Shown here: in pieces, positions 1 to 64,000 of the stretch
Layout of the letters: every line of letters starts with the position of its first letter
How positions within the stretch are numbered: the first letter of the stretch is position 1
Origin: Enterobacter phage CC31
Sequence record: NC_014662.1
Length of the DNA stretch: 64,000 nt
Direction: 5' to 3' (one strand)
Program-made: the position numbers and the translations under genes
Notes under the pieces: model-generated
The model's input: the letters and a program-made list of their open reading frames with translations, nothing else
Told to the model about the DNA's origin: nothing
Database searches by the model: none

Positions 1-303
1 CTGCGTGAAAGCGCTGTAATGGAATCAACTAAAGACTTGACCGACGTTCAGAAAGAGAAAGTAGCTTCTCTGACCGAAGGTATGGAATATTCCGACGAAT
101 TCTCAAGTAAGCTGTCTGCCATCGTCGAAATGGTTAAAGGCTCCGTCGAGAAAGAGGTAGTAAATGAAAGCATAAATACTACCGACAATGATGCTGACGG
201 TCTCAACTTCATTACTGAAGAACATATTGAGCCAGAAGAAAAAGTATCAAAACAGCCATCGATGATGGACGCATACGTAGCCTCTGCGGCACGTCTTTCT
301 TAA
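1..303 (+). CDS. 22: prohead core scaffold protein gp22, C-terminal part (5' end outside window)
   Basis: Frame open from window edge to stop at 301-303, immediately upstream of gp23; acidic scaffold-like composition; T4 order 22-23-24. Confidence 0.6.
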   Translation: MRESAVMESTKDLTDVQKEKVASLTEGMEYSDEFSSKLSAIVEMVKGSVEKEVVNESINTTDNDADGLNFITEEHIEPEEKVSKQPSMMDAYVASAARLS

Positions 304-325
304 TTTTTAAAAGGTTATAAAACAC

Positions 326-1888
326 ATGAAAAAGATTAATCCGTTAGTAGAAAAATGGACTCCGCTGCTTGAGAACGAAGCACTGCCTGAAATCGTTGGT
401 GCTGGTAAAAAAGCTCTGATTGCAAAAATCATGGAAAACCAGGAATCAGCTATTAAAACTGAACCTGCATTCCGTGATGAAAAAATCGCTGAAGCATTTG
501 GTTCGTTCCTGACTGAAGCAGAAATTGGTGGTGACCACGGTTATGATGCTCAGAACATCGCTGCTGGCCAAACCTCTGGTGCAGTAACTCAGATTGGACC
601 AGCTGTTATGGGCATGGTACGTCGTGCAATTCCTAACCTGATTGCTTTCGACATCTGTGGTGTTCAGCCAATGAGTTCTCCTACCGGTCAGGTATTCGCT
701 CTGCGTGCCGTTTACGGTAAAGACCCTCTGGCTGCTGGTGCTAAAGAAGCATTCCACCCAATGTACGCTCCAGATGCAATGTTCTCTGGTCAGGGTGCTG
801 CTGAGAAATTCGCTGCTGTAAAAGCTGCTGACGTTCTGACTGTTGGTACTATCGTAGTTCACGATTTCGCTGATGTTGGTCGCGCTTACTTCCAGGTTGC
901 TGAAGGTTTCACAGTAGATGCTGGTGCTACCGATGCTGAAAAACTGGATAAAGCAGTTAAAGCTGCTGAAGAAGCTGGTCAGCTGGTAGAAATCGCTGAA
1001 GGTATGGCTACCTCCGTAGCTGAACTGCAGGAAAACTTCAACGGTTCTACTGATAACCCATGGAATGAAATGGGCTTCCGTATCGATAAACAAGTTATCG
1101 AAGCTAAATCCCGTCAGCTGAAAGCTCAGTACTCTATTGAACTGGCTCAAGATTTACGTGCTGTTCACGGTATGGACGCGGATGCTGAACTGTCTGGTAT
1201 CCTGGCTACCGAAATCATGCTGGAAATCAACCGCGAAGTTGTAGATTGGATTAACTACTCTGCTCAACTGGGTAAAACCGGTATGACTCAGACTGTTGGT
1301 TCTAAAGCTGGTGTATTTGACTTCCAGGACCCAGTAGATATTCGTGGCGCTCGTTGGGCAGGTGAAAGCTTCAAAGCTCTGCTGTTCCAAATCGACAAAG
1401 AAGCTGCTGAAATCGCACGTCAGACTGGTCGTGGTGCTGGTAACTTCATCATCGCTTCTCGTAACGTAGTTAACGCTCTGGCAGCTGTTGATACTGGCGT
1501 TACTCCTGCTGCTCAGGGTCTGGGTCAAGGCTTCAATGCTGATACCACTAAGACTGTGTTCGCAGGTATTCTGGGCGGTCGTTATAAAGTATACATCGAC
1601 CAGTACGCTCGTCAGGACTACTTCACCATTGGTTACAAAGGTGCTAACGAGATGGATGCTGGTATCTACTACGCTCCATACGTTGCTCTGACTCCACTGC
1701 GTGGTTCCGACCCTAAAAACTTCCAGCCAGTCATGGGCTTCAAAACCCGTTACGGTATTGGTATCAACCCGTTTGCTGATAGTGCATCACAGCAGCCGAA
1801 TGCTCGCATTCAGTCTGGTATGCCTTCTATCGTCAACTCTGTTGGTAAGAACGCGTACTTCCGTCGCATCTGGGTTAAAGGTCTGTAA
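326..1888 (+). CDS. 23: major capsid protein gp23
   Basis: 520 aa; long blocks match T4 gp23 as recalled (FGSFLTEAEIGGDHGY, GPAVMGMVRRAIPNLIAFDICGVQP, NPWNEMGFRIDKQVIEAKSRQLKA, DPKNFQPVMGFKTRYGIGINPFA); AAAGG SD upstream. Confidence 0.97.
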   Translation: MKKINPLVEKWTPLLENEALPEIVGAGKKALIAKIMENQESAIKTEPAFRDEKIAEAFGSFLTEAEIGGDHGYDAQNIAAGQTSGAVTQIGPAVMGMVRRAIPNLIAFDICGVQPMSSPTGQVFALRAVYGKDPLAAGAKEAFHPMYAPDAMFSGQGAAEKFAAVKAADVLTVGTIVVHDFADVGRAYFQVAEGFTVDAGATDAEKLDKAVKAAEEAGQLVEIAEGMATSVAELQENFNGSTDNPWNEMGFRIDKQVIEAKSRQLKAQYSIELAQDLRAVHGMDADAELSGILATEIMLEINREVVDWINYSAQLGKTGMTQTVGSKAGVFDFQDPVDIRGARWAGESFKALLFQIDKEAAEIARQTGRGAGNFIIASRNVVNALAAVDTGVTPAAQGLGQGFNADTTKTVFAGILGGRYKVYIDQYARQDYFTIGYKGANEMDAGIYYAPYVALTPLRGSDPKNFQPVMGFKTRYGIGINPFADSASQQPNARIQSGMPSIVNSVGKNAYFRRIWVKGL

Positions 1889-1899
1889 TCCAATTAAAT

Positions 1900-1917
1900 G
1901 GGAGCCGCAAGGCTCCC
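1900..1917 (+). terminator. intrinsic terminator hairpin after gene 23 (GGGAGCC-GCAA-GGCTCCC followed by T-rich tract)
   Basis: Perfect 7-bp stem with GCAA loop read directly, followed by ATTGTTGTTTC. Confidence 0.7.
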
Positions 1918-1973
1918 ATTGTTGTTTCTACGGATGATAAATAAAAGTATAATCCACTAGAGGAAAAGCGACG

Positions 1974-3257
1974 ATGGCTAACATCCATGACCTTCTGCGC
2001 GAATCAACTACAACGACGAGTTCAATTTCTGCCCGTCCTAGCCTCGTTGCATTGACTCGCGCTACTACTAAATTAATTTACTCTGATATTGTAGCTACTC
2101 AGCGTACTACTCAACCTACTGCTGCTTTCTACGGTATCAAATATTTGAACCCTAACAAAGAATTAACGTTCCTTACTGGTGCTACCTACGCAGGTCAAAC
2201 TGGTACTGAGGACCGTAAATCTATTGAAACATTAACTGCTTCAAATAAAGATTCATTTGGCAAGGGTGATTTGTTCAAATACGATGACATTGTTTACAAA
2301 GTACTTGTAGATAATCCATTTGACCAGATTACTGAAACTGATTTAGAAGTTGTAATTCAGATTTCTCTGGTTAAACTCACTACTCGTTTAATGTCTGACG
2401 CTGCTATCACTTCCAAGTTTGAAACTGCTGGAGCTGATATCGCTGAAGCTAAATTCCAAATTGATAAATGGCAGACTCAAGTTAAATCTCGTAAACTTAA
2501 AACGAGCTTGACTGTTGAATTGGCCCAGGACCTTGAAGCTAATGGCTTTGATGCTTCCAATTTTATCGATGATTTACTGGCTACTGAAATGGCCGATGAA
2601 ATTAACAAAGACATTTTACAAAGTCTTGTGACAGTTTCAAAACGATATAAAGTTGAAGGTATCACAGATACTGGATTCATCGATTTATCTTATGCATCTG
2701 CTCCAGAAGCTGGTCGTTCTCTGTATCGCATGGTATGCGAAATGGTTTCTCATATTCAGCGCTCAACATCCTTTACGGCAACATTCGCTGTAGCATCTAC
2801 TCGTGCTGCTGCTGTTCTTGCTGCATCAGGTTGGTTGAAGCATAAACCTGAAGATGATGATTATCTGTCACAGAACGCTTATGGTTTCCTGGCAAACGGT
2901 TTGCCTCTGTATTGCGATACTAACACTCCACTCGATTATGTAATCGTCGGTGTAGTAGAAGATATTGGTGATAAAGAAGTTGTATCGAGTATTTTCTATG
3001 CTCCATACACTGAAGGTATCGACCTTGATGACCCGGAACACGTTGGTGCATTTAAAGTAATTGTTGACCCAGAAAGCTTACAGCCTTCTGTAGCTTTATT
3101 CGTTCGTTATGCATTGTCTGCTAACCCGTATACTGTAGCTAAAGATGAAAAGGAAGCTCGAATCATTGATGGCGGGGATATGGATAAGATGGCAGGACGT
3201 TCTGATTTATCAGTTCTTCTTGGTGTTAAGTTACCAAAAATCATCATTGAAGACTAA
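1974..3257 (+). CDS. 24: head vertex protein gp24
   Basis: 427 aa (T4 gp24 is 427 aa as recalled); gp23-paralog-like C-terminal region; position directly after gene 23. Confidence 0.92.
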   Translation: MANIHDLLRESTTTTSSISARPSLVALTRATTKLIYSDIVATQRTTQPTAAFYGIKYLNPNKELTFLTGATYAGQTGTEDRKSIETLTASNKDSFGKGDLFKYDDIVYKVLVDNPFDQITETDLEVVIQISLVKLTTRLMSDAAITSKFETAGADIAEAKFQIDKWQTQVKSRKLKTSLTVELAQDLEANGFDASNFIDDLLATEMADEINKDILQSLVTVSKRYKVEGITDTGFIDLSYASAPEAGRSLYRMVCEMVSHIQRSTSFTATFAVASTRAAAVLAASGWLKHKPEDDDYLSQNAYGFLANGLPLYCDTNTPLDYVIVGVVEDIGDKEVVSSIFYAPYTEGIDLDDPEHVGAFKVIVDPESLQPSVALFVRYALSANPYTVAKDEKEARIIDGGDMDKMAGRSDLSVLLGVKLPKIIIED

Positions 3258-3263
3258 AAGAAA

Positions 3264-3285
3264 GGGAACCTCACGGTTCCCTTTT
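3264..3285 (+). terminator. intrinsic terminator after gene 24 (GGGAACC-TCAC-GGTTCCC + TTTT)
   Basis: Inverted repeat followed by T run, read directly. Confidence 0.7.
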
Positions 3286-3289
3286 GTAG

Positions 3290-3835
3290 TTATAAAGCAA
3301 ATATATCGAATGTTGGTGCGTATTTTTCTTTAAATCTCTGATAGATTTCTTTCTCGTACAGATTGTAGCAAGGTATACCATGACGCTTGGCTATATCAAC
3401 GGCCACTCGTGTCCCTCCAGTAACGCTAGAGAGTTTTATTGGAGCATAGAATAGTACCATATCCACAGGTGACTGGCAATCCTCTCCGAGCACCTGAAGT
3501 GCATTGCGGGCAAATAGAGTCTTCACTATATCCCGGCACTCATCCCAGTAGCTTGTCACTTCTCTTGCTTTAATTACACTCCTGATTCTCACTTCATTTG
3601 GAAAGTCTTTCCACACCTTTACTCCAACTCCAGTTTTAAGACCATTGAAGCCTTCGTATGGTATGATACGTAATGAACGTTCACGGTCGTATCTACTGAG
3701 CCATGATTCATCTGCACCAGGAGCACCTCCCGAATACGAAAAATGGCCTGACTCCGAAAGAGCCTGACCAGTTAATGACATGACATCTAAAACACGACGT
3801 GGCGTCTCTCGAGAACCGATTAACGCCAAACGCAT
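3290..3835 (-). CDS. DprA/SLOG-like Rossmann-fold protein (function unknown), translationally coupled to rnlB
   Basis: 181 aa; start ATG overlaps rnlB stop (TAATG); motif string LALIGSR...SGGAPGADESW...TGGTRVAVDIAKRHGIPCY resembles DprA/Smf-LOG (SLOG) nucleotide-binding signature. Confidence 0.55.
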   Translation of the reverse strand: MRLALIGSRETPRRVLDVMSLTGQALSESGHFSYSGGAPGADESWLSRYDRERSLRIIPYEGFNGLKTGVGVKVWKDFPNEVRIRSVIKAREVTSYWDECRDIVKTLFARNALQVLGEDCQSPVDMVLFYAPIKLSSVTGGTRVAVDIAKRHGIPCYNLYEKEIYQRFKEKYAPTFDIFAL

Positions 3836-4839
3836 TAGTTACTTACCAGTTCAATCCAAACTGGACGAATTACGCCTTGCACGTAATTGACAAGTTCTTT
3901 CTTGACTACATCAGGATTATCAGCGTCAGTAATGAAGATTTCTTCACGGCCAGCTTCTTCCAGAATATCCTGGACAGTAAGACCCATAACTTTACCAAAG
4001 TCCTTTGGACCAACTTGGCCAATCTTACTGATAACGTTATTGACTCGGTTCAGAGTAGCATAAGCTGCCAGCGTAGAGAAAGCAACCTTATCAACATCAG
4101 TTAATTCAACCTTAGCTTTAATAGGCTTATCGGATTTAGCTTTCTCAGAGAACTTGGAGTTCTTGCATTTAATAGCTACGCGAGAACCATTAGGGAAAAA
4201 TTTAGGGTAGCATGGTTTCAGAACGTAGCCTTCGGCGATATTACTTTCTGATACAACCGCTTGGAATGGCATAGTATTAGCTTCTTCAAGACCATGAGCT
4301 TCAATAGCTTGATTATAGCGATTAACTACAACATCCAGCATATTAGGAATTTGAATCAGGTCATCGAATTTACCACGGCCCAGAAGTGGAGCCATTTTAA
4401 ACCCAAAGACGTTACACATACGTTCCATCATAAAATCATCAACGTAAGACGATTCACCTGATTCGGTAGTCACTTTAATATCAAAGACGTAGAAGTCTTT
4501 TTCACCGTAATCAACACCCTTCTGAATTCCGCCGCCAGCAAATTCACCAAAGATTTGATAAGCTACTGTAGCACCAGTCAGTGCAGCTTGAACAGCTTTA
4601 AAGGACTCGTTATAACGACCCATGATAACCATATAGCCAAAGAAGTCTTCTGCTGGCAGAATAGGACCAGTACGCTTGGCAGGTTGGATGCTATCTTTAG
4701 TTACGATAACAGAGAAGTTAGTGCCGTGAATTTTCTCACGCGCTACCCAAGTTTCAGAGACATCAAAACCAGCATTACGAATACGCTCAATGAATTTACC
4801 GTTGTAGTGGTTCTCGAGCGTTGAATATTTCTCAAACAT
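3835..4839 (-). CDS. rnlB: RNA ligase 2 (Rnl2)
   Basis: 334 aa (same as T4 Rnl2 as recalled); nucleotidyltransferase motif I KIHGTNF; AAGGTG SD upstream. Confidence 0.92.
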
Positions 4840-4847
4840 ATTTCACC

Positions 4848-5108
4848 TTAGAATTTAATTTTGAAAGATTTGCCCTGGTAGTCAGAATTGAACTCATAAG
4901 AGAACTTTTCTTTATTCAGGAATCCTTTTATAGCGGTTTCATGAGAATACCACTCACTTGGAATAATATAAAGGGCTTCAAACTTGCCGCGGGCGGCAGC
5001 GTCGCGAAGATGGTCTTCAATATGGGTTTGAACTTCTTTTGGTAAATTTGTATTAGCTGACTCAGCCATATTCCTGTAGAAATTAGCAAGACTCATTATA
5101 ATCACCAT
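4848..5108 (-). CDS. hypothetical protein
   Basis: 86-aa ORF on the coding strand of the surrounding operon; start position uncertain. Confidence 0.45.
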   Translation of the reverse strand: MVIIMSLANFYRNMAESANTNLPKEVQTHIEDHLRDAAARGKFEALYIIPSEWYSHETAIKGFLNKEKFSYEFNSDYQGKSFKIKF

Positions 5109-5210
5109 ATAAATATCAATAATTAGGGAGGGTTCTATCCTTCTATCGTCAAGCGTATGTACTAGAAAGAATCCGTGAAACCATTATACCACGCGGATTC
5201 TTTAAGCATA

Positions 5211-5792
5211 TTATAGAGGGATTACTTTATACTTCTTATTGCCACGAGCATCACGCTTACAAACTAATTTGCACTTCATGCCGCTTGTGATAGTGTAATC
5301 TTCATCAACCTTCATCCGCATCCAGTCTAATACCATTCCAGATGGGTTCAAAGATTTTTCAACTTCAACCATAATTTTAGTGCCAGACTTATAAAACTTA
5401 GATTCTTGTTGCTCATAGTCAGATAGTGCGCGAGCAAACGCAGATGGGCTTAAGAATTTATTATAACCGTGAGCAGCAGCCACAAATGTATTATCTAAAG
5501 CATGTTTGATATTTTTGATTACGACTGTTGCGTAACCGATGTGTTTTTCTGGATAGTGAGTCATTACAAAGTCCTCATGAACTGCGAAAGTTTTTTGATG
5601 ACGAGATTTTACATCAACATTTGATAAGCGTTTACGATAAACCACTTTCTCTTTTCGTTTAGATTTAGCTTTTGCCGATTCAACTTTAGCATAATATAAA
5701 GCTGCTTCTTCGGGTTTAATACCCGCTTCTCTCGCAATTTCAATAAAACTCAATCCGCACTCATGCTTAAAATGAATCTCAATCGGTGTCAT
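5211..5792 (-). CDS. hypothetical protein with N-terminal helix-turn-helix-like segment
   Basis: 193 aa; N-terminal ECGLSFIEIAREAGIKPEEA resembles an HTH; hairpins on both sides. Confidence 0.55.
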   Translation of the reverse strand: MTPIEIHFKHECGLSFIEIAREAGIKPEEAALYYAKVESAKAKSKRKEKVVYRKRLSNVDVKSRHQKTFAVHEDFVMTHYPEKHIGYATVVIKNIKHALDNTFVAAAHGYNKFLSPSAFARALSDYEQQESKFYKSGTKIMVEVEKSLNPSGMVLDWMRMKVDEDYTITSGMKCKLVCKRDARGNKKYKVIPL

Positions 5793-5849
5793 GGTAATAT
5801 CCTACAGTAAAAGATGTTGATATAATACCACTCTCCAGAAAAAGCAAAA

Positions 5850-5865
5850 GGAGCCTTCGGGCTCC
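5850..5865 (-). terminator. bidirectional GC hairpin with UUCG loop (GGAGCC-TTCG-GGCTCC) downstream of hoc
   Basis: Perfect stem with A/T runs on both sides. Confidence 0.6.
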
Positions 5866-5867
5866 TT

Positions 5868-6679
5868 TTAATAGATGATACCAGCTTCTAAAGCTGAACG
5901 ATGAACAATACGTCCATTACGTGATTCTTGAACATCAACTTCAGGGTAGTCTTCAATCATTTTAGCTAACGTAGCCAAATGACAGTAATAAGGAGTATCA
6001 GAAGCGGTTGCAGTTTTCCAGTCTTTACCTTCTTCAGTAAGTTTCTGAATTGCATCCATAACCCACCAACCAGCCCAGATATAAGCACTAGAGCGATGCG
6101 GAAGTGGATGAACATAGAGAATTGGGCATTCGTCTGGAACAACTGGCTCGGCAGCTTCAACTGTAATATTCAGCACATTTGAAGTTTTAACAGTGTCTTC
6201 GTATCCAGTTGCTTTAGCAGTTACTTCACATGTTAAAGCAACATTTCCTTCCGTTTGAGCTACTGCACTAATATCAGCCGTAGTTTCTCCGGTTGACCAT
6301 TTGTAAGCAAGAGTTGCTCCTGATGGTTGACCTGTTACTCCACAGGTTGCACTATAGCTTTCACCAACTTTAACAGTTTGAGACTGAGCTGAAATAGTAA
6401 CAGTAAGATTCATAACGTCATTTACTGTTAAGTTAGTAGTTGCGGTTTGAATATCGTCTGGGTCTTCACCAGCTTTAGTGGTTGAAGTAACTTTAACTAC
6501 TTTAGTTCCAGCCGAGTCAGCGGTGTAATCCAAAGTATCAGTCACAGATGATTGTACTACAACCATTCATAAGTTATAGTTGCTCCTTCTGGCGCTCCGT
6601 TAACAGTTGCTGTAAACTGTTGTGAATCTCCAACTTTGATAGTGGGATTTAGAGGAGTTAAATCTACTGTAGTAGCCAT
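5868..6679 (-). pseudogene. hoc: hoc (outer capsid decoration protein) interrupted by an apparent single-base frameshift near 6557-6568
   Basis: 40-codon N-terminal frame (MATTVDLTPLNPTIKVGDSQQFTATVNGAPEGATITYEWL*) aligns with T4 Hoc N-terminus; 232-aa downstream frame carries Ig-like repeats and the conserved capsid-binding C-terminus (PILYVHPLPHRSSAYIWAGWWVMD...YPEVDVQESRNG). Confidence 0.8.
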
Positions 6680-6694
6680 ATAATTTCCATTATT

Positions 6695-6713
6695 TAAGAG
6701 GGACAAGCCCTCT
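6695..6713 (-). terminator. hairpin (AGAGGG-ACAAG-CCCTCT) between inh and hoc
   Basis: Inverted repeat read directly; function inferred. Confidence 0.4.
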
Positions 6714-7468
6714 TATGATAAAGTTACAAATGAAGAGTTTCGGGTTTCTCTTACTTGAACTGAACCATTACGTTTGATGTAATAAATCAAGCTCAAAAGA
6801 GTTTGATGAGCAGTAGGATGCTCAAATGACAGTGGTCTAGATTTCCAATCTGGATTTTCAAGAATCCACTGATAAATCCACCAAGGAAGAGTAGCATAAC
6901 CTGGATTACGCCCAATTAAATGCAGAGATGGACTGAAATCAGCCGGAAGCTCGAATGTGTCAGTTTCAATAACTTTGACAACTTTATCCATAGCTTCATT
7001 AAATTCATCTTGGGTCATATTCCCTACTGGAATTTTATGAACTTCGCCGTCATCTGAAACTGCAATAACAGAATCACCAATCGGAGCTTCAAGGATTACA
7101 CCTTTAACTGAGTCCATTGGCTTACCAAAATGAGGGTCGATATCAGTTACTTTCACTTGTGGTGCGTCAGCAGATACAGAATCAATCAATAGACGAGCTT
7201 CTTCTTTAGCTTCATCTTTAAAAATAGCAGTGCCTTTGGCTTCATCATCAGCTTGAATGAGGTCATAAATTGAAAGACCGTCATTATCTTCTGGCATAGG
7301 TTCTTCTGCTAGTTTAGCCAATTCGACTTCAAGGTCAGCGACCATATTGTCGAAGGCTTTAGTTTTCTTCAGCTTAATACCGAAGGTTTCAGCGTACTCG
7401 GCAAGCTTCTCTTTGGCTTCTTTTTTCTCAAGTGCACCGATTTCAGCAATATAATCTTTATCTAACAT
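6713..7468 (-). CDS. inh: probable Inh (inhibitor of prohead protease), capsid internal protein
   Basis: 251 aa from ATG at 7468 (the ORF-track start 7534 lies upstream of the promoter); T4 synteny hoc-inh-uvsW; acidic protein. Confidence 0.6.
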   Translation of the reverse strand: MLDKDYIAEIGALEKKEAKEKLAEYAETFGIKLKKTKAFDNMVADLEVELAKLAEEPMPEDNDGLSIYDLIQADDEAKGTAIFKDEAKEEARLLIDSVSADAPQVKVTDIDPHFGKPMDSVKGVILEAPIGDSVIAVSDDGEVHKIPVGNMTQDEFNEAMDKVVKVIETDTFELPADFSPSLHLIGRNPGYATLPWWIYQWILENPDWKSRPLSFEHPTAHQTLLSLIYYIKRNGSVQVRETRNSSFVTLS

Positions 7469-7483
7469 AGTAGCCTCGTTGTG

Positions 7484-7491
7484 TATAAATA
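7484..7491 (+). promoter_or_regulatory. T4-type late promoter TATAAATA for uvsW
   Basis: Exact TATAAATA about 30 nt upstream of uvsW ATG (7521), AAGGAA SD between. Confidence 0.65.
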
Positions 7492-7497
7492 TAAATG

Positions 7498-7505
7498 TAT
7501 TTATA
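7498..7505 (-). promoter_or_regulatory. T4-type late promoter (TATAAATA on minus strand) for inh
   Basis: TATTTATA on plus strand = TATAAATA on minus, about 30 nt upstream of inh ATG (7468). Confidence 0.55.
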
Positions 7506-7520
7506 ACTAAGGAATCGGCA

Positions 7521-9023
7521 ATGCACGATATCAATGTAAAATTTCATGATTTTAGTCATGTGTTTATTGAATGTGATGAATCCACATTTCATGAACTAAG
7601 AGACTATTTTAGTTTTGAAGCTGATGGCTACAAATTCAATCCAAAATACCGTTATGGGCATTGGGATGGACGTATTCGTCTTCTGAACTACGATCGTCTG
7701 CTTCCGTTTGGCCTCGTCGGACAAATCCGCAAATTCGCTAATAGTATGGGTTATTCAGTTTACTTCGAACCGAAGATTTTTGAGACTGAAGAAATTACTC
7801 GTGAAGCGTTTGATGATTGGCTGGGCAATCTCAATATTTACTCTGGGAGTAAAAAGATTGAGCCTCACTGGTATCAGAAAGATGCAGTGTTTGAAGGATT
7901 AGTTAATCGCCGTCGAATTTTGAACCTTCCAACGTCTGCTGGTAAATCTTTAATTCAATGCTTACTTGCTCGTTATTATGTTGAGAATTATGAAGGTAAA
8001 ATTTTAATCATCGTTCCAACAACAGCATTAGTAGACCAGATGATTAACGACTTCTGTGATTATCGTCTATTTGGTAAACAACATTGTCTTGGTATTCGTT
8101 CAGGTACAAAGCGTGATTCTGATGCAATGATTTATGTTGCCACCTGGCAAACAGCAGTAAAACAGCCAAAAGAGTGGTTCCATCAATTCGGCATGATGAT
8201 GAACGATGAATGCCACCTGGCTACCGGTAAGTCTATTTCTACTATCGTTGCTGGTCTAAATAACTGCATGTTTAAGTTCGGCTTATCCGGTTCATTAAAA
8301 GACGGAAAAGCTAATATCATGCAATATGTTGGAATGTTTGGTGAAATTTTCAAACCAGTTTCAACATCACAGCTTATGGAAGATGGACAAGTAACTGACT
8401 TAAAAATTAACTCTATTTTCCTTCGGTACCCGGATGAGTTTACCGTCAAAATGAAAGGTAAAACTTATCAAGAAGAAATTAAAGTTATTACAAATGCAAA
8501 ACGTCGCAATAAATGGATAGCTAATCTTGCAGTAAAATTGGCTAAGCGAGACGAAAATGCATTTCTGATGTTTAAACACGTGGCTCACGGTAAAGAGCTA
8601 TTTGAAATGATTAAAGAACTTGGGTATGAGAAAGTGTATTATGTTTCAGGGGAAGTTTCTACTGAAGTTCGTAATGCTCTGAAGGTGATGGCTGAAAATG
8701 GAACAGGAATTATCGTAGTTGCGTCTTATGGCGTTTTTTCTACTGGCATTTCTGTAAAGAATCTCCATCATGTTATTTTAGCTCACCCAGTTAAATCAAA
8801 AATTATCGTTCTGCAAACAATCGGTCGCGTACTTCGTAAACATGATTCTAAATCAGTTGCTACAGTATGGGATATCATCGATGATATGGGTGTTAAACCA
8901 AAATCAGCAAATGCTAAGAAAAAATATGTTCATTTGAACTATGCTTTAAAGCACGCGCTGGAGCGCATTCAAAGATATGCAGACGAAAAATTCAATTACG
9001 TAATGAAACAAATCGATATTTGA
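7521..9023 (+). CDS. uvsW: UvsW DNA/RNA helicase
   Basis: Start MHDINVKFHDFSHV; close match to T4 UvsW throughout (helicase motifs LNLPTSAGKS, MMNDECHLATGKS, QTIGRVLRKH). Confidence 0.93.
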   Translation: MHDINVKFHDFSHVFIECDESTFHELRDYFSFEADGYKFNPKYRYGHWDGRIRLLNYDRLLPFGLVGQIRKFANSMGYSVYFEPKIFETEEITREAFDDWLGNLNIYSGSKKIEPHWYQKDAVFEGLVNRRRILNLPTSAGKSLIQCLLARYYVENYEGKILIIVPTTALVDQMINDFCDYRLFGKQHCLGIRSGTKRDSDAMIYVATWQTAVKQPKEWFHQFGMMMNDECHLATGKSISTIVAGLNNCMFKFGLSGSLKDGKANIMQYVGMFGEIFKPVSTSQLMEDGQVTDLKINSIFLRYPDEFTVKMKGKTYQEEIKVITNAKRRNKWIANLAVKLAKRDENAFLMFKHVAHGKELFEMIKELGYEKVYYVSGEVSTEVRNALKVMAENGTGIIVVASYGVFSTGISVKNLHHVILAHPVKSKIIVLQTIGRVLRKHDSKSVATVWDIIDDMGVKPKSANAKKKYVHLNYALKHALERIQRYADEKFNYVMKQIDI

Positions 9024-9030
9024 GGAAGTT

Positions 9031-9261
9031 ATGAAAACATTCGAAGAAGTCATTTACGAAGCTACTATCGACACGTTTATGAGTAAGATTGCTCAGTGCC
9101 AAACTTTAGAAGGTTTAGAAGAACTGGAAGCTTATTACAAAAAGCGTGTTAAAGAAGCTGACCTGAAAGATACTGATGATATCTCTATTCGAGATGCATT
9201 GGCAGGAAAAAGAATGGAATTTGAATCTGAAGATGAGTCAGAATCAGAAGAAGAATTCTAA
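9031..9261 (+). CDS. uvsW.1: UvsW.1 small acidic protein
   Basis: 76-aa ORF directly after uvsW, as in T4. Confidence 0.8.
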   Translation: MKTFEEVIYEATIDTFMSKIAQCQTLEGLEELEAYYKKRVKEADLKDTDDISIRDALAGKRMEFESEDESESEEEF

Positions 9262-9268
9262 TAAAAAA

Positions 9269-9287
9269 GGCCCCTCAAAAGAGGGGC
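9269..9287 (-). terminator. hairpin GGCCCCTC-AAAA-GAGGGGC, T-run on minus strand
   Basis: Read directly; lies between convergent uvsW.1 and the uvsY operon. Confidence 0.55.
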
Positions 9288-9314
9288 AAACCACAAGTGG
9301 CATAAAACACTAGG

Positions 9315-9482
9315 CTACATTAAAAGTTGCGTTTCGTTTAATTGCTCTTCTGCGCTTTCGCTTACCGGCAATTCAATCGCATAATTATAACAAGCACCTG
9401 GATGAACAGGGCCTTTATCTGTTTCAACAACCAACGCCGAATCAATCGGTTGCTTACAGACAGCACAAATCTTTTCAGACAT
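9315..9482 (-). CDS. hypothetical small protein (uvsY-downstream, Cys-containing)
   Basis: ORF downstream of uvsY; likely start MSEKICAVCKQ. Confidence 0.45.
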   Translation of the reverse strand: MSEKICAVCKQPIDSALVVETDKGPVHPGACYNYAIELPVSESAEEQLNETQLLM

Positions 9483-9515
9483 GATTGTCTCCTCAGTTAT
9501 TAACAATTCTATTTA

Positions 9516-9929
9516 TTAGTCGCCTGCTTCAAACCTACGCATATCAATAATGTGCTTGATTGAAAATCCGCGAGACTTAATAGCATCCATCGCATCGCGA
9601 CAGAACTCTAACAAAATTCCCCAGTATTGCAAACTTGTATCAATACGAAGAACTTCTTTATCGGCAGACAGAACAGTCTTCATCTCAGACTTTTCATAAC
9701 GGTCCATGCTGAACTCGTCACCATCACCTCTACCTGTATAGTAATCCAACTTCTGCTTTAACGCGGACTTCTTCGAAGCCTCGATGCGAAGCATTTCTTT
9801 ACGAATAGCAGACAATTTTGTCAACCACTTACCATAAAGAACTGGATTATTAGCTGCTTCATACTGCAATTTAGTTGAATCAATAATCAAATCTTGTTTC
9901 AACTCTTCCTGTAAATCTTCAAGCTTCAT
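9516..9929 (-). CDS. uvsY: UvsY recombination mediator
   Basis: About 137 aa; near-identical blocks to T4 UvsY (LEDLQEELK, YYTGRGDGDEFSMDRYEKSEMKTVLSADKEVL, LQYWGILLEFC). Confidence 0.92.
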   Translation of the reverse strand: MKLEDLQEELKQDLIIDSTKLQYEAANNPVLYGKWLTKLSAIRKEMLRIEASKKSALKQKLDYYTGRGDGDEFSMDRYEKSEMKTVLSADKEVLRIDTSLQYWGILLEFCRDAMDAIKSRGFSIKHIIDMRRFEAGD

Positions 9930-10005
9930 AATCACCTTTCTTTGTTCAATTTGTTACTCTAGCAAGGAACTCAAAACCATTATAACCATCTTGAAATAAA
10001 AGCGA

Positions 10006-10404
10006 TTAGTTACGGCTTGAGCTTGCCAATTGAAGCTTAATCTGTTCAAGGTCGTCCGGGTTGTCAATGACGGAGAACTGAACTTCAACGATAAGCGTGT
10101 AATCATCGTAAACCGGAGTGACGTTCACCTGAAGACGACGAATGCGTGGTTCATAGTTTCTTATAGCAGATGTGATGTTTCGTTCTACTGTGTCAGCCGT
10201 AAGAGGAGTCATGTTCTCGAAAAGCTGGTCTTGTAAATCACACCCAAAGTTAGGGTCAAATGGACGGCTTCCCTTTCTTGTTGTTATAATACCTAAAAGA
10301 GAGTTTTTAATTGCTCGTAACCCACGAGCACGTGCAACGTCTTTGGACCAGTTCATTTTAAGTTCAGGGTCCAAATCCGAATAAAGGTCGTTTATATTTG
10401 CCAT
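10006..10404 (-). CDS. 25: baseplate wedge protein gp25
   Basis: 132 aa; matches T4 gp25 (ITTRKGSRPFDPNFGCDL, NYEPRI, IDNPDDLEQIKLQLASS). Confidence 0.93.
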   Translation of the reverse strand: MANINDLYSDLDPELKMNWSKDVARARGLRAIKNSLLGIITTRKGSRPFDPNFGCDLQDQLFENMTPLTADTVERNITSAIRNYEPRIRRLQVNVTPVYDDYTLIVEVQFSVIDNPDDLEQIKLQLASSSRN

Positions 10405-11033
10405 TACAGATACCTGAAGAATTCTTTAAGGCCTTTAATCACTTCAACGTGAGTTGCTCCGCATTTCTGACATTTCACAGGAACTGCTAGATAAACGGTA
10501 GGCTTTAAAAGCATATTTTTGATGCGGATAATATCCTCTTCAGTGATAGCTGAGTAAAGGTCATCGATTTCTTTGTCATTCAAATCTTCGATTGAAATGG
10601 TTTCACCATTCACATAGATGTACTCGATACACGTAGCAATCATCTGTGCGATGTTTTTATCATCGAATAATTTTGGATAACGAAGCTTAAGTTTAAAATT
10701 CGCTAGAGGATACCAGAGTTCCTCTGGTTCATCGATTTGTGCAGATGTAAAGTTAATCGGCGTTAATGTTTCGTGACCTTCTGGACATATCCAGATGTTC
10801 TCATGATTAACCTCACCTAATGAGTGAGACCATAACTGAATCAGCAGAAGTTCTGACTCTTGCTTGTTAAGGTTTCGTGCTGATGTACAATTATTAATCA
10901 GCCGTTTTACTACTTCACCAATGTTTCCATTGATTTTGCCATCGATGAGCTCTTTGTATTCTTCTAACGTAAAAGCTCTGCATTGGATATCAGAGCCATT
11001 AATCTGGACTTCAAATTTGTAATCGTAGTTCAT
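10404..11033 (-). CDS. 26: baseplate hub protein gp26
   Basis: 209 aa (T4 gp26 about 208 aa); synteny 25-26-51. Confidence 0.8.
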   Translation of the reverse strand: MNYDYKFEVQINGSDIQCRAFTLEEYKELIDGKINGNIGEVVKRLINNCTSARNLNKQESELLLIQLWSHSLGEVNHENIWICPEGHETLTPINFTSAQIDEPEELWYPLANFKLKLRYPKLFDDKNIAQMIATCIEYIYVNGETISIEDLNDKEIDDLYSAITEEDIIRIKNMLLKPTVYLAVPVKCQKCGATHVEVIKGLKEFFRYL

Positions 11034-11050
11034 ATTAGCTCCTTACGGAC

Positions 11051-11062
11051 TATTTATAAATA
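11051..11062. promoter_or_regulatory. divergent overlapping late promoters (TATTTATAAATA palindrome) for gene 26 (minus) and gene 51 (plus)
   Basis: TATAAATA on plus at 11055-11062 and on minus (TATTTATA) at 11051-11058, between divergent late genes. Confidence 0.65.
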
Positions 11063-11082
11063 TTTCAATAAAGGAGACCTCT

Positions 11083-11835
11083 ATGGCCAATATAATTCGT
11101 TGTGTACTACCGGACGGGGTCCATCGTTTTAAACCCTTCACGGTAGCTGATTACAGAGATTTCCTTCTGGTTCGTAATGATATGCAACATAAAACTTACG
11201 AAGAGCAGAAGGTGATTATAAAAGAACTTTTAGCTGATTACTTTGGTGAATATCCTGAGACTTTACGTCCATACATGTTCATGAAGGTATTCACTGGCTC
11301 AATCGGTAAAACAAAAATTCCAGTAGCTTTCACCTGTCCGACTTGCGAAAAACAAAAGCAAGTTCTGTTTGACATCAGCCAAGAAGATTTGGTTGAGCCT
11401 ACTATTGAAGTTGCCGGAATCACAATAGCTTTTAAATTCCCTGAGAAGGAATACGAAGATAAAGCTGCAATGATTTACGATTGCATTAAAGCAATTAAAT
11501 ACAACAATCAATGGTATCCTTGGAAAGAGATGTCAGAAGACAACCAAATCCAAGTGATAGAAGCAATTGACTTTACAACGTTTGAAAAGATTTACACTCA
11601 ACTAACTCCAATGAGATTTGAACTTAAAATGAAATGTTGCGAGTTAAGAACAAACGTGTATGAAGACATTTTATCAGTCTTTAAGCTTCTTATAAACCCA
11701 GATGAAATTTTTAGCTTCTATCAAATCAATCACACTCTGGTTAAAAGTTCATATGATTTGAACAGCATAATGGGTATGATTCCAATCGAGCGAAGCATCG
11801 CCCTTTCGTTAGTAGAGAAGGACAATAAGAAATGA
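11083..11835 (+). CDS. 51: baseplate hub assembly protein gp51
   Basis: 250 aa (T4 gp51 about 249 aa); synteny. Confidence 0.8.
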
Positions 11836-13016
11836 CAGTACTACAACGTCCAGGTTTTCCTAACTTAAGCATAAAGCTCTATGAAAATTACGATGCTTGG
11901 TTAGATAACCGTTTCCTTGAATTAGCAGCAACTGTAACGACACTCACTATGCGTGATGGTCTTTATGGCAGAAATGAAGGGATGCTGCAATTTTATGATA
12001 ACAAAAATATGCATACCAGAATGAATGGTGACCAAATCATTCAGATTTCTGTGGCCAATGCAAACAGTAAAAGAACATTGAACCGCATTTACGGTTGTAA
12101 GCATTTTTCAGTTTCAGTTGACTCTAAAGGCGATAACATCATCGCAATTCAACTTGGATTGGTGCACGAGATTATCAACCTCAAGTTTAGTCGTTGTTTC
12201 TTCAACGATGCTGGTGAGTCAATTAAAGAGATGATTGGTGTAATTTACCAAGAAACTCCTCATATTGCTCCAGCTATAAACTCGATTAACACCTACGTTC
12301 CACGGGTTCCATGGACGAGTACGTTAAAGGACTATTTAGCTTGGGTTAGAGAAATTTCACTTGCCGTTGAAAGTGACCAATTCGTATTTGTGTGGGAAGA
12401 CATCTATGGCATTAACATGATGGACTATGCATTTATGATTGCACAAGAGCCTATCCCGGTTGTGGTCGGTGAACCAAGACAAATCGGTCAAATGGTTAAT
12501 GAGTTGAATACGGACTTGGCATATGACTTTGAATGGCTCACTAAAGCTAACCAATTTACCCGAAACCCAATGGCTAACGCTACATTTTATGCTCACAGCT
12601 TCTTGGATAATCAATTCCCTCGAATTGTTACGGGCGATGGTTATAACTCGGTGTTAGTGTCTCGTTCAGGTTCATATTCTGAAATGACTTATCGTAACGC
12701 ATACGAAGAAGCTCTGCGATTAGGAACGATGGCACAATATGATGGTTATGCTAAGTGCACGATGGTTGGTAATTTTGAATATACTCCAGGTCAAAAGATA
12801 AACTTCTTTGACCCTAAAAACCAATTCCGCACAAACTTTTACGTAGATGAAGTTATTCATGAAGTTTCTAATAACGAATCAATAACTACATTGTATATGT
12901 TTACTAACGGACAGAACTTAAGTCCAGTAGAACCAATTAAGGTGAAAAATGAATTTAAACCTAATACTTCCAATGAAAACAATTCAAGTGAACCAGAAGG
13001 AAATAAAAATTCCTAA
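11832..13016 (+). CDS. 27: baseplate hub protein gp27
   Basis: 394 aa (T4 about 391 aa); ATGA overlap with gene 51. Confidence 0.88.
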
Positions 13017-13476
13017 GCTTGGATTGAAGCATCACAACATGCTGAAAGAAGTTAAATCTCCGGAAGAGAATTTATCTCTGCTGATTAATTCAATTCATCC
13101 GGGTTTAACACCAGCCGAAATCGATTACGTTTCAATTCATTTACTTGAGTTCAACGGTAAGATTAAAAGTAAGGTAGTCAAAGACGATTTTGAATATGAC
13201 CTTTCAACTTTAAGAATTGTTCAACGATTAGAATTTCAATTCGCTGGTCATACTTTCAAATTCAGAGCTCCTGAGCAGTTTGAAGGATTTGGCGGTGTTG
13301 ATAAGATGCTTTCAAAATGCCTTGAAACGGTAGACGGTAAAAAAGAAGATGTCGACTTCATGAAGATGCCAGCATTTGTGACCAAATGGGCAGATGACAT
13401 TTCAAGTACCGTAGCAGTAAGCGGCCCTAATGGCGACATCAGAGGAGTTGCCAAAATCATAGGAATTTTTGAATGA
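12949..13476 (+). CDS. 28: baseplate hub distal subunit gp28
   Basis: 175 aa (T4 about 177 aa); AAGGTG SD before ATG at 12949; overlaps the 3' end of gene 27. Confidence 0.75.
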
Positions 13477-15233
13477 AAACCGAAAACATGAAGACTATGC
13501 GTCGGAAGGTTATTGAAGAGGGTCGTAGTGAAAGAGATGCAGCGAAAGCTGCATCAACTCAAGCCGAATCTTTATCAGTTCTTTCTTCACAGCTTGATGA
13601 TTTACAAACTCAAGCTGAGCTTACGTCTGAAGTAATTGAGGATAAAGGTAATCAAGTTATTGATGCCTTGAATCGAGTTGACCAAAGCATAATTGATACT
13701 ACTGCCGGGGCTGAATTAACTGCCGAAGCATCTGAAAGAACCACGGAAGCTGTTAAGCAACAGACCGAAGTGTCAAACAAGATTTCAGATAAGCTCAGTA
13801 AGCTGACTGAACTTTTAAATGAACGTCTTTCAGCTATCACTCCGAATCTTCCGCAGATATCTGTTCCCGATACATCTCTGTCTGTAGTTGAAGATGCAGT
13901 ACCTGTTGATATAGTGACACCAGGGTTACCAGAGTTACTTCAGGAGTTAATTCCTGACCCTGTCAATAATACCAATAACCCTAACGATGCGTTCTTCCCT
14001 ACCGTTCCAGAGAACCCAGAGAGTGATTCTAAAAAGGGAGCTGACGAGGAACGTAAGAAGAAAGACTCTGACACTCTGAGTAATCTGCTTAAAGCTACAA
14101 AAAGTGGATTTAAGGCTTCAATGAGTATCACGGATAGAATAGCTGGAATGCTTTTCAAGTACACGGTAACTGCTGTGATTGAAGCTGCTAAAACAGCCGC
14201 ATTGCTGTTCTCTATTGTGCTCGGTATCGATGTCATAATGAAGCACTTCAAATATTGGTCAGACAAATTCACTTCAGACTTTGATAAGTTCTCTGCTGAA
14301 GCTGGCGAATGGGGAAGCACATTATCATCTATATTCGGAACACTTGAAAACATTCAGAAGTTCTGGGAAGCTGGAGACTGGTCTGGATTGACTGTTGCTA
14401 TTGTAAAAGGCGTAACTGAAATCATTTACAACCTCAGTGAACTCATTTCTTTAGGAATGTCAAAAGTAGCTGCCGCTATTCTTTCACTTATTCCTGGCTT
14501 AGGAGATGCTGCATTATCTGTTGAAGGAGCTGCATTAGAAGGTTTCCAAGAAAGAACCGGTAACTCTCTTTCTAAAGAAGACCAAGATACATTAGCTAAG
14601 TATCAATCATCTAAGATTGAAAAAGGCGAAAACTTCTTCGATAAAGTATCTCAAGGTAAAACTTGGATTGTTAACAAAATAACTGGAGATGCTAACATTT
14701 CTGATTTTGTTACAGACGAAGAAAGAACAGCTCAGAACGAAAAACTCCGTCAGATGAAACCTGAAGAAAGGGAACAAGTTCTGAAGAAAGGTAATGAAGC
14801 TCGTGCTGCTATTGTCAGATTTGAAAAATACATGGAACAAATCAATCCTGACGATAAACGTTCAGTTCAATCAGCTGATAAAGCATACGCTAATCTTCAG
14901 ACACAGTTAAATGACACTGACCTGAATAATTCTCCTATTACCAAAAAAGAATTAAATGCTCGTATGAATATTGTTACTGCTAAGTATGATAAGCTCAAAG
15001 GCAAAGAACCACAGCCTGCTCCATCATCTCAATCTGAAGATGTTAAAAAAGTCGAAAGTATCGAGAAGAATAAAGCAGCTGAAAAAGCTTCATTAGGAAC
15101 TGGCGCAGGAGCTGCAGCAGCTAACTTGTTCAATACAAACAACGTCATTAACAACAGTAGAACTATAAATACTGTTAGTCCTGTAACGAGCACTAATGCT
15201 CCAGGCGTATTTGGTGCAACTGGTGTTAACTAA
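13473..15233 (+). CDS. 29: baseplate hub / tail length determinator gp29
   Basis: 586 aa (T4 about 590 aa); ATGA overlap with gene 28; extended coiled-coil-like composition. Confidence 0.88.
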   Translation: MKTENMKTMRRKVIEEGRSERDAAKAASTQAESLSVLSSQLDDLQTQAELTSEVIEDKGNQVIDALNRVDQSIIDTTAGAELTAEASERTTEAVKQQTEVSNKISDKLSKLTELLNERLSAITPNLPQISVPDTSLSVVEDAVPVDIVTPGLPELLQELIPDPVNNTNNPNDAFFPTVPENPESDSKKGADEERKKKDSDTLSNLLKATKSGFKASMSITDRIAGMLFKYTVTAVIEAAKTAALLFSIVLGIDVIMKHFKYWSDKFTSDFDKFSAEAGEWGSTLSSIFGTLENIQKFWEAGDWSGLTVAIVKGVTEIIYNLSELISLGMSKVAAAILSLIPGLGDAALSVEGAALEGFQERTGNSLSKEDQDTLAKYQSSKIEKGENFFDKVSQGKTWIVNKITGDANISDFVTDEERTAQNEKLRQMKPEEREQVLKKGNEARAAIVRFEKYMEQINPDDKRSVQSADKAYANLQTQLNDTDLNNSPITKKELNARMNIVTAKYDKLKGKEPQPAPSSQSEDVKKVESIEKNKAAEKASLGTGAGAAAANLFNTNNVINNSRTINTVSPVTSTNAPGVFGATGVN

Positions 15234-15242
15234 GGAATAATC

Positions 15243-16292
15243 ATGGCTATAAGAGCTACAGAAATTCTAGATAAAGCTTTCGGCAGTGGAGAAAAGACCT
15301 CTGCCGGCCAAAGCTCTATTTCATCAACTCGAAGAAGTACTGTAACAGCTCAATATCCGGCAGAACGTTCTGCCGGTAACGACGCTGCAGGAGACCTTCG
15401 TGTTCATGACCTTTATAAGAACGGATTGCTGTTTACTGCATACGATATGAGTTCAAGAACGACTCCCGACCTTCGTAGTATGCGTCAATCACAATTGAGT
15501 AAATCAGCAAGTTCTATTCTCAATAGTCTTGGAATTAAAAACAACGGACAAGTCGATAAATCTCCGATTGCGAATATTTTACTTCCACGTTCTAAATCAG
15601 ACGTTGAATCAATATCACACAAGTTCAATGATGTTGGTGATTCATTAATGACTCGTGGTAATAACTCAGCTACTGGAGTATTGAGTAACGTTGCATCTAC
15701 AGCAGTATTTGGTGCATTAGATTCAATCACTCAAGGTCTGATGGCTGACAATAACGAGCAAATCTATAACACTGCACGAAGCATGTATGCGGGCGCAGAT
15801 AACAGAACGAAAGTATTCACTTGGGATTTGACTCCTCGTTCAGTGGCGGATTTGGTTTCAATTATTCAAATATACGAGTACTTTAACTATTTCAGCTACG
15901 GTGAAACCGGTAATTCAACTTATGCTAAAGAGTTGAAAGGACAATTAGATGAGTGGTACAAAACAACTCTGTTATCTCCATTGACTCCAGATGGAGCTGA
16001 TTTGAATAACACAATGTTTGAAAATATCACTTCATTCTTAAGTAATGTTATTGTTGTGACTAACCCAACGGTATGGTTCATCAGAAACTTTGGTAAGACA
16101 TCTAAATTCGATGGAAGAGCTGAAGTGTTTGGCCCATGCCAGATTCAGAGTATTCGCTTCGATAAAACTCCGAATGGTCAATTCAATGGTTTAGCAATTG
16201 CTCCTAATATGCCAAGCACATTCACTCTGGAAATTACTTTCCGTGAAATCTTGACACTGAACAGAGCATCACTTTATGCAGAAGGTTTCTAA
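15243..16292 (+). CDS. 48: baseplate tail-tube junction protein gp48
   Basis: 349 aa; synteny 29-48-54. Confidence 0.85.
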   Translation: MAIRATEILDKAFGSGEKTSAGQSSISSTRRSTVTAQYPAERSAGNDAAGDLRVHDLYKNGLLFTAYDMSSRTTPDLRSMRQSQLSKSASSILNSLGIKNNGQVDKSPIANILLPRSKSDVESISHKFNDVGDSLMTRGNNSATGVLSNVASTAVFGALDSITQGLMADNNEQIYNTARSMYAGADNRTKVFTWDLTPRSVADLVSIIQIYEYFNYFSYGETGNSTYAKELKGQLDEWYKTTLLSPLTPDGADLNNTMFENITSFLSNVIVVTNPTVWFIRNFGKTSKFDGRAEVFGPCQIQSIRFDKTPNGQFNGLAIAPNMPSTFTLEITFREILTLNRASLYAEGF

Positions 16293-17254
16293 TGCTTAAT
16301 TTAGATGAATTCAACAACCAAGTAATGAACGTTGATTTCCAACGTACAAATATGTTTAGTTGTGTATTCGCAACGTCTCCATCTGCAAAGTCTCAATTAC
16401 TGTTGGACCAATTCGGTGGAATGCTTTATAATAACTTGCCAGTCTCAGGAGACTGGCTTGGATTATCTCAAGGCGAATTTACACAAGGACTTACATCAAT
16501 TATCACCGCAGGTACTCAGGAACTTGTTCGTAAATCGGGCGTATCTAAGTACCTTATTGGAGCAATGACTAATCGTGTTGTTCAGTCTTTATTGGGAGAA
16601 TTTGAAGTCGGTACTTATTTACTTGACTTCTTCAATATGGCTTTCCCAACATCAGGATTGATGATTTATTCAGCTAAAATTCCTGATAATAGACTGTCTC
16701 ATGAAACAGACTGGCTTCATAACTCTCCGAATATTCGTATCACCGGAAGAGAATTAGAGCCGCTTACTTTAAGTTTCCGAATGGATTCTGAAGCAAGTAA
16801 CTGGAGAGCAATGCAAGACTGGGTTAACTCTGTACAAGACCCTGTCACTGGATTAAGAGCTCTTCCTGTTGACGTTGAAGCTGATATTCAAGTTAACTTG
16901 CATGCACGCAATGGACTACCTCATACAGTGTGTATGTTCACAGGTTGTGTTCCAGTTTCATGTGGTTCACCTGAATTTACTTGGGATGGTGACAACCAAA
17001 TTGCTGTATTTGACGTTCAGTTTGCTTATCGTGTTATGCAGGTAGGTGCTGTTGGTCGTCAAGCTGCTGCTGACTGGGTTGAAGATAGACTTGTTCATGC
17101 TATTGGAAATATTTCTGATGACATGGGTCTGGACTCATCACTGTCAAGACTTAGTAGATTAGGAGGCGCTGCTGGAGGTATTACTCAGATGGGTAATGCG
17201 ATAGGGCGTAAGACTGGAATGTGGAATAGTACTTCCAAGATACTTGGACTATAG
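16292..17254 (+). CDS. 54: baseplate tail-tube initiator gp54
   Basis: 320 aa (T4 gp54 is 320 aa as recalled); TAATG overlap with gene 48. Confidence 0.88.
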   Translation: MLNLDEFNNQVMNVDFQRTNMFSCVFATSPSAKSQLLLDQFGGMLYNNLPVSGDWLGLSQGEFTQGLTSIITAGTQELVRKSGVSKYLIGAMTNRVVQSLLGEFEVGTYLLDFFNMAFPTSGLMIYSAKIPDNRLSHETDWLHNSPNIRITGRELEPLTLSFRMDSEASNWRAMQDWVNSVQDPVTGLRALPVDVEADIQVNLHARNGLPHTVCMFTGCVPVSCGSPEFTWDGDNQIAVFDVQFAYRVMQVGAVGRQAAADWVEDRLVHAIGNISDDMGLDSSLSRLSRLGGAAGGITQMGNAIGRKTGMWNSTSKILGL

Positions 17255-17259
17255 AAAAA

Positions 17260-17277
17260 GGGAGCCGCAAGGCTCCC
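17260..17277 (+). terminator. intrinsic terminator after gene 54 (GGGAGCC-GCAA-GGCTCCC + TTTGTTTTATTT)
   Basis: Same 18-nt hairpin as at 1900-1917. Confidence 0.7.
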
Positions 17278-17283
17278 TTTGTT

Positions 17284-17574
17284 TTATTTGCGGAACACCA
17301 CGAAAGCATTCAGAACAACTTCCGAAGATTGCTCAATGTTAGTTACAGTGATTTTAAACGGAACTTCACCATTGAACTTACCGTTCAGAGTGTAAGCGAT
17401 ATACCCCTCACATTTGTCTTCTGGAATTCCGAAAGGTGCCAGTGGAACCATTTCAACCATTCCTTTAGCAATCTTTTGAATCTCGTTAAAGACCATGTTA
17501 TTGAATTCGTCAGATACTGGAACTACACCTTCAACAACAGTTTCTTGGCCATTCATACGCAGAATCGATTTCAT
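17284..17574 (-). CDS. hypothetical protein (alt-downstream small gene)
   Basis: ORF with GAGGAG SD before ATG at 17574; early-promoter-like motif upstream. Confidence 0.5.
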   Translation of the reverse strand: MKSILRMNGQETVVEGVVPVSDEFNNMVFNEIQKIAKGMVEMVPLAPFGIPEDKCEGYIAYTLNGKFNGEVPFKITVTNIEQSSEVVLNAFVVFRK

Positions 17575-17600
17575 GATGTTCTCCTCAGTTAGTGTAAGTC

Positions 17601-17631
17601 TATAGTAACACACTTCCATGTGCGTGTAAAC
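17601..17631 (-). promoter_or_regulatory. T4 early-promoter-like element (-35 GTTTAC, -10 TATAGT-like)
   Basis: Member of the conserved minus-strand motif family; located just 3' of alt and 5' of the ORF starting at 17574. Confidence 0.5.
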
Positions 17632-17633
17632 GG

Positions 17634-19769
17634 TTAAAGAACGAACTTCTCTGGAGTGTCTTCAACATCAATCATTGAAGCCAACAGAGCAAGAATCTTG
17701 TTGCTTTCTGATGCCTTTGTGGACTTAACAAATCCTTCAAAATCATATGGACTTGGTTCAGGCTGAGGCTCGTCACTGTATTCTACTACTTCACCGGTTT
17801 CCATAAGAACGTCACCATCATAAACAACAGCTTCGTCTAACTGGTCAGCTGTCATTACTTCGCCTTGGATGAATTTCTGATTGTCATACACTAGACCATC
17901 ACTATAAGAAGCATCTACAATGCTGTTGACTTTCAGCATAGTACCGCGAGGCAGAATAACTTCCATTTCACCAGACATGTTGCTCAGGTCACCAGGATAA
18001 ACAACGTTAACTTTCTCACCACCAGTAATAGCCCAACCAATCATGACTCTCGTGCTTTCCGCCTGCTGAACGTCTTTAGCTGCATGAACCTCATCAGTAA
18101 GACCTAATTCAGCATAAGTCATAGAAGCTAACTTGACAGTTTCTGCACTGTTATCTGGCTGATTCAATACTGCACGAGTATTATCAGAAGCCATTGCAAC
18201 CGCTTGGTTACCTTTCCAACCACCAAAAATAATTGGAGACAGAGAAGTTGAAACATAGTTTCTGAAATAGAATACTCTGTTCTTAACCATTGCTTCAAAA
18301 ATTGGTTTACGGACTGACTGCGAACGCCATAAGGTAAGTCCTTCTGGAATTCTGTCACCGCGTTTAAAAGCATCATCCAGATTTTTGATAGCAGTAGTAA
18401 CTTCTTTATAAGACAGCGTATCGTAATTGTCAGCTCTATAACGGCCTAAAAGCATATTGTTGATGTCTGAATAGCCGGAACCAACATACTCTTTGATGCC
18501 GCGTTTTTCTGCATTTGTATATTGAAGAGGTGTACGAGTACGAGTAATATCTTCGATAGTAGCAGAAACGTTTTTAGCATAACCTTGAAGAGCAGCTTTA
18601 ATCATTTTGGTACGTTCAATGTTCCAAAGATTGTTAGCCATTTGCTCTTTATCTTTTGGTTCAAGGTATTGTGGAACTTTAGTCATGATATGTTCCATTG
18701 CTTCATATTTACGCTCTTCTAATGTGTCTAAAAGAGTTTGAGTATATGCTTGCATACTCTGAACTGAAGTTAATGGAGCATTACCAATTCTTGATTCAAG
18801 TTCTTTTACGAATCTCTGCTCAAATTTTTCTGACTGACTTAATTTAATTGTAGTCAGTGATTTCAAATGGAATATAGCTCCAGTGGCTGCCAATTGAGCA
18901 GAACGAGCTTTAGCCGCTTTAGATTCTACCGCGTCCTTTAACTGCTGAGCTTCCGGAATAGGATTTGCTGTAGCTGGTTTACTGAATTCAGCAGCAGTGG
19001 CTTCATACTTTTCAAATTCTTCCGGGTCATGAATGATATCAGAAGTTAATGATTGACTTGCCGCAACTTGACGACGAGATACCTTAGCACGAGCAATAAC
19101 AGATTGGTCAGTACGTTTGTCATTCTCTTGAGCAATAGTAGCTGCTAACGCTTCCGATTTAGAAACTTGCTTACCTGACTTATTGTTGATGTAAACATCA
19201 CCGACCGCAGTGTCAACCTTAGTGAACTCTTCTGTTGATATCTCTGGGATGCCAGGGATGGTCGAGAGGTCAACATTCTTACGATGAATAAGAACATATA
19301 CGTACTTCTTATCGTAATCATAGAGTTCTTTCAGGATAACAAAACGACCACCCAGACGACTCATCACCAAACGGTTGATAATCATCTGCACTGCTCGAGC
19401 TTGTCCACCCATCTTAGACTTATTGATGCGGAACATTACAGCATCCATTTTGTATTTCTTCACAGTTTGAGATACTAAGTCAAACATGGTAGAAATAACA
19501 CCCAATGGATTGCCACCAAGATTTTTCAGCTTAACCAAAGTACCTTTTTCAGATACACCGAGCACAATAGCATGCATCATTTTATCACCAGGCTTAACGT
19601 TCTTGTTAACGTCTCCGCCGCCAGTGTAAGAACACATACGAAGAGCTACTGAACCTTCTGGAGCAGCAATAGCAAAAATCTGTGGAATTTTAGTTTTCGG
19701 ATAAAGATTAGTGACCGGAAGCATTTCTGAATCCGCGTCAAAAATCTCATTTAATTGAAATTCGGTCAT
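17634..19769 (-). CDS. alt: Alt ADP-ribosyltransferase (packaged, injected)
   Basis: About 711 aa from ATG at 19769 (late promoter + GAGGA SD); C-terminal ART-like region YVGSGYSDINNML...YVSTSLSPII; size and synteny as T4 alt. Confidence 0.85.
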   Translation of the reverse strand: MTEFQLNEIFDADSEMLPVTNLYPKTKIPQIFAIAAPEGSVALRMCSYTGGGDVNKNVKPGDKMMHAIVLGVSEKGTLVKLKNLGGNPLGVISTMFDLVSQTVKKYKMDAVMFRINKSKMGGQARAVQMIINRLVMSRLGGRFVILKELYDYDKKYVYVLIHRKNVDLSTIPGIPEISTEEFTKVDTAVGDVYINNKSGKQVSKSEALAATIAQENDKRTDQSVIARAKVSRRQVAASQSLTSDIIHDPEEFEKYEATAAEFSKPATANPIPEAQQLKDAVESKAAKARSAQLAATGAIFHLKSLTTIKLSQSEKFEQRFVKELESRIGNAPLTSVQSMQAYTQTLLDTLEERKYEAMEHIMTKVPQYLEPKDKEQMANNLWNIERTKMIKAALQGYAKNVSATIEDITRTRTPLQYTNAEKRGIKEYVGSGYSDINNMLLGRYRADNYDTLSYKEVTTAIKNLDDAFKRGDRIPEGLTLWRSQSVRKPIFEAMVKNRVFYFRNYVSTSLSPIIFGGWKGNQAVAMASDNTRAVLNQPDNSAETVKLASMTYAELGLTDEVHAAKDVQQAESTRVMIGWAITGGEKVNVVYPGDLSNMSGEMEVILPRGTMLKVNSIVDASYSDGLVYDNQKFIQGEVMTADQLDEAVVYDGDVLMETGEVVEYSDEPQPEPSPYDFEGFVKSTKASESNKILALLASMIDVEDTPEKFVL

Positions 19770-19792
19770 GACAAGTCCTCTATTGTTTCTTA

Positions 19793-19800
19793 TATTTATA
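19793..19800 (-). promoter_or_regulatory. late promoter TATAAATA (minus strand) for alt
   Basis: Minus strand reads CTATAAATATAAG...GAGGACTTGTCATG. Confidence 0.65.
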
Positions 19801-19807
19801 GACAACA

Positions 19808-19823
19808 AAAGCCCCGAAGGGCT
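19808..19823 (-). terminator. hairpin AAGCCC-CGAA-GGGCTT
   Basis: Read directly, between ORF 19824..20042 and the alt promoter. Confidence 0.5.
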
Positions 19824-20042
19824 TTAGACTGCAATAATATTCCTGAAGATTTCAACCTTTCCACCGCCACGGGTAGCAATGACCTCATGCTTGTTAATTC
19901 CGGAAACTCGACCATCTGTAAATGATTCCACTTCACCCTGTGGACGGAATGGTAATTCGACCAAACTCTGTGTTACATTAGCGGCTCGTCCTGAGCCTTC
20001 ACCTGGATGAGCAATTGTGATAATTTCTAAATAGAATTTCAT
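19824..20042 (-). CDS. hypothetical protein
   Basis: 72-aa ORF; ATGA overlap with ligase stop. Confidence 0.5.
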   Translation of the reverse strand: MKFYLEIITIAHPGEGSGRAANVTQSLVELPFRPQGEVESFTDGRVSGINKHEVIATRGGGKVEIFRNIIAV

Positions 20043-21487
20043 AGACCAGTTACCTCATGGAAATCACCCCAGATATCAGCAAACGTATTTGCTACATCTT
20101 TATCACGACGCATTTTAATCGCAATAGGCAAGAACAGCTTGACATAATCAGTTCGCCCTTCAGCAGCTAACCAACCATTACATTCGGATTCAAGAACACC
20201 ACCGATGTAGTCATTCTTGTTTTCCCAAATTCGAGTTCGGTCTAACTCATGAGCATCTTTACCTGGTTTGTCTTTAAGACCTGAACCAGCTTTAACTTTA
20301 ATCAGACCACATTCGGATTCAAGATAAAAACCACCGGCTTTACCTGGCTGCTTGCTATGCTCATAGATATCAACAATACGAAGGTCAATCGTAATAACTT
20401 CTTTGAACTTATAAAGGTTTTTAGAACGGGTGTTTTCCCAGAAAGCCCCAATGTTCTTCAGGATAATACCTTCAAGACCTTCATCAACGTATTTGCGATA
20501 AATGACCTTAGCTTCATCAAGATTATGAACGATGTGGTTCTCAATCAGAATCATCTGAGAGTAACCTTGAACCATCAGTTCTAATGCACGGAAGCGAACA
20601 TCATAAGCAAATCCAGATTGCTTACCTTCGGAATAAACAACATCCAACGGAACGTAATCCCATACTTGGAATTTCATACCAGCAGCTTCTTTAGCTGAGA
20701 TAGTTCCTTTCAGAGATTTGTTAGCCAACCCGTTTGACATTGTACGGGATTCTTCTTTGAATTCCTTAGCTTTACTCAGCTCGGGTAAATCACCGAAGAT
20801 ATCGTCCAATGGACCAGCTGGGAGAGTGCTTGCATGATAGACGAGTTCACCATCAATCATTACACCGCCAGGATGACGTTCACGAGCTTCTTTGGTCATT
20901 TCAATGAGTTGTTGTTTTAACAAATCAAGACCAAGATACTCGTTACCCGCTCGGGACAGAATTTTTACATCATCTAATTCATCACCACGAACTTCAGCAA
21001 ATGCTCTGGCACCATCGGCTTTAAGCTGTGCAAATGCAGGGAACTTGATGTTCTTTTCAATACCTTTTTCATCATAAGATGAAGCAAGCATCTGTGGCTG
21101 TTCGGGAATTAGATTTTTCCATACTTTATTCGCAATACTACGGGATGCGCCACAGCGCAAATCACGAAGCAGAACTTTCTTAACAACTTCTGCATCTGCA
21201 TCAGATGTTTGAGATAAAGCAATTTCAAGTTTTTCCTTTGCGGCATTACCGGTCACAACTCGCTTAGCTAATTTTTCTTCTAACAAATAAAGCATGTCTT
21301 CAAGAGTAAGATGAATATCACCTTTAGGTCTCGTATCCCACTTCTTGATGTAATACTGGAGCTTGCCATCATAAGTCATTCTGAATACTCGCTTCAGAAG
21401 CTCATTATCTTTATGACGACGGATGATAGCTTCTTTTTCTTTGGTAGAGCCAATTGAAGCAATTTCATTGATAATATCTAAAATCAT
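20039..21487 (-). CDS. 30: ATP-dependent DNA ligase gp30
   Basis: Strong match to T4 DNA ligase as recalled (KxDG adenylation motif in FAQLKADGAR; C-terminus FLPIAI...FHEVTGL); GAGGTG SD before ATG at 21487. Confidence 0.95.
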   Translation of the reverse strand: MILDIINEIASIGSTKEKEAIIRRHKDNELLKRVFRMTYDGKLQYYIKKWDTRPKGDIHLTLEDMLYLLEEKLAKRVVTGNAAKEKLEIALSQTSDADAEVVKKVLLRDLRCGASRSIANKVWKNLIPEQPQMLASSYDEKGIEKNIKFPAFAQLKADGARAFAEVRGDELDDVKILSRAGNEYLGLDLLKQQLIEMTKEARERHPGGVMIDGELVYHASTLPAGPLDDIFGDLPELSKAKEFKEESRTMSNGLANKSLKGTISAKEAAGMKFQVWDYVPLDVVYSEGKQSGFAYDVRFRALELMVQGYSQMILIENHIVHNLDEAKVIYRKYVDEGLEGIILKNIGAFWENTRSKNLYKFKEVITIDLRIVDIYEHSKQPGKAGGFYLESECGLIKVKAGSGLKDKPGKDAHELDRTRIWENKNDYIGGVLESECNGWLAAEGRTDYVKLFLPIAIKMRRDKDVANTFADIWGDFHEVTGL

Positions 21488-21545
21488 ATTCACCTCGTTT
21501 ATTGTCCCGAGCGGGTATGACAATTATATCATACCCTTTATAAAG

Positions 21546-21776
21546 CTATTGCCCGCGATACTCACGAATGAGTTCAGCCAGAGTTCGGTGGTAAAGTACT
21601 CCACCATTTTTACGAGTAATGTAGATTGCGCCATTGAACATCGCATCAATCATTTCACGTTGTTTTTGATTATCAGCATGAATGTTACGCGCCTTGAAGA
21701 ACTCTTCTTTGTTTGCGAAACTTTCTAAACGCTTAGTTTTGTCAGTTTGCGGGAACCATTCAATTACGTTAATCAT
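21546..21776 (-). CDS. hypothetical protein
   Basis: 76-aa ORF in the 30.x early region. Confidence 0.45.
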   Translation of the reverse strand: MINVIEWFPQTDKTKRLESFANKEEFFKARNIHADNQKQREMIDAMFNGAIYITRKNGGVLYHRTLAELIREYRGQ

Positions 21777-22642
21777 GCTTTACCTATAGTAGTTTTAGCT
21801 GTAGGCTGACGATTCAGATATTCGATACCTGTCCCAATTCCGTATCCTACACCTGGATTGTAAACAGGAAGATTACCTGGATGCTCATACCACGGCTTAT
21901 AATCAGAAGGACCTGGATTTACCCATTTCTTTGGAAATTCTGGAAACTTATCAAATGGCCAATTCGGAGTAGTCTTTTCAACCTTTTTGAATAAGTCGCT
22001 CAGCTTATCACCGAGGCTTTCCTGGAATTCGCGCTGATTCATCAGACGCTGAACATGTTCCCAGTTATGCACCTTTTCTCCATATTTAGAGGAGGTGTCT
22101 CGCTGACCACGAGGCATAAACATGCAATTGACTTCACCGCCAAAGACTTCATAAGCTGAATCTACATGATGAGGAAGGTCATCAATATAAGCAACAACTC
22201 TGTCGCCATATTTTTCTTTGATTTTCTCAAAGAGTTTAGTCTTTGGCTCAGCATGGTCACAGATGAAAGTTTCAAGGAAAGCACCTGGGAACAAAGCATT
22301 CAAGTTGAATTGACGATTCAGTTTAGCATCTACAGAAGTACCAAGTGCCGTTACTGCAACGAAGTCATACTTATCTTTCAGAGCATTGACAACCTTCAAA
22401 GCATCGTCATACGCAGCCAGATAGCGAATGAAATCTGAGCAATTATATTTGACCATCAGTTGTTGAGCAAATTCTTCGTCTACACCAAACAAATCTTTTG
22501 GAGCAACGAATTGGTCGTCAATAATCATTTCAAGAATGTGATGAACAGGCAGATTGTACTTCTGAGCGAAGTAAGGCAAGCCTGATTGCCACTTTACTAA
22601 TACACCGTCTACATCAGTAGAGATAATTGGTTTATTTGACAT
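21773..22642 (-). CDS. HAD-superfamily hydrolase-like protein (putative nucleotidase/phosphatase)
   Basis: 289 aa; HAD motif I STDVDGVLV near the N-terminus, with candidate motifs II-IV (VTAL, KTKLF, YIDDLP). Confidence 0.55.
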   Translation of the reverse strand: MSNKPIISTDVDGVLVKWQSGLPYFAQKYNLPVHHILEMIIDDQFVAPKDLFGVDEEFAQQLMVKYNCSDFIRYLAAYDDALKVVNALKDKYDFVAVTALGTSVDAKLNRQFNLNALFPGAFLETFICDHAEPKTKLFEKIKEKYGDRVVAYIDDLPHHVDSAYEVFGGEVNCMFMPRGQRDTSSKYGEKVHNWEHVQRLMNQREFQESLGDKLSDLFKKVEKTTPNWPFDKFPEFPKKWVNPGPSDYKPWYEHPGNLPVYNPGVGYGIGTGIEYLNRQPTAKTTIGKA

Positions 22643-22808
22643 TTTTAGCCTTCATTTTAGCAATCATGTAAGCCGCGATACAAGATTTACCCGGCAGCGA
22701 TGGTTGTCCAACTCCACTTAATAGAGTAGTTAACTCTCCTACTTTAATACCGCCTTGATTTAAGCGTTTTAAAACATCAAGACCTTTCATATCATATTTG
22801 ACTTGCAT
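22630..22808 (-). CDS. hypothetical small protein (about 59 aa, below ORF-track cutoff)
   Basis: Hand translation MQVKYDMKGLDVLKRL...; stop overlaps start of downstream gene. Confidence 0.35.
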
Positions 22809-22955
22809 AACATTTTCTCAAAGGTTGCGATACTGTTAGCTGGGCCACTTAGAGTTATCTCTATGAACCCAGGCTGACTTGAAGGACCAATTCTGTATAT
22901 ACATATGGCTAATGTTCTTGCGTATTCCAGAAGGTCCTTCGTTAACCCTCTTACA

Positions 22956-23159
22956 TTAAACTGTTTCATAAATTTCGTCATTAGCAGCTTTAAGAGGTTC
23001 GATTTCACATTCTAAACGAATATCAGTATTCCCATCAACCCATTGTACTTCATAAGCAGGTTGAACACCATATTCTGGGATTGCTTCAGCAGTATCACAG
23101 ATGACTCCCGGAATACCGCCTTTTCGCAGCTGTACGGCTTGTAAAATGTGGTATTTCAT
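22956..23159 (-). CDS. hypothetical protein
   Basis: 67-aa ORF; ATGA-type coupling with upstream small ORF. Confidence 0.45.
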   Translation of the reverse strand: MKYHILQAVQLRKGGIPGVICDTAEAIPEYGVQPAYEVQWVDGNTDIRLECEIEPLKAANDEIYETV

Positions 23160-23324
23160 TCTGCCACCGCATAAGTTGGAATTTGACGAAAGAAATCAGG
23201 GCATTCAAGCTGATACTTAACTTCTGTATCAGAGACAGTTACACCCAGCACTTCAATCATTGGATTGCTCAACATGCCGCGTTCAAATTCAGGTGCTTTA
23301 TTACGAGGAATAGTGATAATCATT
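23157..23324 (-). CDS. hypothetical small protein (about 55 aa, below ORF-track cutoff)
   Basis: Hand translation MIITIPRNKAPEFERG...; couples to neighbours. Confidence 0.35.
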
Positions 23325-23790
23325 ACAGAGTCTCCAATACAGTTTTTACTTTAGCTTCAGCAACTTGTTTAACAATCAGAACACGAACACCTTCAATCGC
23401 GTTGCGAATTTGCTTTTGAGCTTTTTCTGTAGCTTCATCTTCAGTGTAAGGACCAACACAGAAGGGCGATTGAGAACGACTGGCCGGGATGGTCATCATC
23501 CAGAAATCTTTATCTACAGAAGCTTGCTTAACTTCTTCAAGATACTTATGAATATCAGTAGCCAAGAAGAAGCACCATACTACATTGAATACACCAACAT
23601 TAGCATGATGAAGTTTACCATCAACATCAATTGCAATAATGTTTCCACCGCCGTCTATCTTTTTGACTGTAAATGAAGTTAGTCCGTTATTCAACAGCTT
23701 AAGAAGTTCATCAGAATAAGAACTTCCACGATTCTTAAGACAAGTAACACCGGATTCAGTCAGTTTAAACTCTTTATCAATAATGCTCAT
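23323..23790 (-). CDS. hypothetical protein
   Basis: 155-aa ORF in the 30.x region. Confidence 0.5.
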   Translation of the reverse strand: MSIIDKEFKLTESGVTCLKNRGSSYSDELLKLLNNGLTSFTVKKIDGGGNIIAIDVDGKLHHANVGVFNVVWCFFLATDIHKYLEEVKQASVDKDFWMMTIPASRSQSPFCVGPYTEDEATEKAQKQIRNAIEGVRVLIVKQVAEAKVKTVLETL

Positions 23791-23829
23791 AACTATTTCC
23801 TCAAGTAGAGGGGCCGAAGCCCCTAATTT

Positions 23830-24192
23830 TTAGATTACGAATTCGTTTGAAACGATATCCCAAATTGCTTCACGTTGTTCTTCAGTAGTTTTGAGGCTGA
23901 GAACATGACGCAGATAAAGTTTAACCAGAATTTTACGATTATCACCGTTCCAAGAAGGATGAGTTCCTAAATCGCGAGTACGATGATCATCGTGGAAACC
24001 AATTGAAATGACTGAACCTTTGAGTTTGACGTCTAAGGTTGGGCCATTTTCAAAACTGATGAAGACGTAGTTATCTTCCCAGTACATATCGATTTGAGCA
24101 ACTGTGCCATTTTTATGTTCCCAGAGTAAAGTTGTTGAAACGTCCCATGCATTATCTTGAACGTATTTTCTGTTAAAGTTTGTGAAGTTCAT
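23830..24192 (-). CDS. hypothetical protein
   Basis: 120-aa ORF preceded by early-promoter-like motif. Confidence 0.5.
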   Translation of the reverse strand: MNFTNFNRKYVQDNAWDVSTTLLWEHKNGTVAQIDMYWEDNYVFISFENGPTLDVKLKGSVISIGFHDDHRTRDLGTHPSWNGDNRKILVKLYLRHVLSLKTTEEQREAIWDIVSNEFVI

Positions 24193-24227
24193 TTTGTTCT
24201 CCGTTGTATCTGTTTGTTTTTGAGTTT

Positions 24228-24259
24228 ATATACTAACACATACAACGGAGGATGTAAAC
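24228..24259 (-). promoter_or_regulatory. T4 early-promoter-like element
   Basis: GATGTAAACGG (GTTTAC on minus) plus TATATACTAACAC -10 region. Confidence 0.5.
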
Positions 24260-24262
24260 GGT

Positions 24263-24784
24263 TTAGTTCACTTCTGTGAAAATTGTTTGAGGAACTTGCT
24301 CGGTTTTGGCAGTTGCAATCATCTTCATAATGGCAGCTTTTCCTTCAATGTTTTTACGCAAGAACGACTTGCATGCATCATGAGCTTCTTCGGACGTCAT
24401 AAGCGTAGCTATTGAACGCGCTTCCCCTACTTGGTCCAGATTCAACCAAACGTTTTCTTTCTTAGTCTGGCCAAAAGCCGCATACATCACTTCAACGGTC
24501 TTTTCTTCAGTTTCAATCAGAAAATTTTTAATTTCATTTGAAGTAAACCAAGGACACGAATCGCCATTCATACCATCAATATCAGCACCCTTTGGACTTA
24601 TCCAGCCTTCATTTTCAAATCGGATAAGACCAATAGAACCTGAAGCAATTGCTTCACCCTTTGCAATGTAAAAAGGTCTGTCACCGATATAATCGGCAAT
24701 CAATTGATTTACTCGCTGATTGCATCCTTCAGCGAACTTTAAAAAACCTTCTTTGTCTAAGCGGTACAGAACATCACTTTTCAT
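24263..24784 (-). CDS. hypothetical protein
   Basis: 173-aa ORF. Confidence 0.5.
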   Translation of the reverse strand: MKSDVLYRLDKEGFLKFAEGCNQRVNQLIADYIGDRPFYIAKGEAIASGSIGLIRFENEGWISPKGADIDGMNGDSCPWFTSNEIKNFLIETEEKTVEVMYAAFGQTKKENVWLNLDQVGEARSIATLMTSEEAHDACKSFLRKNIEGKAAIMKMIATAKTEQVPQTIFTEVN

Positions 24785-24808
24785 AGTTTCCTCATAAGGC
24801 CCGAAGGC

Positions 24809-25231
24809 CTAGAACATTTTACGTTCGGTCCAGTTATCAAGATTAACTGTGCCAGTTTTCTTCATTTTCTCAATCAAGTTATCTGCGCGAGTGCGTCCAT
24901 TTTCATACCACACTACATCTTCAGAATAACCATCTTCGTCTTCATAAGTTTCTGAACGAATGTGACCGTGAATGCTTGTTTTCAAAACGTATTCAGAGCC
25001 AGTGAACCAGTTAGTCAAAACGATGTACCAGCAGAAATCAGTAGATGGACCATCAGGAGTCATACAGTGAACTACATCTCCTTGCCATGAAGACAGATGC
25101 CACATTGGCTCTTCTACTTCAATTGCTTTATATCCGTCATGGTCTTTCGTTTTGATTTTAGCGTTCAGATTAATTGTGTTCATTTTATTCTCCGTTACCA
25201 TATTGGTTATTGAGATTCTATCATAACACAA
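24809..25231 (-). CDS. hypothetical protein
   Basis: 140-aa ORF preceded by early-promoter-like motif. Confidence 0.5.
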   Translation of the reverse strand: MCYDRISITNMVTENKMNTINLNAKIKTKDHDGYKAIEVEEPMWHLSSWQGDVVHCMTPDGPSTDFCWYIVLTNWFTGSEYVLKTSIHGHIRSETYEDEDGYSEDVVWYENGRTRADNLIEKMKKTGTVNLDNWTERKMF

Positions 25232-25249
25232 CTTTCAACAGATGTAAAC
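25218..25249 (-). promoter_or_regulatory. T4 early-promoter-like element
   Basis: GATGTAAACGGTTAG motif with CTATCATAACAC -10 region. Confidence 0.5.
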
Positions 25250-25251
25250 GG

Positions 25252-25455
25252 TTAGAGTTTTTCGCAACTATGATATTCAGTATCTGTCCAAATACCAAAT
25301 GACGGCAATGATTCTAGCATTGAGTTTCCGACTTTAACTGCGTCTTCCCATGGCCAAAGCGTAGCAACCTTTTCATAGAAAAAGATTGAATCCATGTGTG
25401 AATATTCTGCTGGGTATTCTGATGTAACTTTGAAAATAAATTTACGCTTAAACAT
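25252..25455 (-). CDS. hypothetical protein
   Basis: 67-aa ORF. Confidence 0.45.
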   Translation of the reverse strand: MFKRKFIFKVTSEYPAEYSHMDSIFFYEKVATLWPWEDAVKVGNSMLESLPSFGIWTDTEYHSCEKL

Positions 25456-25476
25456 ATGAACCTCTTAAACAAAAAA

Positions 25477-25496
25477 GGGACTCCCGAAGGAGTCCC
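25477..25496 (-). terminator. intrinsic terminator (GGGACTCC-CGAA-GGAGTCCC + T6 on minus strand)
   Basis: Read directly. Confidence 0.6.
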
Positions 25497-25501
25497 GAAC
25501 T

Positions 25502-25688
25502 TATGCTTTATGCTTTCTTACGTGGATTACCAAAAGCCGTGTCGTGAGCAATAACTTTACGAGCACGAGATGCTAACTTATCTGTTAGCTGATTGATACG
25601 CTTGTTCGAACCACGCTTGTAGCCAGCGCGTTTAGAGGTACCAACAACTTCTTTTACTGCAGTTTTTGCTTTAGCTTGTTTAGCCATT
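25502..25688 (-). CDS. small very basic protein (about 59 aa, below ORF-track cutoff)
   Basis: Hand translation MAKQAKAKTAVKEVVGTSKRAGYKRGSNKRINQLTDKLASRARK...; AGGAGG-like SD (CCTCCTTATATGG on plus). Confidence 0.45.
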
Positions 25689-25835
25689 TTTAGTCTTCCA
25701 TATAAGGAGGTAATAAAAGAGCTCTAAGTCTTAGACAGCTAACCTTTTGCTGACGCATAGAGCCGTTGTTAATGGAAGTTTTGGATATTTAACGTCTGGA
25801 TAACTACCAACCACGACCAAGTCCTCGAAGGGTAC

Positions 25836-26105
25836 TTATTTCAAAGTCACTACGAAGTGACGAACCGCTTTACGAGCTGCTGAACACAGAGGTTTAGCAA
25901 ACTTCAACTCATCTTTCAGAGCAAGTGCATCGCGGAGGTCTGCCTGAACAGGATTCAGATGTTTGAAACCTTTCAGAACTTCCAGTGCTTCGGCGTAAAC
26001 GTCGATAGATGCACCGTAGTTTTCGTGACCTGCGTTCCAGGAGTTGCGCTGCAGATGCAGAGCGTGTTCAAGTTGTTTGTTCATTGACATTATGTCATTC
26101 CTCAA
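25836..26105 (-). CDS. rIII: probable rIII lysis-inhibition accessory protein
   Basis: 89 aa; position immediately downstream of gene 31 as in T4. Confidence 0.6.
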   Translation of the reverse strand: MRNDIMSMNKQLEHALHLQRNSWNAGHENYGASIDVYAEALEVLKGFKHLNPVQADLRDALALKDELKFAKPLCSAARKAVRHFVVTLK

Positions 26106-26215
26106 TACGAGGTTAATAAAAGGTAGACGGTATCAGAGTTTAATCTATGCGTCTACCACCTTGTAATTTCTCCGGGTAACTTTTGTCCGGCAGCCAAATT
26201 ACAATAATATTTATA

Positions 26216-26539
26216 TCACCCGTAGATACACGGAATTGATTTCCAATGACAAGTCACAAATTTTTGTGCAATTTCTTTTGGTTTTTTCATACCAGCAGCG
26301 ACAAGCGGATGAGGTACATTACGAATCTGACCAGTTGGCAGCGGCACTAACATACCGACTTCGAAAATACCTTCAGGAACATCCGCGCCGATTGAATATA
26401 TTTCACACATATCGGGGATTTGTCCGGTTTCTTGTTTGCCGATAACAATACCGCCAGAAGAAACGATTTCATCACCTTGCTGAGGCGGTTCAGAAACCAA
26501 GATAACATGTTCGCCGATAGCTTTAATTGGTAAATCCAT
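26216..26539 (-). CDS. 31: co-chaperonin gp31 (GroES analogue)
   Basis: Matches T4 gp31 as recalled ([38 protein letters not shown]); AAGGTG SD before ATG at 26539. Confidence 0.9.
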
Positions 26540-26595
26540 TGTTACACCTTGTTGTTTGAGCATGAAATAATATTATCATGCTCATATTTAAGCAA

Positions 26596-26949
26596 TTAAC
26601 CTTTGACCTGAACCAGTTTCAGCAGATGCTCTACTTTAACACCATTCACTGAAACGATAGAATCCAGTTTGAATGAACGCCATGCGTGTTTTTCAGTGTC
26701 CCACACAGGAATAGCTTCTGTAGATTCTTTACGAGACACCTGAGAACCAGTGCTTTCAACCAGGTCACTTGGAATGATGTCATGGTCGCGAGTACAACGC
26801 AGAGAGCGGATAGTACCGTCTACTTTCTCAAATACTACCTGAGATTCGCCACGAGCCAGAATTGGTTTCAGAGTATCACGGATTTGTACTTTTTCAGCTT
26901 CAGTCAGTTTAGTTTTCTTAGTCATTAGTTTGGCCTTTATATTCAGCAA
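26596..26949 (-). CDS. hypothetical protein (31.1-like position)
   Basis: 117-aa ORF. Confidence 0.5.
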   Translation of the reverse strand: MLNIKAKLMTKKTKLTEAEKVQIRDTLKPILARGESQVVFEKVDGTIRSLRCTRDHDIIPSDLVESTGSQVSRKESTEAIPVWDTEKHAWRSFKLDSIVSVNGVKVEHLLKLVQVKG

Positions 26950-27259
26950 GATATTGGAAGCGGAATTTATACTTACCGCTCGGTTCTTTTGTTACTTCTC
27001 GTAAAAATACAACAATTGGATTGTACTCGTTGATTGCTGCGATAGCATAATCCAAATCATCGGCAATCTTAGATACAACCTCGAAGCAAGAAGCTCCGTT
27101 GGCTTGTTCCAGTTGGAACGTTGGGCCAGGAATTTCAACGGTGTAGATTTCCAAGTCACGCAGACGTTGTGCTACATATCCAGTGATATCTTCCGGTTCA
27201 GCAGTAATCTTGGTTTTATTCAAATCAAGCATTTTCAACACCACAGTAGTTTTCAACAT
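26918..27259 (-). CDS. hypothetical protein (31.2-like position)
   Basis: 113-aa ORF. Confidence 0.5.
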   Translation of the reverse strand: MLKTTVVLKMLDLNKTKITAEPEDITGYVAQRLRDLEIYTVEIPGPTFQLEQANGASCFEVVSKIADDLDYAIAAINEYNPIVVFLREVTKEPSGKYKFRFQYLAEYKGQTND

Positions 27260-27791
27260 TATACCAATTGAGTTTATTCAGGTTCGTCTTAGGAACATGA
27301 TGAATCTCAATACCAGCATCGCGGAGTATGTTATCCCAACCATCGATGTTTTTATCGTATGTTTCACAATATACGAGTTTCTTAATTCCAGATTGAGCAA
27401 TAGCTTTAGCACAGTCTGGGCATGGTGAAAGTGTAACGTACATCGTAGCGCCTTCAATTGAAGAACCATTACGTGCTGCGAACAGAATAGCATTCAATTC
27501 AGCATGTATTTCGTTAATTTTCGACCACTCAGAGTGTTCAGCTCGGAATTTAGTGTCTAATCCATATTTTGGAATTGGTCCATCTTGACGAAGACCACTT
27601 CCAGGTTTCTTAACTAACCACCCTTTATCTTCAGCGTGGTCGCAACAGTTAACTCCACCGGCAGGAGAACCATTATAGCCGGTAGAAATGATACGACCAT
27701 TTTTCTCAATAACTGCACCGACTTTCCAGGAGCAGCATTTCGATTCTTGGGAAATCAGATAAGCGATTTGTAAGACGGTGCTAGCTTTCAT
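27225..27791 (-). CDS. cd: dCMP deaminase
   Basis: 188 aa; zinc-binding cytidine/dCMP deaminase motifs HAELNAI and PCPDCAKAI. Confidence 0.92.
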   Translation of the reverse strand: MKASTVLQIAYLISQESKCCSWKVGAVIEKNGRIISTGYNGSPAGGVNCCDHAEDKGWLVKKPGSGLRQDGPIPKYGLDTKFRAEHSEWSKINEIHAELNAILFAARNGSSIEGATMYVTLSPCPDCAKAIAQSGIKKLVYCETYDKNIDGWDNILRDAGIEIHHVPKTNLNKLNWYNVENYCGVENA

Positions 27792-28138
27792 TATTGAATC
27801 ACCAAATAGTTTGAACGGTCAGTTTTAATCAGCGTGATTTCAGTATGAAGAGGAATAATCTCTTGTACCGTACTAGTGATTATAAACACCCCGTCTTTAA
27901 AGCGTTTCTTTTTGTCAAAGAAAACATCGCCATAAAAACGTTCACCTACGACAGGAGAAGTCTGGTCTTTTGAAGTGATAAGGATTCCATCATACCCCAC
28001 GCAAGAATTCACCAGACGGTCACACGCTAACACAGAACGAATGAATCCAACACCATCTTCAGTGAATTGAGATTTATCACCACACGCGTTGTAATGTTCT
28101 TTTCGGACACCATCGAAGATGTCAGTTAAATTCATCAA
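27791..28138 (-). CDS. hypothetical protein (cd-downstream)
   Basis: 115-aa ORF, start/stop coupled to neighbours. Confidence 0.5.
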   Translation of the reverse strand: MMNLTDIFDGVRKEHYNACGDKSQFTEDGVGFIRSVLACDRLVNSCVGYDGILITSKDQTSPVVGERFYGDVFFDKKKRFKDGVFIITSTVQEIIPLHTEITLIKTDRSNYLVIQ

Positions 28139-28365
28139 ATTATATCACCTAAAACGTTAGTCATTGTAACATGCCCATGACGGTCAAGAGTTAACAAAGC
28201 TGTCTGGTCCTTTCCGTTATGAGTGATTGTAATCAAAGCTCCATTAGAAACGCGGTCAGGACGGAGCTGAACCTCAGCTCCTGGTACTTTATTTGCTAAA
28301 GCCTGCGCGAATTCTTTGAGCTTTTCCAGAAATTCAATCCGGGTAAAAGTTTTATCAGAAGTCAC
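28135..28365 (-). CDS. hypothetical protein
   Basis: 76-aa ORF. Confidence 0.45.
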   Translation of the reverse strand: MTSDKTFTRIEFLEKLKEFAQALANKVPGAEVQLRPDRVSNGALITITHNGKDQTALLTLDRHGHVTMTNVLGDII

Positions 28366-28648
28366 TGTTGTCCCAGCTATAAATTACGGAGAAGAAAATA
28401 GGGTCATCTTTATCAATATCTAAACGGAAATCAAAAGTCATTGAATAGCTATTGAAAGATGGTGTAACTTTAAATTTAATGCCTTTCCACAGAATTTGTA
28501 AAGCACCTACAATATCCGCATGAATTTGCGCATGAGTCGGTGCTGTTGCTGGAACAAATAGAAAGTTATCTGCAACCTGAGCTACAACAACTTCAGCCAC
28601 TTTACGAAAACTTGAAAGACCTGGACGTACTTCAGTATGAATTCCCAT
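28355..28648 (-). CDS. hypothetical protein
   Basis: 97-aa ORF. Confidence 0.45.
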   Translation of the reverse strand: MGIHTEVRPGLSSFRKVAEVVVAQVADNFLFVPATAPTHAQIHADIVGALQILWKGIKFKVTPSFNSYSMTFDFRLDIDKDDPIFFSVIYSWDNSDF

Positions 28649-28866
28649 TAGTGCACCGTGTGTACTTTAACGTTAACGACAAAGTGAGTAATAACCTCAC
28701 CAATTGGAACGAACTCTACATAATACTCATCTTTGTATCGAGAGTTCATATCGGTGCGAATTTGAGCAAGCTTATTAATGAGCTCAGGTGTCATATTCAT
28801 ACCGACTATTTCACGAAGAAGCTTGTAAGCTTCCTCTTTAACCTGTTCGTGTTTATTATACATCAT
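28648..28866 (-). CDS. hypothetical protein
   Basis: 72-aa ORF. Confidence 0.45.
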   Translation of the reverse strand: MMYNKHEQVKEEAYKLLREIVGMNMTPELINKLAQIRTDMNSRYKDEYYVEFVPIGEVITHFVVNVKVHTVH

Positions 28867-28879
28867 TTCACCTTATGCA

Positions 28880-29101
28880 TTATCGACGATGCCACGGGAG
28901 CATGAGCTTAGTTTTCTTGACAGTATAACTTCTTTCAGGATTAGCTGCTCGAACTTTTAAGCATGTTTCCCAAGCAGCACCTTCTTCGCCATATACGCAA
29001 TAATGATTATCAAATATAACTACGCAACCGGTGCTGCTATTAATGATAGCCCAACATTCATGATAACCCATCAGAAATCTCCATGAGCAACTTGCCAGCA
29101 T
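28880..29101 (-). CDS. hypothetical protein
   Basis: 73-aa ORF. Confidence 0.4.
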   Translation of the reverse strand: MLASCSWRFLMGYHECWAIINSSTGCVVIFDNHYCVYGEEGAAWETCLKVRAANPERSYTVKKTKLMLPWHRR

Positions 29102-29958
29102 TCAACACCGATACGACGCCACATTTCAACTACTTGTGCTCGGTCATCTACTGCAAGCTTAATGTTATAATGAGGAGCAATATCGCGCCAGAAGATTTCT
29201 TCTTTTACGATATCATCTTTACGAGAATCGCCCTGCTTACGCTGCCAATGCCCATGAGTTTCACCGACATGGTCTAATACCCATTTCTGAGTCATGCGAC
29301 GATAAACAGTTTCATCTTCTTTTGTACCAGATTCGCGCCCAGATACAGTAAGAATTTTAAACCCTTTCTGCCGAAGCATTTTCAGGAGTTCAATAACCAT
29401 TTCTTTTGGAGCATCTTCAGCACATTTATCAAGGTCAAATGGTGAACGATGATGGTTATCTGCAAGAGTTCCATCAAGGTCAAAGATAACCGCTTTTGGC
29501 TTAGACAAATCAGGAACGTAAACTTTCTCAACTTCCATCAGTGTATAAAAATGGCGCAGAACATCAATCGGGACTGCTTTATCGCCACGATATTGGTTGC
29601 GCTTAACCAGTTCAGTCCAAGGAACATGGAAGTCCTGGAAAGACATTTCATACAGACCTTTGAAACGAAGTTCCCATTTCTCGACGGTTTTAGGGTTCAA
29701 GTTAGTGTCGCAGACTATAACACCTTTGGTGTGTTCAAGGTCAAGCAGAGACACTGCAGCAGAAATTTGAGCAGCTGTTACTGCACGCTCTTTATGCTTA
29801 GAATATTTGTAAGCATTGCGAGCATCAAGGCCAAACAGCTTTTCACGGAAATCATCACGAGACAGAATGTACCAACCAGGATTTTTAGCGACATATTCAT
29901 TTGCCCAAGTTGACTTTCCACAACCTGGAGCACCGCGAGTCAAAATAATCTTTTTCAT
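29071..29958 (-). CDS. pseT: polynucleotide 5'-kinase / 3'-phosphatase
   Basis: 295 aa; P-loop GAPGCGKST; phosphatase DxDGT motif (VIFDLDGTLA); C-terminus matches T4 Pnk as recalled (IGVECWQVA). Confidence 0.93.
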   Translation of the reverse strand: MKKIILTRGAPGCGKSTWANEYVAKNPGWYILSRDDFREKLFGLDARNAYKYSKHKERAVTAAQISAAVSLLDLEHTKGVIVCDTNLNPKTVEKWELRFKGLYEMSFQDFHVPWTELVKRNQYRGDKAVPIDVLRHFYTLMEVEKVYVPDLSKPKAVIFDLDGTLADNHHRSPFDLDKCAEDAPKEMVIELLKMLRQKGFKILTVSGRESGTKEDETVYRRMTQKWVLDHVGETHGHWQRKQGDSRKDDIVKEEIFWRDIAPHYNIKLAVDDRAQVVEMWRRIGVECWQVAHGDF

Positions 29959-30308
29959 TCAAGTTCCTTTACGAAGTTATCAACATCAGCCTTAGCTTTA
30001 TTATAATCAGCTAGAGTTTTAGCTAACCATTCTTCTTTGCGGCCTTTAAGCAAAGCAGACAAATATGAACCCTGAGCAAATAGCTGTGTAGTCATTAAAT
30101 TTGACATAACATTTGCTAGTTCTGGCGCTTTAGCTTTTACGGCGCGTCGTAAATTTGCTCCAGCTTCGTCTAAGTCTCTGGCGATGTTTTCAAGTTCTTG
30201 TTCTGCGCGAACTGAACCATCATCTACACGAAGTCCATACGAATAAGCATATGAAGCTTTGCGGTATTTTTCGAGTAGAATTTTAATGGACATTAGCAAT
30301 TTCCTCAA
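29955..30308 (-). CDS. hypothetical protein
   Basis: 117-aa ORF. Confidence 0.45.
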   Translation of the reverse strand: MRKLLMSIKILLEKYRKASYAYSYGLRVDDGSVRAEQELENIARDLDEAGANLRRAVKAKAPELANVMSNLMTTQLFAQGSYLSALLKGRKEEWLAKTLADYNKAKADVDNFVKELE

Positions 30309-30498
30309 TAATGACGTTTACACGCGCAGTAGCTTCATCGTATCGAGCTTTAGCTTGCATTGTTTCTACAACAAGGTCTTCGTAAGTCAAATAACCGTCT
30401 TCCATTTGCATACGAGTTTTAGCTGAACCATAGTCAATTGCGCGAGCCTTAAGTTCAGAGATAGCGCCTTCAAGAGCCATTTTAGCAAATTTGTTCAT
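30283..30498 (-). CDS. hypothetical protein
   Basis: 71-aa ORF. Confidence 0.45.
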   Translation of the reverse strand: MNKFAKMALEGAISELKARAIDYGSAKTRMQMEDGYLTYEDLVVETMQAKARYDEATARVNVIIEEIANVH

Positions 30499-30974
30499 AG
30501 TCCAAGTGCCTCATATAATGATTTACGAATATCACGAACATCTTTACCTGCTGGTCGCATTGAACCCTCGACATCCGAAATAAATCCGTTTGCACAATTG
30601 GATTTAATTTGCCCGTAAATTGAAGCTGCTTCAATAAGCTTGTCAATCAAATCACGTTTATAGTCTTCTTCCATGCGAATGCCATACCATTCATCGTAAT
30701 CTTCAACAGGAGCAAATATTTTGAACCAAGTTTCTTCTGAAATATAAGTTTGTTCTTTGAGCTTAAAGACATGAGATGGAATAGTTTCAGTTCCAGGAGC
30801 GAATACTCTCACAGAAACTACAGTAGGCTTTCCACCAATAATTTCAAACCAGGGACTCACAGTAGCTTTACGCATCAATGGAGTTTTGTGACGGGCACCC
30901 TGCATACACAATTTGCGTAGCTGGGTCTTTTTAATTGCAGATAAGAATGAGCCATCTTTTACAAAATAACGCAT
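30495..30974 (-). CDS. hypothetical protein
   Basis: ORF with probable start MRYFVKDG; no recognisable motif. Confidence 0.5.
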   Translation of the reverse strand: MRYFVKDGSFLSAIKKTQLRKLCMQGARHKTPLMRKATVSPWFEIIGGKPTVVSVRVFAPGTETIPSHVFKLKEQTYISEETWFKIFAPVEDYDEWYGIRMEEDYKRDLIDKLIEAASIYGQIKSNCANGFISDVEGSMRPAGKDVRDIRKSLYEALGL

Positions 30975-31004
30975 ATTATTTTCCTCAAAGTTTATTATCC
31001 CGAT

Positions 31005-31020
31005 GAGGCCCGAAGGCCTC
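31005..31020 (-). terminator. hairpin GAGGCC-CGAA-GGCCTC
   Basis: Read directly. Confidence 0.45.
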
Positions 31021-31102
31021 AATTAAAACGTAACTACCATTGCAAGAGCTACGGAACATGCAACTGCAGCGATGAACAGACCGAAACAAAACAGCTTTGC
31101 AC

Positions 31103-31405
31103 CTAACGTGAATTTACGCATTTTGGTTCCTTTAATTCGTAGCGATAGTAACATATCATACCATTAGCATCTTTGGTATAACGAAGAACATCATTTAACC
31201 AAATTCTAAACTCCTGAGAATCAGAATAAGGCATTCCCACGAATGGACGACCATCAACTTCAACGATAGTCCAATGCCCGTTCCAAGGCTTGATTTGGTC
31301 AGGCCAAGATGGATGCACTACCGTTGGCTGGGGTAACTCTGGTGTCTTCTGGGAACATCCAGCCAATAGTCCAATTGATAATACAGTGGCTACTAAGAGT
31401 TTCAC
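31103..31405 (-). CDS. o-spanin (outer-membrane lipoprotein spanin subunit; T4 pseT.2-like)
   Basis: 100 aa; lipoprotein signal MKLLVATVLSIGLLAGCSQ with LAGC lipobox; proline-rich; overlaps the i-spanin stop by 4 nt. Confidence 0.75.
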   Translation of the reverse strand: MKLLVATVLSIGLLAGCSQKTPELPQPTVVHPSWPDQIKPWNGHWTIVEVDGRPFVGMPYSDSQEFRIWLNDVLRYTKDANGMICYYRYELKEPKCVNSR

Positions 31406-31758
31406 TTGGTGGCCTCCTGAAACTCTAGAGTCAATTTGTTGAAAGACTCATTTAACTGCTTTTCAACCAGCTTAGGCTTAGCTTTGACCACATGCTCACG
31501 CTTGGCATCTTTAGCCATTTTAGCGTCAGACTTATCAGCCTCTGCTCTGTTTTCTTTACGAGTCTCATCATACTTATTGAGATTCACAAAGTCTGTTTTT
31601 AACTTTTCAATAGCTTTGCCATTAGCTTCAGCTATTTGTTGCATTTGCTTAAGGTCTTCTTTTAAGCCATCAATCCGTGAAGATTGATATTGAATGAACC
31701 CATAAGCTGTTAATCCGAGCGCCACTAAAATGACGTGGATGTTTGTTATTTTGAACAT
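31402..31758 (-). CDS. i-spanin (inner-membrane spanin subunit; T4 pseT.3-like)
   Basis: 118 aa; N-terminal transmembrane helix followed by charged coiled-coil-like region; immediately upstream of the lipoprotein partner. Confidence 0.75.
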   Translation of the reverse strand: MFKITNIHVILVALGLTAYGFIQYQSSRIDGLKEDLKQMQQIAEANGKAIEKLKTDFVNLNKYDETRKENRAEADKSDAKMAKDAKREHVVKAKPKLVEKQLNESFNKLTLEFQEATK

Positions 31759-32252
31759 AATTTGATGATTGCCTGTACAATATCGTCCTGAGAAAGACCA
31801 TTGATAAGAATATGATGTTCAGCAGGAGAGTTTTGAATTTTGAAGCAAGGGTCCACCATCTCTGCCATTTCTGAAGCAGAAAGACGAGGATTTGAAACAC
31901 CCAGACGATGCTTTCCATAGATTGGGTCTACGATGATGTAGCACTTACAACCATTTACATGAACGTTTGGTTGGGAAATGTTAATCATCACTTCTGCGCC
32001 GTACTTGGTCAGATGATTATCTAAGAAGCTGCGCATTTCTTCTACTGCTTCAGGCATCTTCTCAGCACGTTCTTCATTTACCCGATTGCTGTATTCTTTA
32101 CGAGCCTTTTGACGCTTTTGGTCGCGAGAGTAAGCTACACGTAAATCAGTGATGTAACCCAGAGGACGAGAATTTTTGAAAATACGAATCCCGTCATGGT
32201 GTGTACCTTCGTAAATTTCTACTAGCTCTTCGGCAGTGATTAAGTTCAGCAT
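31746..32252 (-). CDS. hypothetical protein; position and size (168 aa) consistent with T4 alc
   Basis: Synteny only (between rnlA and spanins); early-promoter-like motif upstream. Confidence 0.4.
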   Translation of the reverse strand: MLNLITAEELVEIYEGTHHDGIRIFKNSRPLGYITDLRVAYSRDQKRQKARKEYSNRVNEERAEKMPEAVEEMRSFLDNHLTKYGAEVMINISQPNVHVNGCKCYIIVDPIYGKHRLGVSNPRLSASEMAEMVDPCFKIQNSPAEHHILINGLSQDDIVQAIIKLCSK

Positions 32253-32282
32253 TTCGTTTTCTCCATTTGGTTAGTGTAGAGA

Positions 32283-32312
32283 CATAGTAACACAATCAAA
32301 TGGAGATGTAAA
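32283..32312 (-). promoter_or_regulatory. T4 early-promoter-like element
   Basis: GAGATGTAAACGGTTAG with CATAGTAACAC -10 region. Confidence 0.5.
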
Positions 32313-32315
32313 CGG

Positions 32316-33446
32316 TTAGATGTACTCAGCCGGAGTGAATGGCTTTGTGTTCTTCAAGAATGCACAGTTGAGCTTGGTGATGAGCTGGTCGTCATCAAGG
32401 TCTCCTGCATACATTTTCATGATGATACCGAAAACTTGAGGTAGACCGGCCAATGCGGTTTCAGCTTGAGCGTTTGCTGCGTAAGACTTACGGTCTTTAC
32501 CACGATGAGTAGCATAGAAGTCCTGGCACAGCTTAAGAGAAGAACGCAGATAGTTCAAGTACTGAGTTTCGAAAGCATTGATTTTACCCAACGCAAACTC
32601 GTCAGAATCGAACATACCACGAAGGTCATCTGCCGCGTTATTCACGATGCACTCAAACAGACGCTCGTTGTTGATAATGGAGTCTTTGGTGTGGTGCAGA
32701 GCCGTGTACCATTCGGTTTTCAGCTTAAAGCGTAAACCATCTTCCATAACCATCACGTAACCTTCGATTTGCTCTTCAGCTCGAAGCTTGGAAACAAAAT
32801 CACCTTTAGGAACTTCAAAGGCTTCTACCAGATACTTACGAAAAACTGGATGAGCCAGAAGGTCTTCGTAGTCAACATACTCACCAGTATCGTTTTCACG
32901 AACGTTCAGAAGAACAAGCATCTTTTTAGGATAGCTCAGAACAATTCGGTTCTGCGGAGAGCAGTATTCGAAGTTAGCGGTGAAGCCATCTTTTGCTAAA
33001 TCAATCAGAGCTTCAGCCAAATCCAAATGCTCAATACTTGCCAGCATTGCAGAAGCTTCAACAGCCTGCTCAGATTTGATAGAAGTCTTAGACTTAAAGC
33101 GAATACGATTTTCGCCGTCTAGATAAGTAGAAACCAAAGAACCATCTTCTTTAGCCAGCATGTACTTAACTTTGGAAAGGTCTAGATTCATTGTGAACGG
33201 AGTTTCATTCAGGTTGAAGAACTTTTCCATTGGACGAGATGCAATACGCACTGGGATGTCATCAACATCAAGTTCAAACATGATGCCACGGCACTCTAAT
33301 GCAGACGGCAGAAGCCAGTCAGAGTAAGATGCGTAATGGTAAGAAAACGTGCGGTATTTGTACCCCATTGGAGATACATCATCACGGTAGAAGAAACGAG
33401 TTTCATCGTTACATAGAGTCATGAGCTCATTGAATAATTTTTTCAC
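32316..33446 (-). CDS. rnlA: RNA ligase 1
   Basis: 376 aa; strong match to T4 Rnl1 as recalled (RFFYRDDVSP...YRTFSYHYASYSDWLLPSALECRGIMFE, LVSTYLDG, FTANFEY). Confidence 0.93.
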   Translation of the reverse strand: MKKLFNELMTLCNDETRFFYRDDVSPMGYKYRTFSYHYASYSDWLLPSALECRGIMFELDVDDIPVRIASRPMEKFFNLNETPFTMNLDLSKVKYMLAKEDGSLVSTYLDGENRIRFKSKTSIKSEQAVEASAMLASIEHLDLAEALIDLAKDGFTANFEYCSPQNRIVLSYPKKMLVLLNVRENDTGEYVDYEDLLAHPVFRKYLVEAFEVPKGDFVSKLRAEEQIEGYVMVMEDGLRFKLKTEWYTALHHTKDSIINNERLFECIVNNAADDLRGMFDSDEFALGKINAFETQYLNYLRSSLKLCQDFYATHRGKDRKSYAANAQAETALAGLPQVFGIIMKMYAGDLDDDQLITKLNCAFLKNTKPFTPAEYI

Positions 33447-33856
33447 TTTTTACCCTTATGTTGAGTATTCCACGGAGGATTGAATTTTTTGATGAACATC
33501 GGTTCTTCAAGGTCCATCGTTGAGATTGACATTTCACCGAGTTCGTTGTTTATCAGGAGATTAAAGCACTGTCGAGCATAAAAGCTAACAGTCTTTCCTG
33601 ACATCAGAGCATCGTAAATCTTAGCTGACTTAGTTGAGTCTGACGTCTGGTCTTTGCGATTAATCGCTGTCCTGTAATAATTTATTCTCTTTCTGAGATT
33701 CTTGGTCTTACCGATGTAGACCAACTCATCATCAACTGCAATTGCATATACCACGTTCAACTTGTTTGGAACTTGGACTTGGTCTATAGTGCAATCAGGT
33801 AGCAGCTTCAGTTGAGTGTATTCTATAAAAGAAAACTCGTTAGCAATATCTTTCAT
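33443..33856 (-). CDS. denA: GIY-YIG endonuclease II
   Basis: 137 aa; GIY-YIG core VVYAIAVDDELVYIGKTKNLRKRINYYR; synteny with nrdB. Confidence 0.8.
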   Translation of the reverse strand: MKDIANEFSFIEYTQLKLLPDCTIDQVQVPNKLNVVYAIAVDDELVYIGKTKNLRKRINYYRTAINRKDQTSDSTKSAKIYDALMSGKTVSFYARQCFNLLINNELGEMSISTMDLEEPMFIKKFNPPWNTQHKGKK

Positions 33857-33862
33857 AACAGA

Positions 33863-33878
33863 AGGGCCCGAAGGCCCT
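33863..33878 (-). terminator. hairpin AGGGCC-CGAA-GGCCCT
   Basis: Read directly. Confidence 0.45.
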
Positions 33879-33882
33879 CTCC

Positions 33883-35058
33883 TTACAAATACTTTCTGAA
33901 TTTCAACAGCACATCAGCATCGACATCGTTGTCAATCTGAGCTACAAGGTAACTTGAGATTTCAACTTCTTGTGGAGCAGATTGTACCGCATCTGAGTTT
34001 AAGTATTCACGAATCCATGGGATTGGGTGACGAACAGGAGCGTCAGTAATCGGGCATGGAAGACCACAGCTACGCATACGTGAAACTGTCAGATAGTCAA
34101 TGAAGTCATGAAGGATTTTCACAGATAGACCAGGAACCCCGCCATCGCGCCACAGATGAACTGCCCATTCTTTTTCTTGGCGGTTGATTTCCATGAAGAT
34201 ATCAACTGCTTCTTGTTCGCATTCACGAGCAATCTGAACCCATTCTTCGCCATCAGTACCAAGCTGAAGCTGACGAATAATGTACTGTGTACCCTTAAGA
34301 TGGAGCTGTTCATCACGTGCGATGAACTTCATAATCTTGGAGTTACCTTCCATGATTTCCATGTTCTTATGGAAATTGAAGGTACATGCGAAAGATACGT
34401 AAAAACGAATTGCTTCAAGACCATTGATGACATGCAGACACAGATAAAGTGCTTTCATTAGTTCACGTTTAGCATCAATGACATATCCTTCATACATTTC
34501 AATGTCATTTTGTTGGCATGAACCAAGAGATTCTTCATACCGCTCTTTAGCGTTTTCCCACAGACGAGTCTTCAGAATTACATCGTCATAATAATGACCA
34601 ATTGTCTCAGCTCGTTTCATAATTGCTTCATCGAGAACAATCTCATCAAACACCTTTGCCGGGTCATTCAGCAGGTTACGCATGATGTGAGTATATGAAC
34701 GAGAGTGAATCGTTTCAGAGAACGTCCAGGTCTGGTTCCATGTATCGAGTGATGGGTCAGAAATCAGAGCAGAAAGAACAGCAGCTGGAGCTCGGCCTTG
34801 GATTGAATCCAGAAGGCTTTGATATTTCAGATTATCAAGGAATACGTTTTGCTGGCCAACTGGAAGCTTTTCAAATTGAGCTCGGTCAGTCATCAGGTTA
34901 ACTTCTTCAGGACGCCAGAAGAACGAGAGTTGTTTCTCAATCAGTTCTTCAAATGTACGGTGGCGCTGAATATCATATCGTGCAATACCAAGCCCACTTC
35001 CGAAGAACATCGGCTCGGTCATCAAATCTACTTGTTGCGTATTAAAAACTGTGCTCAT
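33883..35058 (-). CDS. nrdB: ribonucleotide reductase small subunit (uninterrupted, no intron)
   Basis: 391 aa continuous ORF with di-iron RNR R2-like sequence. Confidence 0.93.
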   Translation of the reverse strand: MSTVFNTQQVDLMTEPMFFGSGLGIARYDIQRHRTFEELIEKQLSFFWRPEEVNLMTDRAQFEKLPVGQQNVFLDNLKYQSLLDSIQGRAPAAVLSALISDPSLDTWNQTWTFSETIHSRSYTHIMRNLLNDPAKVFDEIVLDEAIMKRAETIGHYYDDVILKTRLWENAKERYEESLGSCQQNDIEMYEGYVIDAKRELMKALYLCLHVINGLEAIRFYVSFACTFNFHKNMEIMEGNSKIMKFIARDEQLHLKGTQYIIRQLQLGTDGEEWVQIARECEQEAVDIFMEINRQEKEWAVHLWRDGGVPGLSVKILHDFIDYLTVSRMRSCGLPCPITDAPVRHPIPWIREYLNSDAVQSAPQEVEISSYLVAQIDNDVDADVLLKFRKYL

Positions 35059-35105
35059 TATTTACCTCTTAAGACCATCCGTGGTCCAATTATAAACTGA
35101 AAGAA

Positions 35106-37361
35106 TTAAAGCTTACATGCAGAACAATCTTCGGCTTTTGGTTTTTCGATTTCAAAATCGTCGTTACCAGAACCATCACGAGTGTTATGATAGTACAACG
35201 TCTTACCGCCAAAGTACCAGAAGTAAAGCAAGTCGTCCATCATAACAGACATTGGCACTTTACCTTTCTCATAGTTCTGAGGGTCATAGTAAGTATTAGC
35301 TGATGCAGATTGGCATACCCACTTCAACATAATAGCTACTTGAGTCAGATAAGGTTTGTTACCCTGTTTAGCAAGTTTCCATGCATAATCATAGAGGTCA
35401 GCATTCAGTTCAACATTCGGAACTACTTGGTTGAAGCTTCCTTCTTTAGACTCTTTAATAGAGACTGGACCTCGTGGCGGCTCAATACCGTTTGTGCTGT
35501 TGGAAACCTGGGAGGAGGACTCACATGGCATGAGTGCGGACAATGTACTGTTACGGATGCCATATTGCTTGAGTTCTGCACGGAGTGCTTCCCAGTCACA
35601 AACGTAATTCGGCGCCGCGAGCTGGTCAATTCTCTTATTGTACCAGTCGATAGGTAATTCGCCTCGAGACCAACGAGTGTCTTTATAATACTCGCAAGGT
35701 CCTTTTTCTTTTGCAAGTTTAATTGATGCTTTAATGAGTGCATATTGCAGCCTTTCAAACAGTTCATGAGTCAGGTCGTTTGCATCAGCGTATGTAGCAA
35801 AGTTATCTGCCAACCAAGCAGCATAGTTCGTTACACCAACACCCAATGCTCGGCGTTTAAGAGCTTTCAAAGCTTCTTTAACTGGATAACCTTGATAACT
35901 CAAGAGGTTGTCGAGTGCTCGGACTTGGACTTCTGCGAGTTCGTTAATAGTTTCTTGGTCTTGCCAATCGAAGTTGCCGAGCACGAACGCAGACAACGTA
36001 CACAGCGCAATTTCTGCGTCTTCTGAGTAGACGTCTTTAGTAGGTAACGCAATTTCTGCGCAGAGGTTCGATTGCTTAATCGTAGCCACATCACGAATAA
36101 AAGGACCATAATCACCAACGTTATCTACGAAGTAAGGATAGATACGAGCAGTACCCGAACGCTCAGTCAAGAACAGTTCAATTAATTCACGAGCTTTAAC
36201 ACGTTTCTTACGAACATCTGGGTTCTTTTCAAGAGCTTCATATTGTTCACGGAACGCAGCAGCATCTTTGAAATAGTTCTCATACAAACGACCCGCATCA
36301 ATATCCGGAGAGAACAGAGTGATGTAGTCGTCTTTAATCAGACGTTCAAACATCAGGTCGTTGATTTGAACACCATAATCCAAGTGACGAATTCGGTTTT
36401 CATCTACGCCTTTGTTGTTCTTAAGTACGAGGAGGTTCTCAACTTCAAGGTGCCAGATTGGATAGTACAATGTCGCCGCGCCACCACGGACTCCGCCTTG
36501 GGAACAAGACTTAACTGCTGTTTGGATGTGTTTCCAGAAAGGAATAACTCCAGTATGCTTGACTTCTCCGAAGCCGATTTTTGAACCTTCTGCACGAATC
36601 ATACCTGCGTTAATGCCGATACCAGCACGTTTAGAGATGTACTCTACAATTGATTCAGCTGATTTGTTAATTGACTTCAGTGAATCACCAGCTTCAATAA
36701 CAACGCAAGAACTGAATTGACGAGTAGGAGTACGAGCACCTGCCATGATTGGAGTTGGCAGAGAAATTTTCTTAGTTGACACAGCATCATAAAAACGAAT
36801 AGTGTTAACCAAGCGATTTTCACCATCATCCTGGTGCAGAGTCATACCGATGAGCATGAATGCAAACTGAGGAGTTTCGATGATTTGACCCGTGCTGCGG
36901 TCTTTAACCAGGTATTTTTCAATGAGCTGCATTGTACCAGCATACGTCATTTCAAAATCACGGTCATGAACAATTTTACTTTCAAGCAGAGCAATTTCTT
37001 CAGCAGACCATTTGGCAAGAACTTCTTTGTCATATTTGTTGTGATTAACACCAAATGAAATCTGGTCAATAAATGAACGAGGCTCAAACTGCCCATAAAC
37101 TTGCTTACGGAGATTGAACATCGCCAGATTACTTGCGACGTACTGATAATCTGGTTCTTCAATTGAAATCATTGAAGCTGCAACCTTAGTAGCTGCGCGT
37201 TGAATGTCATACGTCGTCATTCCATCTTGCAGATGTGGAACGATAGCTTGATATAGCTCATATGGGTCAACTCGGGTGTTTTCACAACCCCATTCCAGAA
37301 CCTTAATAAGTTTTTCTGGAGTAAATTCCTGAGAGGTACCACTGGACTTAATTACTTTCAT
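35106..37361 (-). CDS. nrdA: ribonucleotide reductase large subunit
   Basis: 751 aa; class Ia RNR catalytic subunit features, C-terminal CxxC tail (DCSACKL). Confidence 0.95.
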   Translation of the reverse strand: MKVIKSSGTSQEFTPEKLIKVLEWGCENTRVDPYELYQAIVPHLQDGMTTYDIQRAATKVAASMISIEEPDYQYVASNLAMFNLRKQVYGQFEPRSFIDQISFGVNHNKYDKEVLAKWSAEEIALLESKIVHDRDFEMTYAGTMQLIEKYLVKDRSTGQIIETPQFAFMLIGMTLHQDDGENRLVNTIRFYDAVSTKKISLPTPIMAGARTPTRQFSSCVVIEAGDSLKSINKSAESIVEYISKRAGIGINAGMIRAEGSKIGFGEVKHTGVIPFWKHIQTAVKSCSQGGVRGGAATLYYPIWHLEVENLLVLKNNKGVDENRIRHLDYGVQINDLMFERLIKDDYITLFSPDIDAGRLYENYFKDAAAFREQYEALEKNPDVRKKRVKARELIELFLTERSGTARIYPYFVDNVGDYGPFIRDVATIKQSNLCAEIALPTKDVYSEDAEIALCTLSAFVLGNFDWQDQETINELAEVQVRALDNLLSYQGYPVKEALKALKRRALGVGVTNYAAWLADNFATYADANDLTHELFERLQYALIKASIKLAKEKGPCEYYKDTRWSRGELPIDWYNKRIDQLAAPNYVCDWEALRAELKQYGIRNSTLSALMPCESSSQVSNSTNGIEPPRGPVSIKESKEGSFNQVVPNVELNADLYDYAWKLAKQGNKPYLTQVAIMLKWVCQSASANTYYDPQNYEKGKVPMSVMMDDLLYFWYFGGKTLYYHNTRDGSGNDDFEIEKPKAEDCSACKL

Positions 37362-37659
37362 GCAAATCCTCTAGCGTAAATGTGTCTTTGAATAATCTGT
37401 TTACTATATGAGCTATTATATCACCATGGCAAGCTTTAGGTTTACAAGTGCATCCTAATCTCATTCCACGGAGAGTCTCCAGGTGCTCACGTTTTATTTC
37501 ACCACTCCTAATACGCTTAATGAAGTCCTCTTTAAAGGCTTCAATGGCAGCCTCCCGGCTGCCAGCATTTTTACCAACGTCATTACCCCACATTGTACCT
37601 CGTTGGATATTAACGTCGAAATCGGAATGGTATTTATTAACCACTCGACAAGCTCTCAT
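37348..37659 (-). CDS. hypothetical Cys/His-containing protein
   Basis: 103-aa ORF overlapping nrdA start by 14 nt; GCTCKPKACHGD motif. Confidence 0.5.
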   Translation of the reverse strand: MRACRVVNKYHSDFDVNIQRGTMWGNDVGKNAGSREAAIEAFKEDFIKRIRSGEIKREHLETLRGMRLGCTCKPKACHGDIIAHIVNRLFKDTFTLEDLHESN

Positions 37660-37889
37660 TTAACTTCCACAATAAACCATGTATCATGAATTAATTGATT
37701 AGATTCAAGTCCGAATTCTTCAAAACCGTGCGCTTTTTCGTATGCATGGACAACGTTACGAACATAGAGACGCGCTCCACGAACTTGAATAATTGAACCG
37801 ACCTTTGGAATTTCAGAATCACGGATGTTATAAACTTCTGCGATAGGGTCTTCTTCATTATTTTGAATTACAATTCTAAGATGTGGCAT
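37656..37889 (-). CDS. hypothetical protein
   Basis: 77-aa ORF. Confidence 0.45.
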   Translation of the reverse strand: MPHLRIVIQNNEEDPIAEVYNIRDSEIPKVGSIIQVRGARLYVRNVVHAYEKAHGFEEFGLESNQLIHDTWFIVEVK

Positions 37890-38935
37890 TATGCTTTACT
37901 CACAATAACAACGCGTTCAGTAGATTCACCAACAATTTCAATGTGATGAGCCAGAACTATATGAAAATAGCCATTAATCATAATAGAAGAGTTTAATTTG
38001 AAGTCAGCATCGCACAGTTGCTCATCAGTTTGAGCATAAACGATACTTCCCAAAGCATTTGTAAATTTAGTAATCATACAGCCATTTTTTCCTTTGATTG
38101 TTGGGTGACTTTCATAGTTAACTAACTTGAAGTCTTCGATAACAGCAAATCGGTTTATCCACTTAAGCTGAGATGAAGTTTGCCAGCGCTCAAACTCAAT
38201 TGGAAAATCAATTTCAAGATTGCAGAGTTCTTTTGGCTCTCGACGAAGAATTTCTTCGCACTGCTCAATATGATTTGAATAAATGTGAGTGTTGCCGCCA
38301 GTAAATACCAAATGACCAGGTTTTAAGCCAGTCATTTTAGCTACGATATGAATCAAAGCAGCATACGACGCAATATTGAATGGTAGACCAAGGAATACAT
38401 CTACCGACCTCTGGTACCACTGGAGGTCCAGAAGCCCATTGCGTACGTTGAACTGATATATCATATGGCATGGTGGAAGCGCCATCTTAGGGATGTCTAG
38501 AGGGTTCCAGGCGGTCACAATTTGACGGCGGTCATTAGGTAGTTCTTTGATTCGGTTAATAACCAAAGTCAATTGGTCAACACCCATAAAGTCTCGCCAC
38601 TGCTTACCATAAACCGGACCAAGCTCGCCGTCGACATATCCCATTGAACGAGCTTGATTTTCGTAGTTGTCGTCCCAAACAGTTTTACCATTTGTCGGAG
38701 ACCCATGCTGACGAAGACGCAAATCGTTTACATTCGTTGAACCGGACAAGAACCACAGAAGTTCTGCAATACATGCTTTCCAAGCAAGCTTCTTGGTAGT
38801 CACTGCTGGAAAACCTTCTTGCAAATCAAATCGTAATTGAGTACCAAACACAGCACAAGTGCCAGTTCCTGTGCGGTCGTCAGTTACATAGCCTTCATCA
38901 AAGATGTGTTGAATTAGTTGTTGATATTGTTTCAT
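37889..38935 (-). CDS. td: thymidylate synthase; as sequenced fused in frame to a 62-codon downstream ORF through an A6 run (38085-38090); canonical TS end predicted near 38075
   Basis: TS motifs (DRTGTGT, PPCH active-site Cys, WNP, QWYQRSVD); with A5 instead of A6 the frame would read IKGKMAV-stop and the next ORF (MITKF...) would start at an ATGA overlap. Confidence 0.88.
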   Translation of the reverse strand: MKQYQQLIQHIFDEGYVTDDRTGTGTCAVFGTQLRFDLQEGFPAVTTKKLAWKACIAELLWFLSGSTNVNDLRLRQHGSPTNGKTVWDDNYENQARSMGYVDGELGPVYGKQWRDFMGVDQLTLVINRIKELPNDRRQIVTAWNPLDIPKMALPPCHMIYQFNVRNGLLDLQWYQRSVDVFLGLPFNIASYAALIHIVAKMTGLKPGHLVFTGGNTHIYSNHIEQCEEILRREPKELCNLEIDFPIEFERWQTSSQLKWINRFAVIEDFKLVNYESHPTIKGKNGCMITKFTNALGSIVYAQTDEQLCDADFKLNSSIMINGYFHIVLAHHIEIVGESTERVVIVSKA

Positions 38936-39282
38936 TGGTTTCCTGGACGAAAGAAGATTTCACGGCCTTGTTTATCAAAACGACCAAAAACAGTCATCGT
39001 ATTACCGGAGATAACAACGTTACCTTTAGCAATATGATGAATTGTTTGACGAGTGTTCATCATAATTTTAACACCTAAACCATGAGCAATTCTGATGCCT
39101 TCATCAGCTGCCCAAGTGTCATTGATTTCAACGTCAATACGATAAAATCCATGAGGAATTGTTTTGTACAGCTCAGGTTTACGCTTATACTGTTCAATAG
39201 TAGGAGGATTACCCTCGATTACTAAAGCCCAATTCTTTTGGGCTTCTTCTTGTATCAACGTCAAATGATTATTGATTTTCAT
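38932..39282 (-). CDS. hypothetical protein, paralog of the adjacent upstream ORF
   Basis: C-terminal KGNVVISGNTMTVFGRFDKQGREIFF matches NGNVSFSNGCVTMIGDFFKSGSQVFF of ORF 39269..39589. Confidence 0.5.
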   Translation of the reverse strand: MKINNHLTLIQEEAQKNWALVIEGNPPTIEQYKRKPELYKTIPHGFYRIDVEINDTWAADEGIRIAHGLGVKIMMNTRQTIHHIAKGNVVISGNTMTVFGRFDKQGREIFFRPGNQ

Positions 39283-39589
39283 ATTGTTCTTCCAACGGAT
39301 TGAAGAATACTTGACTTCCGCTTTTAAAGAAGTCTCCAATCATTGTAACACACCCATTTGAAAAGCTAACATTACCGTTCATTGAAGCAAGCAGTACTGA
39401 TTTCATTGAACGACAAAGCTCAATTGGATTATTTCCGGTGCCGTCATATATAGTGTACTCACCATTACGGTATTCTCTGATATCTCCAACCGCAAAGGAT
39501 AACTCATACACGCCGTGTACTTTGTTCCAGTTCTTCCATTTCTTTTGAGTTTTGTAAGTCTCTAACAAACGAAGATTATATCCGTTCAT
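39269..39589 (-). CDS. hypothetical protein, paralog of the adjacent downstream ORF
   Basis: 106 aa; shared C-terminal motif with ORF 38932..39282. Confidence 0.5.
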   Translation of the reverse strand: MNGYNLRLLETYKTQKKWKNWNKVHGVYELSFAVGDIREYRNGEYTIYDGTGNNPIELCRSMKSVLLASMNGNVSFSNGCVTMIGDFFKSGSQVFFNPLEEQYENQ

Positions 39590-40169
39590 AGACAGTCTCC
39601 GTTAATGAAGTTAGTTCATCACAACGTACCCAAGAAGTTTCTACCATTTGGAATGCGTTTTCCCATGCTGGATATGAAATGAAGCTCATGTCCAGAGTGA
39701 CATCAGAGTTAACGCGATGCTTCTTCTGTATTGACGTTTGGACTATACGGTCTGCGTATGGCTGAGCCGTCTCTAGAATCCCCTTACCACCAATAACAGA
39801 ATAGTTATCATTCGGAAGAAGACGAATACGAATGCCACCATGATTTGTGTAGTAGTTATTAGTTTTGTCAAGGAAAGCTTTAAATTCTTCTGGGCTCATG
39901 TAGCCATCAGGAAATAAACCATCTTTTGCTTGAGCAAATGGACGATTCATATCTTGGACAACAATGCACTTGCGACCTTTAAGAGCAGTAGGCATGCTCA
40001 TCCAAGTTTTTGCACCCATGATAACGACAGTGTCTTTAGTGCGTTTTGCAAAGTTTTGCATATCACGCTTGATATGACCCCAAGGCAAGCCATCTTTAAG
40101 ACCAAAAGCATATTCGTTTTGACCGTCAACGGTCTTGGTTCCGCAATAAGCATATACGAGTTGTAGCAT
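39576..40169 (-). CDS. frd: dihydrofolate reductase
   Basis: DHFR-like N-terminus MLQLVYAYCG...FGLKDGLPW; synteny with td. Confidence 0.88.
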   Translation of the reverse strand: MLQLVYAYCGTKTVDGQNEYAFGLKDGLPWGHIKRDMQNFAKRTKDTVVIMGAKTWMSMPTALKGRKCIVVQDMNRPFAQAKDGLFPDGYMSPEEFKAFLDKTNNYYTNHGGIRIRLLPNDNYSVIGGKGILETAQPYADRIVQTSIQKKHRVNSDVTLDMSFISYPAWENAFQMVETSWVRCDELTSLTETVYERI

Positions 40170-40381
40170 TATGATTTCCTGCATTTGATGAGTGCGTTGT
40201 AAAGGCGACGAGTAAATTCAATATTAGCTTCACGACCAATACGAGAGAAGAAGCCTTTAGTCATATCATCATATGATTGCTTTAAGCCAGTAGTGATTTC
40301 ATCGACAGCCTTATTATATCCGGATTTATGAGCTTTGGCTTTAGCTTCTTCAAACTCTTCAAGAGTCATTGTGATTTGCAT
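40169..40381 (-). CDS. hypothetical protein (frd.x)
   Basis: 70-aa ORF. Confidence 0.45.
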   Translation of the reverse strand: MQITMTLEEFEEAKAKAHKSGYNKAVDEITTGLKQSYDDMTKGFFSRIGREANIEFTRRLYNALIKCRKS

Positions 40382-40620
40382 TATCGCACCTCAATATAAG
40401 CGACATACTTAGGAAGAATATAACCATCATCACCAGAACCAATAGCAAAGCGATAATTTTTATTGCGGCCCTGTTCCCAGACTAATTCAACCGTGTGAAC
40501 TGTGCCATAAGTAGTTTCAACGATGAATGGCTTATCATATGCTTCATTTGCATAAAGTGTATCAAGGCAAAAATCAGGACCAATTTTAACCAAACAGATG
40601 TCTTTGTATTCAAGTTCCAT
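40381..40620 (-). CDS. hypothetical protein (frd.x)
   Basis: 79-aa ORF. Confidence 0.45.
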   Translation of the reverse strand: MELEYKDICLVKIGPDFCLDTLYANEAYDKPFIVETTYGTVHTVELVWEQGRNKNYRFAIGSGDDGYILPKYVAYIEVR

Positions 40621-40862
40621 TACAATAATCCTTTTTCTTCAATGAATGCAATATCATCTGGGTCTATACCATAATCCATATCTTCACCAGGTTTCACAAA
40701 GCTAAAATGACCATCCTCCTTGCAAAGTTCTGCTTGGAAAATAGAACCCCATTTATCTTCAAGAACTAAAAGGCCACTGTAATGCTGGCTTTTCATCATT
40801 AGCCCGAGCTCATGAGGAGTTTTGTATTCAAATTCTTTTAATTCAATATTTTTACGTTTCAT
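40620..40862 (-). CDS. hypothetical protein (frd.x)
   Basis: ORF with probable start MKRKNIELKEF. Confidence 0.45.
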   Translation of the reverse strand: MKRKNIELKEFEYKTPHELGLMMKSQHYSGLLVLEDKWGSIFQAELCKEDGHFSFVKPGEDMDYGIDPDDIAFIEEKGLL

Positions 40863-40960
40863 TAACCTTGCCTCATTCCGCATTTAAAGCATTTACCGCC
40901 AAGTGACCACAAACCGGCACCACAATACTTGCATTCCCAATCAGAAAGAATTCGAATCAT
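40862..40960 (-). CDS. zinc-ribbon mini-protein (about 32 aa; CxxC...CxxC), below ORF-track cutoff
   Basis: Hand translation MIRILSDWECKYCGAGLWSLGGKCFKCGMRQG; TAATG coupling to the next gene. Confidence 0.35.
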   Translation of the reverse strand: MIRILSDWECKYCGAGLWSLGGKCFKCGMRQG

Positions 40961-41264
40961 AACCAGCAGCCCTTACAAGACGACGCATCAGTTCCATTCC
41001 GTCTTCAACAGCACAAGCAAGTTCTTCAAATGCTGCTTTAGTGAAGATGAAAGCCGCACCTACTTTCTGGCGTTGAAGATAACCGTTGATGATTTGGTCA
41101 TCCAGCGGGAAGGTGCCATATCCAGTTTCAATTATGCCTGACACTCGGTTACCACGGGAGTGTGGGTCATACTCCATAGTAATCCAAGATACACCTGGAA
41201 AATTCTCAAACTGACAACGTACTTTAACTTTAGGATACGCAATTGAGTGAATATGGTTAGACAT
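40941..41264 (-). CDS. hypothetical protein
   Basis: 107-aa ORF. Confidence 0.45.
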   Translation of the reverse strand: MSNHIHSIAYPKVKVRCQFENFPGVSWITMEYDPHSRGNRVSGIIETGYGTFPLDDQIINGYLQRQKVGAAFIFTKAAFEELACAVEDGMELMRRLVRAAGYDSNSF

Positions 41265-41548
41265 TATTTTGGTTCCTTTTTAGCAATTTTCCAGGCCGCT
41301 TTGAAAGCTTCGACTTCAGAAATTTCAATCCAAAAACCGCTGCCAAAGCCATCGTTATAGCAGGGACAGCCATCGCAGTAATTGTCCCAAGTAAGTACCA
41401 GACCATCACCACGAACAGCACCAGTTTCCATTTCGCGAAGGCGATCTTCAGCAGCTTCAATAACTTCTGGGTCATTCCCTTCAATGATAAAGTACCACTT
41501 GCCATTGTATTCGCTTCCGAGTTTAATTGATTGACGTTGAAGTTTCAT
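41264..41548 (-). CDS. hypothetical protein
   Basis: ORF with probable start MKLQRQSIK; early-promoter-like motif upstream. Confidence 0.45.
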   Translation of the reverse strand: MKLQRQSIKLGSEYNGKWYFIIEGNDPEVIEAAEDRLREMETGAVRGDGLVLTWDNYCDGCPCYNDGFGSGFWIEISEVEAFKAAWKIAKKEPK

Positions 41549-41572
41549 TTTGTTCTCCTTTGTTTTGATAGG

Positions 41573-41604
41573 GCTATAGTAACACACCATAGCCCTGATG
41601 TAAA
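41573..41604 (-). promoter_or_regulatory. T4 early-promoter-like element
   Basis: CTGATGTAAACGGTTAG with GCTATAGTAACAC -10 region. Confidence 0.5.
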
Positions 41605-41607
41605 CGG

Positions 41608-41886
41608 TTAGTCGTCTACTTTTAGCAACTTTTTGAAAGCATCAAATGTTTTCATATGCTTAGCTTCAACATAAACATGCTTAACCATCTTGCCTTCAAG
41701 TGAGAAGACTTCAACTACCAAGTCATAGCACTCATCTTCAACGAGTTTCATGCATTTTGGAGTAGAAGCTTTGTCAAACAGCTGTACCAAGTTGTTGCCA
41801 GCCCAGATGTTTTTGCTGCCATCATAGCTATAATCTTCAGAAAGAACATAAAACATTTCAATCTCCAAAGGGCCCGAAGGCCCCAT
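41608..41886 (-). CDS. hypothetical protein
   Basis: 92-aa ORF. Confidence 0.45.
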   Translation of the reverse strand: MGPSGPLEIEMFYVLSEDYSYDGSKNIWAGNNLVQLFDKASTPKCMKLVEDECYDLVVEVFSLEGKMVKHVYVEAKHMKTFDAFKKLLKVDD

Positions 41887-41888
41887 TA

Positions 41889-42161
41889 TTAAGCGGTGTA
41901 ATCTTCCATCATTTCCATGATGTATTCATAATCTTCTTCGTCTTGAGCATAAAAATTCTTAACCCAAAGACCGATGTCTACTTGATGACCAATTAATTTA
42001 ATTTCTGGCCATCCGTCGCCTTGACCACTTTCATTTACAACTTCAAATTTCAAACCACTAAACGGGCTATTGAAACGAGAGCCATCGTCAAACTGCAAAT
42101 CAACTACTTTACCATTTTCTTTAACGAGGTCGCATACGATGTCAATTACAAGTTGTTTCAT
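41889..42161 (-). CDS. hypothetical acidic protein
   Basis: 90-aa ORF. Confidence 0.45.
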   Translation of the reverse strand: MKQLVIDIVCDLVKENGKVVDLQFDDGSRFNSPFSGLKFEVVNESGQGDGWPEIKLIGHQVDIGLWVKNFYAQDEEDYEYIMEMMEDYTA

Positions 42162-42190
42162 TTTGATTTACTCTCTGTTGTTTTGATAGT

Positions 42191-42222
42191 GCTATAATAC
42201 CACATCCATGTGGTGATGTAAA
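42191..42222 (-). promoter_or_regulatory. T4 early-promoter-like element
   Basis: GTGATGTAAACGGTTAG with GCTATAATAC -10 region. Confidence 0.5.
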
Positions 42223-42225
42223 CGG

Positions 42226-42450
42226 TTAGTTGCAAATTTCAGAAATAGTGTCAGCCAAGAATTCGCCAGTTTCGTCAGCGCCTACGCAGTAAGATTCAGT
42301 TAAGAATTTTACAATTTTCTCACGAGGACCGAATACTTTGTATTCATATCCCCATTCTACATCGCCTGCTAATTCGCAGTTAAGACCAAATTGTTCAACT
42401 TCAGCTTCGAAATGTTCTTCATCTGCAACGCCGAGATAGATATGTGCCAT
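42226..42450 (-). CDS. hypothetical acidic protein
   Basis: 74-aa ORF. Confidence 0.45.
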   Translation of the reverse strand: MAHIYLGVADEEHFEAEVEQFGLNCELAGDVEWGYEYKVFGPREKIVKFLTESYCVGADETGEFLADTISEICN

Positions 42451-42480
42451 TTTGTTTTACTCCGTTTGGTTGGTGTAAGA

Positions 42481-42512
42481 GTATAGTAACACAGCTTAAA
42501 GCGGATGTAAAC
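42481..42512 (-). promoter_or_regulatory. T4 early-promoter-like element
   Basis: GCGGATGTAAACGG with GTATAGTAACAC -10 region. Confidence 0.5.
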
Positions 42513-42519
42513 GGCAGAA

Positions 42520-42581
42520 TTAACGTAACGTATAAGTTACTTTAGGTGGGAATTGGGAGGTTAATGTAACGTATAAGTTAC
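42520..42581. repeat. two copies of a 21-bp direct repeat (TTAA[C/T]GTAACGTATAAGTTAC), each containing the palindrome GTAAC-N6-GTTAC, 41-bp period
   Basis: Read directly at 42520-42540 and 42561-42581; 20/21 identical. Confidence 0.8.
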
Positions 42582-42600
42582 GATTCCAGAAACAACAAAA

Positions 42601-42620
42601 GGAGCCCGAAGGCTCCTTCT
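42601..42620 (-). terminator. bidirectional intrinsic terminator downstream of gene 32 (GGAGCC-CGAA-GGCTCC with T runs both sides)
   Basis: Read directly. Confidence 0.65.
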
Positions 42621-42624
42621 TTTA

Positions 42625-43545
42625 TTACAGACCGTTCAGCAGTTCGTCGAGGTCTTCATCACCGCTGGAGGCAGAACCGCCAGTTTCCATGAAGTCTTCA
42701 GCTGGTGCTGATTTCTGAGAACCTGCGTTAAAGTTCGCGAGGTCATCTTCAAAGTTGTCCAGGTCTTCACCAACTTTATCAGCCTGAGCAGAAGCGCGAG
42801 ACGCGGCAGTACCCATAGCAGCTGTACCCATAACCTGAAGGAATTTCTTCTGGTTATCTTCGAAAGATTTGAACTGGTCTTTCGCAGTCAGAGTGGTCAG
42901 GTCGACCATTTGTTCCTGCAGTTGTGCCTGATAAGCTTCATCTTCGATATTAGGAATCTCAGATTGACCAAGGAACTTGGATTCATCGTAGTTGCTGAAA
43001 CCAGATACTTTCTTAACTTTCAGAACGAAGTTAGCACCTTCAAACGCACAAGTTACGTCGATTGGAGTTTCGCCCATTTCAACGTCAACGGCAACCATTG
43101 CATTGATTTTGTCCCAAATTTTCTTACCGAAACGATATTTGAAGACTTTACCTTCGTTTTCTGGAGCAGCCGGGTCTTTAACAACCAGGATGTTCGCGTA
43201 GTAAGAAGTTTTGCGTTTCAACAGCTTGTATTCTTCGTTGTTGGTGTTATATGAATCATTCTTGGACAGATATTGACATACTGGGCAAGAATCATAATCA
43301 CCGTGGGTAGAAGTACAGTTTTCAATGTACCATTTACCGCCTTTCTTGAAGCCGTGATTCACCAGAACAGCGAATGGTACGCCTTCATCACCTTTACCTG
43401 GCAGGAAACGGATGACCGCTTGACCGTTACCAGCATTATCCAACTTCAGTTTCCATTCACCTTTATCTTCGGAATTGAAACCTTTAGAACCAGACAGGGA
43501 AGCCAGTTGGGAAGCCAGGGCAGCAGGATTTTTACGCTTAAACAT
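42625..43545 (-). CDS. 32: single-stranded DNA-binding protein gp32
   Basis: 306 aa; near-identical blocks to T4 gp32 as recalled ([44 protein letters not shown], acidic C-terminal tail). Confidence 0.96.
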
Positions 43546-43555
43546 AGATTTTACC

Positions 43556-44209
43556 TTAATATTTACAGTTTTTGACAGTTTTTATGAACAGTTGTTTTGC
43601 TTCTTCGCGGTCAACATTAAGTATCTTTCGATACGCATGTAACTTTGTAGAGTAGTTTGACCAGACCAGATTATCGGTTGCTTGGTCATGTTTATTTATA
43701 ATGTCCAGAAACGAGTCCAGAATTATAAAAGTCTCGAAAGAGATGATATTACTTTGAAGTAATTTGAATATGTATGACGAGTTAACCTTATCATTATAAT
43801 CAAATAACTCATTAAGCGATTTAACTTCAACTTTCTTGCTGAAATAGTAAATATTGCGAACGTCTTCTTCGAAGTTCGACTTGATTAATTTCAGCTTACC
43901 GATATATTCACGATAAAACACTAACGCATCAGCATCGGAAATTTCACCAATCCAAGCGTCCTGGTTAGCTACCAGGTTACTGATGAATATCAAGGTCAAT
44001 TCTTTTAATGTGTACTTCTCAGATAACTTCTTGAAGAAGTATTTGTCACGACGTTTATCGTAAGCCTTATCTGATACTCGCATGCACCAGTTGTACTTGA
44101 CAACATCATATCGACCGTTGAAGTGATTCTTCAACATCAAGTACAACTTGTACACAGACTTACCGTCGATATATCGTCCACCATTTGGTGGCATGCGCAA
44201 TTTAATCAT
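43556..44209 (-). CDS. 59: helicase loader gp59
   Basis: 217 aa (same as T4 gp59 as recalled); basic; synteny 32-59-33. Confidence 0.88.
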
Positions 44210-44505
44210 AACAGGAAATCGAGTGTATTTGTCTTTTGCTGTTTACTAAAGGATGGACGCAATAGATTATCGTCCAATGCTTCGCTCATAATCTTTTCAA
44301 TTATATTACCAGGAATATATTTAGCGAATGCAGTTTCAGGGAAAGAATTTTCTTCTAACCAGTGTGTAGCAGCTTCAAGATAACTCATTCCATGTTCATT
44401 AACTAAAGCTTCGATAGCGAAGCCATTGTTCTGTTTATCTACTAATGTAGTAACAGAATCCGGCTTTTCAGCCGGAGTTTCATCATTTAGGGAAAACAGT
44501 GTCAT
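44206..44505 (-). CDS. 33: late transcription co-activator gp33
   Basis: Start MTLFSLND (T4 gp33 begins MTQFSLND as recalled); C-terminus KTNTLDFLL. Confidence 0.88.
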   Translation of the reverse strand: MTLFSLNDETPAEKPDSVTTLVDKQNNGFAIEALVNEHGMSYLEAATHWLEENSFPETAFAKYIPGNIIEKIMSEALDDNLLRPSFSKQQKTNTLDFLL

Positions 44506-44758
44506 ACAGCTCAATCGCCTCTTCAGTTTCGGCTTCAAATTCATCACGAGCAGATTTGAAGTATAGAGTCAGCAGTCGGTTAAACATCTTACCGTCAACG
44601 CCAAGTTCATCTTTAGCGCGAGTACGAATATCACCAATTAGGGTCTGGAAACCGGAGATTTTCAGTTTATGGTCGGCAGCTTCAACAATTAGTTTCTTGA
44701 GGTCAGCACCATGCACTGCTTCGTCAAATTCAACTGGTTCTTTCTTTTCTTTAGCCAT
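44483..44758 (-). CDS. dsbA: double-stranded DNA-binding protein DsbA
   Basis: 91 aa; synteny between rnh and 33. Confidence 0.75.
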   Translation of the reverse strand: MAKEKKEPVEFDEAVHGADLKKLIVEAADHKLKISGFQTLIGDIRTRAKDELGVDGKMFNRLLTLYFKSARDEFEAETEEAIELYDTVFPK

Positions 44759-44765
44759 AATTTCC

Positions 44766-45689
44766 TCAGAAATCGTTAACGTTTTTGGTTAATTTTGAAA
44801 GTCCTGATTTCACGAAGTAAGGATAGATTTTACCACGTGGAGGTACTTTATAAGAGTTATAATAATCCAGAATTTGATTAGCAATATCTTCTGGAATATA
44901 ATCGAAGTCGATAAGCACTCGGTTTTCATAAAACCGTTTGAGCTGCTCACCTTCAAGAATAGTTGTGATATCTTCTGCGTCACAACACTGTTCAACAAAA
45001 GCAGTTTTAGTTGGTGGAGTACGTTCACCATCTACGCGAGTATACCAGAAATCAGAACGCACAGTAATTGCTGCCACGTTATCTTTCTTATCGCCTTTGA
45101 CTACTTTCATCATACAATCAAGTGCAGGAGAACCTGTCTTCGCTTTAACGAATTTCTTCTGCATCGGAGACCATTGAGTTACATTCGGATATTTGTGCAA
45201 CTGAGTAAAGTCACCATCTGATGAAACGATAAGTACTTTATTACCTTCTAGCGAAAGCTTTTTAGTGAGGACCGCAATATGGTCATCCGCTTCCATTTTA
45301 TCAATATTCATCATATGATAAGGCATGTACTTTTCAAATTCTTCAATTACAGTACGAATACCTTCGAAATAGCCTTCCCAGTCCCATTCAGACTCTTCGC
45401 GACCATCTGCACGGTTCTTTTTGTAGTAATAAGCTTTATCACGACGCCAATAGCCGGACTTAGCATTATCACAACAAATAATTACCTTGTTGTAACCGTC
45501 TTTGCGGAATTTGAATGCGTTAAATTTCAGAGTGCTCAATACCAGATGACGAAGCATCGGAGTAGTGATTTTCTCTTTATCTTTGAAAGTGTGCATCGCT
45601 GTCGCCAATGCGATTTGAGACAAGTCGACTAGAATGTAACCATCTTTTACTTGGTCTTCTTCGTCGAAGAGACAGTTTAAATTAGACAT
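44766..45689 (-). CDS. rnh: RNase H (5'-3' exonuclease / flap endonuclease)
   Basis: FEN-family motifs; close match to T4 RNase H as recalled (ILIVSSDGDFTQLHKYPNVTQWSP); GAGG SD before ATG at 45689. Confidence 0.9.
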   Translation of the reverse strand: MSNLNCLFDEEDQVKDGYILVDLSQIALATAMHTFKDKEKITTPMLRHLVLSTLKFNAFKFRKDGYNKVIICCDNAKSGYWRRDKAYYYKKNRADGREESEWDWEGYFEGIRTVIEEFEKYMPYHMMNIDKMEADDHIAVLTKKLSLEGNKVLIVSSDGDFTQLHKYPNVTQWSPMQKKFVKAKTGSPALDCMMKVVKGDKKDNVAAITVRSDFWYTRVDGERTPPTKTAFVEQCCDAEDITTILEGEQLKRFYENRVLIDFDYIPEDIANQILDYYNSYKVPPRGKIYPYFVKSGLSKLTKNVNDF

Positions 45690-45720
45690 TAGAACCTCGT
45701 TCATTTAGTAACAGAGTCAT

Positions 45721-45728
45721 TATAAATA
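45721..45728 (+). promoter_or_regulatory. late promoter TATAAATA for gene 34
   Basis: Exact TATAAATA about 30 nt upstream of gene 34 ATG (45759); AGGAG SD. Confidence 0.7.
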
Positions 45729-45758
45729 AGTTCTATAATAGCAAATAGGAGCACCATT

Positions 45759-48700
45759 ATGGCAGATTCAATCAAACGCAAGTTTCGTGGCGCTGAAGGC
45801 TTCGATGCTGCGGGTGAAAAAATAGTCAACGTTGCTACTGCTGACCGCACGGTGTTATCCGATGGCGTCAACGTTGAATTCCTTATACAAGAAAACACAT
45901 TACAACAATATGATGAAACACGTGGCTACACTTCTGGCTTCGCAGTAATTTACGACAACCGTATTTGGGTTTCAAATCGTGATATTGCAAAACCTGCCGG
46001 TGCATTCAACGAACTCTTCTGGAACTCAGTACGTACTGACGCCAAGTGGCGAGTAGTTTCAAGCGGAACCACTACTCTGAAATCAGGTGAATTCATTTCA
46101 GTCGACACCAATAAAGGTAACGACATGGTATTCACTCTGCCGAATAACCCACAAGACGGCGATACAATTATGCTGAAGGATATCGGGAACAAAACCGGTA
46201 CTGTAGGCGTAGTTATTAACGCATCAGTACAAGATATCGTTCTGCGTGACCCTACGAATAAAGTTCGTTCTGTTCGTATGACTCATCCGTTGTCTCAGTA
46301 CGTGTTTGTGTTCAGTAACAGATTGTGGAACCTTTACGTTTCAGATTACGCTCGTTATGCTCGCATTGTAACTCCAAGTGCAGTTGTACAAGCACAATCA
46401 AACGACTTTATCGTTCGTCGCTATACTTCTCCAGGTCCAATTCGTATCACTTTACCTAAGTTTGCGAATACCGGAGATATTATCAACTTTACTGACCTTG
46501 ATGGAAAGAACCCTCAATTCCACATGATTGTTAGTACTTTTGATGATAACACTAACATCGGTACTGTTGGTCAAAAATCAGTAGAAGTTCGTACTTCAGG
46601 CGACGGATTCATCGTATATGATGCTTCAGAATCTATCTGGAGAATCTGGGAAGGTGATTTACGCCCACGTATGCGTATCATCACTGATAACGTAACTTTA
46701 ATTCCAAACGATGTTGTTACTGTTTTTGGTGTAAATAACACTACCCAGAAAACTATTGACATCACTTTGCCTACTGATATTGCTGTTGGTGATACCGTCA
46801 CTATCGCAATGAATTATATGCGCAAAGGCCAAAAGGTAAATATCAGAGCAGCTACTGGAGACAAAATTGCTTCAAGTCTTCAATTACTGCAATTCCCTAA
46901 ACGCTCAGAGTATACGCCTGATGCAGCTTGGGTAATGAATGATGTTCTTACTTTCGACGGCACTACTTCTTATGTTCCAGTGCTTCAGTTATCTTATATT
47001 GAAAATGCTGGTTCAAAATACTGGATTGTAGCAGATAATGCTCCGACGGTAGAACGTGTTGATTCAAAAGATAATGAAACTCGTAAGCGTCTTGGTGTTA
47101 TTGCTCTTGCTTCTCAAGCTCAAGCTAACGTTGATTATGAAAATAGTCCAGAAAAAGAATTAGCAATTACTCCAGAGACTTTAGCAAACCGTATTGCTAC
47201 CAAGATTCGTCGTGGTATTGCTCGTCTGGTCACATTAACTGAAATTCAGGCTCCAACTTCTGGTCCGCATCTGGATGATGTTATTGTTACTCCAGCTATG
47301 CTGAATGAAAAAACAGCTACTGAAGAAAGACGCGGTGTTGCTGAAACCGCTACTCAGGCTGAAGCAAATGGTTCAACTGATGATGAAAGAATTGTTACTC
47401 CGAAGAAGCTGCATAACCGTATTGCTTCTGAGACGTTGACTGGTATTCTTAAATTAGTAAGAACTGTTGGAACTGCGGCGGGTATTGGACGAGATACGAA
47501 AGGTACTAACATTTATGACTATGATAACAACATTGATGCGGTAACTCCAAAATCACTGTTCCAATTCAAGTCTACTGAGCAAGCTCAGGGCGCTGTTTAT
47601 CTGGCTACTCAAAACGAAGTAATTGCTGGTGGTCCAGCTCAACCTGGTTTCCCAGTCGTTGTTACTCCACAAACGCTTCACGGTAAAACTTCAACTGATT
47701 CAAGAATCGGTTTGATTCAAATTGCTAAACAAGCTGAAGTAGATGCTGGCACAGATTACACAAAAGCAGTTACTCCTAAAACTCTGAATGACCGTAAGGC
47801 TCGTGAAGATTTAAGTGGTATTGCTGAAATTGCAACTCAAGCTGAATTTGATACTGGAACAGACGATACTCGTATCGTAACTCCATTAAAGGTTAAAACT
47901 CGTTTCAATTCAACCGATAGAACATCTGTTGTTGCTCTGTCTGGATTAGTTGAGCAAGGAACCTTGTGGGACCATTATACATTAGATATCAAAGAAGCAT
48001 CTGAGACCCAGCGTGGTACCGCTGCTCTGGCTACTCAAGTACAAGTTGATGCTGGCACTGATGATAAGACGATTGTTACGCCTAAGAAATTACAGGCTAA
48101 GAAAGCGACTGAGACTACCGAAGGTATTATCCAAGTTGCTAACCAAACTGAAACTGTAGCCGGCACCATCGCTATTAAAGCAGTTTCTCCGAAGAACTTG
48201 AAGTATATTGCTCAGGAAGAAAAAACTTGGGAATCTACTATAGCTCGTCGTGGTTTTGTTAAATTGTCAGAAAAAGCACTTACCTTTAAAGGGGATGCTA
48301 CTAATGGTTCTGGCCGTCTGCTTCCAGGTGACTTAATCAACGAACCTGCTTTGACAGATTTGCCTAAAGAAGGATATGCAGTATCTCCATATGAGATGAA
48401 CCGTGCGCTGCAATACTTCTTACCGGCTAAAGCGAAAGCTGTTGATTCTGATTTGCTTGATGGACTTGATTCAACTCAGTTTGTACGCCGTGATATCGAC
48501 CAAGTAGTTAATGGTAAAATTACGTTCAAAAAGGATGTTACTCTAGAAGCTCCTCTGGTGTCCTCTAGTACGGCCAAGTTCACTACCGTGAATGCTACTA
48601 TATCTGTTGATATTGGTGACACCCTGGGTAATTCTAGAATCAATTTGAATACTCTGGCGAATGGTTGGAACATCGAGACGCTGGCGAATGGTTCAACTCT

Positions 48701-49553
48701 TGATTTTACTGCCGTAGATAAAGTTCTGACACTTAATCGTAATGGAAACGTAACGGTTGCTCAGACTCTGACTGCAATGAACAAAGTTGATGCTAGTAAG
48801 GGCTTTTCAGTCGAAGGTGGTACAATGGTTATCAATCCTTCCTCTACTGAAATTGTCATTGGTACTCAATCTAAGCAAGTAACACTGCAGAACAAAGATG
48901 CTAAGACATTCTCAGTTGTAGACCCTTCTGGTACTTACACCATTCTGAATACCAAGAATGCTTTTGAAATAACGGCTCAAGGGTTCGTTAAGAAAGCTGG
49001 TGATTCAATGACTGGACCACTTCAAATTCAAGCTCCATTAACTGTTCAGATTCCTGAAGGACGAGTTGCTCCTGATGTTAAACCATCAGATGATAACCCA
49101 GCTTCATGGTCTGCATCAATTACCACAGCAACGATTTACAATAAGTTGCCTGGTTATGGTGTTCCAGTTATGGAAAAAGATTCTGAAGGACAAGATACTG
49201 GTTTCGTAGACCATTACGAATATGTTAAAGGTCCTGGTGTATTAACTCAACATGGTATTGGTAAGACTGCGGTCTATCAAATTTGGGCACCTCGCCCAAC
49301 AGTTCAAGAGTTAAACCACAATGCTCAGACTTTCTGGATTCGTAACTTCAACATTGTAACTAATGATTGGGACGAATGGGGTAAGATGTACACCTCAGTT
49401 CAGAGACCTACTGCAGGCGAAATTGGTGCTGTATCAACTTCTGGTTCGGCTTTCAATAACTTAACAATTCGCGACTGGTTACAAATTAAGAACGTTCGTA
49501 TTGTTCCTAATGAAACCACTCGTACTGTTGACTTCATTTGGGTTGATGAATAA
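45759..49553 (+). CDS. 34: long tail fibre proximal subunit gp34
   Basis: 1264 aa (T4 about 1289 aa); repetitive beta-rich fibre sequence; synteny 34-35-36-37. Confidence 0.9.
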   Translation: MADSIKRKFRGAEGFDAAGEKIVNVATADRTVLSDGVNVEFLIQENTLQQYDETRGYTSGFAVIYDNRIWVSNRDIAKPAGAFNELFWNSVRTDAKWRVVSSGTTTLKSGEFISVDTNKGNDMVFTLPNNPQDGDTIMLKDIGNKTGTVGVVINASVQDIVLRDPTNKVRSVRMTHPLSQYVFVFSNRLWNLYVSDYARYARIVTPSAVVQAQSNDFIVRRYTSPGPIRITLPKFANTGDIINFTDLDGKNPQFHMIVSTFDDNTNIGTVGQKSVEVRTSGDGFIVYDASESIWRIWEGDLRPRMRIITDNVTLIPNDVVTVFGVNNTTQKTIDITLPTDIAVGDTVTIAMNYMRKGQKVNIRAATGDKIASSLQLLQFPKRSEYTPDAAWVMNDVLTFDGTTSYVPVLQLSYIENAGSKYWIVADNAPTVERVDSKDNETRKRLGVIALASQAQANVDYENSPEKELAITPETLANRIATKIRRGIARLVTLTEIQAPTSGPHLDDVIVTPAMLNEKTATEERRGVAETATQAEANGSTDDERIVTPKKLHNRIASETLTGILKLVRTVGTAAGIGRDTKGTNIYDYDNNIDAVTPKSLFQFKSTEQAQGAVYLATQNEVIAGGPAQPGFPVVVTPQTLHGKTSTDSRIGLIQIAKQAEVDAGTDYTKAVTPKTLNDRKAREDLSGIAEIATQAEFDTGTDDTRIVTPLKVKTRFNSTDRTSVVALSGLVEQGTLWDHYTLDIKEASETQRGTAALATQVQVDAGTDDKTIVTPKKLQAKKATETTEGIIQVANQTETVAGTIAIKAVSPKNLKYIAQEEKTWESTIARRGFVKLSEKALTFKGDATNGSGRLLPGDLINEPALTDLPKEGYAVSPYEMNRALQYFLPAKAKAVDSDLLDGLDSTQFVRRDIDQVVNGKITFKKDVTLEAPLVSSSTAKFTTVNATISVDIGDTLGNSRINLNTLANGWNIETLANGSTLDFTAVDKVLTLNRNGNVTVAQTLTAMNKVDASKGFSVEGGTMVINPSSTEIVIGTQSKQVTLQNKDAKTFSVVDPSGTYTILNTKNAFEITAQGFVKKAGDSMTGPLQIQAPLTVQIPEGRVAPDVKPSDDNPASWSASITTATIYNKLPGYGVPVMEKDSEGQDTGFVDHYEYVKGPGVLTQHGIGKTAVYQIWAPRPTVQELNHNAQTFWIRNFNIVTNDWDEWGKMYTSVQRPTAGEIGAVSTSGSAFNNLTIRDWLQIKNVRIVPNETTRTVDFIWVDE

Positions 49554-50701
49554 TGGCTAAAATGATGGCGAGTTTTGGACAAGGATTTGTCCAAACTCAA
49601 GTTCTTTCTGAGAACAATTCCGTCAAGTATAAGCTAGCATTTGCGGCAGGGGTAGCTCAGTCTACCCCTTCTGAAGCTTATTATACTTTCCAGGATGAAC
49701 CTGCTGGGGTTCAATATGACGGCCCAGGTATAAACCTGAGAGAATTTAATCCAGCAACTAATCAAATGCTTAACTTCAAAACTTTTAATTTAAATCCTGA
49801 AGACGCAAACGCGGCTACTAAAGCATTTGTGCAACATATGCAAACCCTCCCGGCTTCTGATAATTTGCTTATCATTACATCATATGAGAGGCTTTATTCA
49901 AGCCCTTCTGTAGATGCTTTGATGAAATCTCTTGGTTCAGTTATGTGGCCAAGTATATTTCTTACTACAAATTATGGATGCAATTACTGTGCTTTGTACT
50001 CTATTAGAAGAAAGAAAATAATTGCTGAAAACACAACATATTCAGATTTCAAAAAAGAGAATAGAGACATACGTCCAGCTTTAGAATTCATTTATGATAA
50101 AGCAAATGATATCGGAGCTACTGGATATTCACAAAAAGCTATTGATGATTCAAACACATATATCATTGATAAAGATAATCCAAGTAAAAGATTTCCGCAG
50201 CAGCTTGAGCAAATATCTCCAATAAATCAATACGGAATTGCTCCTGGAGATAAAATGCAGTGGAACTTTGAAGTAAAAGGAGATTCTTCTTTAACAGCTC
50301 CAGGACAAAACATTAGAGTAAATCTTCGTTGGTTCCAAGGCACTTCATATCTTTCTGGAGCAGTAGTTGAAACACAACCGACTGACGCAGATAAATGGAT
50401 GTGGCACCAGAGATATGTAACCGTTCCTGATAATGCTGATGGATTTACAATAATTGCTTCTCGTTATCCAGAAGTAGCTGGTTCTGAAGGAAGCGGTGCT
50501 ATTCGTGAAATGATGCTCACTCAAGTATCGAGAGCTGTAGAACCTCTTATGGACCCGGCTGGATTTGGTGTAAACGGAATCAGAATGAACAATATGATTT
50601 CTGATGGTGTAGATGAAAATACACTGTTAGTTCTTCCTGATACAGAAGACGATAAATCTGGTAATATCTACTCGGCTGACTTCAGAGAGTATAATGACTA
50701 A
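49553..50701 (+). CDS. 35: long tail fibre hinge connector gp35
   Basis: 382 aa; TAATG coupling to gene 34. Confidence 0.82.
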   Translation: MAKMMASFGQGFVQTQVLSENNSVKYKLAFAAGVAQSTPSEAYYTFQDEPAGVQYDGPGINLREFNPATNQMLNFKTFNLNPEDANAATKAFVQHMQTLPASDNLLIITSYERLYSSPSVDALMKSLGSVMWPSIFLTTNYGCNYCALYSIRRKKIIAENTTYSDFKKENRDIRPALEFIYDKANDIGATGYSQKAIDDSNTYIIDKDNPSKRFPQQLEQISPINQYGIAPGDKMQWNFEVKGDSSLTAPGQNIRVNLRWFQGTSYLSGAVVETQPTDADKWMWHQRYVTVPDNADGFTIIASRYPEVAGSEGSGAIREMMLTQVSRAVEPLMDPAGFGVNGIRMNNMISDGVDENTLLVLPDTEDDKSGNIYSADFREYND

Positions 50702-50720
50702 AGCCCTTCGGGGCTTTTGT
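50701..50720 (+). terminator. intrinsic terminator after gene 35 (AAGCCC-TTCG-GGGCTT + TTGTTGTTT)
   Basis: Read directly. Confidence 0.6.
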
Positions 50721-50760
50721 TGTTTCTGAATAAATACAACAAACATATAAGGGGAAGGCC

Positions 50761-51414
50761 ATGGCTGATTTAAAAGCTAACAGTACAATTGGCGGATTAC
50801 CGATTTGGCACCAGGGGAGTTTCCCTCTTTTTCCAATAAACGATACTCTGCTTTACAAGACTTATAAAGTCTACACAGAATATGATAAGCCACAAGCTGC
50901 AGATAACGACTTCGTTTCTAAAGCTAATGGCGGCATTTATGCAAAACCAGTTCAATTCAGTCAGGGATTAACTTTCCTGGATGATAAAGGAGCGACTGTT
51001 ACAATAGGCAAAGCCACTGGAACAGCTGGAGCAACTTATACTGCTTCAATCAAAGTTCCTGCTCAATTTGCTTTTGAGACTGGCGAAGGCAAACCATTTG
51101 TAATTTTTGACCCAGTAACTGACATGACTAAGCCTCGTCTTGTTGTAATGGGAGATGTCTTAGGCAAGTTTTTATACGACGAAGCTGGTCGAGTTTATTC
51201 ACCTGGAAATAAGCCAAATAACGTTGACGTTGGTTTAGGAAATGTAAGTAATGACGCCCAGGTGAAAATAAATACAACTACGTTACAAACAATGGCTGGT
51301 CCATTGGCTGCACCGAACTTAAGTTCTTTAAACGCAGCTTCTGCACCACAACACGTTCCACGTTTTGACCAGATTGTCGTAAGAGACTCTATTCAAGATT
51401 TCGGAACCTATTGA
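50761..51414 (+). CDS. 36: long tail fibre distal connector gp36
   Basis: 217 aa (T4 about 221 aa). Confidence 0.82.
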   Translation: MADLKANSTIGGLPIWHQGSFPLFPINDTLLYKTYKVYTEYDKPQAADNDFVSKANGGIYAKPVQFSQGLTFLDDKGATVTIGKATGTAGATYTASIKVPAQFAFETGEGKPFVIFDPVTDMTKPRLVVMGDVLGKFLYDEAGRVYSPGNKPNNVDVGLGNVSNDAQVKINTTTLQTMAGPLAAPNLSSLNAASAPQHVPRFDQIVVRDSIQDFGTY

Positions 51415-51421
51415 GGAATTT

Positions 51422-54034
51422 ATGGCAACTATCAAACAAATTCAATTTAAGCGTTCTAACGTTGCTGGTAAAAGACCGCTTCCAGCTGATATCGCTGAAG
51501 GCGAATTAGCAATTAATATCAAGGATTCGACTTTATTCACTAAGAACGCTGATGGGCAAATCATTGACCTCGGTTTTGCAAAAGGCGGCAGAATCGACGG
51601 TGACGTTGTACAAGTAGGTAATTATACTCAGACCGGTAATTACATTACTTCTGGTGATGTCAGTGCTAAAACTATTTTAGCCTCAGCAGGTGTTTCATCA
51701 AATGGTGATATTGTTGCTGAAAGAGGCGTAATTCGAACTCGTGCTGCTTCTTCAGGCAACGCTCATTTGTGGTTTGAAGGCGAAGAAATTACAGGTGAAA
51801 ACCGTAATAAAGAACGTGGTGTTTTATATGCTACCCAACAAACAGATACAGATGGGCGAGTAAACCTTCGAGTTTACAATGGTAAAGCCCACGCGGCTAA
51901 TACAAACAACGCGCTGTTCGTGTTTAACGGTGCCGGGGATTTCGCGGCTCCTAAAGATTTGTATGGCCAGCGCTCTCGTTTAAGTATTGAGTCTATAGCC
52001 CCAGTAATGAATACAAATCGCCTTTTAACGGCGAATAAACCATTCGCAAACCAAGTGTATAGCTTTGATGATATAGTCAATTATAAAGCCGGCGAGAATG
52101 GCGCTCTTGCGTTAAACTATGTGTACAAAGGCCGGGCGCATCAGACCGGCACGATTTGGCATCATTTAATCGACGAACGCGAAGCTCCTGAATGGGCTCT
52201 TTATACTGGTTCGGGTCCAGCAAATAAAATGTTCGCGATTCGTTCAGTTGGTACATTAGGACATGCTCAATTCACTGGTAGCTTATTCTTAGGTTCTGGT
52301 AGCAGTGGAACTGGTTTTGTATCTGGAATGGGTGAAGGTTCTTTAGCATTGGGTGATAATGATACTGGTTTCCGTAACGATGGCGACGGGATGTTTAGTG
52401 TAATGGCTAACTCTCGGGCTCTTGTTAATTATAATGCTTCAGCCCCGAAGTTCCAAATTGAGCACAGAAAAGCTACTAGAATCACCCACACTGATAATAC
52501 AAACACAACTATTCTTCCAAGTAACAACAATTCTTTATTGGAAATTGACACTTCGTTAGATGGAAATAATGCTGGTGGAAACGGGTTAACTCTTTTAGGT
52601 TATATTTCAAGCGGAAAATATTATCATTATTTCAGAGGTTCTGGATATGTAGCTTATGATATGGATGAAGGCGTTAAAATTAATAAAGGTGGCTTGAATG
52701 TAGGCGGTAATACATCTATAACAGGAAATACTTATGTAACTGGCGCTGTTACATCAAATGGACAGTTTAAAACTTCCGCAAATGATGGTTTAAAAATTTG
52801 GAATGGCGATTATGGTATGATACTGCGTCGTTCTGAAAATAACTTTTATCTTATCCCAACTGCGCAAGGTCAAGCCGAAAATGGTGGTATTAGTAATTTG
52901 CGCCCGTTTTATATTGATTGTGCTACCGGCAACGCTACTTTAGGACATAACGTAACAATTAATGGCCAATCTACGTTAAATGGCAACGTTACTTTAGGTT
53001 CGGGTCAAATTAACTTGCTTGGGGGTTCAGGTAATATTGGATTTGCAAAAGCAGGTACAAGCCCTTATTCAATGCGAATTTTCTATGCTGGGAATACTGA
53101 ACGTGGCAACAGACTAGAAATAGCTGATGATTCGTCTTATTTGATGTATATTGAACGTCATCCATCTATAGGTATTCAATTAGTTACTAATGGTGGTCAC
53201 ATAAAAACTAATGCTGGTAGCGTTTATACTGAAGCTATAGCGTTAAATAGCGGTGCAAGATTTGTGGCTGATGGAAACATTTATTTACCAAATGCTACTA
53301 ACGGATTTTCTGCTGGTTGGGTATTAGGTCAAATTAACAGCCGTCTTAACGCTGCTGTTCAAAAATCTGGCGATACCATGACTGGTACCTTGACTATTAA
53401 CAACGGTGCAAACACTGGTGTAATGGTTTCTGGTATTACATCTGGTAGTGATAAAGGATTAATACGAGGTAACGTCGACGGTGGCGCTCATGATCAATGG
53501 GAAAACCGTTCTTCTGGTCTTCAATTAGATTGCCCGAGTTCCGATGATAGCGCATATAACGTATGGAAAGCAACTAAATGGGGAGCTTATCATATTGCTG
53601 CAATGGACGTTTATGCTCCAAGTGGTAATGGTTATGTTCGCTTAGTTATTCGTAACGGCGGAGCCCACATTTGGAATAACAGCAGTTATACTTCTCCAGT
53701 GCAGATTAATGCTCCAGAATTTTATCTGACTTCAGATATTTCGTTGAAGAAAGATATTCGTTCAATCGAAGATTCTCGTTCTAACTTGCATAAAGTTGAA
53801 ATTAAACGATATGCAATGAAAGATGGTTCTAACGATAATGCAATCGGTGTTATTGCACAAGAAGTTCAAGAAGTTTATCCAGAACTTGTTAATGAAAATA
53901 AAGACACTGGCAAATTATCTGTTAACTATCGTGGACTTTCTTCTGTTCTTTGGAAAATTGTTCAAGAGCAAGATAAAGAATTGGAAGATGTTAAATCTCG
54001 TTTAGCTCGCATTGAAGAACTTTTGTCTAAATAA
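51422..54034 (+). CDS. 37: long tail fibre distal subunit gp37 with C-terminal intramolecular-chaperone-like domain
   Basis: 870 aa; C-terminus SDISLKKDIRSIED...VIAQEVQEVYPELV...ELEDVKSRLARIEELL resembles autoproteolytic intramolecular chaperone domains of phage fibres. Confidence 0.85.
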   Translation: MATIKQIQFKRSNVAGKRPLPADIAEGELAINIKDSTLFTKNADGQIIDLGFAKGGRIDGDVVQVGNYTQTGNYITSGDVSAKTILASAGVSSNGDIVAERGVIRTRAASSGNAHLWFEGEEITGENRNKERGVLYATQQTDTDGRVNLRVYNGKAHAANTNNALFVFNGAGDFAAPKDLYGQRSRLSIESIAPVMNTNRLLTANKPFANQVYSFDDIVNYKAGENGALALNYVYKGRAHQTGTIWHHLIDEREAPEWALYTGSGPANKMFAIRSVGTLGHAQFTGSLFLGSGSSGTGFVSGMGEGSLALGDNDTGFRNDGDGMFSVMANSRALVNYNASAPKFQIEHRKATRITHTDNTNTTILPSNNNSLLEIDTSLDGNNAGGNGLTLLGYISSGKYYHYFRGSGYVAYDMDEGVKINKGGLNVGGNTSITGNTYVTGAVTSNGQFKTSANDGLKIWNGDYGMILRRSENNFYLIPTAQGQAENGGISNLRPFYIDCATGNATLGHNVTINGQSTLNGNVTLGSGQINLLGGSGNIGFAKAGTSPYSMRIFYAGNTERGNRLEIADDSSYLMYIERHPSIGIQLVTNGGHIKTNAGSVYTEAIALNSGARFVADGNIYLPNATNGFSAGWVLGQINSRLNAAVQKSGDTMTGTLTINNGANTGVMVSGITSGSDKGLIRGNVDGGAHDQWENRSSGLQLDCPSSDDSAYNVWKATKWGAYHIAAMDVYAPSGNGYVRLVIRNGGAHIWNNSSYTSPVQINAPEFYLTSDISLKKDIRSIEDSRSNLHKVEIKRYAMKDGSNDNAIGVIAQEVQEVYPELVNENKDTGKLSVNYRGLSSVLWKIVQEQDKELEDVKSRLARIEELLSK

Positions 54035-54037
54035 TTT

Positions 54038-54053
54038 AAGGGCCTTCGGGCCC
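54038..54053 (+). terminator. hairpin AGGGCC-TTCG-GGCCCT after gene 37
   Basis: Read directly; no strong T-run, may be a stability/processing element. Confidence 0.45.
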
Positions 54054-54067
54054 TAGAGGATTTTTAT

Positions 54068-54853
54068 ATGGCTATAGCTGGTCCTAATATTGGGACATCA
54101 TGGTTTAGAGAAACCGGTCAAAGACCGATGTCTGCCGCTCGAGTGGCAGTAAGACTTCCGGCAAGACCTGGAGGCGCTCGACAAATGGTTGGCTTATCTA
54201 AAGAAGTAAATTATAACATCGGCGCAAATAACTCTTACAATAAAGACACATTAATTAACTACTTACGCTCTCAAGGCTCAACACCTGTAGTTGTTACTAT
54301 CACTGGTAATTTAGTAAGTTATAGTTCTGGTGTAGCATGTCTTGAATTTCCGGCTAATTTACCAAATGCTTATGTACATCTCATTATAAATGGCGGTGTT
54401 ACTCTTTATGGAAGAGGAGGTAACGGTGGCGTTAAAGGGAATGGAGCTGCAGGCGGTCATGCTATTAACAACCAATTTGGTACTCGTCTTCGTATTACAA
54501 ATAACGGTGCAATAGCAGGCGGTGGTGGTGGAGGTGGAGGAAACTCTGCTAATGGTGGTATGGGTGGTGGTGGTAGACCATTTGGTTATGCCGATAAAAC
54601 ACATCCGCCTGCTGCAGCTACTTCACGTGCTGCTACTGATGGTACTTTAACATCTCCAGGTATTGGTGCTGAATATAAAATTGGTACTGCAGTTCAATAT
54701 ACTTGTGGTTCTGGTGGTAATGTTGGAGCAAATGGTGGTGCATCTACAGGAAGGTTAGGAACAAACTATGGAGGCGGATCTGCCGGTAGAGCTGTTATAG
54801 GTAATGCTCCTACATGGAATAAAGTTGGTACCATTTATGGGTCACGAGTTTAA
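54068..54853 (+). CDS. 38: receptor-recognising adhesin gp38 (T2/T6 type, glycine-rich motifs)
   Basis: 261 aa; conserved N-terminal fibre-attachment region and poly-Gly tracts (GGGGGGGGNSANGGMGGGGRPFG) separating variable segments. Confidence 0.85.
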   Translation: MAIAGPNIGTSWFRETGQRPMSAARVAVRLPARPGGARQMVGLSKEVNYNIGANNSYNKDTLINYLRSQGSTPVVVTITGNLVSYSSGVACLEFPANLPNAYVHLIINGGVTLYGRGGNGGVKGNGAAGGHAINNQFGTRLRITNNGAIAGGGGGGGGNSANGGMGGGGRPFGYADKTHPPAAATSRAATDGTLTSPGIGAEYKIGTAVQYTCGSGGNVGANGGASTGRLGTNYGGGSAGRAVIGNAPTWNKVGTIYGSRV

Positions 54854-54881
54854 ACATAAATACCCTTGAAAAGGAGGGTAT

Positions 54882-55538
54882 ATGACCCAGAGAACACCAC
54901 TACCAGGAATATCTGACATTTTATTTGGTGTTCTAGACAGACTCTTCAAAGATAACGCAACCGGGAGGGTACTTGCTTCCCGGATTGTTGCTCTGATAGT
55001 TGTTTTCATTCTTTCGCTTACATGGTATCGCTTGGATGCTATAATGCAAGTATGGAAAGAGTCTCGTTATGAGACTTACACTAAAGTTTTGCAACAAGAT
55101 AAAGAGGCTAAATTTGAAGCATCAGCTCTAGAACAACTACAGATAGCTCACGTTTCGAGCAATGCAGATTTTTCCGCAATTTACTCATTTAGACCACGCA
55201 ACTTAAACTACTTTGTGGATTTAATTGCATATGAAGGGCGACTGCCTAGCACAGTCAACGAAAAAAATTTGGGAGGATTTCCAGTTGATAAGACTTCGAA
55301 CGAATATTCTGCTCATTTGAGAGGTGCATATTTCTCTTCTGAGGATGAATTTGTTTTCTTACCGACTAAGAAAAAGGATGGGGAGTTGAAGTACATGTAC
55401 TCGTGCCCGTATTTCAACCTGGACAACGTTTATGCCGGGACAGTTTCCATGTACTGGTATAGCAAACCACTCTTAAATGAAAATAGATTGGCCGCAATTT
55501 GTAGTCAAGCTGCTAGAACTTTAGGAAGAGCCAAGTAA
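54882..55538 (+). CDS. t: holin T
   Basis: 218 aa (same as T4 holin as recalled); near-identical blocks (SDILFGVLDRLFKDNATG, YMYSCPYFNLDN, QAARTLGRAK); one N-terminal TM helix. Confidence 0.95.
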   Translation: MTQRTPLPGISDILFGVLDRLFKDNATGRVLASRIVALIVVFILSLTWYRLDAIMQVWKESRYETYTKVLQQDKEAKFEASALEQLQIAHVSSNADFSAIYSFRPRNLNYFVDLIAYEGRLPSTVNEKNLGGFPVDKTSNEYSAHLRGAYFSSEDEFVFLPTKKKDGELKYMYSCPYFNLDNVYAGTVSMYWYSKPLLNENRLAAICSQAARTLGRAK

Positions 55539-55546
55539 CAAGGATG

Positions 55547-55819
55547 TTACGGCTTGCTGTACATCATCATATAGCGATATACTGATTCAAAACCTTCATT
55601 AAACTCTTCAACTAGCTGCTGTTTTTCTTCAGCTGTCATTTCTTCAATCATTTTACGGAAGTTACTCTGATTCAGAGGACGACCCAAATCATTCTTAATT
55701 CCAATTTCATTCAAAAATGCAATAAAATGTTCGCGTTTTTCAAGAATGTGTTCAGAACCAAATTTAATCAATACAGAAGCCACAGTAACAATTTCACGAA
55801 CAATTTCAAGTTTAGACAT
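55547..55819 (-). CDS. asiA: anti-sigma-70 protein AsiA
   Basis: 90 aa; matches T4 AsiA as recalled (REIVTVASVLIKF, NFIAFLNEIG, EEFNEGFESVYRY). Confidence 0.92.
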   Translation of the reverse strand: MSKLEIVREIVTVASVLIKFGSEHILEKREHFIAFLNEIGIKNDLGRPLNQSNFRKMIEEMTAEEKQQLVEEFNEGFESVYRYMMMYSKP

Positions 55820-55851
55820 ATCAAGTATTTCCTACGACTTAATGGATTGAG

Positions 55852-55882
55852 ATTATAATAACACAGTCTACTGCGAATGTAA
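55852..55882 (-). promoter_or_regulatory. T4 early-promoter-like element upstream of asiA
   Basis: GCGAATGTAAACGGTTAG with GATTATAATAACAC -10 region. Confidence 0.55.
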
Positions 55883-55886
55883 ACGG

Positions 55887-56144
55887 TTAGTTCACTACTT
55901 CCCAGCGTTGAAGTACATGGCCTGGTAGAGTCACATATTCGTCACCAGAGTCATAGCGAATGGCGTAGCGACCATCAATCAACTCAGCTGATATATACCA
56001 TTCGGCTCCTACTACACGAACCCTACGTTTCATCCAGTGACAAATCTCCATGGCCTCTTGATAGCTGTAGTCCACCATGTCACCGAGCGCAAGCTTGTTC
56101 ATCATTCCTTCAAGATAGCGTTGAATCTCTACTGTCTGGTTCAT
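55887..56144 (-). CDS. hypothetical protein
   Basis: 85-aa ORF. Confidence 0.45.
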   Translation of the reverse strand: MNQTVEIQRYLEGMMNKLALGDMVDYSYQEAMEICHWMKRRVRVVGAEWYISAELIDGRYAIRYDSGDEYVTLPGHVLQRWEVVN

Positions 56145-56494
56145 TAAATTTTCTCGTAGTTTATTTTCAATTCAAATTCGTCAGCAACACCTTTGAGGAA
56201 TTGATAACCTTGCATGACGTCAGAAACACTACGCTTAGAGCTTACGGTGAAATAACAAAATGTTTCTTCACTTGCTTTTATTTCGCAGTGAGTGAGTAGA
56301 GATTCTGGATGATTAATAGCGTTGACAAATTTTTGAAAAGTTGTATCTTCAAAATATTTCCAAGAGCAATCTTGCTCCTCTTGGCTCAAAGAGAACCATA
56401 CCACGAGATGATACACTGGAGTTATTGCATCTACAACACTGGTGTGTTCATCCCATGCTTTCCGTTCGGCTTCGATATGAGAAATCTTATTCAT
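56144..56494 (-). CDS. hypothetical protein
   Basis: 116-aa ORF. Confidence 0.45.
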   Translation of the reverse strand: MNKISHIEAERKAWDEHTSVVDAITPVYHLVVWFSLSQEEQDCSWKYFEDTTFQKFVNAINHPESLLTHCEIKASEETFCYFTVSSKRSVSDVMQGYQFLKGVADEFELKINYEKI

Positions 56495-56765
56495 AATATC
56501 CTTCTGTCATTTCGTCAATAATATTGTCAATATGAGCAATAGCATCTTCAATTCGCTTATCGGAAATTGCTACAATTTCAAACGTACCATTCAAAAACAT
56601 ACGAATGATGAAATCATTGTCATTAATATCCGATTTGACATCATTTTCAATTTCACTTAGAGTATCATAGAAAATGCCAGTGCCATTAAATTGGTCCTGG
56701 AACTCACGGAGTCTCTCGCTGGTATAAGTGACGTAAGGTACCATTTTAATTTCAGATGTGCTCAT
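56487..56765 (-). CDS. small acidic protein (possible Arn-like DNA mimic; tentative)
   Basis: 92 aa (same length as T4 Arn as recalled), strongly acidic; no sequence-level confirmation. Confidence 0.35.
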   Translation of the reverse strand: MSTSEIKMVPYVTYTSERLREFQDQFNGTGIFYDTLSEIENDVKSDINDNDFIIRMFLNGTFEIVAISDKRIEDAIAHIDNIIDEMTEGYYE

Positions 56766-56848
56766 AACCTTTTCCTTTATGCTTTTGCTTACGACGAGAT
56801 TCTTTTTCCTGGCGCTTCATATCTTTATGAGCGCCGCCTTTATTGAAA

Positions 56849-57064
56849 TCATGCTTTGCTACTGGATTGTTCATAATGCTCTATAACCTCTCTTAGACAA
56901 TATGACTCTAAGTTAAATCTTTTAGCAATCCCACACTCTATAATGTGGGACTTCAATTCGTTTGGAACAATATAACCTAATTCAACTATAAAGCGTTTAA
57001 TCTGAGCCTTCTCTGAACGATTAAGGCTATTGAAATAATCACTCTTTCTGTGTATTGTTCTCAT
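56849..57064 (-). CDS. hypothetical protein
   Basis: 71-aa ORF. Confidence 0.4.
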   Translation of the reverse strand: MRTIHRKSDYFNSLNRSEKAQIKRFIVELGYIVPNELKSHIIECGIAKRFNLESYCLREVIEHYEQSSSKA

Positions 57065-57350
57065 TTAATTGTTCCAAACGTCGTTCGAGTTCTTTAATCA
57101 TTTCGTTGTTCATTGCTTTGTATATATCAAGCAAGAATGGCTTAACACCGCCGTTATAAGGAGTTTCAAACGGACAGATATAATCTTTACCAAGAAGCTT
57201 CTTCATGAAAGGATGCTCTGCCATTCTGAATCCAGGGTCATTTGCATAAGTTCCCCAGTTTTCATCCATCATTTCATTAGCACGTTGCAGAGAAGCAATT
57301 TGAGTTTTGATTAAAATGATGTTGTGACGCAGACATGATAAATCAGACAT
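57039..57350 (-). CDS. hypothetical protein
   Basis: 103-aa ORF. Confidence 0.45.
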   Translation of the reverse strand: MSDLSCLRHNIILIKTQIASLQRANEMMDENWGTYANDPGFRMAEHPFMKKLLGKDYICPFETPYNGGVKPFLLDIYKAMNNEMIKELERRLEQLNENNTQKE

Positions 57351-57733
57351 TAGTATAAATCCTCGGAAAATAATGTATCAGCAGGGCCGCCTTTCTGGCG
57401 GCGAGTATTAATTTGACCAGCATGAGTTGCAATGATTAATGCTTCTTTGCGAGTAAGATAATTTCCCCATTGGTCCAGGAAACCTTGGTCATCACCATAA
57501 ACTTGTTCAGAAACTACCTTATCACGCATTTGGTCTAATACTAGAGCCATGTCTTTTGAATAATGACGAGTCCCTGGAATAACTAACTCTCCGCCATCTT
57601 TCAATTTAAAACGATTAGCTGCACAGACGATAACTCGTTGAAGTAAACGGCCATCCCACCAGTCAGCTTTAATGAAACAGATTTCAGGAATTCGTTCGCC
57701 GATATTCTGAGTTTCGATTAAATCACCATTCAT
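57350..57733 (-). CDS. hypothetical protein
   Basis: 127-aa ORF; ATGA coupling with neighbours. Confidence 0.5.
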   Translation of the reverse strand: MNGDLIETQNIGERIPEICFIKADWWDGRLLQRVIVCAANRFKLKDGGELVIPGTRHYSKDMALVLDQMRDKVVSEQVYGDDQGFLDQWGNYLTRKEALIIATHAGQINTRRQKGGPADTLFSEDLY

Positions 57734-58140
57734 TTGAAGAATCCTTTAATTTTCTGCCACAGAGTTTTTGGTTCACGAATTCCCCAAACACGAAGTTCAG
57801 GTTCTTTAACTACTTCGTTAATCCACTCTTCAACTTCTTCAAGCTCTTTCTTTGCGATGACGACAGAACATGAATCAATGAAGCGAGCCAATGCCTGCAT
57901 GTAAGTTGCACAATCACCACAGTGACGACCTAAAGAACTGTGAACTGCATAACAACCTTTGTATTTACGTTCAATGCTACCAAGATGTGTTCCACGGAAC
58001 CAGACTTCCCATGCTTCGGTTGGTAAGTAGTGTTCATCTGTTACTCGTTCAGCACAACGCTGAAGTTCATTCAAAATCGCTGGACGGTTCATTGACTTTT
58101 TGACGCGGTCGATTTGAGCATTCAGGTTTTTCATGTTCAT
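57730..58140 (-). CDS. hypothetical protein (motA-downstream)
   Basis: 136-aa ORF with several Cys/His (CAERVTDEH, HCGDCATYM). Confidence 0.5.
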   Translation of the reverse strand: MNMKNLNAQIDRVKKSMNRPAILNELQRCAERVTDEHYLPTEAWEVWFRGTHLGSIERKYKGCYAVHSSLGRHCGDCATYMQALARFIDSCSVVIAKKELEEVEEWINEVVKEPELRVWGIREPKTLWQKIKGFFK

Positions 58141-58154
58141 CTTTAATTTCCTTA

Positions 58155-58799
58155 TTACAGAGTGTCAACAGCGTGGATGATGTTTTCAATGTTTTCCTGA
58201 GTACGTGGAATGTCCAGGTATACATTGCCATTTTTGGAATGTTTAGCAACCATTCCGAGGTCTTCGAAGTGTTTAACTTGTTCTTCAGTCATTTTGTAAC
58301 CAGAGATACGGAAGTTACCTTTGTTTGATACCTCGAAGCTGCGAATACCGAAAGTACGTTTTTCAAGTACCGCGATGAAGTTGCTACGATAAACATCCAG
58401 TTTTTTGATTGTGAACAGATTATCTTTAGTAGCCAGAATTTCCATCATCAGATTTTTGTCTGCTTCCATCTGGTCAGTAATCGGACGAGCTTTACGAGTG
58501 TTACGTTTTTCCAGAAGTTCTGGTGCATTTTCTTCTGCGTAGATAACTGCTGCCTGGTTGATGATTTCTTGACCTTCAGCAGATACAATCAGACCATCAC
58601 CTGATTTTTCAATCAGACCTTTCTTAATCAGAACACCGATGTTGCTGTTAACTGAAGCAGCTGAAAGTTTATCTGCCAGAACGTCACGAACTTCGGAAGA
58701 AGTGATGAAGTCTTTCTTAGCGACTACAATCAGAACGTTTGCAGCATTTTCAGAGATAGAGTTTTCAGAAGCTTTAACGATATAGATTACTTTAGACAT
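58155..58799 (-). CDS. motA: middle-promoter transcription activator MotA
   Basis: Start MSKVIYIVKAS; strong match to T4 MotA as recalled (NSNIGVLIKKGLIEKSGDGLI, YRSNFIAVLEKRT, KNGNVYLDI). Confidence 0.92.
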   Translation of the reverse strand: MSKVIYIVKASENSISENAANVLIVVAKKDFITSSEVRDVLADKLSAASVNSNIGVLIKKGLIEKSGDGLIVSAEGQEIINQAAVIYAEENAPELLEKRNTRKARPITDQMEADKNLMMEILATKDNLFTIKKLDVYRSNFIAVLEKRTFGIRSFEVSNKGNFRISGYKMTEEQVKHFEDLGMVAKHSKNGNVYLDIPRTQENIENIIHAVDTL

Positions 58800-58832
58800 T
58801 TTGTTTCTCCAGGTTCCGTATTTGTTTTGATG

Positions 58833-58867
58833 AGATAATAGTATCAAACTTTTAAGCCGATGTAAAC
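58833..58867 (-). promoter_or_regulatory. T4 early-promoter-like element upstream of motA
   Basis: CCGATGTAAACGGTTAG motif. Confidence 0.5.
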
Positions 58868-58908
58868 GGTTAGTTTAGCACCTTCCGAAAAAGATGCTAT
58901 CAAACAGC

Positions 58909-59199
58909 TTAGCCTCGGAAGAAGTCCGCGAAGAGCTTCTTGGCTTCGTTCAGAGTTTCTGCTACATCTTCAACTTCAGCGTCAAGCACTGCAACCATAT
59001 CATAGTTGTTGACGTACACCCAGACTAGCACGTAGTTTTCGCTTTCAGTGTTATACCAAATTGTCAGATAACTATTGCTATCAGTGTTTGATGAGTGTAA
59101 ACGGGCTGCATGCATCGTATCATCAAGGTCAACACCTGAGTTAGCCAGTAAAGCATTTAAGTTATTGATTAAAGTTTTCATATTTTCCTCATTTTGCAA
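58909..59199 (-). CDS. hypothetical acidic protein, paralog of adjacent ORF
   Basis: 96 aa; shares Y..Y...SE.Y.L..V.V......A......E...E....EA pattern with ORF 59189..59452. Confidence 0.5.
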   Translation of the reverse strand: MQNEENMKTLINNLNALLANSGVDLDDTMHAARLHSSNTDSNSYLTIWYNTESENYVLVWVYVNNYDMVAVLDAEVEDVAETLNEAKKLFADFFRG

Positions 59200-59452
59200 C
59201 GTAAGCTTCTAAAACTTCTTCAAATGTACCTTCAAGTTCAGGGCATCCCACGAAATCAGCTTCCATCGTTTCCAAATCTACCAGAACTTCAGTTAAAATA
59301 TATTGACTTTCATTGTGGTCATAAACCATAACCCAGTAGCGTGCTTGTGTGTCTTTATCAATTGACATTCTGTTGAATTTAACATAAGCGAAATCAGAAG
59401 TTTCTGTGATAACACCACCATTTTTTAAAGCAGCTACGATAATTGAAATCAT
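59189..59452 (-). CDS. hypothetical acidic protein, paralog of adjacent ORF
   Basis: 87 aa; see paralog. Confidence 0.5.
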   Translation of the reverse strand: MISIIVAALKNGGVITETSDFAYVKFNRMSIDKDTQARYWVMVYDHNESQYILTEVLVDLETMEADFVGCPELEGTFEEVLEAYVAK

Positions 59453-59482
59453 TTTTGTTTTACTCCGTTTGTTTTTGATAGA

Positions 59483-59514
59483 GCTATAATACCATAAGCA
59501 AACGACGATGTAAA
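59483..59514 (-). promoter_or_regulatory. T4 early-promoter-like element
   Basis: GACGATGTAAACGGTTG with GCTATAATACC -10 region. Confidence 0.5.
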
Positions 59515-59639
59515 CGGTTGATTGAAAGAATTTTTAAAGTTAACCAGAACGGTTGAGGGAATGTGGGTAGAAAGGATGATTAATTATATGGACTCGGCTC
59601 TAGAATTCACTAGAGCCGTGTAGAGTGATACAGAAGCTC

Positions 59640-61022
59640 TTACAGAGCCTCCAAGTCCTTCATATACTCAGTTTCCGGAGTAGTTTCTTGCCAGTATTTC
59701 AATTCAGCTTTCAAGTCTTTAGCCTGTTGAGCCAGTTTCTTGGCTTCATCACTTGTGATGTGATAGATGTTCATTGAAACCAACTTATCTGCAAATGGAG
59801 CATACGTTGGACGAGATTCAAGTTCAGAAGTCAGTTGCTTACGAGTTTTGCCTTGAATGACAATACTACCTTCAATAACTTCTTTGATGAACATTGCTTT
59901 TGCCAAAGCAAGTTTGAACGCTTCATCGCATTCTTTGATTTTGTGTTCAATTCGTTTAACAATATAAGTCTTACGAACTTCCACAAAGTGTTTGATGAGC
60001 TCAGAAGAACTTTGGAACTTATCGTTCAACTTTCCGTTTTCATCAATGACTACGATGAACTGAGACATCTTCTCAACCAGTTTGAAGTCACGCATGATTT
60101 TCTCATGGCGATACTTTTCGTCGCATTCACCAAGCATATAGTCTTTTTTGAACTTAACTTTAAAACCAAAACCGGTTTTAGAACAATCATCGACATAAGA
60201 GATGAAGTTCTTATCTACCATTGGTTCAAGCACTTTTTCTACATAAGTTTCGCGGTCAAACTTAGCTGGAATCTCACTGATGTACATCTGAGACGCAGAA
60301 GTGAACTTGTAAAGACCACGACATTCAATTGACCCATCTTCAAGACGAACTACTTCACCGCGGAATTGAGGAATCTGAACTTCTGGTTCTTTATCCAGCT
60401 TTCCTTGAAGAGCCAATTTAGTGCATTCAACTACTGATTCAAAACTATGTGGAAGAATCTTAGTAGCATAACCAGTTGCAATTCCCTGTACACCGTTCAA
60501 AAGAACAGTTGGAATAATTGGAAGATAAAATGCCGGCGGAACGTGTTCTTTGTCTTTATGCTCAGGAGCAATTTCAGTATCTTTGTAGACCTTACGGAAA
60601 TTGTCAGAAATACGACAGAAGATATAACGAGATGCTGCCGCTTTTTGCACCAATCGTGAACCGAAGTTACCTTGACCATCCAGAAGAGGATAGTTGTTGT
60701 TCCAAGTGTTTGCCATCAATGCACCAGCATCTTGTGCCGAACCTTCACCATGGTGATAACCAAGGTCAGCAACACCGCCAGCAACAGAAGCAAGTTTATG
60801 GAATTTTTCTTTATTACCACGAGACAAATCTAGTGCACGAGCAATAACAAATCGCTGAACCGGTTTGAAGCCATCAATTAAGTTAGGAATCGCACGGTTT
60901 TCTACTGTGTAGATTGCGAATTCTTTAGCTTCATTATCAATGATACTCTGAAGGTCTCTCAAATTGAGCTGACCTATTGAGTCATCAACTTGTTTAGCCA
61001 TCATGTCAAAAATAGTTGTCAT
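59640..61022 (-). CDS. 52: DNA topoisomerase II medium subunit gp52
   Basis: Strong match to T4 gp52 as recalled (YTVENRAIPNLIDGFKPVQRFVIARALDL, GGVADLGYHHGEGSAQDAGALMANTWNNNYPLLDGQGNFGSR); exact start codon uncertain (61022, 61004 or 61001). Confidence 0.92.
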   Translation of the reverse strand: MTTIFDMMAKQVDDSIGQLNLRDLQSIIDNEAKEFAIYTVENRAIPNLIDGFKPVQRFVIARALDLSRGNKEKFHKLASVAGGVADLGYHHGEGSAQDAGALMANTWNNNYPLLDGQGNFGSRLVQKAAASRYIFCRISDNFRKVYKDTEIAPEHKDKEHVPPAFYLPIIPTVLLNGVQGIATGYATKILPHSFESVVECTKLALQGKLDKEPEVQIPQFRGEVVRLEDGSIECRGLYKFTSASQMYISEIPAKFDRETYVEKVLEPMVDKNFISYVDDCSKTGFGFKVKFKKDYMLGECDEKYRHEKIMRDFKLVEKMSQFIVVIDENGKLNDKFQSSSELIKHFVEVRKTYIVKRIEHKIKECDEAFKLALAKAMFIKEVIEGSIVIQGKTRKQLTSELESRPTYAPFADKLVSMNIYHITSDEAKKLAQQAKDLKAELKYWQETTPETEYMKDLEAL

Positions 61023-61028
61023 ATTACC

Positions 61029-61163
61029 CTACCAGATTAAATTACCGAGGTCCATCATAACACATGCAAGAAAAAGCATTATTTCATAAATAACATAACA
61101 GACTCCAACAAATCCAGCTGAAGCTATAATTAAAGCCAAAATAATACTTACAGTAAGTTTCAT
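61029..61163 (-). CDS. small hydrophobic membrane protein (about 44 aa)
   Basis: Internal Met start MKLTVSIILALIIASAGFVGV of ORF 61029..61322; position of T4 ac/stp-like small genes. Confidence 0.35.
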   Translation of the reverse strand: MKLTVSIILALIIASAGFVGVCYVIYEIMLFLACVMMDLGNLIW

Positions 61164-61342
61164 TTTGTTAGACCTGTGTAGTAGAACAAACGTTCTACAG
61201 CCAATGCGGCTACACCAAAGCACATGCTTCCAATGACTCTTGGTGGAGGGGTTAACCCCTCCCAAATAAAAATACCAGAGGCAATGAACAGCGGAGCCAT
61301 AAGCAAGAACACCAAAGCCCAAATCTGTTTGAATGGACTCAT
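61160..61342 (-). CDS. small hydrophobic membrane protein (about 60 aa)
   Basis: Internal Met start MSPFKQIWALVFLLMAPLFIASGIF of ORF 61160..61378. Confidence 0.35.
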   Translation of the reverse strand: MSPFKQIWALVFLLMAPLFIASGIFIWEGLTPPPRVIGSMCFGVAALAVERLFYYTGLTK

Positions 61343-61343
61343 A

Positions 61344-61790
61344 TTAATATGCCTGCAGAATAAATTTGAAGTTATCATTCAGCATACGATTCATTTCTTC
61401 AAGGTTCTGGTAAGAATCGTTGTGTTTACGGGTGAATGCCAGAGCCAATTGGCCTTTACCAAAGCCAGTAGTCAGAGGTTTCATTTTGTCAGCTGGAATG
61501 AAATACACATCATAGATGACGTTGTTTGAACGCATGGTGCGACCGAGCTGAGAACGGCCTTGACGAATCTGAGACAGAACATTCATGAAACCGGACTTAG
61601 AACGTTGACGACCAACGTAGAATCGTGCTGCTACTGCACGCCAAGCTGATGCACCTTTTACCATGAAGTAGAAGCCTGGTTCAGCCAGAACAGATGGGTC
61701 AACATATCCTACAGTTTCGCCATTTTTCACAGAAACAACATGAGTACCGCCAGCTGCCAGAATATCACCACGAGTCATATAATCACGCAT
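61344..61790 (-). CDS. ndd: nucleoid disruption protein Ndd
   Basis: Matches T4 Ndd as recalled ([52 protein letters not shown]). Confidence 0.9.
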
Positions 61791-61827
61791 ATCATTTTCC
61801 TCAATCAATTAAAAGTTTATCCTCAAC

Positions 61828-61841
61828 GGGCCCGAAGGCCC
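61828..61841 (-). terminator. hairpin GGGCC-CGAA-GGCCC
   Basis: Read directly. Confidence 0.45.
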
Positions 61842-61845
61842 TGAA

Positions 61846-62052
61846 TTAAAGCCCGGAGCTTTGCTGAGCACCGTTCATCAGAACTTCTACAGCACCTTTC
61901 AAACCTTCAGTTTGAATGACGTTAACAATTTCAACAGTCGCCCAAATGCTAAAACCGATTCCAACAAAAACCATAATAGCTATTATGGAAAAGAAAATCC
62001 AAAAAATCTTTTGCATTTTATTCATGCTAGAACTATAAACTTTGCGACCCAT
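61846..62052 (-). CDS. small membrane protein
   Basis: 68-aa ORF with one hydrophobic helix (IFWIFFSIIAIMVFVGIGFSIWA). Confidence 0.45.
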   Translation of the reverse strand: MGRKVYSSSMNKMQKIFWIFFSIIAIMVFVGIGFSIWATVEIVNVIQTEGLKGAVEVLMNGAQQSSGL

Positions 62053-62069
62053 AATATTTTCCTCAGAAG

Positions 62070-62183
62070 TTAATCCATGCCATTACAACATCATGTGCTA
62101 AGGCGAATGCGAAAGCTCCAAAGAGCACCATCAGAAGAGTTAAAGTCCAGATGGCTTTGAGAATCTTTTTGATGATGTTCATT
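62070..62183 (-). CDS. small membrane peptide (about 37 aa, below ORF-track cutoff)
   Basis: Hand translation MNIIKKILKAIWTLTLLMVLFGAFAFALAHDVVMAWI; early-promoter-like motif upstream. Confidence 0.3.
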
Positions 62184-62209
62184 TGTTTCTCCGTTAGTTG
62201 ATTTCTAGT

Positions 62210-62241
62210 CTATAGTATACCATCTAACGGAGGATGTAAAC
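62210..62241 (-). promoter_or_regulatory. T4 early-promoter-like element
   Basis: GGAGGATGTAAACGGTTGAG with CTATAGTATACC -10 region. Confidence 0.5.
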
Positions 62242-62248
62242 GGTTGAG

Positions 62249-62806
62249 TTAAAGATTTAGATACCAACCTTGGTAGTTGCTCTTGCGAACCACTGACTTG
62301 AGGTCTTCATGGTCACCAGCGAACTTTAGGGTAAACTGGTAAACACTAGGCCCACTTTCTACCACATCTAATATGATAATACAGTCTGCTATCCTGTGTG
62401 TCAAGAAGGGTCCTAGGTTTATCCCTGAGCCACCGGGATAGTCACCCGAGTAACCAGTTGTAACTGAAATCCACTTTGAATCTGACTGGTGAGTTTTGAC
62501 CTCGACCCGGAGTCCACAGAATCGAGGATGAGCAAGAACATCCCACGCGTATGTGTAAGGGTCGTCATGATTTTCTTGACCGCCTGCAACATAGCCGTCC
62601 ATCCAATCAGCTACTGCTTTTTCAGCTAACTGAGCAATTGCACAACGATTGATTACTTCAGTTTTATCTTGGTCCGGGTCTTGGCGCAGAGAATAAGCGG
62701 CAGTGCTTTTAATTTTGACCCTATCTTCTGGAGTTAAATCACTGAACGCCCGGGTAAAAGTCTTCAGGGCTTTCAATCTCAACAGGCCTGGATTCGTCTT
62801 TTCCAT
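62249..62806 (-). CDS. hypothetical protein (185 aa from ATG at 62806; size and position compatible with T4 denB, unverified)
   Basis: AGGA SD before ATG at 62806; 185 aa equals the T4 DenB length as recalled; no motif confirmation. Confidence 0.4.
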   Translation of the reverse strand: MEKTNPGLLRLKALKTFTRAFSDLTPEDRVKIKSTAAYSLRQDPDQDKTEVINRCAIAQLAEKAVADWMDGYVAGGQENHDDPYTYAWDVLAHPRFCGLRVEVKTHQSDSKWISVTTGYSGDYPGGSGINLGPFLTHRIADCIIILDVVESGPSVYQFTLKFAGDHEDLKSVVRKSNYQGWYLNL

Positions 62807-63029
62807 AAATTCCTCTGATATGTAGTTCACCAAAATAAATGCGGTCATCTTCTTCAAGATATTCTGCATCAGCAGGAGGGATTTCATTCACCACTTCATC
62901 ACAGTGTAACCAAGCATAATGAACATCTCCTGGATGTTTGACCAGTTTTCTGCAATATACTGATTTTGCATAATGGTCTCCACGAAGATTAACAACAGCT
63001 GAATCACTTACGTTGAATGGATTAATCAT
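62739..63029 (-). CDS. hypothetical protein
   Basis: GAGGA SD before ATG at 63029; overlaps the next ORF by 68 nt. Confidence 0.4.
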   Translation of the reverse strand: MINPFNVSDSAVVNLRGDHYAKSVYCRKLVKHPGDVHYAWLHCDEVVNEIPPADAEYLEEDDRIYFGELHIRGIYGKDESRPVEIESPEDFYPGVQ

Positions 63030-63048
63030 GACAGCTTCCTCAAAAAGA

Positions 63049-63064
63049 AAGGGCCCGAAGGCCC
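63049..63064 (-). terminator. hairpin AGGGCC-CGAA-GGCCCT downstream of rIIB
   Basis: Read directly. Confidence 0.5.
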
Positions 63065-63069
63065 TTAGA

Positions 63070-63981
63070 TTAGATATAACAATCAGTTTCTTGGTTGTAT
63101 TCCGCTTCACGGATTACTTTGTACTGGCAAGTACGCATTTTAGCGTTGTTGTAATCTACCGGGATAGATACTACATCTCGTGGATGTACTTTAACAACTA
63201 CCAGACGGTCATTACCACCGCGGAAGTGTTTGATGTAACTGCGAGCACAAACGTGCAGACCAGCTTCGCAGGTGCGATTTTCATCTTCAACTACATGAGT
63301 ACGAGGCATTTTAACTACTCGACCGATTGAGTTATCGAAGCGACCGGTATAGCAGTCAGTGTAATCGTTACGAATAACTTTCCATGCCAGGAAGTGTCCA
63401 TCTTCAGTGATTTCGATGTCGTTAGCCTGCAGGAAGTCAAACAGACGAGTCACAGCAGTTTTACTTGGGTTTTCCAGCAGATTTTCCAGGAATGGCAGAT
63501 AGAATTCAAAATCTTCACCATTCTGCATATCGTTAATGATACGGTCTACAAGGCCAGATTTGATTTCAATGTCCTGATAGAACAACTGACCATTTTCAAT
63601 GCGAATGTTACCATCAACATAAGAAGTGATTGCCTTCTCAATGTTAATCAGATTAATCGCAGATTCAAAATCACCATCAACACAGAACTGAAGAGCTTCT
63701 TTAAAGTTTGGATGGTCTTTATCAGCAGCGTAAGTATCACGGCCTACTGTGATAGACAGGAACTTAGAAGAACCAGCCCATACAACATCTTCTGGATTGA
63801 AGACTTTAACTGGCGAAGTCACTTTAACTTCCGGTTCAACTTCCGCTTTACGGCTTTTAATTTCATTAACAACACGACGAATAGTATCAACAGAACAAGA
63901 ATAAATTTCTGCTAATTCGGTTTGAGTATAGCCCTGCATGAATTCATCATGAATGGCTACTTTTTCTACATCATTAAACAT
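63070..63981 (-). CDS. rIIB: rIIB membrane-associated protein
   Basis: 303 aa (T4 about 312 aa); N-terminal HTH (YTQTELAEIYSCSVDTIRRVV) and conserved blocks (FEFYLPFLENLLENPSKTAVTRLFDFLQANDIEITEDG, VKVHPRDVVSIPVDYNNAKMRTCQY). Confidence 0.85.
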   Translation of the reverse strand: MFNDVEKVAIHDEFMQGYTQTELAEIYSCSVDTIRRVVNEIKSRKAEVEPEVKVTSPVKVFNPEDVVWAGSSKFLSITVGRDTYAADKDHPNFKEALQFCVDGDFESAINLINIEKAITSYVDGNIRIENGQLFYQDIEIKSGLVDRIINDMQNGEDFEFYLPFLENLLENPSKTAVTRLFDFLQANDIEITEDGHFLAWKVIRNDYTDCYTGRFDNSIGRVVKMPRTHVVEDENRTCEAGLHVCARSYIKHFRGGNDRLVVVKVHPRDVVSIPVDYNNAKMRTCQYKVIREAEYNQETDCYI

Positions 63982-64000
63982 TTTAACAACAGAGACTTTC

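What the first reader, a model, noticed from the sequence alone, without database searches (positions are those of the whole stretch)
38932..39589. Tandem paralogous small genes between td and frd
Two adjacent ORFs (about 116 and 106 aa) share a clear C-terminal motif (KGNVVISGNTMTVFGRFDKQGREIFF versus NGNVSFSNGCVTMIGDFFKSGSQVFF). They sit between frd and td, which I recall as adjacent and overlapping in T4. A locally duplicated insertion inside a core nucleotide-metabolism operon is a typical signature of accessory, often host-interaction, genes.
Basis: partly seen in the sequence, partly recalled or inferred. Interest (0 to 1): 0.5.

Follow-up and report, generated by a model that had tools for sequence, protein, structure and literature searches.

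The report
Old paralog pair between frd and td
The two small genes between the phage's dihydrofolate reductase and thymidylate synthase genes are real, anciently duplicated members of a phage-only family of unknown function that sits at this spot in most T4-like phages, so T4's lack of it is the exception and the finding is largely ordinary.

Summary
ORF B (39269-39589, 106 aa) and ORF A (38932-39282, 116 aa) lie on the minus strand between frd and td. They are true paralogs: BLASTP E=3e-8, and both match PHROG 1928 at E<=3e-30.

The pair is not a recent or local insertion. The same short-then-long pair sits between frd and td in at least seven genera of T4-like phages. Single copies occur in Jiaodavirus, Tegunavirus, Muldoonvirus and most Tequatrovirus, including T2 and T6 (RB32ORF229c). 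One metagenomic contig carries three copies. T4 and a few relatives have none.

Both genes are under purifying selection (dN/dS 0.06-0.17) and overlap their neighbours' start and stop codons. No match to Pfam, NCBIfam, PADLOC or PDB sequences was found.

Function remains unknown. My best inference is a dispensable, ligand-binding helper protein made together with DHFR and TS. Interest is low to moderate.

Seen in passing: an extra A in a homopolymer fuses td to a downstream 62-aa ORF.

The parts
39269..39589 (-). ORF B. Short-type family member, 106 aa, pI 6.6. Identical to CC31p239.
   Evidence: ORF list. phrog_1928 E=2.7e-30. 100% identical to the cluster named 'hypothetical protein CC31p239'. 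AF2 model pLDDT 90.8, pTM 0.83. dN/dS 0.06-0.15.
38932..39282 (-). ORF A. Long-type family member, 116 aa from the ATG, pI 9.3. Some records annotate it from an upstream TTG at 39339 as 135 aa.
   Evidence: phrog_1928 E=9.3e-39. Homologues start at MKINN. AF2 model pLDDT 81.5, pTM 0.74. dN/dS 0.06-0.17.
39166..39228 (-). Long-type-specific insertion in ORF A (residues 19-39, ALVIEGNPPTIEQYKRKPELY). It lies between the first two strands of the barrel and contains the conserved P-T-I-x-x-Y-K-x-x-P motif.
   Evidence: Alignments. Per-column conservation in 23 long-type representatives. Model has a short helix at residues 29-34.
39576..39589 (-). 14-nt overlap of the frd stop with the ORF B start. 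A GGAG lies upstream of the ATG.
39269..39282 (-). 14-nt overlap of the ORF B stop with the ORF A start.
38932..38935 (-). ATGA overlap: the ORF A stop (TGA) with the td start (ATG).
39576..40184 (-). frd (dihydrofolate reductase), the upstream neighbour. Relatives annotate the start 15 nt further in, at MLQLVY.
   Evidence: Pfam DHFR_1 4.8e-18. phrog_316..
37889..38935 (-). td (thymidylate synthase), the downstream neighbour. Here it is a 348-aa ORF because it is fused to a 62-aa ORF.
   Evidence: Pfam Thymidylat_synt 3.7e-96 on residues 2-283. phrog_12548 on residues 287-348..

Best explanation
Shown:
- ORF B and ORF A are two expressed-type protein genes of a CC31/PG7-like Karamvirus.
- They are ancient paralogues of one small family found only in T4-like phages (PHROG 1928, also labelled 'RB32ORF229c').
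- The family's fixed home is the frd-td junction of Tevenvirinae, at 0 to 3 copies.
- Both genes are under purifying selection.
- Their start and stop codons overlap those of frd and td, so they are made from the same message and probably in step with DHFR and TS.

Predicted: each protein is one small beta-barrel with OB-like order (b1-b2-b3-helix-b4-b5). The long type adds a conserved loop, P-T-I-x-x-Y-K-R-x-P, between b1 and b2.

Inferred mechanism (weak): these are non-structural, non-toxic early or middle proteins. They would bind a ligand on the barrel face carrying the family-invariant residues: W18, H44-G-x-Y47, and the G100-R-F-x-K104-x-G106 hairpin. The ligand could be single-stranded nucleic acid, a nucleotide, or a partner protein of the nucleotide-precursor or replication machinery.

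On this reading they are a dispensable helper of that machinery, not a host-killing or host-range factor. The short and long forms would be sub-functionalised copies. Each can work alone, because single-copy lineages keep either type.
For: Paralogy.

Family size and restriction:
- The profile search found 47 matches among 1.84 billion 50%-identity representatives; 46 are stand-alone proteins of 49-148 aa, and the other is a 995-aa repeat protein I discard as a false positive.
- Every context examined lies between frd and td in T4-like genomes.

Distribution: tblastn finds 124 (ORF A), 255 (ORF B) and 580 (P0059) phage records, including T2, T6, RB14, RB32 and RB51.

Old duplication with fixed order.

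Purifying selection: dN/dS 0.06-0.17 for A and B, against 0.07 for frd and 0.03-0.06 for td.

Operon structure: gene boundaries overlap in nearly all genera. No internal promoter signal above chance.

Non-virion and non-toxic: phiR1-RT Gp236 was among the 94 non-structural HPUFs screened. Its relative CFU was 0.40 and it was not a hit (PMC6893735).

Dispensable: T4 lacks it at the junction. An HMM search of about 90 kb of T4 found nothing (best E 0.33).
Against: No functional evidence exists for any member.
- Family members are only mildly basic: median pI 8.7-8.8, net charge about +2, and ORF B has pI 6.6.
- Overlapping gene boundaries are common throughout T4-like early regions, so coupling to frd and td is not specific evidence of a shared function.
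- The slot is polymorphic in Tequatrovirus, and the proteins diverge faster than td and nrdA (28-52% against 75-83% identity between genera). Both fit an accessory or host-interaction role equally well.
Confidence: 0.4

Rival explanations
1. Host-interaction or anti-defence accessory genes. The small proteins would neutralise a host factor, for example a nucleotide-depleting or nucleotide-signalling immune system. They are kept or lost according to the host.
For: - Copy number varies from 0 to 3 between lineages.
- In Tequatrovirus the slot is empty, filled by a family member, or filled by an unrelated 68-aa ORF.
- Between genera the proteins diverge faster than td and nrdA.
- T4 grows without it.
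- They are small early-region proteins with no enzymatic domain.
Against: - dN/dS is 0.06-0.17, like the neighbouring housekeeping gene frd, with no sign of diversifying selection.
- Position and order are fixed in the genera examined, which infect many different host genera.
- The phiR1-RT orthologue is non-toxic in E. coli.
- No similarity to anything characterised. No anti-defence library was available to test against.
Confidence: 0.25
2. The short and long proteins form a non-covalent bridge or scaffold that links DHFR and TS, or tethers the dNTP-synthesising complex to DNA. This would be functionally analogous to the junction region of bifunctional DHFR-TS enzymes.
For: - The genes lie exactly between frd and td in every genome examined and overlap both.
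- The short-then-long order is fixed.
- The predicted fold is OB-like.
- From general knowledge, not tested here: T4 nucleotide-precursor enzymes associate with each other and with gp32.
Against: - T4 and some relatives need no such protein.
- Single-copy lineages keep either type alone, so an obligate A:B pair is unlikely.
- In T6, EP01 and phiR1-RT the gene is separated from td by an untranslated gap, and in T6 and EP01 also from frd.
- There are no interaction data.
Confidence: 0.1
3. A recent, phage-specific local duplication or insertion, or chance ORFs or relics of a mobile element.
For: Only the tandem arrangement and the absence from T4.
Against: - Orthologues of each copy exist in seven genera in the same order.
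- The copies share 27% protein identity and only a 17-nt DNA remnant.
- Purifying selection is strong.
- There is no nuclease or transposase domain and no flanking repeats.
Confidence: 0.02

Closest known systems
PHROG 1928, also annotated 'RB32ORF229c hypothetical protein' in T6, RB14, RB32 and RB51, CC31p239, and phiR1-RT Gp236
   Same: Both window proteins match the family model over their full length. They share its length range, its invariant residues (W, HGxY, GN, GRFxKxG, F, P) and its genomic position between frd and td.
   Different: Nothing differs: they are members. The family has no assigned function. The split into short and long subtypes, and their fixed tandem order, does not appear in any annotation or paper I could find.
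OB-fold domains (SSB/PriB, RPA, YgiW/BOF, MCM N-terminal domain, aaRS anticodon-binding domains)
   Different: - No sequence or profile match to any OB Pfam family or PDB chain.
- Charge is only mildly basic.
- Ligand binding is untested.
Other small conserved hypothetical genes of the T4 gene 32 to nrdA region (frd.1/DUF5417, frd.2, frd.3, nrdA.1/DUF4326, nrdA.2)
   Same: The same kind of object: short, overlapping, early-region ORFs of unknown function, conserved across T4-like phages.
   Different: No sequence relationship. The family HMM finds nothing in the T4 32-nrdB region. Unlike those genes, this family is absent from T4 itself.

Membership tests
PHROG 1928 / RB32ORF229c family | Full-length match to the family profile | tested here: met
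   E=9.3e-39 (ORF A, residues 4-116) and 2.7e-30 (ORF B, residues 4-105). BLASTP of the T6 RB32ORF229c protein against ORF B gives E=3.7e-9.
PHROG 1928 / RB32ORF229c family | Location between frd and td in a T4-like genome | tested here: met
   Window. All 20+ related loci.
OB-fold | Five-stranded closed beta-barrel with a helix between strands 3 and 4 | tested here: inconclusive
   [not shown]
OB-fold nucleic-acid-binding proteins (SSB-like) | Binding of single-stranded DNA or RNA | not testable with these tools
   Only indirect clues: conserved aromatic and basic residues and a median pI of 8.7-8.8.
OB-fold nucleic-acid-binding proteins (SSB-like) | Sequence or profile similarity to a known OB family | tested here: not met
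   No Pfam, NCBIfam or PDB-sequence match. Weak Pfam hits are each confined to one of 47 members.
Homing endonuclease or mobile-element cargo | GIY-YIG, HNH or another nuclease or transposase domain, with flanking repeats | tested here: not met
   No such domain. No meaningful repeats.
Toxic host-takeover proteins | Growth inhibition on expression in the host | tested here: not met
   Literature only, and for an orthologue. phiR1-RT g236 had relative CFU 0.401 and is not among the four toxic hits (PMC6893735). The window proteins themselves are untested.
Virion structural proteins | Detection in purified particles | tested here: not met
   Literature, for an orthologue. Gp236 was kept in the set left after removing proteins detected in virions by LC-MS/MS (PMC6893735).
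Known anti-phage defence system components (PADLOC) | Match to a defence-system protein model | tested here: not met
   No hit at E<=10. No library of anti-defence proteins was available.
T4 dNTP-synthetase complex component | Physical association with TS, DHFR, RNR or gp32 | not testable with these tools
   Only synteny and overlapping gene boundaries.

The most novel reading that the evidence does not exclude
The short and long barrel proteins are a previously unrecognised accessory module of the phage thymidylate cycle. They would physically couple DHFR and TS, or tether the nucleotide-precursor complex to DNA, through an OB-like binding face and the conserved P-T-I-x-x-Y-K-R-x-P loop. The laboratory phage T4 would have lost this module, which would explain why it was never found genetically.
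Probability: 0.1. Interest if true: 0.6.

Novelty: new member of a known kind. Interest (0 to 1): 0.27.

Why it matters
This matters mainly as a correction of perspective. T4, the reference phage, is atypical at the frd-td junction. T2, T6 and most Tevenvirinae carry one to three copies of a conserved, selected, uncharacterised small barrel protein there.

That makes the family a well-defined and easily testable 'dark matter' target. It is widespread, under purifying selection, non-toxic, confidently modelled, and has natural knock-outs (T4) and natural single and double variants to compare.

If it turned out to serve nucleotide-precursor synthesis, or to counter a defence, it would fill a gap left by T4-centred genetics. 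As it stands it is one of many conserved hypothetical genes in T4-like early regions.

Tried and rejected
- **Known-family searches.** Pfam, NCBIfam, PADLOC and a PDB sequence/profile search found nothing. Weak Pfam hits are each limited to one of 47 members.
- **Word-index homologue searches.** These returned only 7, 6 and 13 proteins. The exhaustive profile search was needed.
- **P0048.** This 995-aa protein with four matching stretches is a repetitive protein and a false positive.
- The search for related loci with the family alignment failed because no conserved stretch was found. The afdb50 fold library was unavailable.
- **BFVD Foldseek.** It gave only family members plus weak matches to ~160-aa Aeromonas phage proteins. 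I tried to see whether those lie between frd and td in phiAS5 but fetched the wrong 40 kb, so this stays unresolved.
- **Is T4's empty junction linked to the td intron?** Rejected. Intron-bearing phages include both empty junctions (T4, SG1, HY03) and filled ones (T6, PST, NBG2).
- **Is the ~205-nt junction insert in D5505-type phages a decayed family member?** Rejected. It is an unrelated 68-aa ORF.
- **Remote homologue elsewhere in T4?** None was found in 1-80 kb and 138-148 kb. The remaining roughly 79 kb of T4 was covered only by tblastn.
- **Literature.** Searches for the locus tags, the PHROG id and 'frd-td' found nothing.
- **Other scans.** Rfam and tRNA scans of the window were empty. 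The promoter scan was at chance level.

Full report
**What is in the window**

The minus strand of 37.9-40.2 kb carries, in order:
- frd (39576..40184; Pfam DHFR_1, E=4.8e-18)
- ORF B (39269..39589; 106 aa)
- ORF A (38932..39282; 116 aa from its ATG)
- td (start at 38935; Pfam Thymidylat_synt, E=3.7e-96)

The frd stop overlaps the ORF B start by 14 nt. The ORF B stop overlaps the ORF A start by 14 nt. The ORF A stop and td start share an ATGA.

The window is 97% identical to Klebsiella phage KaAlpha and about 90-93% identical to PG7-type Karamvirus genomes. ORF B is 100% identical to 'hypothetical protein CC31p239' from a 165,540-bp contig. That is the published length of phage CC31 (PMC2993671). 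The window is therefore CC31 or a near-identical phage.

**Checking the observation**

The two proteins align over 74 residues at 27% identity, E=3e-8. Against 300 shuffles of ORF B the observed score is 33.5 bits; the shuffle mean is 8.7, sd 5.9 and maximum 19.2.

Independently, both match the same profile, phrog_1928 ('unknown function'), over their full length at E=9.3e-39 and 2.7e-30. A family HMM finds only these two ORFs in the 64-kb window.

**How wide the family is**

An exhaustive profile search of 1.84 billion representative proteins found 47 matches. One, a 995-aa repeat protein, is a false positive. The others are stand-alone proteins of 49-148 aa; the 49-aa match was left out of the family alignment.

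They split about evenly into two types:
- a short type like ORF B
- a long type like ORF A, which has a ~20-residue insertion after the conserved QKxW motif

tblastn against 50,697 phage records finds ORF A-like genes in 124 records and ORF B-like genes in 255. The most divergent short-type representative, P0059, is found in 580 records. Of those, 363 are at least 90% identical and are Tequatrovirus, including T2, RB3, RB14 and RB51; T6 carries the gene too. It is annotated 'RB32ORF229c' there.

Every genomic context I opened places the gene or genes between frd and td of a T4-like genome.

**Copy number and order**

| Copies | Lineages |
|---|---|
| 0 | T4, RB55, RB59, SG1, HY03, G28 and a few others |
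| 1, short type | Most Tequatrovirus; Jiaodavirus |
| 1, long type | Tegunavirus; Muldoonvirus |
| 2 | Karam-, Moon-, Gelderland-, Marfa-, Winkler-, Kagamiyama- and Kanagawavirus |
| 3 | One metagenomic contig |

Wherever there are two copies, the short type is next to frd and the long type next to td. In a neighbour-joining tree the long-type proteins of six genera form a clade with 86% bootstrap support. Deeper nodes are unresolved. At the DNA level the two window genes share only a 17-nt remnant, at the QKxW codons.

The duplication therefore predates the split of these genera. It is not a local or recent event.

T4's direct frd/td overlap is real, but it is the minority state even in its own genus. 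When the T4 junction is used as a query, most Tequatrovirus records match in two pieces separated by a ~416-nt insert, which is this gene. Some instead have a ~205-nt insert. The ~205-nt insert encodes an unrelated 68-aa ORF. Whether the junction is empty does not track the td intron.

**Are they functional genes?**

Within Karamvirus, dN/dS is 0.06-0.17 for ORF A and 0.06-0.15 for ORF B. For comparison it is about 0.07 for frd and 0.03-0.06 for td.

Between genera the proteins keep 28-52% identity. That is somewhat below frd (43-59% in most genera) and far below td (75-83%).

Gene boundaries overlap in nearly all genera. No promoter-like signal above chance lies inside the block. These are real, constrained genes, co-transcribed and probably translationally coupled with frd and td. 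Such overlaps are common throughout T4-like early regions, so this is weak evidence for a shared function.

**What the proteins look like**

There is no Pfam, NCBIfam, PADLOC or PDB-sequence match. Weak Pfam hits are each confined to a single member of 47.

AlphaFold2 models are confident: ORF A has pLDDT 81.5 and pTM 0.74; ORF B has pLDDT 90.8 and pTM 0.83. Both show strand-strand-strand(s)-helix-strand-strand, which is the order of an OB-fold barrel. The long-type insertion forms a loop with a short helix between the first two strands.

Foldseek against viral models returns family members, plus weak matches to ~160-aa Aeromonas phage proteins that I could not place.

The family-invariant residues are W18, H44-G-x-Y47, G87-N, the G100-R-F-x-K104-x-G106 hairpin, F111 and P113. 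The long type adds P-T-I-x-x-Y-K-x-x-P. Members are only mildly basic, with median pI 8.7-8.8.

**Experimental data from the literature**

The phiR1-RT long-type orthologue, g236 (CCI88810.1; my locus L012), was one of 94 non-virion hypothetical proteins screened for toxicity in E. coli. Its relative CFU was 0.401. It was not among the four toxic proteins, and BLASTp/HHpred gave 'no significant hits' (PMC6893735).

I found no paper that mentions the family by any locus tag.

**Interpretation**

Firmly established: this is an ancient, selected pair of paralogues belonging to a near-universal Tevenvirinae family at the frd-td junction, which T4 lacks.

The function is not established. My best inference is a dispensable, non-structural, ligand-binding small barrel protein made alongside DHFR and TS. 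It would act as a helper or adaptor of the nucleotide-precursor or replication machinery. The short and long forms would be sub-functionalised copies that can each work alone.

The main rival is an anti-defence or host-interaction role. Copy-number variation and slot polymorphism in Tequatrovirus favour it. Low dN/dS, fixed position across many host genera and lack of toxicity do not.

A stricter 'DHFR-TS bridge' model is possible but unlikely, given T4's independence of the gene and the single-copy lineages.

**Verdict**

The 'local insertion' framing is wrong, and the accessory-gene interpretation is neither shown nor excluded. This is a member of an already catalogued family of unknown function. 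Interest is low to moderate.

**Side observation on td**

The window's td ORF is 348 aa rather than 286. One extra A in a homopolymer run shifts the frame seven codons before the normal stop (...IKGKMAV*). The run is 38085-38090: six A's here and in PG7, five in UFV01, and GAAAA in KaAlpha.

The shift bypasses the ATGA stop/start overlap and fuses td to a 62-aa ORF (phrog_12548). That ORF is a separate gene in UFV01 and RZH and is missing from KaAlpha. This may be a homopolymer sequencing error in older records, or a real fusion affecting the TS C-terminus.

Noticed in passing
window 38085-38090 (A-run, minus strand); td ORF 37889-38935: td is a 348-aa ORF instead of about 286 aa. One extra A in a homopolymer, seven codons before the normal stop, shifts the frame. 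The ending becomes ...IKGKNGC-MITKF... instead of ...IKGKMAV*, and td is fused to a downstream 62-aa ORF (phrog_12548). PG7 carries the same 6-A run and annotates a 1047-nt td. UFV01 has five A's, KaAlpha has GAAAA, and both UFV01 and RZH annotate separate genes. This is either a homopolymer sequencing error or a real fusion altering the TS C-terminus.
   Followed up: partly
window 37889-38077 (minus): The 62-aa ORF downstream of td (phrog_12548, unknown function) is a presence/absence polymorphism within Karamvirus. It is present in the window, PG7, UFV01 and RZH. In KaAlpha it is precisely absent, as a 186-nt indel.
   Followed up: partly
L010 (T4 145109-145112); L031 (T6); L030 (D5505); Within Tequatrovirus the frd-td junction has three states: empty (T4, RB55, RB59, SG1, HY03, G28), a family member (T2, T6, RB14, RB32, RB51 and most others), or an unrelated 68-aa ORF (D5505, IME537, PYps11T). 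Which state a phage has does not correlate with presence of the td intron and I-TevI.
   Followed up: yes
L009 4224-5288: A metagenomic T4-like contig carries three tandem family members (148, 106 and 95 aa) plus a further 76-aa ORF between frd and td.
   Followed up: partly
window 40169-40184: The frd ORF can start at 40184 (MQEIIMLQLVY...). Related records annotate the start 15 nt downstream (MLQLVY..., 594 nt). The true start is ambiguous.
   Followed up: no
BFVD hits E1A2K1 (Aeromonas phage phiAS5) and A0A2H4YFY2 (Ah1): About 160-aa uncharacterised Aeromonas phage proteins give weak Foldseek matches to the ORF A model (E 8e-4 to 2e-3, TM about 0.55). They may be remote relatives. I could not locate their genes: the phiAS5 stretch I fetched (L022) contains neither frd nor td.
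   Followed up: partly
window 39229-39245 and 39536-39552: The only DNA-level similarity left between the two paralogues is a 17-nt stretch (82% identical) that encodes the conserved (A/T)QK(N/K)W motif.
   Followed up: yes
L011 1105-1710 (Klebsiella phage Potts1); L021 (Citrobacter phage CkP1): Annotation problems in public records. Potts1 labels its frd homologue 'putative single stranded DNA-binding protein'. CkP1 has td split into two CDS with another ORF between them, which could be an intron, an insertion or a frameshift.
   Followed up: no

Follow-up and report, generated by a model that had tools for sequence, protein, structure and literature searches.

A Karamvirus-specific insert with two dyad repeats lies between the gene 32 terminator and the frd.3 early promoter

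Why should two nearly identical palindromic repeats stand between the terminator of gene 32 and the early promoter of the next gene in a T4-type phage? We asked this of Enterobacter phage CC31, a Karamvirus, in a 64-kb stretch of its genome (hereafter the window). The window belongs to a PG7-like T4-type Enterobacter phage and is 96–98% identical to many isolates. Genes around the element are transcribed from the minus strand, and the first of them after the promoter, a Frd.3-like ORF, is followed by small ORFs as far as dihydrofolate reductase. The first-pass annotation had reported two near-identical 21-bp copies spaced 41 bp apart, each with dyad symmetry, in the interval that separates the terminator of gene 32 from the early promoter that follows. 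These descriptive points all held when we re-examined the locus, the last of them by predicted coordinates (Table 1).

The two copies form a 21-nt direct repeat in which 20 of 21 positions match (95% identity), with starts 41 nt apart. Both contain the same 16-bp core, GTAACGTATAAGTTAC, which occupies 42525–42540 in copy 1, beginning 13 bp upstream of the −35 hexamer, and 42566–42581 in copy 2. The core has the dyad form GTAAC-N6-GTTAC and is self-complementary at 14 of 16 positions (a minus-strand match with 2 mismatches). Each copy being almost a palindrome, the two can equally be read as an inverted repeat, an imperfect one, in which arms of 21 nt show 86% complementarity around a loop of 17 nt. 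Across the 64-kb window, no other two 21-mers that differ at 1 position or fewer lie within 100 bp of each other, and such pairs arose in 0 of 100 windows simulated under a first-order Markov model. The exact 16-bp core is likewise found within the window solely at the 42520–42581 pair. The repeat pair is thus real and clearly non-random.

Table 1 Features of the frd.3–gene 32 locus and the early-promoter family, in window coordinates
Feature	Position	Strand	Basis or remark
Frd.3-like small acidic ORF, first gene after the promoter	42226..42450	(-)	Pfam Phage_FRD3 E=1.7e-5, below the curated cut-off; PG7 annotation 'Frd.3'
Predicted sigma-70-type early promoter of frd.3, TTTACA-17-TACTAT, TG-extended	42483..42511	(-)	
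Karamvirus-specific insert, 65 bp: copy 1 + 20-bp spacer + copy 2 + 3 bp	42520..42584	.	Absent in sister lineages
Copy 1 (promoter-proximal), TTAACGTAACGTATAAGTTAC	42520..42540	.	Direct read and repeat search
Spacer between copies, 20 bp, G-rich, TTTAGGTGGGAATTGGGAGG	42541..42560	.	Unique in the window
Copy 2 (distal), TTAATGTAACGTATAAGTTAC	42561..42581	.	Direct read and repeat search
Predicted gene 32 intrinsic terminator hairpin, GGAGCC-TTCG-GGCTCC + T tract	42597..42620	(-)	Terminator-like on the + strand too
Gene 32, single-stranded DNA-binding protein	42625..43545	(-)	Pfam gp32 E=9e-60 and annotation in relatives
Early-promoter family, 54-nt	17585, 24213, 25203, 32267, 41559, 42177, 42466, 55838, 58821, 59469; plus 62211	(-)	

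Several neighbouring signals were recorded in passing. A perfect GTAAC-N6-GTTAC also occurs at 55535–55550, across the 8-bp gap between two convergent genes; it was rejected as a further dyad site, the TAA in each arm being the stop codon of the ORFs that end at 55538 (+) and 55547 (-). On the plus strand, 42553–42569 reads GGGAGG-TTA-ATG-TAA, a Shine–Dalgarno-like sequence followed by a start-stop mini-ORF antisense to all local genes, which is probably coincidental. The annotated 54-aa ORF that spans the repeats and overlaps the frd.3 start in COW86c (L003:1720-1884) and RZH (L008:1736-1900) is probably spurious, because neither the window nor the other relatives inspected preserve it as a reading frame. 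An extra 79-aa ORF lies just downstream of frd.3 in KMB20 (L002:1527-1766) and PS49 (L117:969-1208); no similarity between it and frd.3 was detected, and as an ORFan indel it is typical of hyperplastic regions.

With the predicted transcription start set 7 nt past the −10 hexamer, the basis of all upstream positions given here, copy 1 as a whole falls at about −44 to −64 and its core at about −49 to −64; the core of copy 2 falls at about −90 to −105. The dyad centre of copy 1 is 24 bp from the centre of the −35 element, a non-integral number of helical turns. Because the insert separates them, the terminator hairpin (42620..42597) stands ~85 bp from the −35 element in the window, as against ~20 bp in Moonvirus and Gelderlandvirus.

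The frd.3 early promoter is itself one of ~10–11 near-identical promoters repeated in the window, all on the minus strand and of the form CCGTTTACA-N17-TAYTAT with TG. Most of these start where the gene before them ends, directly at its stop codon (TAACCGTTTACA), and therefore have coding DNA in place of an UP element. The dyad motif is found upstream of the −35 element in none of the other ~10 family promoters of the window; since coding sequence lies there instead, this promoter type has no need of the motif. The 40 bp upstream of the frd.3 −35 element are 65% AT, and the corresponding fraction in other family promoters is 0.50–0.72. Derivation of the element from the promoter family was rejected, its best local alignment scoring 17 against a shuffle mean of 18.5, and no promoter-like or terminator-like site was predicted inside it. 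The earlier remark that promoter and terminator patterns seen elsewhere in the window fail to explain the element was therefore correct.

Terminator hairpins coupled to early promoters are known in T4-type phages as promoter-early stem-loop (PeSL) cassettes (Arbiol et al. 2010, PMC2839356; Comeau et al. 2014, PMC4122927). Other GC-rich hairpins in the window are also repeated: GGGCCCGAAGGCCC has 6 copies (24788, 30997, 33855, 41861, 61819 and 63042), and GGGAGCCGCAAGGCTCCC has 2 near-identical copies (1896 and 17256) and 2 weak family members (3260 and 37542). They probably supply the stem-loop part of cassettes of the PeSL type.

We then compared the locus across relatives. A blastn search with the element found 31 phage records bearing the insert, all of them Karamvirus; the output gave one place per record, except for two records listed with a second place. 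The motif is kept at this locus in every one of the 31. Karamvirus has 65–66 extra bases at the terminator–promoter junction, starting with copy 1 and ending with copy 2. At the identical junction the insert is absent from Moonvirus (Moon, KM16 and CF1), from Gelderlandvirus (CGG4-1 and ABTNLPp2) and from L109 (JACCDQ010954429.1), a 1498-bp metagenomic T4-like contig. The insert-free junction reads GATGTAAACGG(CAGAG/TTAGC/CATAC) and then directly T(C/T)CA(G/A)AAACAACAAA(A)GGAGCCC, the terminator, which is nearly invariant in relatives. Gene 32 of L109 is 83% identical to that of the window, compared with 75% for Moon and 72% for CGG4-1, and by this measure L109 appears as a closer sister lineage of Karamvirus than Moonvirus is. 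The alignment of L109 with the window breaks precisely around the insert. Because the insert is absent in L109, Moonvirus and Gelderlandvirus, its gain would postdate the divergence of Karamvirus from the closest lineages sampled; the alternative, at least 3 losses, is less parsimonious.

Wider searches gave the same picture. A metagenome scan with the terminator returned one contig, L109, and an IMG/VR scan with the promoter returned known genomes only. Scanning IMG/VR for the exact core recovered two-copy loci in Karamvirus genomes only; 89 other core matches were single, unrelated occurrences, and L089, the one with a nearby second copy, was dismissed as a related element, being a coding repeat. 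Within the databases searched, the element is single-copy and genus-restricted; it is neither a dispersed motif nor a proliferating mobile element. The exact core occurs at one Karamvirus locus only, once per genome, and the idea of a genome-wide signal was dropped.

Could the insert nonetheless be the footprint or target of a mobile element, either an insertion of the MITE kind, bearing inverted repeats at its termini, or a site recognized by a homing endonuclease? Its discreteness, its precise absence from sister lineages and its inverted-repeat ends, in which CGTAAC...GTTACG pair, would suit such an origin, as would the free-standing endonuclease genes that adjoin gene 32 in relatives (in KM16, between genes 59 and 32). 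We consider it highly improbable, however: there is one copy per genome and none elsewhere in the phage database, IMG/VR or the metagenome scan, and a clear target-site duplication is absent. No endonuclease gene lies between frd.3 and gene 32 in the annotated Karamvirus loci inspected, leaving the homing-endonuclease-type target proposed in the first-pass annotation unsupported. On the far side of gene 32, the gene between genes 59 and 32 in KM16 (L010:2518-3078) is annotated as a homing endonuclease, and T4 has an unannotated 210-aa ORF between the same two genes (L105:2044-2676), which we take to be segG. In the window, gene 59 directly follows gene 32, with no extra gene of the KM16 or T4 type.

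The two copies have fared very differently. We compared 17 distinct alleles, with third codon positions of g32 (36% variable) and frd.3 (64% variable) as the baseline. Variable columns numbered 2 of 25 in the 5'UTR, 3 of 36 in the core promoter and 1 of 16 in the copy 1 core, where only the central T/A varies (pi 0.019). Beyond copy 1 the counts were 5 of 20 in the spacer, which has no indels, 5 of 16 plus an 8-bp deletion in the copy 2 core, 6 of 9 in the junction after copy 2, and 4 of 34 in the terminator. At the g32 synonymous rate ~6 variable columns would be expected in the copy 1 core, and finding 1 or fewer has P ~0.01; the 5 of 16 in the copy 2 core is unremarkable at that rate (P ~0.5). 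The constancy of the copy 1 core extends to the most divergent genomes, COW86c, RZH and CW742 (~11% g32 divergence).

Changes to copy 2 include the 8-bp deletion, which takes its right arm in COW86c and RZH, and a separate arm substitution in myPSH1140. The arms of both copies are intact in 14 of 17 alleles. At the central T/A, every one of the four possible pairings of copy 1 with copy 2 is found: T/T (window), A/A (PG7), A/T (Pet-CM3-4) and T/A (KaAlpha). Because all four occur, concerted evolution of the copies was rejected, as was compensation between them. Overall, this asymmetric conservation suggests that the proximal copy behaves as constrained promoter DNA and the distal copy as near-neutral DNA. 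The low diversity of copy 1 is nevertheless shared: the stretch from the 5'UTR to copy 1 is uniformly low in diversity, including the normally unconstrained spacer between −35 and −10, so the constraint cannot be attributed to the dyad itself. Copy 1 constancy could reflect a local low-diversity tract instead of selection on the dyad.

On this evidence we tentatively favour, as plausible though well short of assured, an upstream cis-module of the frd.3 early promoter composed of one functional dyad and one decaying duplicate. The 65-bp insert splits the gene 32 terminator hairpin from the frd.3 early promoter within a PeSL-type cassette. Where the terminator T-tract abuts the promoter in sister genera, the proximal dyad takes that upstream position in Karamvirus, and at about −49 to −64 it is held constant like the core promoter. 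There it may serve as a cis-acting contact surface, either for the alpha C-terminal domains of RNA polymerase or for one dimeric, class-I-type factor. The distal dyad, 41 bp away, would be a decaying duplicate that has become dispensable. Anatomy, lineage restriction, the single copy per genome and the asymmetric conservation are observed; that the element modulates the promoter, and that copy 2 is in decay, we infer. Several observations speak against this reading: the low diversity of the whole tract that includes copy 1, the ~10 family promoters that do without the motif, the only moderate AT content of copy 1 (65%), and a dyad centre set at a non-integral number of helical turns from the −35 centre.

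A functionless scar is possible too, if doubtful. Here the insert would be what remains after an ancient insertion event, or a partial duplication, at a PeSL junction prone to recombine, with copy 1 constant because it lies in a low-diversity tract. The spacer, copy 2 and the junction do evolve at approximately synonymous rates, copy 2 has been truncated and inverted without consequence, the motif is unique and has no regulon, and sister lineages function without the insert. The junction between stem-loop and promoter in PeSL cassettes is, moreover, a documented recombination point (PMC2839356). Against a mere scar stand the retention of the insert in all 31 Karamvirus records, a 41-bp register free of indels in inspected alleles that keep both dyads, and the constancy of the copy 1 core described above, even in COW86c, RZH and CW742.

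The first-pass annotation had instead read the repeats as paired sites for a dimeric DNA-binding protein. The dyads and the 41-bp spacing on which it relied stand; the pairing fits poorly with conservation of the promoter-proximal copy only, while the distal copy drifts and is truncated or inverted. In its fullest form, both dyads would be operators for a dimeric phage or host protein (TyrR-like, for example), whose cooperative binding at two sites four helical turns from each other would repress or activate the frd.3 promoter. Each site does have 5-N6-5 dyad symmetry, the spacing is maintained without indels, and the intact arms combine with a central 6 bp that tolerates both the T/A change and inversion, as expected for arm-only recognition. 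The model is weakened because the distal site is unconstrained (no constraint is detectable, and the site is destroyed in COW86c and RZH), because there is no regulon, and because no candidate binder was found; we judge it unlikely. Searches of the phage database and IMG/VR revealed no second locus with the motif in any genome, and in the window neighbourhood Pfam found no DNA-binding domain in the nine ORFs downstream of the element, where frd.3 is strongly acidic.

The resemblance to TyrR boxes deserves separate treatment. A TyrR box is TGTAAA-N6-TTTACA, strong boxes have at least 10 of 12 matches, and weak boxes need an adjacent strong box (PMC4374768). Aligned in that frame, copy 2 reads TGTAAC-N6-GTTACG (9 of 12 matches) and copy 1 reads CGTAAC-N6-GTTACT (8 of 12); in each, 14 bp separate the essential G from the essential C. 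Like TyrR boxes, these are 18-bp 6-N6-6 dyads, two of them upstream of a sigma-70 promoter, and the phage infects Enterobacter. Unlike them, the phage boxes are 41 bp apart and not adjacent, and both fall in the weak-box class; the strong box that they would require is absent nearby. The activating ipdC TyrR box lies 33 bp from the −35 centre, compared with 24 bp for the centre of phage copy 1. The dyad arms also resemble the phage −35 element (GTTTACA), and the likeness to TyrR may be incidental.

Paired dyads of this kind occur in other bacteria. We scanned 185,579 species-representative bacterial genomes for paired GTAAC-N6-GTTAC, and among the 120 matches listed there was no enteric match. 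Matches listed from Rhodobacterales and marine gammaproteobacteria (L118-L237) carry TGTAAC-CTTGAC-GTTACA, then 15–20 bp, then TGTAAC-GTCAAG-GTTACA, for example at L150:5216-5263, L182:2610-2657 and L133:4514-4563. Among the matches listed, 26 of 44 such loci have the pair upstream of a ~135-aa membrane protein, and 7 of those 26 have a small XRE-type HTH gene nearby. This pair is probably the operator of a small XRE-type regulator. From this family it follows that proteins reading the GTAAC-N6-GTTAC dyad exist, and apparent operators with paired TGTAAC-N6-GTTACA in other bacteria count in favour of the operator model; yet the family is unrelated to the phage element, sharing its dyad arms at a different spacing, and no homologue of the associated XRE regulator was found in the window.

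That the dyads are operators of some particular dimeric regulator, whether encoded by Karamvirus or by the host (as TyrR would be), we regard as quite improbable. Were it so, a T4-type early promoter heading the block from frd.3 to frd (dihydrofolate reductase) would be under sequence-specific, factor-dependent control. To our knowledge such control is undescribed for early promoters of the T4 type, which are generally considered to depend only on recognition by the polymerase and on ADP-ribosylation.

Another property of the pair emerged from individual alleles, in which copy 2 has been inverted. In KMB20, PS49 and IMG/VR contig L040, copy 2 reads GTAACTTTTACGTTAC, the exact reverse complement of their own copy 1 (GTAACGTAAAAGTTAC); in Entb_43 it reads GTAACTTATACGTTAC, the exact reverse complement of its own copy 1 (GTAACGTATAAGTTAC). 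The inverted copies, at L002:2078-2093 (KMB20), L117 (PS49), L040:7733-7748 and L114 ~1540-1555 (Entb_43), correspond to window 42566–42581. The inversion entails 4 simultaneous changes in KMB20, PS49 and L040 and 2 in Entb_43, and the centres of the inverted copies are TTTTAC and TTATAC in two different genetic backgrounds. By flanking distances Entb_43 adjoins the window, UFV01 and KaAlpha; the flanks of KMB20 and PS49 are near myPSH1140 on one side and near SonariX and VPA32 on the other. Because the inverted alleles sit in different flanking backgrounds, two independent inversion events in natural isolates are likely.

Multi-base changes that create perfect complementarity are the signature of template switching or inversion at quasi-palindromes, as established in classic work on T4 rII and in E. 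coli. The present case resembles quasi-palindrome templated mutation in that copy 2 turned into the exact reverse complement of the copy 1 core in multi-base steps. Since the unit is quasi-palindromic, the copies make up an imperfect inverted repeat, which has probably undergone palindrome-templated inversion twice. The arms would be preserved through such an inversion by the very construction of templated switching. The comparison tells how the element mutates and is silent on its purpose. Read in this way, the locus would be a clean natural example of palindrome-templated inversion, seen twice in closely related phages.

A hairpin of copy 1 paired with copy 2 (a 21-bp imperfect stem with a 17-nt loop), formed in gene 32 read-through RNA or in single-stranded DNA, might signal processing, back-up termination or recombination. 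On folding, the window allele reaches −12 kcal/mol as RNA (z=−3.1) and at −10.3 as DNA (z=−4.1), and two lineages have perfect 16-bp complementarity and reach −20 kcal/mol. Folding of the 17 alleles nonetheless showed the long stem to be weak or absent in most, and a conserved RNA or DNA hairpin was rejected: the stem is predicted, weakly, in 7 of 17 (among them the window, UFV01, KMB17, KMB20, PS49 and Entb_43) and is stable, at about −20 kcal/mol, solely in 3 inverted alleles. Most alleles lack it (MFE −4.6 to −10.4, z about −0.6 to −2.8). Because it is stable in inverted alleles only and impossible in COW86c and RZH, we consider a conserved hairpin function very unlikely. Lack of compensation at the central T/A, the absence of a T-tract after the stem and the location of the element downstream of a strong terminator also tell against it, and an Rfam search of the element returned sub-threshold noise only.

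If the favoured reading of a promoter module is true, the insert would be a lineage-specific add-on to a stereotyped T4-type early promoter and PeSL cassette, and would offer a handle on how PeSL cassettes diversify. If it is a relic only, it would show that the terminator–promoter junction downstream of gene 32 tolerates insertions. On either reading this is a modest local regulatory or relic element and not a new system, and no major question is opened; its significance would rise substantially only with a specific binder.

How does the locus compare with known regulatory architectures? T4-type early promoters are of the UP/−35/TGn/−10 type, in which upstream DNA matters (Hinton 2010, PMC2988021). 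Copy 1 may be compared with the UP elements and far-upstream regions of these promoters (PMC2988021): it lies in the region contacted by the alpha-CTD, is moderately AT-rich (65%) and is conserved like the core promoter. It differs in being a dyad-symmetric GTAAC-N6-GTTAC and not A/T tracts, and in that the dyad occurs at only one of ~11 early promoters of the window. The locus can also be compared with PeSL cassettes, which are themselves AT-rich in a stretch upstream of −35 (PMC2839356). As in those cassettes, a module between genes, bordering a plastic region, places a GC-rich terminator hairpin next to a strong sigma-70-type early promoter, both of families repeated in the window. In the five described PeSL subclasses the stem-loop lies within or directly beside the promoter and there is no such repeat module, whereas here a unique 65-bp insert with two dyads comes between stem-loop and promoter. 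The feature is thus a PeSL-type cassette with an inserted dyad-repeat module.

Follow-up and report, generated by a model that had tools for sequence, protein, structure and literature searches.

The gp37-gp38 tail-fibre tip of Enterobacter phage CC31 and the mosaic structure of its adhesin gene

Which bacteria a T-even-type phage is able to adsorb to is determined by the tip formed by gp37 and gp38, and the locus encoding it in Enterobacter phage CC31 raises the questions of which protein meets the receptor, how the tip is matured, and by what route its specificity may shift. In the 64,000-nucleotide stretch of sequence record NC_014662.1 that was analysed (the window), open reading frames (ORFs), Pfam domains and PHROG assignments gave the gene order 34-35-36-37-38-t, an order common to T2, S16 and T4 according to their annotated neighbours. 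The genes and the intergenic element concerned are the following.

51422..54034, + strand: gene 37, precursor of the long tail fibre distal subunit (870 amino acids plus stop; ORF)
54039..54054, + strand: hairpin A-GGGCC-UUCG-GGCCC-U between the gp37 stop and the gp38 Shine-Dalgarno sequence (read from the sequence and folded)
54068..54853, + strand: gene 38, monomeric tail-fibre adhesin (261 amino acids plus stop; Pfam, PHROG and structure matches)
54882..55538, + strand: gene t (holin), neighbour of gene 38 (Pfam Phage_holin_T, E 1.3e-77)

With high confidence, this locus is the module for the distal tip of a long tail fibre of the T2/S16 type, carried by a Karamvirus, a T4-like Enterobacter phage. 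The arrangement of a gp37 carrying an intramolecular chaperone (IMC) together with a gp38 adhesin is the predominant form in T-even phages (PMC6851490; PMC3157838). Both tip proteins fall into well-studied families and form the usual host-recognition tip; the locus itself teaches no new mechanism. Genes 37 and 38 are adjacent, gp38 following the IMC-ending gp37 immediately downstream after a gap of 33 nt, which holds the hairpin between the gp37 stop codon (54032-54034) and the gp38 Shine-Dalgarno sequence GAGGA (54056-54060). T2 (GAGGGC-UUCG-GCCCUC, hence also with a UUCG loop) and S16 (GAGCC-UACG-GGCUC) have hairpins in the corresponding position, but with stem sequences that differ from that of the window; the role of this element is probably in mRNA stability or processing.

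The maturation of the tip concerns gp37, which was assigned to PHROG 1699 ('long tail fiber protein distal subunit', E 4.5e-233) and contains the Pfam domains Gp34_trimer (residues 398-498) and Peptidase_S74 (residues 771-823). Its gene is about 88% identical at the nucleotide level to Karamvirus gp37 genes (about 87-88%, IMC included; about 87% for Pet-CM3-4). Three features make up its distal end.

53342..53731, + strand: gp37 distal tip, residues 641-770, ending in ...QINAPEFYLT770 (alignment with T2 and S16)
53729..53749, + strand: predicted autocleavage site Thr770-Ser771, with Lys776 five residues after the serine (two alignments)
53732..54031, + strand: IMC domain (Peptidase_S74), residues 771-870 (100 amino acids), with a long C-terminal helix at its end (Pfam, profiles and AlphaFold)

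The initial annotation had likened the gp37 C-terminus to the intramolecular chaperones of phage fibres, and this was borne out by the Peptidase_S74 match (PF13884; E 4.2e-12, 46.6 bits with a cut-off of 22 bits, residues 771-823 of 870), by the invariance of S771, D772 and K776 in two alignments (A6 and A2), and by a G-x-IAQEV motif (residues 809-815) that is invariant in alignment A6. The string quoted for this domain, SDISLKKDIRSIED...AIGVIAQEVQEVYPELV...RLARIEELL, is present and covers residues 771-868, but the domain itself begins at 53732, about 10 codons after the stated start, position 53700. The IMC matched S16 gp37 (6F45_A) with an E value of 3.6e-11 as a single sequence and 1.4e-22 as a profile; the profile, built from 12 sequences, also matched a tail fibre (8JOV; 5e-18), MYRF (7DC3; 1.5e-10) and the neck appendage IMC of GA-1 (3GUD; 2e-6). 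AlphaFold pLDDT values were 78-94 across the IMC, in which a helix spanned fragment residues 196-229, and confidence was low for the tip part in the monomer model. A Foldseek search of the PDB with this monomer model of tip plus IMC, made from 12 sequences, gave no match at E <= 0.001; the fold is an intertwined trimer.

The end of the tip aligns with ...NINAPNVYIR^SD of T2 and ...DLNVS^SD of S16, the pre-cleavage strand of T2 reading INAPNVYIR^SD versus INAPEFYLT^SD in the window. The S16 IMC is homologous to that of the window and its cleavage motif, DLNVS^SDRRIKK, aligns and has the same spacing (PMC7917993). The same spacing and the same Thr-Ser bond are found in T5 pb1 (Thr1263-Ser1264/Lys1269; PMC4690869), which together with endosialidase and GA-1 gp12 (MEROPS S74) belongs to the common Pfam family with Ser/Lys(+5) and a C-terminal helix. 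The IMC length is 99 amino acids in T2 and 133 in T5 pb1, compared with 100 in the window. By homology to S16, T2, T5 pb1 and endosialidase, gp37 is probably autocleaved. It would be made as an 870-amino-acid precursor, the C-terminal 100 residues of which would make the beta-helical fibre trimerise and fold. Correct folding of the trimer would be followed by a cut between Thr770 and Ser771, made by Ser771 after activation by Lys776, and by departure of the chaperone trimer. It is highly improbable that gp37 is not cleaved and keeps the S74-like domain as a permanent knob at its C-terminus. Although no counterparts in gp37 could be assigned to the neighbouring-subunit Arg/Asp 'folding sensor' residues of T5 pb1, the scissile Thr-Ser pair, the lysine at +5 and GxIAQEV are all conserved, cleavage occurs in the homologous proteins of S16 and T2, and a retained IMC would occupy the surface where the gp38 cap sits in S16.

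In the window, release of the IMC should uncover a site at which a separate adhesin docks, and not the receptor-binding domain itself as in the S74 relatives. Based on S16 (PMC7917993; PMC6851490), residues 641-770 of cleaved gp37 are the predicted gp38 docking surface. Few homologues were found for this tip domain, which precedes the cleavage site and is lineage-specific, and the GDNDTG... triangular-domain motif, which directly precedes the IMC in S16, is located about 400 residues upstream in the window (gp37 residues 299-339).

The candidate for the adhesin is gp38, which had been read as a T2-type glycine-rich adhesin encoded by the next gene, a reading that the domain and structure matches uphold, the ORF ending at 54853 as annotated. 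Indeed, gp38 carries Pfam GP38 (PF05268; E 1.6e-74, 250.9 bits, cut-off 25, residues 46-261) and Gp38_N (PF21721; E 2.1e-8, 34.5 bits, cut-off 25, residues 1-37), falls into PHROG 2056 (E 7e-86), and matches S16 gp38 (6F45_D; E 1.1e-43, residues 1-259) and PP01 gp38 (9V85; E 8e-30). Both of these Pfam matches, like that of gp37 to Peptidase_S74, are well beyond what chance would give. The AlphaFold2 model (pLDDT 91.5) retrieved 6F45_D (E 8.6e-21, TM 0.79/0.83) and 9V85_C (TM 0.72/0.84), and nothing besides these two structures at E <= 0.001 in the Foldseek search. The predicted fold thus follows the three domains of the S16 gp37-gp38 complex (PDB 6F45), in which gp38, matched over its full length, has a polyglycine-II sandwich with a central 8-Gly helix: an N-terminal helical attachment domain, a beta-helix and a polyglycine-II sandwich. 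Similarly, the comparison with T2 (AP018813; EcT2_00254/00255) returned the same Pfam architecture, namely Gp34_trimer and Peptidase_S74 in gp37 and Gp38_N and GP38 in gp38. However, T2 gp37 is longer (1341 versus 870 amino acids), T2 gp38 is only about 51-57% identical to that of the window, and the hypervariable loops of the two are unrelated, so that FadL/OmpF, the receptors of T2, cannot be carried over to the window.

The reverse assignment of roles, in which gp38, like its T4 namesake, serves only as an assembly chaperone and the gp37 tip itself binds the receptor, is very improbable. It could draw on the absence of the tryptophan prongs that dock S16 gp38 on gp37 and on the lineage-specific nature of the gp37 tip domain. 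However, gp38 matches the S16 and PP01 adhesins over its full length in both sequence and fold, and gp37 lacks the Collar and Phage_fiber domains (Pfam) of T4 gp37, which in turn has no S74, so that no T4-type Collar/needle receptor domain is present and gp37 ends in a removable IMC instead. BLASTP showed no similarity between gp38 and T4 gp38 (E = 60), and its partner gp37 bears S74 and no Collar/needle C-terminus, in line with the earlier view that the locus is arranged unlike that of T4. In addition, mutations in the hypervariable loops of the gp38 homologue of the Karamvirus Pet-CM3-4 change adsorption; its K163Q substitution alters adsorption and host range, with LPS as the receptor (PMC10194368). 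The virion location of gp38 and its receptor binding are ascribed by homology, with indirect backing from Pet-CM3-4 in the same genus: one gp38 molecule would cap the exposed tip ...QINAPEFYLT via its N-terminal three-helix attachment domain, and its hypervariable loops, borne on a rigid polyglycine-II sandwich of conserved glycine-rich motifs, would face an Enterobacter outer-membrane receptor and set the host range.

How gp38 might dock and vary depends on three of its regions.

54068..54187, + strand: gp38 N-terminal attachment domain, residues 1-40, Karamvirus type (AlphaFold helices and homologue alignment)
54410..54802, + strand: gp38 glycine-rich motif/hypervariable region, residues 115-245 (entropy profile and structural match with S16 and PP01)
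54518..54541, + strand: 8-Gly run G151-G158, codons GGC GGT GGT GGT GGA GGT GGA GGA (sequence)

The attachment domain has three predicted helices (residues 8-16, 21-27 and 37-40; AlphaFold), but the three tryptophan prongs through which S16 gp38 docks (W7/W20/W36) are absent from the window, which has N7 (an alignment gap), P20 and G36 at these positions; T2 gp38 keeps them (W9, W22 and W37). Tryptophan occupies the three positions in 71, 70 and 39 of 92 homologues, respectively, and is missing from the first two in 21 of the 92, among which are all Karamvirus-type sequences. The same Trp-less domain occurs in Pet-CM3-4 gp264, KaAlpha, PG7 and the second gp38 of phage EnA02, and the domain of the window is 70-78% identical to Karamvirus gp38s versus 50-52% to the relatives of its body. 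Because the prongs are absent and the Gp38_N score lies below that of T2 (34.5 versus 61.7 bits), the geometry of gp38-gp37 docking may differ from that in S16, whose gp38 is 43-47% identical to that of the window.

Residues 115-245 consist of 33% glycine and are predicted to form a polyglycine-II sandwich with receptor-binding loops, following the domain description in PMC6851490, with a beta-helix turn (residues 131-149) separating the first two Gly motifs from the later ones. The initial annotation held that poly-Gly tracts flank variable segments, and the column entropies of 92 homologous sequences agree with this, the glycine-rich motifs scoring 0.32-0.92 bits and the hypervariable segments between them 1.74-2.45 bits; the mean over residues 115-245 is 0.60 bits for Gly columns and 1.70 bits for non-Gly columns. 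The tract cited as an example, GGCGGTGGTGGTGGAGGTGGAGG, is present once and encodes most of the G151-G158 run, although at 54518-54540, 3 nt off the position assigned to it (54521-54543). The run corresponds to the central PGII helix 151-GGGGGGGG-158 of S16 gp38 (PMC6851490).

That slippage or recombination within the Gly-codon repeats is the main driver of host-range switching, as had been suggested, is unlikely. Glycine-rich motifs have been proposed as recombination hotspots (PMC12032242), and in the present comparison they are islands of somewhat higher DNA identity among divergent gp38s (about 73% at 54476-54535 versus about 45% around); in addition, the longest Gly run ranges from 7 to 9 residues in 86 of the 92 homologues. 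Yet the tracts are broken by mixed codons (GGC/GGT/GGA), the longest perfect triplet run being 4xGGT and the only array found by TRF being one of 20 nt with period 6 (score 33). Also, the 8-Gly tract contains no insertion columns among the 92 sequences, and the blocks within the Gly motifs that agree exactly with divergent gp38 genes measure only 11-14 nt, some of them out of register. The one junction that could be reconstructed lies outside the Gly tracts, which agrees with the published pattern, in which exchange takes place in conserved motifs or close to them and the conserved flanks of the specificity domain are the preferred sites (Trojet et al., PMC3157838).

This junction was located by a four-way DNA alignment with sliding identity.

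54832..54837, + strand: recombination junction in a conserved C-terminal coding motif of gp38, codons T255-Y257

Upstream of it, gene 38 matches the first gp38 gene of EnA02 (PQ096440), and downstream it matches the 3' end of the second EnA02 gp38 gene with the t-gene flank, an exact block of 22 nt (54832-54853) being common to the window and that second gene. It is the only crossover reconstructable in the gp38 lineage of CC31. The first EnA02 gp38 (EnA02_0267) shares 98.9% amino-acid identity with that of the window, and DNA identity is 98-100% over the stretch from about 53290 to 54831 and once more beyond the 3' end of gp38, although the N-terminal half of EnA02 gp37 is of a different type. 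In EnA02 and in a metagenomic contig (L008), a further gp38 gene, of the PG7 type, follows after a spacer (181 nt in EnA02), whereas the window has a single one. The last 20 nt or so of gene 38 are of the second, PG7 type and would derive from such a gp38. In EnA02, the closest deposited genome, both this type of gp37 and this gp38 are annotated as 'hypothetical protein'.

A further discontinuity separates the attachment domain from the body. DNA similarity to Karamvirus gp38 genes ends after about position 54157, and the beta-helix and loop body of Karamvirus adhesins is only 46-59% identical to that of the window; the LPS receptor of Pet-CM3-4 can thus not be assumed for the window. After EnA02, the closest body relatives (80-85% identity over residues 117-261) are the gp38s of SSU5-like phage-plasmids of Enterobacter, Escherichia and Citrobacter (e.g. 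NZ_CP110356; Logan contig L007), which also carry the unusual loop KTHPPAAATSRAATDGTLT of the window and are likewise preceded by a fibre gene ending in an S74 IMC. These elements represent another virus type, being temperate, ParA-carrying, about 107-124 kb in size and related to siphovirus SSU5; their fibre has 1359 amino acids and ends in ...FNDVYIR^SD, and the N-terminal prong positions of their gp38 read W, W and N. Since DNA identity is only about 72%, the exchange between them and the window is not recent. Gene 38 is thus a chimera, with a Karamvirus attachment domain and a body whose clade occurs mostly on SSU5-like phage-plasmids; the specificity of its product may shift by point mutation in the loops together with recombination in conserved coding sequence.

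What is modestly new in this locus is the Trp-less Karamvirus attachment domain, a gp38 body nearest to those of SSU5-like phage-plasmids, and the tandem gp38 genes of EnA02 versus one in the window. A tentative scenario, somewhat less likely than not, is that the Karamvirus tip has a distinct gp37-gp38 junction without prongs, that virulent T4-like myoviruses and temperate SSU5-like phage-plasmids of Enterobacter draw on a common pool of gp38 bodies, and that tandem gp38 genes as in EnA02 are the intermediate from which single-adhesin phages arise through recombination in the 3' motif. The locus offers a natural adhesin replacement with its junction mapped to 6 nt, and an attachment domain without tryptophan that can be used to probe the specificity of gp37-gp38 docking. 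The same set of loops is found in lytic and temperate Enterobacter phages, and a correct annotation of the tip matters when Enterobacter phages are chosen or engineered for therapy.

The distal end of the long tail fibre encoded in the window is a textbook T2/S16-type fibre tip, so that the observation underlying the initial annotation is real and its identification correct. The window belongs to a Karamvirus genome (PG7-like, Straboviridae), the DNA identity of its last 24 kb to Karamvirus genomes of Enterobacter, Cronobacter, and Klebsiella phages amounting to 90-93%, with 84-92% of the length aligned. Based on open reading frames and on Pfam and PHROG matches, the following genes were assigned:

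45759-49553, plus strand, gp34
49553-50701, plus strand, gp35 (hinge connector protein)
50761-51414, plus strand, gp36
51422-54034, plus strand, gp37 (870 amino acids)
54068-54853, plus strand, gp38 (261 amino acids)
54882-55538, plus strand, holin gene t

The next gene after t, asiA, is located on the minus strand. The span 53700-54853 initially allotted to the module ends correctly at the gp38 stop codon, but starts about ten codons ahead of the C-terminal domain of gp37. A further copy of gp38 or of the intramolecular chaperone was not found elsewhere in the window, and tRNA genes were absent from it. A plus-strand search retrieved no T4 late promoter TATAAATA immediately ahead of gp37 or gp38, the nearest octamer on this strand (45721-45728) preceding the gp34 start by 31 nt; presumably, gp38 shares a transcript with the fibre genes ahead of it. 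The octamer occurs ten times in the whole window versus 3.4 times expected. A sub-threshold Pfam ILEI match in gp35 (E = 5e-5; 24.1 bits versus a cut-off of 27) is probably due to chance.

A first component of the tip is the chaperone-like domain that had been proposed for the gp37 C-terminus, and that was confirmed by several lines of evidence. Residues 771-823 correspond to Pfam Peptidase_S74, the 'chaperone of endosialidase' (E = 4.2e-12; 46.6 bits versus a cut-off of 22), and the last 123 residues align with the crystallised S16 gp37 construct (6F45). A homology search with the C-terminal 230 amino acids yielded only 11 proteins, missing obvious Karamvirus gp37s, a set deep enough for motif alignment and too shallow for modelling. 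The monomer AlphaFold model of residues 641-870 was confident over the chaperone only (pLDDT 78-94, with a long terminal helix), the tip part (fragment residues 1-131) remaining below a pLDDT of 50. As a PDB structure search with this model, low-confidence tip included, returned no significant match, profile-to-PDB sequence evidence was used instead. The profile of the window sequence and its 11 database homologues matched S16 gp37 (E = 1.4e-22), the tail fibre 8JOV (E = 5e-18), the myelin regulatory factor fragment 7DC3 (E = 1.5e-10), and the GA-1 neck appendage chaperone 3GUD (E = 2e-6). Ser771, Asp772, and Lys776 are invariant, whether gp37 is aligned with those of T2, S16, and other Karamviruses or with the 11 homologues, and in the latter set the motif G-x-IAQEV is invariant too. 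In S16 gp37, cleavage is reported to take place at DLNVS^SDRRIKK, and release of the chaperone exposes the gp38 docking surface (PMC7917993); T5 pb1 is cut at Thr1263-Ser1264, with Lys1269 activating Ser1264 (PMC4690869). The window gp37 contains the same Thr-Ser pair with a lysine at +5 (EFYLT770^S771DISLK776), and therefore the predicted chaperone encompasses residues 771-870 (nucleotides 53732-54031), the mature fibre putatively ending at Thr770. Similarly, T2 gp37, which like that of T6 undergoes C-terminal cleavage and is capped by gp38 (PMC3157838), carries Peptidase_S74 at residues 1243-1300 (Pfam E = 3.3e-15), and the strand ahead of its cleavage site (INAPNVYIR^SD) resembles that of the window gp37.

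The second component, the gene following gp37, was recognised from the outset as a T2-type gp38 adhesin. Its product matched Pfam GP38 (E = 1.6e-74) and Gp38_N (E = 2.1e-8), S16 gp38 (6F45_D; E = 1.1e-43, residues 1-259), and PP01 gp38 (9V85; E = 8e-30). An AlphaFold2 model built with 86 sequences (mean pLDDT 91.5) matched only S16 gp38 (TM 0.79/0.83) and PP01 gp38 (TM 0.72/0.84) in the PDB. That polyglycine tracts flank variable segments was borne out by column entropies over 92 homologues, which amounted to 0.3-0.9 bits in the glycine-rich motifs versus 1.7-2.5 bits in the segments between them. The motifs are:

residues 115-121, GRGGNGG
residues 126-130, GAAGG
residues 150-157, AGGGGGGG
residues 165-173, MGGGGRPFG
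residues 214-224, GSGGNVGANGG
residues 235-245, GGGSAGRAVIG

This is the same motif/loop organisation as in S16 gp38, with the glycine motifs folded into polyglycine-II helices and the distal loops as the proposed receptor binders (PMC6851490; PMC12032242). The Gly-codon string quoted initially is present, although at 54518-54540, 3 nt from where it had been placed. The idea that such DNA is a slippage and recombination substrate was not supported. Glycine codons are mixed within the tracts, no perfect triplet run exceeding four GGT (54563-54574), and Tandem Repeats Finder reported only an array of 20 nt with a score of 33. The 8-Gly run showed no insertion columns among the 92 sequences, and the longest Gly run counts 7 to 9 residues in most homologues. 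Exact matches inside the Gly motifs between the window gene and divergent gp38 genes are 11-14 nt long, some being out of register, so microhomology exists, although there is no evidence for its use.

T4 served as a control. Its gp38 showed no similarity to the window gp38 (BLASTP E = 60) and matched no Pfam family, and its gp37 contains Collar and Phage_fiber domains without Peptidase_S74. Therefore, the window arrangement is of the T2 and not of the T4 type, as the initial annotation had it; the T2 type is predominant among T-even-type phages and no exception (PMC6851490; PMC3157838).

In the mechanism proposed by analogy with the homologous systems, the gp37 precursor would trimerise assisted by the chaperone at its own C-terminus, after which correct folding would position Ser771 and Lys776, leading to cleavage of the Thr770-Ser771 bond. 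The chaperone trimer would then depart, a single gp38 would dock on the exposed tip via its N-terminal helices, and the receptor would be bound by loops on the polyglycine sandwich. For this last step, experimental support within the genus comes from Pet-CM3-4, in which a substitution (K163Q) within a hypervariable segment of its gp38 homologue diminishes both adsorption and host range, the receptor being LPS (PMC10194368). Prediction of a receptor was abandoned, since the window loops show no relationship to the loops of Pet-CM3-4, T2, S16, and PP01, and no characterised gp38 exceeds about 57% identity; hence, no receptor can be assigned to the window gp38.

Docking of S16 gp38 takes place via W7, W20, and W36, said to be conserved in adhesins (PMC6851490). 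The window gp38 carries N7, P20, and G36 at these positions, and the first two tryptophans are missing in all Karamvirus-type gp38s (21 of the 92 aligned), while three helices are still predicted for the attachment domain by the AlphaFold2 model. The gp37 strand preceding the cleavage site differs as well (EFYLT, versus DLNVS in S16 and NVYIR in T2). The DNA is 87-96% identical to that of KaAlpha over 53362-54075 and 85% identical at 54031-54120, after which identity declines gradually to about 52% by 54165-54254; judging from these sequences, attachment domain, gp37 tip, and chaperone are inherited as one. Together, the absent tryptophans, the differing strand, and the joint inheritance suggest that the Karamvirus docking interface may be a lineage-specific variant. 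Further upstream, gp37 residues 299-339 (52316-52438) contain the motif GDNDTGFRNDGDGMFSVMANS, matching the triangular domain of S16 gp37. This domain directly precedes the chaperone in S16, whereas it lies about 400 residues upstream in the window gp37, a Gp34_trimer-like domain occupying residues 398-498 of the intervening stretch, which implies that fibre modules would have been inserted or duplicated.

Two hairpins border gp38. The first, GGGCC-UUCG-GGCCC (54039-54054), is a stable tetraloop hairpin that follows the stop codon of gp37 and precedes the ribosome-binding site of gp38. At the equivalent place, T2 (GAGGGC-UUCG-GCCCUC), S16 (GAGCC-UACG-GGCUC), and an SSU5-like element possess hairpins with different stems, which suggests a conserved RNA element. 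A role as intrinsic terminator was rejected, as no U-run directly follows the stem on the plus strand and the energy z-score is only -1.25. The second hairpin, AUACCCU...AGGGUAU (54860-54881; -11 kcal/mol, z -2.7), overlaps GGAGGG, the Shine-Dalgarno sequence of t, and could thereby limit translation of this gene; KaAlpha has it as a conserved feature too.

gp37 is itself mosaic. In sliding windows from 51640 to about 53100, it is mostly 80-98% identical to KaAlpha, versus 37-87% (mostly 40-80%) to the sister Enterobacter phage EnA02 (PQ096440; L001). Past about 53290, EnA02 becomes the best match of gp37 (98-100%), and identity to it over the whole of 53290-54831 is 96-100% except for two small codon differences near the gp38 3' end. 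A short patch at 53287-53400 shares about 62% identity with KaAlpha and PG7. Two different gp38 genes stand in tandem between gp37 and t in EnA02, and likewise in an independent metagenomic contig (L008):

L001 4001-4786 and 4968-5750, EnA02
L008 6001-6786 and 6941-7723, metagenomic contig

Among 664 phage records, only EnA02 contained two gp38 matches. In this record, the first gp38 and gp37 are both labelled 'hypothetical protein'. Such a tandem could result in a mixture of fibre tips or in a dual host range. Its 181-nt spacer in EnA02 (L001 4787-4967) has no counterpart in the window; in it, a long inverted repeat (CGACTGGATTCCGCTTGGGAAT...ATTCCCAAGCGGTCG) accompanies a direct repeat of 27 nt, of which EnA02 has two copies and L008 one. 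The window gp38 follows the first EnA02 copy through 54831 and, from 54838, the 3' end and flank of the second, confining the junction to 54832-54837, in codons T255-Y257 of a conserved C-terminal motif. Unlike use of the Gly-tract microhomology, recombination in conserved coding sequence is visible here. A double crossover swapping the body of a PG7-type gp38 gene would give the same result, the simplest reading being that the second copy was probably deleted when the conserved 3' ends underwent homologous recombination. In agreement with this junction in conserved sequence, Trojet et al. identified conserved flanks as preferred exchange sites (PMC3157838).

The adhesin is chimeric too. Over residues 1-40, it shares 70-78% identity with other Karamvirus gp38s and only 50-52% with the relatives of the body, while over residues 117-261 identity amounts to 80-85% with proteins P0002-P0004 and to no more than 46-52% with Karamvirus gp38s. 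The former proteins are carried by SSU5-like phage-plasmids, which are temperate, ParA-carrying, non-mobilisable, and about 107-124 kb in size; 86 PLSDB records, mostly from Enterobacter, Escherichia, and Citrobacter (e.g. NZ_CP110356), contain such a T-even-type gp38 adjoining a gp37-like fibre gene of 1359 amino acids with a terminal S74 chaperone, a pair also present on a Logan contig (SRR29386521; L007 1857-6789). EnA02 apart, these gp38s are the nearest relatives of the window receptor-binding loops, and no other T4-like phage was found with a gp38 more than about 63% identical. As DNA identity to the phage-plasmid gp38 is about 72%, the exchange was not recent. The papers searched contained no discussion of gp38 on SSU5-like phage-plasmids. 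Among the phage matches listed, the best after EnA02 was in Krischvirus ELT3 (PQ368571; L003 4001-4777), amid small hypothetical ORFs near tk and rI and away from gp37, in agreement with the displaced g38 reported for RB49 (PMC3157838). In the PG7 record (NC_023561; L004 4001-4030), gp38 is annotated from an internal start (252 amino acids), the normal MAIAGPNIGT codons starting 22 nt upstream in a different frame, which suggests that this reference record contains a frameshift or a sequencing error.

Copies of the window gp38 with 99% identity are already in public data; the small points of interest of this fibre tip are its mosaic history, its attachment domain without the docking tryptophans, and the link of its adhesin to phage-plasmids.
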